Source: a candidate division WOR-3 bacterium
GTDB lineage: Bacteria > Hydrothermota > Tepidihabitantia > Tepidihabitantales > DTDR01
Direction: 5' to 3'
DNA: 23,608 nt
Assembly: GCA_039801885.1 (NCBI GenBank)
Contig: JBDRVN010000022.1
Coordinates: forward strand, 1-23,608
Position numbers and translations under genes: made by a program. The notes beneath the pieces are model-generated. The model did no database searches. It worked only from the letters and a program-made list of their open reading frames with translations, and had not been told where the DNA came from. Numbering within the stretch: the first letter of the stretch is position 1; each line of letters begins with the position of its first letter. This document shows positions 1 through 23,608 of this stretch, piece after piece.

Positions 1-999
1 ACAAGTTGGATAATACCAATAATAGGTAGTGGAAGTTGGATAGATAGTAACATCACCCCAACCACTGCTTGTTTTCATCCGGTGGGCAATATGATAGTAA
101 TAATCATTAGAAGTATATGCCATCCAAACAACATGGACATTGCCATTACCATCAACTGCTACCCTTGGATAATAGTTATAATAACTATATGTAAAAACAG
201 AAACTGTTTCTACTGCACCCCAAACACCATTGGCATCTCTCATCCGATAAAAGATATTATAATAGGAAGAGCCAATTGTTATATAACCATACCAGACAAC
301 ATGGACACGGTTTTGACCGTCAACGGCAATATGGGGATAATATTGGGAAGTCCATCCCCAAGGAGCAACAGTATCAATATCAACAACGGTTGGTGTGGGA
401 TAACTTGGATAAATCTTCGCATAACCAACTGTGTAATATCCACCCCAATAGACATAAAAGGCAGTATGAGCAGTATCACCTTTGCCACCAGCAATTTTTG
501 GATAATAAACAGTTGTAGTTTTTGTTGGTAATGAGCAGGGGTTGGTATAGTTACCATTCGCAAGTTTTGCTCGATAATAAAGCCAATAACCAGCAGGTGT
601 AGATAGATAACCACGCCAAATGAAATGGACATTGTTATTAGAATCACCAGCAACACTTGGATAATAACTATAAGTAAAAGAAGGCGTCCATTTGTTTACT
701 GTCTCTTCTGGCGACCAACTACCACTTTGGTCCCACCATCTCATAATCACTGGATAACCTGTTGTTGTCCGATACCAAACACCATAAACCCGGTTATTTG
801 GCGTATGGGTTGCCCAGTTAGAAAGATAAGAATAACTATAGTTATAAACTGACATACCTGGTGTTAAGCAGACATCAGGTTCCCAAGGAAGTTTCTGCGG
901 AGGAGGCTCAGGTGGTGCAACTGGCAAAGAAGTTCCTTTTGGTGGTAAAGCAAAAATAAAACCTGTAAACAATACTAAGATTAAAAGTTTCTTAAACAT
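1..999 (-). CDS. Secreted Tyr/Trp-rich beta-propeller (BNR/sialidase-like repeat) protein; 3' end lies outside the window
   Basis: Not in the ORF track because there is no stop in the window. Manual translation from ATG 999 is open to base 1: MFKKLLILVLFTGFIFA (signal peptide), a Pro-rich linker, then repeated blades YYPSVAGDSNNNVHFIW, YYPHIAVDGQNRVHVVW and YYPRVAVDGNGNVHVVW. AGGAGG RBS at 1005-1010. Confidence 0.88.
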   Translation of the reverse strand, partial: MFKKLLILVLFTGFIFALPPKGTSLPVAPPEPPPQKLPWEPDVCLTPGMSVYNYSYSYLSNWATHTPNNRVYGVWYRTTTGYPVIMRWWDQSGSWSPEETVNKWTPSFTYSYYPSVAGDSNNNVHFIWRGYLSTPAGYWLYYRAKLANGNYTNPCSLPTKTTTVYYPKIAGGKGDTAHTAFYVYWGGYYTVGYAKIYPSYPTPTVVDIDTVAPWGWTSQYYPHIAVDGQNRVHVVWYGYITIGSSYYNIFYRMRDANGVWGAVETVSVFTYSYYNYYPRVAVDGNGNVHVVWMAYTSNDYYYHIAHRMKTSSGWGDVTIYPTSTTYYWYYPTC

Positions 1000-1024
1000 T
1001 TCAACCTCCTTAAACTTTAATTAA

Positions 1025-1110
1025 AGGGTGAATATTTTTTCTTAGTTAACCAGCCACCCCTACCGGTTAACCTAAAAACTATTATTTGGGCATTATGCCC
1101 AGTCCTCATT
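1025..1110 (-). ncRNA. Candidate structured 5' leader (hairpin plus H-type pseudoknot), copy A
   Basis: Stem 1062-1071/1045-1054 with loop AGGGGUG, complementary to downstream CACCCUU (1030-1024). Shows covariation relative to copy B at 8136-8223. Confidence 0.6.
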
Positions 1111-1117
1111 TGTATAT

Positions 1118-1145
1118 ATTATAACAAATTCTAAAAAAAAGTCAA
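1118..1145 (-). promoter_or_regulatory. Sigma70-type promoter, copy A
   Basis: TTGACT (1145-1140), 16 nt spacer, TATAAT (1123-1118), with an extended -10 TGn. Identical at 8231-8258. Confidence 0.75.
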
Positions 1146-1243
1146 TAGGAAATTTTAATATTTTAATATCCATTTTACCCTTATTTTTCAAGGGTTTTAA
1201 AAACTTTAATAAAATTTTTAATTTCCAAATTAAAGAAGGTTAA

Positions 1244-2308
1244 TTAAAAAATAACTACTTTCTTATAATTCTTTCCTTTTAGGAAATAGACACCTTTCTT
1301 ATTTATCTTATTTACTTTTTCTCCTAATGGATTAAAAATAAAGTAATTATTTTTATAGGATATTTTTACTTTATTTTTATCTTCAAAAATTGCAACACTA
1401 CCATAATCAGAGGTTTTTAAAATCATTCCATTTCTGCCACAAACAAAACCAACTTGGTTAGTTGGAAAATGAATGGCAAAGAAATCAGTATCGTTTAAAT
1501 TATTGGTCTCCCATACCCGACCATCAAAAGTTCTACCAAATAAGCCACTGCGACCACAAAGATAACCAGTATCCGGAGATGAAGGGAAAATAATTCCATA
1601 AAGGATTGTTGGATTAGAAAGACTGAGATTTAGCCATTCCCTTCCGCCATTTGTTGTCTTAAAGATGACACCATTATTGCCACAGAGATAGCCGGTTGTC
1701 TCATTAACAAACCAAATACTTCTTAATGTCTGGGTTGTTGGTAATGGTAAAGGAAACCAGGCATTACCACCGTCTTCGGTTCTCATTAATGTCCCTTGCT
1801 CACCAATAATATAACCAAGATTATTGTTAAGAAAATAAGAACCATAAATGGCAACATTAACACCCAACATCATCATCTCCCAATTTAAACCACCATCTAT
1901 TGTCCGATAGGCTTCACCATTGGCACCAAAAACATAACCAACTTGACTATTTTCCGGAAAAGAGATAGTGTAAAATGTTTGGAAGGAAAAACCACCGACC
2001 GAATTCCAGATCAATCCCCGATTGGTTGTCTTTAAAACAGTGCCATTAGCGCCACAGCAATAACCAGTATCATTATTGACAAACCAGACGTCCCTTAAAT
2101 TGAAAATCACATTACTATTCATCAATTGCCAATTATTACCGCTATTGGTTGTTCTTAATATCGTTCCGGAATCACCAACGATAAAGCCAATTAAGGTATC
2201 ATTAGGAAAATGGATGGAATAGAGATTTCTTATCACTGGCGAATTCTGTCTTATCCAACCACCAAAAAGAAAAGTTAGAGAAATTGTTAATAATAATATC
2301 TTTTTCAT
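1244..2308 (-). CDS. Secreted YCF48/Hcf136-like (BNR repeat) beta-propeller protein with a short T9SS-like C-terminal tail
   Basis: Signal peptide; about 7 repeats of L.(S/D)I.F....G(F/Y)..G..G.I.(R/K)T.(N/D)GG..W; C-terminus FNPLGEKV..KGVYFLK..KKVVIF. Second ATG (2308) chosen for spacing from AGGAGG at 2313-2318. Confidence 0.88.
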   Translation of the reverse strand: MKKILLLTISLTFLFGGWIRQNSPVIRNLYSIHFPNDTLIGFIVGDSGTILRTTNSGNNWQLMNSNVIFNLRDVWFVNNDTGYCCGANGTVLKTTNRGLIWNSVGGFSFQTFYTISFPENSQVGYVFGANGEAYRTIDGGLNWEMMMLGVNVAIYGSYFLNNNLGYIIGEQGTLMRTEDGGNAWFPLPLPTTQTLRSIWFVNETTGYLCGNNGVIFKTTNGGREWLNLSLSNPTILYGIIFPSSPDTGYLCGRSGLFGRTFDGRVWETNNLNDTDFFAIHFPTNQVGFVCGRNGMILKTSDYGSVAIFEDKNKVKISYKNNYFIFNPLGEKVNKINKKGVYFLKGKNYKKVVIF

Positions 2309-2331
2309 CATTCCTCCTTTTTTAAAAAAAT

Positions 2332-2360
2332 ATTATAATTAAATTATTTAAAAAAATCAA
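2332..2360 (-). promoter_or_regulatory. Sigma70-type promoter
   Basis: TTGATT (2360-2355), 17 nt spacer, TATAAT (2337-2332), upstream of the YCF48-like gene. Confidence 0.6.
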
Positions 2361-2361
2361 A

Positions 2362-4239
2362 CTATTTATTTTCCAAAAATTTTTGTATCTCTTGATAGGG
2401 AATCATTTGGGAAAGAAGCATCTTTGTCTCTTTATCTTGCGGGTTAATTTTTAAGGCGTAGATATAATGGGCAATCTCTTCTTTTTCTCTTTTACCAATC
2501 GTTTTTAAGATAATCCCCTTTAATTTATATTTCTCCGCATAAAGATAATTATAAAAATTATTAAAAATCTCTTCGTTCATTGGATTTAAAAATATTATTT
2601 TTCTTGTTAAATAATAAGGGTCAGGAAGATAAGAGATTAAACTATCCATATTATTTATCCAGGTTTCTCTTAAAAGATGGGCAACTCGGGAAGAGCGAAA
2701 TTCAACAATTGGTTTATCATCAGAGTTTATTTCCCGCTCTTTTGTCAGTTCTTCAATCTTTAAGGAATCTAAGAAAATTGTGGAAAAGATTTCAAAAGGG
2801 TTAGTGAGATTAACTGTTAATAAATCGGAAAAATTTGGTAAATTTATCAATCTTTTTAAAGCCAGATTATAATCTAATTTCGCCTCTTTCATAAAACCAA
2901 CCAAAATTCCGTGGGAAAGCCCACGAAAAAGGTAGGTATTAGGAAAAACTGTTTGGAAGGTATTGATAATTGTCACTAAATCTTGAAAGGTTAAGGAGAA
3001 AAAGGGAAGGTATTGGATAGCCATACCATTTTCTTTTAAATGTTCCTTTACCAAAAGGAAAAATTCTTTCGTGTATAAATTGCCACTGCCGAAAATTGGG
3101 TGGGTTGGGTCACAACTTATCACATCATATTTTTTCTTTATTTTTGTTAGATAAGCCCGACCATCATCAACAATCAATCTAACTTTTTTATCTTTATAAA
3201 TAGCGTGATTATAATCTTCAAAATATTCGCTTCCCTTAATCACATCTTCACAGATTTCAACCGCTTCAATATATTTTACCTCTTCACTTTGGCTAAGAAT
3301 AGAAGTGGTTACTCCCATTCCGTAACCAATAACTAAACAGGTTTCCGGATTGGGAGAAAAGACAATTGGTAAAATTCCCATTAATCTAACAGTTTTTAAA
3401 CCAGGATAGGCGGTGCTAATCACTTCGGTGCCATTGACAAAAATCCTTCGCTCGCCGTTCGGATTTTCCACAACACTTACTGTTCCTGATGGTTTTTCTG
3501 AATAGAAAAGAATCTTTAAATATTTTTGATAATTCCTAACATCTAAGGGAAGGACAATCGGTTTATTTAAGAAAAGGGCGATAAAGAGCGGTAAAAGAAA
3601 AGGCAAAGTTAATAAGTAGCGAAAAGAAAATTTTTCCCAAAGAAGAAGAGTGGCAAAAAGAAAGTTTAAAGAAGAAAGAAAGGCAACAGCACCAATAGTC
3701 TTAAATAGGGGTAACAATAAAAAACCAGTGATTAAAGAGCCCAAAATTGCTCCTAAGGTATTAAAACCTTGTAAAAAACCGGCTTTTTCGCCAACTTCTC
3801 TATGATCCTTTGTCAAAATTTTTATACCTAAGGCATAGGTCGTTCCCATTAAGATTGTCGGCGGTAAGATTAATAAGAGAATAAGAAAGAAGGTAAAAAT
3901 TAAAAGAAAAAACCATTCTCTTGTAAGATTTAATGAAAAAAGTTTAATTAGTGTTGGAAAATGGTAGATAGTGAATAATGCCAAAATACTAAAAAAACCG
4001 ATTCCATATTCAACAATTGATAAGAAAATTTTTTCATTTTTCACCTTTTCAATTATTTTACTGATCAAGAAACTCCCTAATGCCAAACCAAAAAGATAGG
4101 TGAAAAGAATTAAAGAAAAGGAATAGGTAGTATTAATAAGGAAGGTGCTTAATGCCCGAACCCAAAGAAATTGATAACCTAAGGCAGAAAAACCTGATAA
4201 GAAAAATCCAAAATAGATTAAGTTTTTTTCTTTTTTCAT
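2362..4239 (-). CDS. Fused membrane (MFS-like)/spermidine synthase-like SAM-binding protein
   Basis: N-terminal multi-TM region (FFLSGFSALGYQFLWVRAL...), then a Rossmann-fold SpeE-like domain: LVIGYGMGVT, AVEI, DDGRAYL, YDVISCDPTHP, GNLYTKEFF. TPR-like end. Confidence 0.85.
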   Translation of the reverse strand: MKKEKNLIYFGFFLSGFSALGYQFLWVRALSTFLINTTYSFSLILFTYLFGLALGSFLISKIIEKVKNEKIFLSIVEYGIGFFSILALFTIYHFPTLIKLFSLNLTREWFFLLIFTFFLILLLILPPTILMGTTYALGIKILTKDHREVGEKAGFLQGFNTLGAILGSLITGFLLLPLFKTIGAVAFLSSLNFLFATLLLWEKFSFRYLLTLPFLLPLFIALFLNKPIVLPLDVRNYQKYLKILFYSEKPSGTVSVVENPNGERRIFVNGTEVISTAYPGLKTVRLMGILPIVFSPNPETCLVIGYGMGVTTSILSQSEEVKYIEAVEICEDVIKGSEYFEDYNHAIYKDKKVRLIVDDGRAYLTKIKKKYDVISCDPTHPIFGSGNLYTKEFFLLVKEHLKENGMAIQYLPFFSLTFQDLVTIINTFQTVFPNTYLFRGLSHGILVGFMKEAKLDYNLALKRLINLPNFSDLLTVNLTNPFEIFSTIFLDSLKIEELTKEREINSDDKPIVEFRSSRVAHLLRETWINNMDSLISYLPDPYYLTRKIIFLNPMNEEIFNNFYNYLYAEKYKLKGIILKTIGKREKEEIAHYIYALKINPQDKETKMLLSQMIPYQEIQKFLENK

Positions 4240-4796
4240 TTTTTATCTCTTAAAAAAAATGAGAGAATTATTAATATTAAAGAAGTAAAAAGAGCAGTAA
4301 GTTTTATTCCTAAAAATTCAATCGCCAAAAAGCCAGTAAAAAGAATACCAAAAACACCACCTAAGGTATTTAAACCATATAATTTCCCTAATTCTTTGCC
4401 GATCGCACTTTCTTTATCTATTAAAATACTGCTTACCACTGGTAAAGAACCACCCAAAAAAGTTGCGGGAATTAAAAGAAGTAATAAAGAGAAGAAAAAT
4501 CTTAAAGGAAAAGAAAGAGAAGAAAAGAATTTTGGCTCCAAAATTAAGGTGATAAAAAAGGAAAGAAGAGCAGAAAAAAATATAATAAAGAAATATATTT
4601 TTCTTTTTAAATAAGGAAAAAGGGAAGTAATTTTTCCAAAAAGAAAAGAACCAAAAACAATTCCCGCCATAATAGCAGAAAGGATTGCCATTAAAGAATA
4701 GGCATTTGTTCCTAAAATTAAAATAAGCCTCTTTTGCCAAAGGATTTCATAAACCAAATTGGTAAAACCTAAAAAAAAGAAAGAAAAAATTATCAT
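4236..4796 (-). CDS. Membrane protein matching the first transmembrane repeat of fused MFS/spermidine synthases
   Basis: FFFLGFTNLVYEILWQKRL, LLIPATFLGGSLP and LYGLNTLGGVFG parallel the N-terminus of the downstream gene. ATGA overlap at 4236-4239. Confidence 0.8.
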   Translation of the reverse strand: MIIFSFFFLGFTNLVYEILWQKRLILILGTNAYSLMAILSAIMAGIVFGSFLFGKITSLFPYLKRKIYFFIIFFSALLSFFITLILEPKFFSSLSFPLRFFFSLLLLLIPATFLGGSLPVVSSILIDKESAIGKELGKLYGLNTLGGVFGILFTGFLAIEFLGIKLTALFTSLILIILSFFLRDKK

Positions 4797-4802
4797 TAAG
4801 AG

Positions 4803-4830
4803 ATTTTATTAGAAAATTTTTAAAAATCAA
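4803..4830 (-). promoter_or_regulatory. Putative sigma70 promoter giving a leaderless transcript
   Basis: TTGATT (4830-4825), 16 nt spacer, TAAAAT (4808-4803), 6 nt before ATG 4796. No SD sequence. Confidence 0.45.
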
Positions 4831-4831
4831 T

Positions 4832-4866
4832 AAAAAGAAAAAGGCCGGGAAAGAAATTCCCGGCCT
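4832..4866 (-). terminator. Rho-independent terminator of the 8107-4892 gene
   Basis: Perfect 10-bp stem AGGCCGGGAA/TTCCCGGCCT with a 5-nt loop, followed by TTTCTTTTT on the minus strand, 25 nt after the stop. Confidence 0.9.
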
Positions 4867-4891
4867 CTCCTTTTGGGATTTTGGACAAACC

Positions 4892-7800
4892 TTAATGGAT
4901 TACTAATTTCTTGGTTGCCCGATATTCATTGGCAACAAATTTCAAAATGTAAATACCAGTAGCAAAATTCTTTTTATCAATCACAAAGGAACCTTTATCA
5001 CTGGTAGCATTGTAGACAATTTCACCGAGGATATTGTAAATCTTTAATGATGCTTTAGTATTAACTGGTAAGGTGTAGGAGACTTTTAGATAATCTCTTG
5101 TTGGTGTTATGGTTAATACAAACTCTTTATTATTAAGAACATTTCCTTGAATAGCCGTTGGCAAAGATTTGCTTGCCATCAATTCGCTACTGAAGCCAAA
5201 GCACCAGAATTCATTGGTTCCACTACCGACAAAGGCAAAGACACCATTGCCCGCTTCGGAATAAGTTAAAGCACCACCACCTTTCACCTTCTTTGCTGGT
5301 GTGCCGGCTGGCTGACCAACATCTAATTCAATCTTCCAAGAATCGTTAGCAGTATTGAAGGAGAAGAATTCTAAGGTATTACCGCCTTTTAAGGCATAAA
5401 TCCGACCTTGTGAAGGAACATAGGCACCAGCACTTCCTTCCTTTGCCTTCTTCTTCTTATTAGTTGAGCCAACCAATGGCATCTCTGGTTTCGTAACTGC
5501 TGTGCCACCAATCGGTATCATATAGAACTCATTTATCTTGCCACCAACCCTTAAAGCATAAATTCTTGCTGTCTCACCAGGAACATAGACAATCCAAGAA
5601 CCGGTCTTCCATTTGTCAGCCGGTAAAGCGGCAGGATTGCAGGCTTCAAAGGTCTCGGTATACCTGTTAAACCTCTTCCATTCATTATTAGAAGAACCAC
5701 AAATGACATAGATAAAGGAATCACCATCAAATGCCTGGGAACTTCCTTTAATTCCTTTTGAAAAGCCAACTTGATACTCTTTCCAGGAATCAACGGCAAT
5801 CTTATAGCGCCAGAACTCTTGGGTATTATTTCCCTTTATCACATAGATATTTTCACCATCCGTGCAAATAGAAGCACCTTTCTTAACATTCTTTTTCTTT
5901 GTTGTGAGACCAGAAAGCGGCACTTCACTCTTCTTTGTCCAGGTATTGGCATTCACATCATAAACCATTAGGTCTCTTGTATTATTACCAACCAAAGCAT
6001 AGATTTTATCACCAAGGGCACACAAAGCACCGCCACTCTTCACTGGTTTTGCTGCACCACTAACATCAGTCATTCTTGACCAACCAGCAGGAATCACTAC
6101 TTTGGTAACAACAAAGGAACCTCTTAATGTATCATTACTGGGATTACGGTCACCGGCTAACATAGTATAAACAAGGGAATTATAGGCTCCGGTATCTTTT
6201 GGCAAGAAATTACCAAATGTCACTTCTCGCTCTTCACCTGGCTCAAGATTGCTTACAGAAACTGTTGCATCAAAATATAAGGAATCACCTTTTCTAATCT
6301 GGAAGGTTGCTTGGGTGGATACTCTAATATTGGCGCTATAATTCTTAATCTTTGCCGTCACTGGTTTGGGAGTTAAGGTATCCCATTGAACCATACCAGC
6401 AGGCCAGACAATCCTTGTTGGACCGACATCAACTTCACCAACAATAAATCTTGAGAGTTTTAGATTATTTGTTGGATTCATATCATTGGTTAAAGCGGTA
6501 TTAACTTGACAAGTCCAAGAACCACCTTCTGCTTCCCAAACACCACTGGCACTCACCTCTCTTTCTTCACCTGGTGCTAAATCGCTCACTTGAACAAATT
6601 CAGTAAAGACTGTGCCAATCCTAAACCAGAGATTGAAACTACCCGTATTCACATTACCAAAATTCTTAACAATTGCTTTTGGCTGGACAAGGTCACCAAC
6701 ATTCAAAATTGTATCTTGTTTCGGCACAAGAATTGTAACAACACCGGCATCTAAAACTCTCACAAAGGTCTTCTGTCTTAAAGTATCGTTTCTCTGAAAT
6801 TCGTCGCCTTCAAAATAGGTCCTTAAAGTTATTAATATTGTATCGCGAATATGGGCATTCCAAGGAGTATAAGTGAGTAATGTCTCTTTACCACTGGGAA
6901 TATCTTGTAAGAAGAGGGAATCACTATAAAGAAGTCCAGCAGTTGGATGTTCAATTGTGAAATAGGTCCAGAATGATTCAGTATAAGAACCACTATTTTT
7001 TACCTTAACAGTTGGGGTAATTGCGGCAGTTGTATCAATATTTAATGAAGGTGAAAGGATTGCTGTCGGTTTGGCATCGTGAACCCTGACAACATCTCCC
7101 CATTTTAATCCCATAGAAACCTGTTGAACAATAACCTGTGAACCATCATAAACGGAAAATTGCATAAAGGCATAGACAGTAGAATCTAAATCAATATTTG
7201 TTGGTTCCCAAATATCAATATCAGCACAATAATAAGGATTAGCCGCAGCACTTCTTATAAAGGTGGCATTGGTATCAAACTGTTTAATTTGACCAGAGTT
7301 CCAACCACCGGTTAAAACCCAGAAGGTATCTGTTCCAGGCGGCACTGCTGATAATGGACGATAGAAACAACTTTGCATTCTTTCCGCATAGATATAACTC
7401 GTATTTTCTTTCCAGCCTTTAATCTCCTTATTATCTAAATCAACCTGCCACCATCTTCTTTGGGAAGCAGAATACGCCTTAGATATATAGAAATATCTTT
7501 TCTGTGGACAATAATCCATACCAGCATACCAATAGTTTGCCTCACATGTCCAAAGATTAAAAGAATCAGCAGCCGTTCCCATCCATCTAAAAGTATCACC
7601 ATCGGCATCCATTTTTGTTAACTGGATTGCATAGCCAGGAGCAGTAGTAGAAGCATCGGTGACACTTGTTACCCATAGATTGCCACTTCGGTCATTATAA
7701 GCAATTCCCCACCAGAGGTCAGCAGTTGAACCGCCAAAATTTGGTCGGTTTTGAATAACAACCTGTCTGATTGTTAGTGAATCAAAATCAACTTTATATA

Positions 7801-8107
7801 TTCCATCAACATAAGAGGAACTGAATTGAAGGAGATAGAATTTATTTATTGCCTTTGCCCAAGTTATTCCACCACCAGCATAGGAAGTAGGTGTTGAGAT
7901 ATAAAATGTCCGCACAACAGTTCCGAAAGGTGGTTGGTCAGTTCCGTGATAGTTAACTTCTGCCTTTATTGAGCAGGTTTTATTAAGATGGGTTCTATCA
8001 GGTGAAAATTTTCCATCTTTCGGTGGCATCATAAAGTCCCAAGGATTAGCAGCAAAAAGATAAACAAAACCAAGAAGTAAAATTAGGATTGATAATTTAC
8101 CTTTCAT
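4892..8107 (-). CDS. Large secreted surface protein: N-terminal propeller-like domain, 3 CARDB/Ig-like domains, Kelch-like propeller and T9SS type-A-like CTD
   Basis: Signal peptide; three D(A/V)(G/K)...I..P...(V/I)KN...ND repeats; Kelch-like blades IYALVGNNT, IYVIKGNNTQEFW and IYALKGGNTLEFF; C-terminus LKIYNILGEIV...TGIYILK...TKKLVIH. AGGAGG RBS. Confidence 0.9.
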   Translation of the reverse strand: MKGKLSILILLLGFVYLFAANPWDFMMPPKDGKFSPDRTHLNKTCSIKAEVNYHGTDQPPFGTVVRTFYISTPTSYAGGGITWAKAINKFYLLQFSSSYVDGIYKVDFDSLTIRQVVIQNRPNFGGSTADLWWGIAYNDRSGNLWVTSVTDASTTAPGYAIQLTKMDADGDTFRWMGTAADSFNLWTCEANYWYAGMDYCPQKRYFYISKAYSASQRRWWQVDLDNKEIKGWKENTSYIYAERMQSCFYRPLSAVPPGTDTFWVLTGGWNSGQIKQFDTNATFIRSAAANPYYCADIDIWEPTNIDLDSTVYAFMQFSVYDGSQVIVQQVSMGLKWGDVVRVHDAKPTAILSPSLNIDTTAAITPTVKVKNSGSYTESFWTYFTIEHPTAGLLYSDSLFLQDIPSGKETLLTYTPWNAHIRDTILITLRTYFEGDEFQRNDTLRQKTFVRVLDAGVVTILVPKQDTILNVGDLVQPKAIVKNFGNVNTGSFNLWFRIGTVFTEFVQVSDLAPGEEREVSASGVWEAEGGSWTCQVNTALTNDMNPTNNLKLSRFIVGEVDVGPTRIVWPAGMVQWDTLTPKPVTAKIKNYSANIRVSTQATFQIRKGDSLYFDATVSVSNLEPGEEREVTFGNFLPKDTGAYNSLVYTMLAGDRNPSNDTLRGSFVVTKVVIPAGWSRMTDVSGAAKPVKSGGALCALGDKIYALVGNNTRDLMVYDVNANTWTKKSEVPLSGLTTKKKNVKKGASICTDGENIYVIKGNNTQEFWRYKIAVDSWKEYQVGFSKGIKGSSQAFDGDSFIYVICGSSNNEWKRFNRYTETFEACNPAALPADKWKTGSWIVYVPGETARIYALRVGGKINEFYMIPIGGTAVTKPEMPLVGSTNKKKKAKEGSAGAYVPSQGRIYALKGGNTLEFFSFNTANDSWKIELDVGQPAGTPAKKVKGGGALTYSEAGNGVFAFVGSGTNEFWCFGFSSELMASKSLPTAIQGNVLNNKEFVLTITPTRDYLKVSYTLPVNTKASLKIYNILGEIVYNATSDKGSFVIDKKNFATGIYILKFVANEYRATKKLVIH

Positions 8108-8135
8108 TTTAAACCTCCTTACCTAATTTTTTATT

Positions 8136-8223
8136 AGGGTGAATATTTTCTTTTTGGTTAATTAGCCACCCCTTACTAATTAACCATAAAACTATTATTT
8201 GGGCATTATGCCCAGTCCTCATT
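8136..8223 (-). ncRNA. Candidate structured 5' leader (hairpin plus H-type pseudoknot), copy B
   Basis: Stem 8175-8186/8155-8166 (UGGUUAAUUAGU/GCUAAUUAACCA) with loop AAGGGGUG, complementary to CACCCU (8141-8136). Confidence 0.6.
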
Positions 8224-8230
8224 TGTATAT

Positions 8231-8258
8231 ATTATAACAAATTCTAAAAAAAAGTCAA
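8231..8258 (-). promoter_or_regulatory. Sigma70-type promoter, copy B
   Basis: TTGACT (8258-8253), 16 nt spacer, TATAAT (8236-8231), extended -10. Confidence 0.75.
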
Positions 8259-8352
8259 TAGAAATTTTTATTTTTTTATTTTAATTTTATCCTTATTTTT
8301 CAATGACTTAAAAATTTCTAAATTTGCTCACCAATTTTTTAAGAAAAGGGTT

Positions 8353-9978
8353 TTAATAAATCACAATTTTTATCAGTTTATCCTTTTTCTTTAAGAAATA
8401 TATTCCCTTCTTCTTTTTAAAAGAAATTAACCTGCCAATTGGATCATAAAGTTTTATTATCTCTTCTTTTAATAAATCTTTCTTTTCTTCTTTTATTCCA
8501 ATTACCATTAATCTTTTTATCCTTTGGTTATTATTAGGATTTAGGTCTCCTAAAAGATAAGTGTTAACCGAGATTGAATATTCGCCAGAAGGAAGGGTAA
8601 ATTCGGAAAAAGAGATAAGTGTCTCTTCTTGGGGAGAAAGGGATGGAATAGTTAATTGTTCAAGAATGGTAGTGTCGAGATAAAGGCGGGTAGTAAAAGA
8701 GCCACTGTTGGTATTTCCGAAATTTTTAATCTTTGCTCTTACTTTAATTGTCTCGCCAACTCCGATCGTCTCAGGAAGAATAATACTCTCAACACCAACA
8801 TCTTTCACTCTAACAAATATCATTCTTTTAATAGTATCGTTATGAGGAAATTGGTCATCCCTTAAATAGGTTCGGGCAACTATTAAAATGGAATCGCGAA
8901 AATTCATTTGTAAAGAAGAGAAGATAAAGGTTGTCTCTCTCCGTGGCGGTAAGTTATTAATCCGGATACTATCAAAATAGGTATTGGCAATATTTAAATA
9001 GCAAGAGAAATTCTCATTAAAATCACCATTATTTCTTACTTTTATCTGGGGAGAAATTATTGCTGACGAATCAATCAGGGTAGGCGGAGAAATAATTGAA
9101 GTTGGTGAGATATCATGAACTTTTAATAGGTCTCGCCAGCAAAGTCCTAAAGAAACCTGATAAAGATAAGTGGGGTTAGAACTTAAAAGGAAGATATAAA
9201 CAGTGGAATCTAAATTTAAATTCTCGGGCTCCCAAATATCGCCACCAACAATTACTGAGGGCATATTAGCACTTCTTCTTAAATTTCCTAAGGTATCATA
9301 TTGATTTAAAACATTAGAATTTCTATTTCCACCTAAAATCCAAAAGGTATCTCTTCCTTGCGGTGTATCATTGGTTGCATAGAAAAAATTTGCCAACCAA
9401 CCTAAATAAGCAAGATTTTTATTGCCAATAACCCTTTTTCTTTCAAAATCTAAAAGATACCAATTATTAGTAGAGTTTTGATTGGGAGTGTAATAAATAT
9501 TTCGGTAATAATCAAAATCACCAAAGATTCCATAATCAATAGAAGAAAGAAACCAGGTATCTGATGGATTTTGATAAAATCGGAAGGTATCAGGTTTTAT
9601 CTCTCGCATCTTTACTGCAATTGAGCGGGGAGGCAGACTTAAATCCACATATTGAATATGCCAAAGACATCGCTCTTCTTGATTATAAGCAATTCCATAA
9701 AAATAATCGGGAAAGGTAGAATCAAAATTGGGGTAATTTAAATAAGAAATTTCATAAGAAAGGGAAGGATTATCAGGAAAGAAACGGTAAATCCGACATT
9801 GATGAATATTTTGGGAATAAGTAAGGATATAAAAAGAATTATTTTTCTTTGACCAGGTAACACCACCACCAAAGGGTGCTAAACTTATTCGCCATTGATT
9901 AACAACTGTGCCAAAAGGTGGAATTTCTTCGGTCTTTAAAAGGGAAAAAATTAAAATAAATAAAAAGATTTTTTTCAT
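8353..9978 (-). CDS. Secreted protein, shorter paralog of 4892-8107 (propeller-like domain, 2 CARDB domains, short CTD)
   Basis: Shares PPFGTVV, GGG(I/V)TW, GIAYN, DTFW, DIWEP.N..LDSTVY, QVS.GL.W.D...VHD and NDT with the neighbour, but lacks the Kelch-like module. Ends YDPIGRLI..KGIYFLK..KIVIY. Confidence 0.88.
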   Translation of the reverse strand: MKKIFLFILIFSLLKTEEIPPFGTVVNQWRISLAPFGGGVTWSKKNNSFYILTYSQNIHQCRIYRFFPDNPSLSYEISYLNYPNFDSTFPDYFYGIAYNQEERCLWHIQYVDLSLPPRSIAVKMREIKPDTFRFYQNPSDTWFLSSIDYGIFGDFDYYRNIYYTPNQNSTNNWYLLDFERKRVIGNKNLAYLGWLANFFYATNDTPQGRDTFWILGGNRNSNVLNQYDTLGNLRRSANMPSVIVGGDIWEPENLNLDSTVYIFLLSSNPTYLYQVSLGLCWRDLLKVHDISPTSIISPPTLIDSSAIISPQIKVRNNGDFNENFSCYLNIANTYFDSIRINNLPPRRETTFIFSSLQMNFRDSILIVARTYLRDDQFPHNDTIKRMIFVRVKDVGVESIILPETIGVGETIKVRAKIKNFGNTNSGSFTTRLYLDTTILEQLTIPSLSPQEETLISFSEFTLPSGEYSISVNTYLLGDLNPNNNQRIKRLMVIGIKEEKKDLLKEEIIKLYDPIGRLISFKKKKGIYFLKKKDKLIKIVIY

Positions 9979-10019
9979 TTTCCCCTCCTTTTAGTTGTTG
10001 GATTTTATTAATAATAATA

Positions 10020-11240
10020 TTAATATATTATAATCTTTTTAAAGGTATTATTACTTTTCAATAGATAAACTCCCTTTTTTAGTTGATAAGAATTATATTT
10101 TCTACCATCAATTGAATAGATTTCTTTAGAATTAAAAGAAGATATTTTAATTTTATAATCACTCATCTCTTCAATGGCAACAATATCACGGAAGATTGCC
10201 ACTTTATCACCCCAACTAATAGTAGCATAAACTCTTTGATTTGTTCGGTTTAGAGCAAATCTGTTTACTCCTTGACCAACTTGGAAACGTCGGACAATTG
10301 AATTGTTTTGGGGATTAATGATATAAACTGTATCACCATTATAACTATTCCCATAAAGGCGATTAGAAACCGGACTATAAAAAATTGCTGTTGGATTAGG
10401 AATATTAGAAATTGTTCCTACTACATTATTACTGCTACCATCAATTATAGAAATATTATTGCTACCGGAATTGGCAACATATATCATATTATTAGAAGAA
10501 GAATAGGCAAGTCCTTTTGGACCAGTTCCAACAACCACGGAAGAGACATTGTGATTAGGTAATTGAATAATTGATACCCGATTAGATGAGTAATTGCTTA
10601 CATATATTTTATTATTATTTGGATTGTAGCAGGCAGTTTGGGGGTCTAATAATAAATTCACAGAAGTTTCAACAGTACCGTTAGCCGCATCAATCACATG
10701 CATAAAACCATTTTGACCCATCCGCGAGGCTAAGCAATATACTTTACCAGTAGATGAAATATAAAAAATACCTACTGGATTTCCTTGGACAGGAATAAGA
10801 TTTATTAAATTATTATTCTGGTCAATAACTGCTACTCCATTATTTGTAGCAGCACAAATTAAGTTATTATTAATATCTACGGTTAAATCAAAAACCGAAC
10901 CACCAACATCAACTAAGGTAACTAAATTATTATTAATCGCATCAATTACCGCAACATTATTGCTTGATAAATTACCAACATAAACTCTGTTGGTTCGGGG
11001 ATTAAAGACAATCTTTTGTGCCTGATTGCCGACATTTTCTACTGTGCCGATAATCTGATTGTTTTCACCATTGATTACCCAAACCCGCGAAGTTGCTTCT
11101 TGATTAACAACAAATACCTTGTTATGAACCGAATCCCAACAAATGTCAATTGGCCAGCGTCCAACTTGAAGAAGAGTTTCCAATTCTTGGGCATTTAAAA
11201 GGAAAAAAGAAAAAATCAAAATAGAAAGGATTTTTTTCAT
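10020..11240 (-). CDS. Secreted YncE/YVTN-type beta-propeller protein with a short T9SS-like tail
   Basis: Repeats such as VG..P...(YN)P.NN.IYVAN..SNN(V/I)S(V/I)ID. Start moved to MKKILSIL (11240) because AGGAGG lies at 11246-11251. Confidence 0.88.
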   Translation of the reverse strand: MKKILSILIFSFFLLNAQELETLLQVGRWPIDICWDSVHNKVFVVNQEATSRVWVINGENNQIIGTVENVGNQAQKIVFNPRTNRVYVGNLSSNNVAVIDAINNNLVTLVDVGGSVFDLTVDINNNLICAATNNGVAVIDQNNNLINLIPVQGNPVGIFYISSTGKVYCLASRMGQNGFMHVIDAANGTVETSVNLLLDPQTACYNPNNNKIYVSNYSSNRVSIIQLPNHNVSSVVVGTGPKGLAYSSSNNMIYVANSGSNNISIIDGSSNNVVGTISNIPNPTAIFYSPVSNRLYGNSYNGDTVYIINPQNNSIVRRFQVGQGVNRFALNRTNQRVYATISWGDKVAIFRDIVAIEEMSDYKIKISSFNSKEIYSIDGRKYNSYQLKKGVYLLKSNNTFKKIIIY

Positions 11241-11273
11241 TGCTTCCTCCTTTTTTAAAAAATTCATAATATA

Positions 11274-11301
11274 ATTATAACCATTTTTTTTATAATGTCA
11301 A
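11274..11301 (-). promoter_or_regulatory. Consensus sigma70 promoter
   Basis: TTGACA (11301-11296), 16 nt spacer, TATAAT (11279-11274). Confidence 0.7.
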
Positions 11302-11303
11302 AC

Positions 11304-11729
11304 TTATTCGGCATAATAGATATGCCAATTATTATCTTTCTTTAAATATAAGGTTAATAAGTCTTTGTAAAAGACTTCGTATTCTTTGATATCTAATGCC
11401 AAACCGATTGCCCGCACCGATAAACTACAGACCGCTAAACTATTATCTACTTTTATTCGCTCTTTTAAAAAGTAGATTTTTATCTCATCATATTGATTGA
11501 AGATATTATATAATCTTATTAAAAGTCTCTCATAATTGTGACCAAAATTGTCATAATAGTTTTTATCAAGAATTTTGCTTATTTTCTCTAAATCTTCATT
11601 CTCACAAGCAGTCTTTGCCTCGTGGATAACTTTTTTTACTTTCTCTTCTTCACTGATAATAAAATATTTGTCAATAAGAAAATAGAGAAAGATAGTTAAG
11701 AAAATTAAAAATAAAAGATAACGCCACAT
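11304..11729 (-). CDS. Membrane-anchored hypothetical protein, possibly NTF2/SnoaL-like fold
   Basis: N-terminal TM helix, then an alpha/beta pattern (..ACENEDLEKISKILDKNYYD...LYLKKDNNWHIYYAE) resembling NTF2-like domains. Confidence 0.7.
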   Translation of the reverse strand: MWRYLLFLIFLTIFLYFLIDKYFIISEEEKVKKVIHEAKTACENEDLEKISKILDKNYYDNFGHNYERLLIRLYNIFNQYDEIKIYFLKERIKVDNSLAVCSLSVRAIGLALDIKEYEVFYKDLLTLYLKKDNNWHIYYAE

Positions 11730-11734
11730 ATTTA

Positions 11735-11796
11735 ATTATGGAAAGGAAATTTATTAAGTCAATATTCTTGACTTTATTTTATAAAATAATTATAAT
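11735..11796. promoter_or_regulatory. Back-to-back divergent sigma70 promoters
   Basis: Plus strand: TTGACT (11768-11773), 17 nt, TATAAT (11791-11796). Minus strand: TTGACT (11762-11757), 16 nt, CATAAT (11740-11735). Each -10 box is 5 nt from an ATG. Confidence 0.65.
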
Positions 11797-11801
11797 TTTG
11801 T

Positions 11802-12114
11802 ATGGCATTTGTTTTGGGAATATTATCGGTAGTGATTGCCTTATTATCTATCTTTTTAGCCATTTATCTTTCTAAAAGAACCGATAAATTAATCCACACC
11901 GAAGATATGCGAGCAAAATTAATAATTGAAGAGGGAAATAGAAGATTGGAAGAAATAATGAAAAAGAACGCAAGAGATGATGAATGAGGGAAACGAAAGA
12001 TTGGAAAAAATAATTCAAGAAGGAAATTTAAGATTAGAAAGGATAATTGAGGAGATGGATAAAAGACATACCGAAATATTAAAATATCTCGCTGAATTAG
12101 TCGCCCATAAATAA
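11802..12114 (+). pseudogene. Frameshifted TM plus coiled-coil repeat protein (about 103 aa if restored)
   Basis: ORF 11802-11987 stops early. Removing one A from the A5 run at 11961-11965 continues it as RTQEMMNEGNERLEKIIQEGNLRLERIIEEMDKRHTEILKYLAELVAHK*, repeating the upstream IIEEGNRRLEE unit. Confidence 0.65.
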
Positions 12115-12119
12115 TTTAA

Positions 12120-13136
12120 TTATTTTATTATCACCTTCTTTCTTATCTTTTTCTCTTCTTTAATAAAGTAAATTCCCTTTCTTAAAGATATAGAGTTATT
12201 TATTCTTTTTCCCAAGATATTATAAATCTTTAAACTAACCTCTTTCTCCTTTTCTTTAATACCAACCGCTCTGGTTATTGTGATATTTAACCTAATTGTA
12301 TCGTTTATCTTTCTTGTATCACTTCTCAAAGCAGTATAAATCTTTGCTGAATAGTTTCCAGTTGGCAGGTTTACTCGCCAGAATATTCTTGTTCTTATTC
12401 GGCTATTTGGTGGCAGAGTCAAATAAGTAGTTTCAATGGGTATCTCATTTAGTTTAAAAACTATCGGAACTTCCCTTTCAAAAAATCCGCCACATTCTTT
12501 TGTCCAGATATCAATCGGATAGATAGAATCAAGATAGCAGGTATCAGGTAAACCAGCAATTGAATCTAAAGAAACATCGTGATATTCAACAATCGCGCAC
12601 ATCTGCATATCAGTTGCTGGTGAGAATAAAGAATAACCAACCCCTTGTTGATGGCGCCAATGAATACCCGAAGGAGCATTTAAACTTGAATCCCTTAACC
12701 AATTAAGACCATAAGTGGTATCATAACCACTCAAGATAAAAAGATAGAAACTACCATCCCAAATAGTGCAATTTGGCGGCACCGGATGATAGACAAAAGA
12801 TAAGGTATAACTTGTTGCCAAGGTATCAAAGAAAAATAAAGTAGTCTGCGGCGCACCACCACTACCATCATCATCCACAATCCTAATATGCATCGCCGGA
12901 TGATAGAGCCGAAAGACCCGATGATAGATACCATTAATAATTGCCGGATAATAATTGGGAGTTAATTTGACACCAAAACCAAAATATTTACCACTGCCAG
13001 TATAACCACCACCATAAGGTTCAATATTACACCATTTTAAAGTATCTAAACCCGGATAACTATTGGGATAAAGAATATCATAATAAGCAAAAGAAAAAGA
13101 AATAAATATAATAGAAAATAAAGTTATCTTTTTCAT
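12120..13136 (-). CDS. Secreted protein with a CARDB/Ig-like domain and short T9SS-like tail
   Basis: Signal peptide MKKITLFSIIFISFSFA; HDVSLDSI...NDTIRLNITI; ends GIKE..LKIYNILGKRI..RKGIYFIK..KKVIIK. AGGAGG at 13141-13146. Confidence 0.85.
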   Translation of the reverse strand: MKKITLFSIIFISFSFAYYDILYPNSYPGLDTLKWCNIEPYGGGYTGSGKYFGFGVKLTPNYYPAIINGIYHRVFRLYHPAMHIRIVDDDGSGGAPQTTLFFFDTLATSYTLSFVYHPVPPNCTIWDGSFYLFILSGYDTTYGLNWLRDSSLNAPSGIHWRHQQGVGYSLFSPATDMQMCAIVEYHDVSLDSIAGLPDTCYLDSIYPIDIWTKECGGFFEREVPIVFKLNEIPIETTYLTLPPNSRIRTRIFWRVNLPTGNYSAKIYTALRSDTRKINDTIRLNITITRAVGIKEKEKEVSLKIYNILGKRINNSISLRKGIYFIKEEKKIRKKVIIK

Positions 13137-13165
13137 AAAACCTCCTTGATTATTTTCATTTATCT

Positions 13166-13194
13166 ATTTTATAAAATATTTAAATAAAAATCAA
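13166..13194 (-). promoter_or_regulatory. Sigma70-type promoter
   Basis: TTGATT (13194-13189), 17 nt spacer, TAAAAT (13171-13166). Confidence 0.5.
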
Positions 13195-13322
13195 TAAGTT
13201 TAAAGGTAAAAATCTTTCTTAATTAATGTTTGAATATTTGTAAAAAATACCTAAAAAGATTGATCCTAAGGCAGTCTCCAAGGTAGTATAGTAGATAGCC
13301 CCCTATCCGCATTGCTAAAATT

Positions 13323-13450
13323 ATTTAAGTAATTTAATATCAATAACTTATAAGAAATTTTTGTGAAATAAAAAGTTTCCATACAGGAAACTGGAAAATT
13401 AATTTAAGTAATTGAAAATCAAAGGCTTATCAATTTGGCGCTTTTATTGT
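13323..13450 (+). promoter_or_regulatory. Two IHF-consensus repeats flanking a palindrome, followed by a degenerate sigma54 -24/-12 box
   Basis: WATCAANNNNTTR matches at 13338-13350 and 13417-13429; AGTTTCC-N5-GGAAACT at 13374-13392; TGGCGC-N5-TTGT at 13436-13450. Confidence 0.4.
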
Positions 13451-13468
13451 TTTAATATTGACATATTT

Positions 13469-13975
13469 TTAAAAGCCTTTTTTCCAGCCTTTCATTTTAC
13501 GAAGCATTTTCTTTATCTTGCCTTCAAAACCAATATGAAAGAGTAGATATTTTGCCTGTTGTTCGGGTGTTAAAATCGCAAATATTTCGTCTTGGATTTT
13601 TTCGCATTCACTTTGGTGTTTTTTATCGTTATTTCTTATTAGGTCAACTTGTTTTTTTATCTCATCAGGTTTTACTTTCTTTGCAAGAAGTTCGGAGAGT
13701 TTTTCAATCTCTTTATCCCTTTCTTCTTTTCTTTTTTCTTTCAATTCTCTTATTCTCTTTAACTTGGGAAATATTTTGCTTATCTGTTCTTCGCTAAGAT
13801 TTAACTCTTCGGTTAGCCGCCAAATCCTTAAATTTTCTAATGTTTCAAGTGGTTTGGGGTCTTCGGGCGGTGGTGGATTATGCTTTTCGCAAGGACAGGG
13901 TTGAGAATAAATAGCGAGAGCAAAAACTAATAAAGGAAGAATTAAAAAAATTTTCTTTATATTTTTTCCTTTCAT
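13469..13975 (-). CDS. Spy/CpxP-family periplasmic helical protein
   Basis: Signal peptide; LTxxQ-type motifs LNLSEEQ and ILTPEQQAKY; follows an ECF sigma/anti-sigma pair. Confidence 0.82.
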   Translation of the reverse strand: MKGKNIKKIFLILPLLVFALAIYSQPCPCEKHNPPPPEDPKPLETLENLRIWRLTEELNLSEEQISKIFPKLKRIRELKEKRKEERDKEIEKLSELLAKKVKPDEIKKQVDLIRNNDKKHQSECEKIQDEIFAILTPEQQAKYLLFHIGFEGKIKKMLRKMKGWKKGF

Positions 13976-13976
13976 T

Positions 13977-14513
13977 TTAACCTCCCTTTTTATTTAGATT
14001 TTTTATTAAATATTCCAGTTCTTCATTTTTTAAATTAAATATTAAATCGTAATATTCTTTCTCTTCTACTAATCTTTCTTCTAATAAAATCAAACCTTCT
14101 TCTTTTATCTCTTTGCTTAACTCTTTTAAAATTTTTTCTTCTTCCTGAGAAGAAAGATTATAAATCATTGTTTCATAATTTTCTTCTAATACATATTCTT
14201 CTATCTCGGTTTTTCTTTCCTTTAAAAAAAGAAGGGAAAGGAAAAATATAAAAATAAGAAAACTTGCTAAAGTTGATGCCAAAACAAAATTTTTCTTCTT
14301 TCTCTTTTTTATCCTTTCTTGTAACTTTTCATAGAAAAAGGAAAAGGAAGGAGTATATTCTTTTTTATTAATTTCTTCTTTTATCAACTGAAATTCCTTT
14401 TGATATTTCTGACATAAGGAACAGTTAATTAAATGTTCTTTAATTATTCTTTTCTCTTCTTCTGGTAATAAGTCTGATAGGTAATTAAAAATTTTCTCAC
14501 GGTCGCATTTCAT
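13977..14513 (-). CDS. Anti-sigma factor with zf-HC2 domain and one TM helix
   Basis: MKC...YLSDLL.EEE...IKEHLINCSLC (HxxxCxxC), then a TM segment. ATGA overlap with the sigma gene. Confidence 0.88.
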   Translation of the reverse strand: MKCDREKIFNYLSDLLPEEEKRIIKEHLINCSLCQKYQKEFQLIKEEINKKEYTPSFSFFYEKLQERIKKRKKKNFVLASTLASFLIFIFFLSLLFLKERKTEIEEYVLEENYETMIYNLSSQEEEKILKELSKEIKEEGLILLEERLVEEKEYYDLIFNLKNEELEYLIKNLNKKGG

Positions 14514-15013
14514 ATTTTTCTTTCTAAAAATCTTGCTAATTTTTTATGGGCATTAAAAAGGGATGATTTTATTGTCCCTTCTTTTAGTTTCAGAACTTCA
14601 CAAATCTCTTTGATTTTTAAACCATCGGAATGGTAAAGCAAGAAAACAGTTTTTTCTAAGGGTGCCAGTTTATCTAAATATTTTTCAATCAGTTCTTTTA
14701 ATCTTTTATTCTCATATTCTTTTTCAATATCAATTGGCGAAGGAATCTTTTCCCATTCTACTTCTTCTTCGCTCTCTTTGCTTTTCTCTTTTCTTAAAAG
14801 GTATAGACAATGATTAACAGCAATCCGATATAGCCAAGTAAAAATTTCTGAACGACCTTGAAACTTGTGAAGATTTTTATAAACCTTGATAAAGATTTCT
14901 TGGGTGGCATCAAAGGCTTTCTCGTTGTCTTTTAAGATTTTTTTTGATAGATTATAAACTCTATCGTAATACATCTTTACTATCTCATTAAACTCTTCTT
15001 CTCTTTTCTCCAT
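14510..15013 (-). CDS. ECF-family RNA polymerase sigma factor
   Basis: Region 2: AFDATQEIFIKVY..L.KFQGRSEIFTWLYRIAVNHC. Region 4: VFLLYHSDGL..KEICEVL....GTIKSSLFNA. Confidence 0.93.
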   Translation of the reverse strand: MEKREEEFNEIVKMYYDRVYNLSKKILKDNEKAFDATQEIFIKVYKNLHKFQGRSEIFTWLYRIAVNHCLYLLRKEKSKESEEEVEWEKIPSPIDIEKEYENKRLKELIEKYLDKLAPLEKTVFLLYHSDGLKIKEICEVLKLKEGTIKSSLFNAHKKLARFLERKI

Positions 15014-15030
15014 TTAATTAGACAATCTTT

Positions 15031-16365
15031 TTAGTTAAATGGTTTATTTAAATTTTTTCTCTTATAGAATAGAAAAAGTAAGAATGCCCGAATTGCCCAA
15101 TCAATTACTGTGCCATACCAAACACCGGAAATACCCAATTTTAAAGAGATTGCTAAAAAATAGATTAAACCAATCCTAATCAAGAAAGTAGAGAGTAAGG
15201 CGACAATCATTGGGCTTAAAGTATCACCCATTCCTCTTAAACCACCGGCATAAACAAAGTATAATGCTAACTGGGGCTGCTCAAAGGCACCAATTCTTAC
15301 TAAATTAATAGCAAATCTTCTTACCGATGCTTCGGGATTAAAAATTGCCACTAAATTTCGCGGGAAAAAGAAAAATAAAAGACCGATTGCTGACATAATT
15401 AATAAAGAATAAAAAGAAGTTTTTTTGATAGCAAAATCAACCAAATCTTTTCTTTTAGCACCAAACGCTTGACCAGCCAAGGTAGTTGCCACAATACCAA
15501 AGGCACTGCCAGGCATAAAGGAAAGAGATTCTATTCTCACGGCAATCTGATGGGCGGCTAAAGAGATTGTCCCTAAACTGGCAACAATTCTTATAAAGAT
15601 GAGAAAACCAAGATTTAATAAAAGTTGTTCATTTGCCGCCGGCAAACTTATTTTAATAAACTCTTTAAAATAAGAAAAGTTTAATATTTTCTTTACTTTT
15701 TCTTTGATTTTCATTTTTATTACAATTAATGATAAAATTGCTGCTCCTAAACCACCAATTCCGGTTCCTAAACCAGCACCTTTAATTCCTAAAGAGGGAA
15801 AAAAGAAAATACCGAATATTAAAAAATAGTTAAGAATGATTGTTAATATTTGGAAGGCTAAAGAGATTAACATTGGTGTTTTTGTATCACCGTATCCTCT
15901 TAAAATTCCATTATTGATTAAGAATATCATTCGAAAAAGAAGGAAAAGGATAATAAAATTAAGATATTCACTTCCCTTAATTGCCACTTCTTTTTCGGCT
16001 CCCATTAAAATCATTAAATTTCTTCTTAGAGGATATAAAATAAAGGTAATTAAAAGACCAAAAAGAAAGGCAAAGAAGATTACAAAATTTAGGAGTTCTT
16101 TTGCCTTTTTGAAATCTTTGGCACCGACTGCTTGGGCAATTAAAGAAGTGGCACCAATTTGAAAACCCAAAAAGATATTAATAATGGCAAAGATAATTGT
16201 ATTGGCAAGACCGGCTGCTGCCAAATCAGTTGTTCCTAAATGGCTTAACATCACCATATTGAAGAAAAGGACTATTGTTTGAAAGATATTTTCTAAGATT
16301 ACTGGATAAACTAAACTGAAAATTGTCTTTCTGGAATTAATGGCTAACTCATTGACTAAATCCAT
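15031..16365 (-). CDS. MATE family efflux transporter
   Basis: About 12 TM helices with two internal repeats, GILRGYGDTKTPM and GGLRGMGDTLSPM; LGIKGAGLGT; LAAHQIA. Confidence 0.93.
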   Translation of the reverse strand: MDLVNELAINSRKTIFSLVYPVILENIFQTIVLFFNMVMLSHLGTTDLAAAGLANTIIFAIINIFLGFQIGATSLIAQAVGAKDFKKAKELLNFVIFFAFLFGLLITFILYPLRRNLMILMGAEKEVAIKGSEYLNFIILFLLFRMIFLINNGILRGYGDTKTPMLISLAFQILTIILNYFLIFGIFFFPSLGIKGAGLGTGIGGLGAAILSLIVIKMKIKEKVKKILNFSYFKEFIKISLPAANEQLLLNLGFLIFIRIVASLGTISLAAHQIAVRIESLSFMPGSAFGIVATTLAGQAFGAKRKDLVDFAIKKTSFYSLLIMSAIGLLFFFFPRNLVAIFNPEASVRRFAINLVRIGAFEQPQLALYFVYAGGLRGMGDTLSPMIVALLSTFLIRIGLIYFLAISLKLGISGVWYGTVIDWAIRAFLLFLFYKRKNLNKPFN

Positions 16366-17480
16366 TATTTAAGATAGAAAGAAAGTTCTTTATAGATTTG
16401 AATTAATGGAATCTTTCTTTTTTGGGCAATCTTTTTTATATCTTCGTATTCCCAATTTTTAATTATTTTGCCTTCAATTTCTGCTTCCTTTATTCTTATC
16501 TTTCCATATTTTGTTTTTATCTCTTTAATTTCCCTTTTTAAGGTATCCCGAAAAACTGGATAATATCTAATTCCTAAAGTTTCGGTTTCCGAAAAGATTA
16601 TTTTCACAATTTTATCTTTGTCTTTCTCTTGTATTAAACAAGAAAGTTTATAAGCCGGTCGCATCTTTTTCATAAAGATTGGTGTAATAAAAACATCTAA
16701 AGCACCATTTTTAAATAATAAATCAAATAAGTTTTCAAAGATAAAGGGTGGTAAATGGTCTAAATTTGTTTCTAATAAAATAATCTTATTTTCTTTTTCT
16801 AATAACTCACCATAAATAACCCTTAAAATATTAGGTATCTCTAAATCAAAATACCCCGCACCATAGCCAATTTTATAGATTTTCATTAAAGGTAAGGGAA
16901 TAAAATCATCGCACAGATTTTTGATAATTGCGGCACCTGTAGGTGTGGTCAGTTCGTAATCGTAATTAAGTTCGTAAACCGGTATTCCTTTTAAAATCTC
17001 TAAGGTGGCAAATGCCTTTTTCTTTCCTAATACTACGGGACTGGCATAAATCTTTTTTGGTTTTAATATATTGATTAATATACTTGTGCCACAGATATCC
17101 AATAAAGTATCATAATCCCCAAGTTCGTGAAAATGGGCATATCTTTTTCTCTCACAATGGATTTTGCTTTCGGCTTGGATTAAAGAGTTTAGAATTCTTA
17201 GAGAAAGATTTTTTATCTCTTCTTTTAATTGGGAATTTTCTATTATTTTTATAAAATCCTTTGGTTGGAAATTTCTTTTATTTTCTTTTATCAATTTTAT
17301 TTGATAGGCAGAAATTTCTTTCTTTTTTACTTTTTTAATTTCAAATTTTATTGGTAATTTCAAAAGAGAAAATTCTTTTCTAAAATATTCTATCTCTTTT
17401 TTTGATAAAAGATTTAGAAGACTGGAAAGAACCATATCGCCGCTTATTCCTGTTAGAATATCAAAATAGAGAATTTTCAT
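16365..17480 (-). CDS. larC: Nickel pincer cofactor biosynthesis protein LarC (nickel insertase), divergent
   Basis: YFD..GISGDM.L, HFHELG..D...DI.G, ELTTPTGAAI, GYGAG, LETNLD, GALDVF..PI.MKK.RP, ETETLGIR, EYED. Confidence 0.9.
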   Translation of the reverse strand: MKILYFDILTGISGDMVLSSLLNLLSKKEIEYFRKEFSLLKLPIKFEIKKVKKKEISAYQIKLIKENKRNFQPKDFIKIIENSQLKEEIKNLSLRILNSLIQAESKIHCERKRYAHFHELGDYDTLLDICGTSILINILKPKKIYASPVVLGKKKAFATLEILKGIPVYELNYDYELTTPTGAAIIKNLCDDFIPLPLMKIYKIGYGAGYFDLEIPNILRVIYGELLEKENKIILLETNLDHLPPFIFENLFDLLFKNGALDVFITPIFMKKMRPAYKLSCLIQEKDKDKIVKIIFSETETLGIRYYPVFRDTLKREIKEIKTKYGKIRIKEAEIEGKIIKNWEYEDIKKIAQKRKIPLIQIYKELSFYLK

Positions 17481-18214
17481 AAATTGTTAATCAAATGGGC
17501 TAAATAACCAGCACCAAAACCATTATTGATATTTACTACACACACTCCAGGCGCACAGGTATTTAACATTGTTAATAAAGGTGCTAAACCAGAAAAATGG
17601 GCACCATAACCAACCGAAGTAGGAACTGCAATCACCGGTTTATCGATAAGCCCGCCAACAATGCTTGCCAAAGCACCTTCCATACCAGCAACAACAATTA
17701 TTACTCTTGCTTTTCTTAAACAGTTATAATAATTAAGAAGACGATGAATACCCGCAACACCCACATCATAGATTGTTTCTACTTTATTCCCTAAAATCTC
17801 ACAAATTACCCTTGCTTCTTCCGCAACAGGAATATCAGAAGTGCCGGCTGTGATTATTAATATATTTCCTTTTTTTCTTTTTCTCTTTTTAGATAATAAA
17901 ACAAAAATCCTTGCCTTCTCATAATAAATACCTTCTTTAAATTCCCTTTTTAAAATCTCTGCCTTCTCTTTATCTAAGCGGGTAATTATACAATCTTCTT
18001 TAATTCTTTGATATTCTTGAATAATCTTTTTTAAATATTCAATTGATTTACCTTCGCCAAAAACTATCTCACAAACACCCTTTCTTAAACTGCGGTGGGT
18101 ATCAATTTTAACAATTTCTTTGTCCACAAAGGGTAAATTTTTTAATATATTTAGCGCTTTTTTTACTGAAACCTTTTTATCTCTAACATCTTTTAATAAT
18201 TTTTCATAATCCAT
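17477..18214 (-). CDS. larB: Nickel pincer cofactor biosynthesis protein LarB (PurE-like carboxylase/hydrolase)
   Basis: D.HRSLRKG..E.VFGEGK, TAGTSDIPVAEEA, DVGVAGIHRL, VAGMEGAL.S.VGGL, PVIAVPTSVGYG, MLN.CA.G..VVNI.NGFGA. Confidence 0.95.
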   Translation of the reverse strand: MDYEKLLKDVRDKKVSVKKALNILKNLPFVDKEIVKIDTHRSLRKGVCEIVFGEGKSIEYLKKIIQEYQRIKEDCIITRLDKEKAEILKREFKEGIYYEKARIFVLLSKKRKRKKGNILIITAGTSDIPVAEEARVICEILGNKVETIYDVGVAGIHRLLNYYNCLRKARVIIVVAGMEGALASIVGGLIDKPVIAVPTSVGYGAHFSGLAPLLTMLNTCAPGVCVVNINNGFGAGYLAHLINNL

Positions 18215-18999
18215 TGTAATCCCATTGGCCGATAACCCATCAAATCTAAAAGGATTTCAGAAAAACCAATTTTCTTTAAATTATTAACTATCTTTTTTCG
18301 GTTCTTAATTATTTTCCAATAATCTTCTTCTCCTTTCAACTCAATTTTAGCGTAGTTATCTATTATTCTCAAACGAAAATCTCTTAATCCCAATTTTCTT
18401 AAAATCTCTTCTCCTTTTTCTACTTTTGATAGTTTCTCTTCGTCAATTACTTGATAATAAGCAATACGTGAAGAAAGGCAGGGCGAACTGGGTAAATCAT
18501 AATTAGGGATTTTTAATTCTTTTGCCATTTTTCTTATCTCTTCTTTTCTTGTTTTTAACTTTAAATAGGGACTTTCAATATTTAACTCTTTTAATGCTTT
18601 GATACCGGGACGAAAATCTTTCAAATCGGAATAGTTTGTTCCTTCAATAATTTTATCAACTTTTAAAAAATCTTTTAATAAAATAAGTTTTTTATAGGCA
18701 TCTTTTTTACAGTAATAGCACCTCTCCGGTGGATTTTGAACAAATTTTTTTTCCTTTAATTCTTCAGTAAAAACAAAAATCCCCTCGATCTTAAAAGAGT
18801 TCAGAAATTTTATTGCTCTTTTTAAATGGTCAAGGGGATAAGTGGGAGAAAGAAAAATTACTGGAAAAACATTGTTTTTTTTTAATACCTTTAGAGCCAA
18901 AAAGAGTAATAAAGAAGAATCCACACCTCCGGAAAAAGCAATTATTACTCTTCTATAACTTTCCAACAGCGCTTTCAATTTTGCCAATCTTCTTTTCAT
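18193..18999 (-). CDS. larE: ATP-dependent sulfur transferase LarE (PP-loop)
   Basis: AFSGGVDS PP-loop, NPPERCYYCK, EGTN.SD..DFRPG..A..E..I.SP, PSSPCLSSRI, L.GYR. Confidence 0.93.
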   Translation of the reverse strand: MKRRLAKLKALLESYRRVIIAFSGGVDSSLLLFLALKVLKKNNVFPVIFLSPTYPLDHLKRAIKFLNSFKIEGIFVFTEELKEKKFVQNPPERCYYCKKDAYKKLILLKDFLKVDKIIEGTNYSDLKDFRPGIKALKELNIESPYLKLKTRKEEIRKMAKELKIPNYDLPSSPCLSSRIAYYQVIDEEKLSKVEKGEEILRKLGLRDFRLRIIDNYAKIELKGEEDYWKIIKNRKKIVNNLKKIGFSEILLDLMGYRPMGLQWIMKNY

Positions 19000-20071
19000 A
19001 TTTTTTTATTTCTTTGATAAGCACCTGCGATGCTCTTTTTAAAATTTTTCTATCAATAAATCCCATATGAGAAAAACGGATAATTTTCCCTTTCAAATCT
19101 CCTTGACCATTAGAAAAAAGAATTCCTCTTTTTTCTTTAATTTCTTTAATTATTTGGGTGCTATCAATACCTTCTTTCATTCGAATAATTGTTAAAGCAT
19201 TGGAGGGGGAAAGAGAAAATAATTCCAAATCATTTTTCAATAAAATTTTTCTTACAAAATTGGCATTAATTGCGTGCTTCTGCCAATATCTCTTTATTCC
19301 CAATTTGTTTATTTTCTTTAAACAATTATCAAAGACATAAAGGGTATTGATGGCGGGTGTAAAAGGAGTTTCCTTTTTGTTTAAGAATTTTTCATAATTT
19401 AACAAATCGAAATAATATCGGTAAGTATTAGATTTTTTTATAATCTCCCAGGCTCTTTCGTTGACACACAAAAAAGAAATTCCCGGAATTCCGCCCAAGG
19501 CTTTTTGACTGGCACCACAAAGAATATCACAATAAAAATCATCAAAATAAAACTCATCGGCACCAATACCACAAATGCCATCAACAATCAGAAGCCGGTT
19601 ATTTTCTCGGGCAATTCTGCCAAAATTTTTTATATCCTGTTTTACACCGGTGGATGTATCGGTTAAAGTGGTAAAAATATATTTTATAGTATCATCAAGT
19701 TTTATTTTTCTTTCTACTTCCTCCGGAACAACAGATTTACCGGGTTCGCTTTTTAAAATCTCGACATAATAACTAAAGGACCTTAAAATCTCTCGCCACC
19801 TTTCACCAAACCGACCGCAAGAAACAACTAATGCCTTACCCATTTTGGGTGAAAGATTACTCACCGCTGCCTCCATTGCGCCGGTTCCGGAAGCAGTGAA
19901 GATGAATATTTTATTTTTGGTGAGCAAAATTTTTTGTAATTGAGAAATTACTGAAGATAATAAATTATGGAATTTTTCTTCCCGGTGATAAATTAAATCA
20001 TCGCTTGCTCTTTTTAATAAATTTTTGGGCACATAAACCGGCCCTACCGTTAAAAGAAGATATTTTTTCAT
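18953..20071 (-). CDS. Class-V PLP-dependent aminotransferase (alanine-glyoxylate/serine-pyruvate family)
   Basis: LLTVGPV, ASGTGAMEAAVSN, GRFGERW, DTSTGV, IVDGI, SQKALG (PLP lysine), TPFTP, IRFSHMG. Confidence 0.9.
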   Translation of the reverse strand: MKKYLLLTVGPVYVPKNLLKRASDDLIYHREEKFHNLLSSVISQLQKILLTKNKIFIFTASGTGAMEAAVSNLSPKMGKALVVSCGRFGERWREILRSFSYYVEILKSEPGKSVVPEEVERKIKLDDTIKYIFTTLTDTSTGVKQDIKNFGRIARENNRLLIVDGICGIGADEFYFDDFYCDILCGASQKALGGIPGISFLCVNERAWEIIKKSNTYRYYFDLLNYEKFLNKKETPFTPAINTLYVFDNCLKKINKLGIKRYWQKHAINANFVRKILLKNDLELFSLSPSNALTIIRMKEGIDSTQIIKEIKEKRGILFSNGQGDLKGKIIRFSHMGFIDRKILKRASQVLIKEIKKYEKKIGKIESAVGKL

Positions 20072-20073
20072 TT

Positions 20074-21324
20074 TTACTCCTTTTTAAATATCTCCCTTGA
20101 TTTCTTCAAGGCACAAAATTCTCCGCACATTGTGCAAAAATCTTTTTTTACTCCGTATCTATTATATATTTCTTTTGCCTTTTGGGGATTGATTGCTAAA
20201 CTAATCATTTTTTCAAAATCTAATCTTGCCCGGGCAATAGAAAGTTCTTTATCAAGTTCTATCGCCTTTTTAATTCCCTTGGCAATGTCAGCAATATGGG
20301 CAGCCAATTTCGTGATAATTACTCCTTCTCTTACATCCTCAATTTTTGGTAAACCTAAATGTTCGGAAGGAGTAACATAACAAAGAAAATCAGCACCATA
20401 ATAGGCGGCTAAGGCACCACCAATGCCCGCAACAAAATGGTCGTAAGGAAGTCCAATATCACTTACCAAAGGACCAAGAACATAAAAAGGAGCATTATGA
20501 CAAATAATTTTTTCCAAAAGAATATTAATATAAATATGATTAAGGGGAATATGCCCCGGACCTTCAATCATTACTTTCACTCCTTTTTCTCGTGCTCTTT
20601 CCTGTAATTCTCCTAATACCAATAACTCAAAAATTTGCGGTTCATCGGTTGCATCCAAAATTGAACCGGGACGCAATCCATCACCCAAAGAAAGACAGAC
20701 ATCGTATTCCTTTGCCATTACTAAAATTTCATCGAAATATTCGTACAAAGGGTTTTCTTTATTATTATATTTCATCCATTCAATTACTAAGGAACCACCC
20801 CTTGAAACCACACCGCAGATTCTTTTTTTCTTATATAAAACTTTTAGTATTTTTTTATTTATTCCACAATGAATAGTAGCAAAATCAATACCATCCCGAA
20901 AATGTTTCTCAATAACTTTTAAGAAATCTTTTTCTTTTAATTCAACAAAAGATTTATCATTTTTTCTTGCTTCATAAGGCAATTGATAAATGGGCACACT
21001 ACCGATAGGAATTTGGGCAGCAGCAACTAAACTCTTTCTTATCTCATCCAAATCGCCACCGGTTGATAAATCCATTATGGTATCGGCTCCCGCTTCTTCA
21101 GCAACCTTCAATTTTTTTAATTCTATTTCTATATCACAAATCTCCGGAGAAGTTCCAATATTGGCATTTACTTTTGTTGGTAAACCTTTACCAACAGCAC
21201 AACCAATAATATTACGCTTTCTATTTTTTAAAACTACCACCTCTCCCTTTTTAATCTTTTCTTTTAATTCTTTTAAACTTATCCCTTCCCTTTGAGCAAT
21301 TATTTTTAGATTATTGTTTTTCAT
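20074..21324 (-). CDS. thiC: Phosphomethylpyrimidine synthase ThiC (short form)
   Basis: KVNANIGTS, GADTIMDLSTGGD, G.VPIYQ, VSRGGS, SLGDGLRPG, MIEGPGH, APFYVLGPL, LCYVTPSEHLGLP, C-terminal CTMCGEFC. ATG 21324 follows AGGAG; the ORF track start at 21339 is TTG. Confidence 0.88.
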   Translation of the reverse strand: MKNNNLKIIAQREGISLKELKEKIKKGEVVVLKNRKRNIIGCAVGKGLPTKVNANIGTSPEICDIEIELKKLKVAEEAGADTIMDLSTGGDLDEIRKSLVAAAQIPIGSVPIYQLPYEARKNDKSFVELKEKDFLKVIEKHFRDGIDFATIHCGINKKILKVLYKKKRICGVVSRGGSLVIEWMKYNNKENPLYEYFDEILVMAKEYDVCLSLGDGLRPGSILDATDEPQIFELLVLGELQERAREKGVKVMIEGPGHIPLNHIYINILLEKIICHNAPFYVLGPLVSDIGLPYDHFVAGIGGALAAYYGADFLCYVTPSEHLGLPKIEDVREGVIITKLAAHIADIAKGIKKAIELDKELSIARARLDFEKMISLAINPQKAKEIYNRYGVKKDFCTMCGEFCALKKSREIFKKE

Positions 21325-21943
21325 ACCTCTCCTTTTCAAACTCTAAACAACATAAAAGCCGACCGCAGAAACCAGTAATTTTTTCTCTTTTTTCTTCCAA
21401 ACCTTGAATCCTTACGGTTCTTAACTGCACGTGGGGCGGTTCTTTTAAAAAGGTGGCACAACATAATCTCCGGCCACAAGGTCCATAACCACCAATCTTT
21501 GCCATCGTCTCTCTTGGCGGTAGTAAAATAAAAAAAGCCCTTTTACCAATTAGTTTTCCAAACTCTTTTTGAATACTTGTTAAATCAATCTTTTTATTAC
21601 TAATGGCATAACAAATTAACCTTTTCTCATCAAAAGAATAATAACAGGCGATTGGAATCACATTGTTCATTCCTTTATCATAGAGAAAATTGACAAATCT
21701 TTTATAATATTCCCTTTCTTTCTCTCTTATTTGAAGATATTTTAAGATATCCTTTTGGTCAGCTTTTCTTAAAATTACTCCTTTAACCTCTTCTTCGTTT
21801 TCTAAAAAGCTTTTTACTCTGCCTAATTCTTCACCAAACTTTAACTTTAACAAAACAAAATCACCTTCTTTAAAATTCATTTCATCAATTGGATTACAAA
21901 AAACTTCGTAAAATTTATGAATCTCTACTAAAACTTTACTCAT
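21311..21943 (-). CDS. ricT: PSP1 C-terminal domain protein (RicT/YaaT family, Fe-S)
   Basis: GG.GPCGR.LCC..FL and KITG.CGRL.CCL.FE motifs; N-terminal GD.V.....G.ELG.V...ILRKA. Confidence 0.85.
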   Translation of the reverse strand: MSKVLVEIHKFYEVFCNPIDEMNFKEGDFVLLKLKFGEELGRVKSFLENEEEVKGVILRKADQKDILKYLQIREKEREYYKRFVNFLYDKGMNNVIPIACYYSFDEKRLICYAISNKKIDLTSIQKEFGKLIGKRAFFILLPPRETMAKIGGYGPCGRRLCCATFLKEPPHVQLRTVRIQGLEEKREKITGFCGRLLCCLEFEKERYEKQ

Positions 21944-23172
21944 TTTCTTATTCCTAATTTTTCCATTATTTCATAATTCAAATATTTTTCATAATTAGGA
22001 TAAATATTTTCCTTTGGGTCATTAGTATAAAGCAGAAGGTAATTGCCGTCGCCATGAATATCCATAAAAAGATAGAAATAATTTGTTTGGGAATAATACC
22101 AATATTCATAAGGACGAATATCGATACCAAAACTCTCTATTTCTTTTTTCTCTGGTTCACCATACTTTAAATAGATTCTTCCCCGATCGGTCTCTATTCC
22201 CTTTTTTTTCATATAAGAATAATTAAAATTAACATATTCCGTTCGGGCTTTTAAGGTATCTAAATTAGAAGTAAAAAAATAATTGTCTAAATATTTCCTT
22301 TTACCAATAAGATTTAGTTTTTTATATCGCTCTTTCTCCTTCTTATTTCTTTCTAAAAGATAAAAAAGGGATTCTTTTAAAGAAAAAAGAGAATCTTTTA
22401 AAAAAGAAGTAGCAAGCTTTTCGCTTACCAGATAAAAATCTCTTTTCTCTTCCCAAGTTTTTTGGTTTTCGTCCATTAAAAAAAGTGATAAGGTTTTTTT
22501 CCCTAAGGTTAAATCCTTCAAAGGAATACCAATTGCTTTTGCCATATTTTCAGTACCCTTTATTATCTTCATCAAAGAAAAGTCTTTTTCCAATTTTCCT
22601 TCTTCATTAAAAATTTGATAACCAACAAAAATTGTTTCTTTTTTCAAATTATATAACTCAAAATATAAATAGGCAATTAGGTCCTTATCCAAATTATAAA
22701 CCCTTTCGGGATTAGGAGTATAATAATAACCATTCCGATAAAAATTTCCGCTCTTTTGATCCTTTCCACAACTGGTAAGATAAATAAAAGAAGAAATACT
22801 TGTTTTATTTTGAAAATCGTTTATTATTAAAGAATCTAAGTAACTATTTTTCAAAAATTCAATTTGATAAAGATATTTACCAAAGGGTAAATAAAGTCCA
22901 AAACCGTCAATATATAATTTATTTAAATCTTTATAAGAAGAATAATTGGGTAAAAATATCTTTCTTTCGATCTTTTCTTTTTTTGTTAGTTTTCCTTTTA
23001 TTGAGAAATTTATCTCGTAAGAAAAAAAGGCGGTATCATTAATAATTTTTTCTGGTTTTAAAGAAGAAAGAGGTAAAGAATAATAGAACTCAACAAAAGA
23101 AAAAGTATCTTCTGCCCAAAAAACTCCGTAATCGATAGCAAAAATTTTAAAGAATAGTAACATTGTAATCAT
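21940..23172 (-). CDS. GWxTD domain-containing exported protein
   Basis: Short signal-like N-terminus and Ig-like region; R.EYVN..Y....GIETDRGRIYLKYGEP....PYEYWYY....F.F.D..G.G.Y.L. Confidence 0.85.
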   Translation of the reverse strand: MITMLLFFKIFAIDYGVFWAEDTFSFVEFYYSLPLSSLKPEKIINDTAFFSYEINFSIKGKLTKKEKIERKIFLPNYSSYKDLNKLYIDGFGLYLPFGKYLYQIEFLKNSYLDSLIINDFQNKTSISSFIYLTSCGKDQKSGNFYRNGYYYTPNPERVYNLDKDLIAYLYFELYNLKKETIFVGYQIFNEEGKLEKDFSLMKIIKGTENMAKAIGIPLKDLTLGKKTLSLFLMDENQKTWEEKRDFYLVSEKLATSFLKDSLFSLKESLFYLLERNKKEKERYKKLNLIGKRKYLDNYFFTSNLDTLKARTEYVNFNYSYMKKKGIETDRGRIYLKYGEPEKKEIESFGIDIRPYEYWYYSQTNYFYLFMDIHGDGNYLLLYTNDPKENIYPNYEKYLNYEIMEKLGIRK

Positions 23173-23608
23173 TTTTCGCTCACCAAAACATATTCACCAA
23201 AACCTCTTAAATCAACAAAGATAAATTCTTTGTTATAACGATAATAATACCATTTGATATAAGGTTTTTTATCAATTTCGTAAGGGAAATTTTCTACATA
23301 ATCTGGTTCACCATATTGAAAATAAATTCTTGCTCGATCGGAAAAAACTCCTTTATCACCCCGACTAAAATTTTTCTCACAATATTCAACTTTGGAAAAA
23401 TATTCTCCCTCCGAAATATCCTTCTTTTCCCAAAATTCTCGCCATTTAATCTCTCTCTCTTCTCTTTTTGCTTTCCTTAACTCTTCCATTTCATTAGGCG
23501 TCGCCATATAAATTAAGTAGGAAATCTTTTTAAAATAATCTTTGTCGGAAAGGTAAAAAGGGAAATCTACATAAAAAGAAAAACTTTTTTTAATTTTTTT
23601 ATTAAAAA
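23169..23608 (-). CDS. GWxTD domain-containing protein; 5' end lies outside the window
   Basis: The frame stays open upstream of Met 23507 to the window edge (FNKKIKKSFSFYVDFPFYLSDKDYFKKISYLIYMATPNE). FW...D, GVFSDRARIYFQYGEPD, PY.KWYY, F.FVD..GFGEY.L. Confidence 0.85.
   Translation of the reverse strand, partial: FNKKIKKSFSFYVDFPFYLSDKDYFKKISYLIYMATPNEMEELRKAKREEREIKWREFWEKKDISEGEYFSKVEYCEKNFSRGDKGVFSDRARIYFQYGEPDYVENFPYEIDKKPYIKWYYYRYNKEFIFVDLRGFGEYVLVSEK

Follow-up and report, generated by a model that had tools for sequence, protein, structure and literature searches.

The window analysed here, 23,608 nt in length, lies on contig C22 of a 1.55-Mb genome (31% GC, 70 contigs, 91% complete) and carries on its minus strand two leaders, copies A and B, each in front of a gene. 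The gene behind copy A is cut by the contig end and shows no Pfam domain in its visible part of at least 333 aa; its ortholog in the sister species G003 runs to 1424 aa and combines CARDB, Kelch and Por_Secre_tail. The gene behind copy B encodes a protein of 1071 aa with the same three domains, CARDB, Kelch and Por_Secre_tail, and is thus a T9SS cargo. The features of the two leaders are as follows.

1179..1191, minus strand: copy A, upstream promoter box TTGAAAAATAAGG, some 46 nt 5' of the -35
1118..1145, minus strand: copy A, sigma70-type promoter, TTGACT, 16-nt spacer and TG-extended TATAAT, predicted TSS near 1111
1087..1101, minus strand: copy A, hairpin 1, UGGGCA / UGCCCA, 6 bp, with a conserved GAGGA 5' of the stem, in MFE and centroid folds
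1044..1072, minus strand: copy A, hairpin 2 (the element under study), 11 bp, loop AGGGGUG at 1061..1055
1072..1062, minus strand: copy A, 5' stem strand of hairpin 2, GGUUAACCGGU
1054..1044, minus strand: copy A, 3' stem strand of hairpin 2, GCUGGUUAACU
1043..1031, minus strand: copy A, A-rich linker, 13 nt
1030..1026, minus strand: copy A, CACCC box, able to pair with the loop (-11.0 kcal/mol over 7 bp, flanks included) and with the true SD (-6.9 kcal/mol)
1011..1005, minus strand: copy A, SD AAGGAGG (AGGAGG at 1010..1005), followed by the ATG at 999..997
8291..8303, minus strand: copy B, upstream promoter box TTGAAAAATAAGG
8231..8258, minus strand: copy B, promoter with the same elements as in A (TTGACT, 16-nt spacer, TG-extended TATAAT), predicted TSS near 8224
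8200..8214, minus strand: copy B, hairpin 1, from the fold
8155..8186, minus strand: copy B, hairpin 2, 12 bp, loop AAGGGGUG at 8174..8167
8186..8175, minus strand: copy B, 5' stem strand of hairpin 2, UGGUUAAUUAGU
8166..8155, minus strand: copy B, 3' stem strand of hairpin 2, GCUAAUUAACCA
8154..8142, minus strand: copy B, A-rich linker, 13 nt
8141..8137, minus strand: copy B, CACCC box, loop:box -10.9 kcal/mol, box:SD -4.4 kcal/mol
8119..8114, minus strand: copy B, SD AGGAGG, followed by the ATG at 8107..8105
4892..8120, minus strand: copy B, SD and the gene of 1071 aa

All three parts that the initial annotation had reported, namely a hairpin, its conserved loop and a CACCC further downstream, were found in both copies at the positions claimed, and the exact strings AGGGGTGGCT and AAAATATTCACCCT occur at two sites each in the window, these being copies A and B. 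The stem differences described between the two (two C-G pairs replaced by U-A, one G-U by A-U) are likewise present with pairing kept, and the complementarity of loop and box was reproduced as duplexes of 6-7 bp at the energies listed above. ViennaRNA folds short pieces (51-54 nt) of A and B into the stated hairpin. The folding energy of such pieces is unremarkable (z -1.59 for A, equalled by 12 of 200 shuffles; z -2.27 for B, equalled by 5 of 200), and the full predicted leaders outfold their shuffles (A, z -3.38, 0 of 200; B, z -3.05, 2 of 200).

Alignment of positions 980-1260 with 8085-8370 gave a mean column identity of 86% over 289 columns and included a near-identical block of approximately 170 nt that holds the upstream box, the promoter, GAGGA with hairpin 1, hairpin 2, the linker, the CACCC box and the SD. 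Judged by this alignment, A and B are one duplicated promoter and leader cassette and not independent copies. As the loop and the box both sit within the duplicated cassette, their conservation between A and B is weak evidence; what is informative in this comparison is that every stem difference preserves a pair. The duplication of the cassette, hairpin 1, the SD-like character of the loop together with the anti-SD-like character of the box, and the common domain architecture of the two genes had all been overlooked in the earlier reading of this DNA.

Additional copies were sought by several routes. BLAST of the cassette against 41 relatives recovered copies in sister species. A covariance model built from five copies (CM R1) was run on 66 genomes of the order, and a second model built from nine copies (CM R2) on six genomes of the family and on a 151-genome sample of the phylum. 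Within the family, CM R2 returned 12 credible copies in five of the six genomes, the sixth, which is 68% complete, having no credible match. A scan of metagenomes with the first 300 residues of the C41-type protein brought back six loci, comprising two new short-form copies (L058 and L060), one duplicate of G002_C3 (L059), and three distant orthologs (52-55% identity) with leaders lacking the hairpin. Fourteen copies are thus available: four in the genome itself (C22 A, C22 B, C19:25155-25236(-) and C41:9542-9606(-)), eight in four sister species (two each in G003, G004, G002 and G005) and two from metagenomes. Among the 60 genomes from other families of the order, CM R1 found none with a credible copy, and on the phylum sample CM R2 found nothing credible outside the genus. 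The weak matches that were inspected individually proved to be generic hairpins followed by an SD without the G-rich loop; these include the CM R1 match in another family (G007:C5), which was dropped, the CM R2 matches outside the genus (G134, G189 and G143), and the ten best of the in-genus CM R2 matches with E>0.001. A scan of the genome itself for GGGTG within loops closed by 7 or more pairs retained 64 of 935 occurrences, of which, by reading, only the four leaders have a long stem and then an SD, the others being coding sequence or terminators. The element therefore appears to be restricted to one genus among the 66 genomes of the order and the 151-genome phylum sample. Rfam 15 at gathering scores had no match in the whole window, and over 960-1180 at E<=10 the best match, JA01, had an E of 0.09 and 22.5 bits, where the gathering score is 111; the earlier statement that the element is not a known riboswitch class is thus upheld, in that no family reaches its gathering threshold.

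The arrangement upstream is recurrent. TTGACT and a TATAAT-like -10 lie upstream of hairpin 2 in all 14 copies, and the promoter of the cassette, with 11 of 12 hexamer matches and the TG, is among the best-scoring in the window. The box TTGAAAAATAAGG stands at an equal distance from the promoter in copy B and in the other leaders of the genome. The predicted UTRs measure 112 nt (A) and 117 nt (B), and 53-120 nt over the 12 genomic copies, that is, leaving out the metagenomic L058 and L060. The location that had been proposed for the element, next to the SD of genes for secreted proteins, is borne out by this arrangement, with the conserved promoter on its other side, and the placing of hairpin 2 within the leader of the mRNA is itself predicted from the promoter. 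Two metatranscriptome contig sets share small fractions of words with this DNA (0.14 and 0.10).

The stem of hairpin 2 comprises 9-14 bp across the 14 copies and falls into several sequence classes, some without obvious mutual similarity (GGUUAACCGGU, UUUAGUCAGUUA, AAUUUAGUUGGCA and UUAGUUAGUCAAUC are examples). Pairs were counted on an alignment of all 14 copies made with the covariance model; a MAFFT alignment of the hairpins misplaced stems of unequal length and was left out of the counts. Standard pairs occupy 98.0% of 152 cells, and two-sided changes are found at eight of the 11 pairs (33 cells). Covariation scores 0.668, compared with 0.292 +/- 0.035 for shuffled alignments, and none of 500 shuffles reached the observed pairing or score, a test that overstates significance because the alignment was fitted to the model structure and the copies are related. 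As a control, sliding the 3' partner by 1-3 columns left only 10-43% of cells paired. A stem that is fully rewritten with its pairing kept is hard to explain other than by selection on RNA structure, and hairpin 2 is very probably a real, cis-acting structured leader hairpin. The structure-selected leader hairpin of the initial annotation, which had been proposed from two copies, accordingly finds strong support in covariation, mainly from the 12 copies beyond A and B, and stem 1 of the proposed pseudoknot (that of hairpin 2) is supported by these pair counts.

The loop of this hairpin, 7-12 nt in length, contains GGGGUG or GGGGGUG in 12 of the 14 copies, AGGGUG in G002 C11 and AAGGGGC in G004 C13; the latter copy has no box and retains the stem. 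The loop is SD-like and pairs with the 16S tail of the same organism almost as well as a genuine SD does. The 3' tail of the 16S rRNA reads GGAUCACCUCCUUU, and across the four copies of the genome the loop:tail duplexes reach -10.0 to -15.8 kcal/mol, compared with -12.3 to -16.2 kcal/mol for the genuine SDs of these mRNAs. In one metagenomic ortholog GGGGGGUG replaces GGAGGUG as the actual SD. This extended SD, GGAGGUG, is rare, preceding only nine of 1109 gene starts in the genome, a rough figure since the start calls are crude, and is carried by the C19 and C41 leader genes. The loop itself lies approximately 25-65 nt upstream of the true ATG, too distant to serve that start as its SD.

Downstream of the hairpin, the copies divide into two forms. 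A CACCC box is present in eight of the 14 (the long form, which includes A and B), 23-29 nt past the loop and with GGAGG 14-18 nt beyond it, and is absent from the other six (G004 C13, G005 C21, G002 C3, G000 C41, L058 and L060). All eight box-bearing copies allow a loop:box duplex of 5-7 bp at -9.3 to -13.2 kcal/mol, whereas the best downstream duplex of the loop in the six box-less copies lies between +1.0 and -5.1 kcal/mol. As a control for copy A, 85 of 5000 random genomic stretches of 32 nt pair with its loop at -11 kcal/mol or better. The five core pairs GGGUG:CACCC are invariant among the eight, which amounts to conservation and provides no covariation in stem 2, and at its flanks only one side changes: the U preceding the box is a C in C19, and the U following the box can be A or C. 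The geometry would suit an H-type fold, with a first loop of 1-4 nt, stem 2 directly adjoining the 3' strand of stem 1, an A-rich third loop of 9-17 nt and a stem 1 of 9-14 bp; loops of 1-4 and 9-17 nt are plausible for such a fold by rule of thumb. The box has a second potential partner. UCACCC resembles the 16S anti-SD and can for that reason pair with the loop as well as with the true SD, the latter region at -4.4 to -9.1 kcal/mol in the eight box-bearing copies; the nested MFE folds, including that of copy A, pair box with SD in six of the eight by bracket reading. Since the loop is SD-like, its complements match the SD as well, and the loop:box and SD:box pairings are indistinguishable by sequence.

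The H-type pseudoknot of the initial annotation consequently holds in part: the complementarity is there in each of the eight copies with a box, but six of 14 have neither the box nor another downstream partner, and stem 2 does not covary. Loss of the loop/CACCC complementarity in further homologs had been named as evidence against the structure, and six of 14 copies lack it; the stem is 98% paired. As six copies lack the box, the pseudoknot must be regarded as optional and not defining, and whether it forms even in long-form copies is a tentative matter, somewhat nearer to doubtful than to probable. The C41-type ortholog group illustrates this turnover, in that the G004 member has the long form (hairpin 1, hairpin 2 and box) and the other five copies the short form. 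Hairpin 1, for its part, is found in seven of the 14 copies, with stems that partly differ. The box and hairpin 1 thus appear to come and go, and hairpin 2 and its loop to stay. A loop containing GGGGUG is retained in five of the six box-less copies, and because it is kept there it would have a partner other than the box. The loop is probably the functional recognition site; that its partner is the ribosome or the 16S tail is a more tentative proposition, rather less likely than not.

The genes behind these leaders have much in common. In the genome itself all four leaders precede giant T9SS cargo genes of 1071-1457 aa, with copy A assigned through its ortholog. The C19 protein (1457 aa) combines DUF7948, SBBP repeats and Por_Secre_tail, and the C41 protein (1265 aa) CARDB, Kelch and a weak Por_Secre_tail (23.1 bits with the whole protein, 29.5 bits in the genome search). 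The description of the A and B genes as non-homologous stands insofar as the visible N-terminal parts are unrelated, with likeness only in the signal-peptide region (E 0.022), but their common CARDB, Kelch and T9SS tail architecture, for A again by way of the G003 ortholog, speaks against it. Por_Secre_tail has 56 matches in the genome, 48 of them over the cut-off, and the leader genes are four of approximately 50 T9SS cargo genes, such that the leader marks a small subset of the cargo. The leader-bearing cargo are presumed to be the most highly expressed ones. Over all copies the hairpin spans six different gene groups.

Taken together, these data permit a model in which the element is the core of a genus-specific 5'-UTR module that, attached to a strong conserved promoter, drives a handful of giant T9SS-secreted surface proteins of the CARDB, Kelch and beta-propeller kinds, acting by SD mimicry on translation or on mRNA stability, a reading to which a probability of approximately 0.5 may be attached. 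The model proposes that the element acts post-transcriptionally and that a 30S subunit is captured or retained by the exposed loop, 5' of the true ribosome-binding site, where the docked subunit would constitute a standby site or provide protection of the mRNA in the manner of STAB-SD. In the long form the box could toggle between its two partners, translation being on when the loop is masked and off when the true SD is masked, and the pairing that wins would set both the translation and the half-life of these abundant-protein mRNAs. Because six of 14 copies have no box, such a toggle is not the general mechanism.

The closest precedent for a docked ribosome is STAB-SD, described from the cryIIIA 5' UTR of Bacillus thuringiensis (Agaisse and Lereclus, 1996); a review (PMC7509114) covers it. 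It is an SD-like 5'-UTR sequence of a very highly expressed gene that lies well 5' of the start codon, can pair with the 3' end of 16S rRNA and is not used for initiation. In the same way, the loop of the present leader is SD-like, lies upstream in the predicted UTR and pairs with the organism's own 16S tail. Unlike in STAB-SD, the motif here is displayed in the loop of a covarying hairpin and reads GGGG(G)UG, not GGAGG, the long forms add an anti-SD-like box in cis, no RNase J was found, and any stabilization is putative. RNase J is the nuclease against which STAB-SD protects in Bacillus, a 5'-3' exonuclease stopped by a bound 30S. A search for it (TIGR00649) gave no match in the 91%-complete genome, which counts against the STAB-SD reading.

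A more elaborate form of the model would treat the long-form leader as a three-state device made up of a decoy SD (GGGGUG) on the hairpin, an anti-SD mimic (UCACCC) in cis and the true SD. A free 30S or a loop-binding factor would then compete with the box for the decoy and so decide whether the SD is closed, coupling the output of giant T9SS surface proteins to ribosome availability, and the short form, having no box, would serve purely as a standby or STAB-SD site displayed on a hairpin. This elaboration is rather unlikely. It bears comparison with SD-sequestering switches built on mutually exclusive anti-SD and anti-anti-SD pairings (translational riboswitches, RNA thermometers and dinQ; PMC5066626), in that a C-rich box can pair either with the SD or with a G-rich competitor upstream. 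In contrast to those cases, the competitor here is a hairpin loop, such that the "on" state would be a pseudoknot, and the box is missing from six of 14 copies.

The main rival to action through SD mimicry is a protein-binding translational operator, in which an RNA-binding protein reads the GGGGUGG loop and represses or activates translation; in the long form, the bound protein would release the CACCC box, which could then occlude the SD. Loop-specific binders classically leave the pattern seen here, in which the stem covaries freely and the loop is conserved; the persistence of the loop in box-less copies calls for a partner other than the box, and the short-form hairpin ends 6-12 nt before the SD, where a bound protein would clash with the 30S. 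However, no candidate protein was found, CsrA (PF02599) was not detected in the 91%-complete genome and the loop lacks a GGA motif, and no regulator gene was consistently adjacent in an unsystematic look. An operator of this type is accordingly the less favored account, with perhaps one chance in a handful or slightly better.

It is improbable, to a greater degree, that the leader is a passive 5' stabilizer of the ompA type or has no specific function, with loop and box conserved merely through recent copying of the cassette. The recent duplication of A and B and the confinement to one genus would fit such a view, as would the established role of structured 5' UTRs in stabilizing the mRNAs of abundant outer-membrane proteins, with ompA as the example (PMC7509114). 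In the 5' UTR of E. coli ompA (Emory/Belasco, cited in the same review), a strong SD adds stability independently of translation. Like that leader, the present one is a long structured 5' UTR with two hairpins before a gene for an abundant envelope protein, its abundance being presumed here; unlike it, the element has no sequence or Rfam relationship to ompA, and its conserved loop and box have no known counterpart in ompA. Moreover, recency is no explanation for a loop heptamer that outlasts complete turnover of stem and flanks through several stem classes and six gene groups, and a pure stabilizer needs no particular loop.

Control of the SD by a small molecule that opens or closes it through binding to the loop/CACCC pseudoknot, as in the riboswitch-like sensor first suggested for this locus, is very improbable. 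Small H-type pseudoknot riboswitches, namely the preQ1, SAM-II and guanidine-III classes, are represented in Rfam, and the geometry here would resemble theirs (no spacer, an A-rich third loop of 9-17 nt, pairing of a loop with a downstream segment by the RBS); the box can, in addition, pair with the SD instead. However, unlike those classes the leader has a much longer stem 1 (9-14 bp) and matches no Rfam model, even a search at E<=10 yielding nothing above a gathering score. The pseudoknot is impossible in six of 14 copies and thus dispensable, one ortholog group having the box in G004 and none in five other copies. The conserved core is a mere loop heptamer, found in a single genus among the order genomes and the phylum sample searched, and the genes are structural T9SS cargo and not concerned with transport or metabolism, all of which disfavors a sensor.

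A DNA operator is similarly far-fetched, namely an inverted repeat to which a dimeric transcription factor binds as a roadblock downstream of the promoter. The inverted repeat is perfect and near the promoter, and GGTTAACC is palindromic, but the half-sites are rewritten and the spacer, that is, the loop, is conserved, which is the reverse of the operator pattern; the compensatory changes include G-U wobbles, which are meaningless in duplex DNA, and, counted from the predicted TSS, the repeat would span about +40 to +70. The least probable of these alternatives is a leader peptide of 30-37 aa, read from the AUG in AAAUGAGGA, whose translation controls the main gene: open frames of 30 (A) and 37 (B) codons do start 2-3 nt after the predicted TSS, and that of B ends 2 nt before the main ATG, but the loops of A and B differ by a 1-nt indel, which puts the frames out of register such that the peptides diverge after residue 16, other copies have UUG, CUG or AAG in place of the start codon, no SD stands in front, and the substitutions are pair-compensating and not synonymous. 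An intrinsic terminator or attenuator was rejected, as no U-run follows the hairpin on either strand, and so was a G-quadruplex, the G-tracts being too widely spaced by eye.

The element may thus represent a new structured cis-acting leader that plays on SD/anti-SD pairing and is confined to one uncultured genus. A non-exhaustive look through the literature returned examples of STAB-SD, of standby sites and of mutually exclusive structures, and none of an SD mimic displayed on a hairpin with an anti-SD mimic in cis; Rfam likewise holds no hairpin-displayed decoy SD with such a mimic. The weight of the finding is limited by its narrow distribution in one genus and by a mechanism that is derived by reasoning from sequence. 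Should the mechanism be true, the leader would offer a compact natural case in which a hairpin displays SD and anti-SD mimics for regulatory use, and this in a lineage that is uncultured, has a small genome and bears a T9SS. In practical terms, the short promoter with its leader of 53-120 nt forms a module that is seemingly built for very high expression. If the proposed mechanism holds, the leader would mark the heavily expressed ones among the approximately 50 T9SS cargo genes of this organism.

The promoters of the covarying leader hairpin, an element of the predicted 5'-untranslated region with a G-rich, Shine-Dalgarno (SD)-like loop, have an upstream box in common, which is present at all four leader loci of the genome (copies A and B in the window, and one each on contigs C19 and C41) and lies 34-46 nt 5' of the -35 element TTGACTTTTTT. 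The box is also found at about three other promoters of the same genome that lack the leader hairpin.

1179-1191 and 8291-8303, minus strand: upstream box (A/C)TTGAAAAATAAG
C2, 63386, plus strand: further box-bearing promoter
C43, 11096, minus strand: further box-bearing promoter
C34, 2552, minus strand: further box-bearing promoter

With 83 occurrences of the 10-mer alone across this AT-rich genome, only its combination with the -35 element is notable. The box may be UP-like, may bind an activator or may itself form a second promoter.

The leaders of copies A and B each contain a short open frame that starts 2-3 nt past the predicted transcription start and spans both hairpins.

1021-1109, minus strand: leader open frame of copy A, 30 codons
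8109-8222, minus strand: leader open frame of copy B, 37 codons

The copy B frame stops 2 nt upstream of the main ATG. A 1-nt indel makes the two predicted peptides differ beyond residue 16, and other copies do not conserve the start codon; these frames are probably not coding.

G-runs of the SD-like type also occur outside the hairpin, among metagenomic orthologs of the C41-type gene, which encodes a type IX secretion system (T9SS) cargo protein. In one ortholog the extended SD, GGAGGUG, is replaced by the same G-run motif as is found in the hairpin loops.

Metagenome contig L060, directly before the ATG (locus position 1501): genuine SD GGGGGGUG

The leader hairpin is absent upstream of three distant orthologs (L061-L063; 52-55% identity), and despite this a G-rich SD-like run lies far upstream of the true SD, as exemplified by AAGGGAGGAG in L061, about 30 nt before it.

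Three other loci of the window are of note.

13977-15013, minus strand: ECF-type sigma factor, then a 178-aa and a 168-aa protein
13140-13470, minus strand: 330-nt intergenic stretch before a 338-aa gene (12120-13136)
11730-12120: stretch of about 390 nt flanked by two minus-strand genes

The sigma factor (167 aa) carries Sigma70_r2 and r4_2 domains and the 168-aa protein has a weak LTXXQ match; the trio may constitute a sigma/anti-sigma/periplasmic stress module. The 330-nt stretch contains a GC-richer segment and a terminator-like hairpin (13392-13374), and yielded no Rfam match. In the stretch at 11730-12120 no minus-strand ORF of at least 80 aa was present among those listed, and strong promoter-like sites occur in both orientations around 11735-11796.

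Across the whole 1.55-Mb genome, the T9SS C-terminal sorting domain (Por_Secre_tail) gave 56 matches, 48 of them over the cut-off. T9SS cargo thus takes up an unusually high proportion of this organism's coding capacity.
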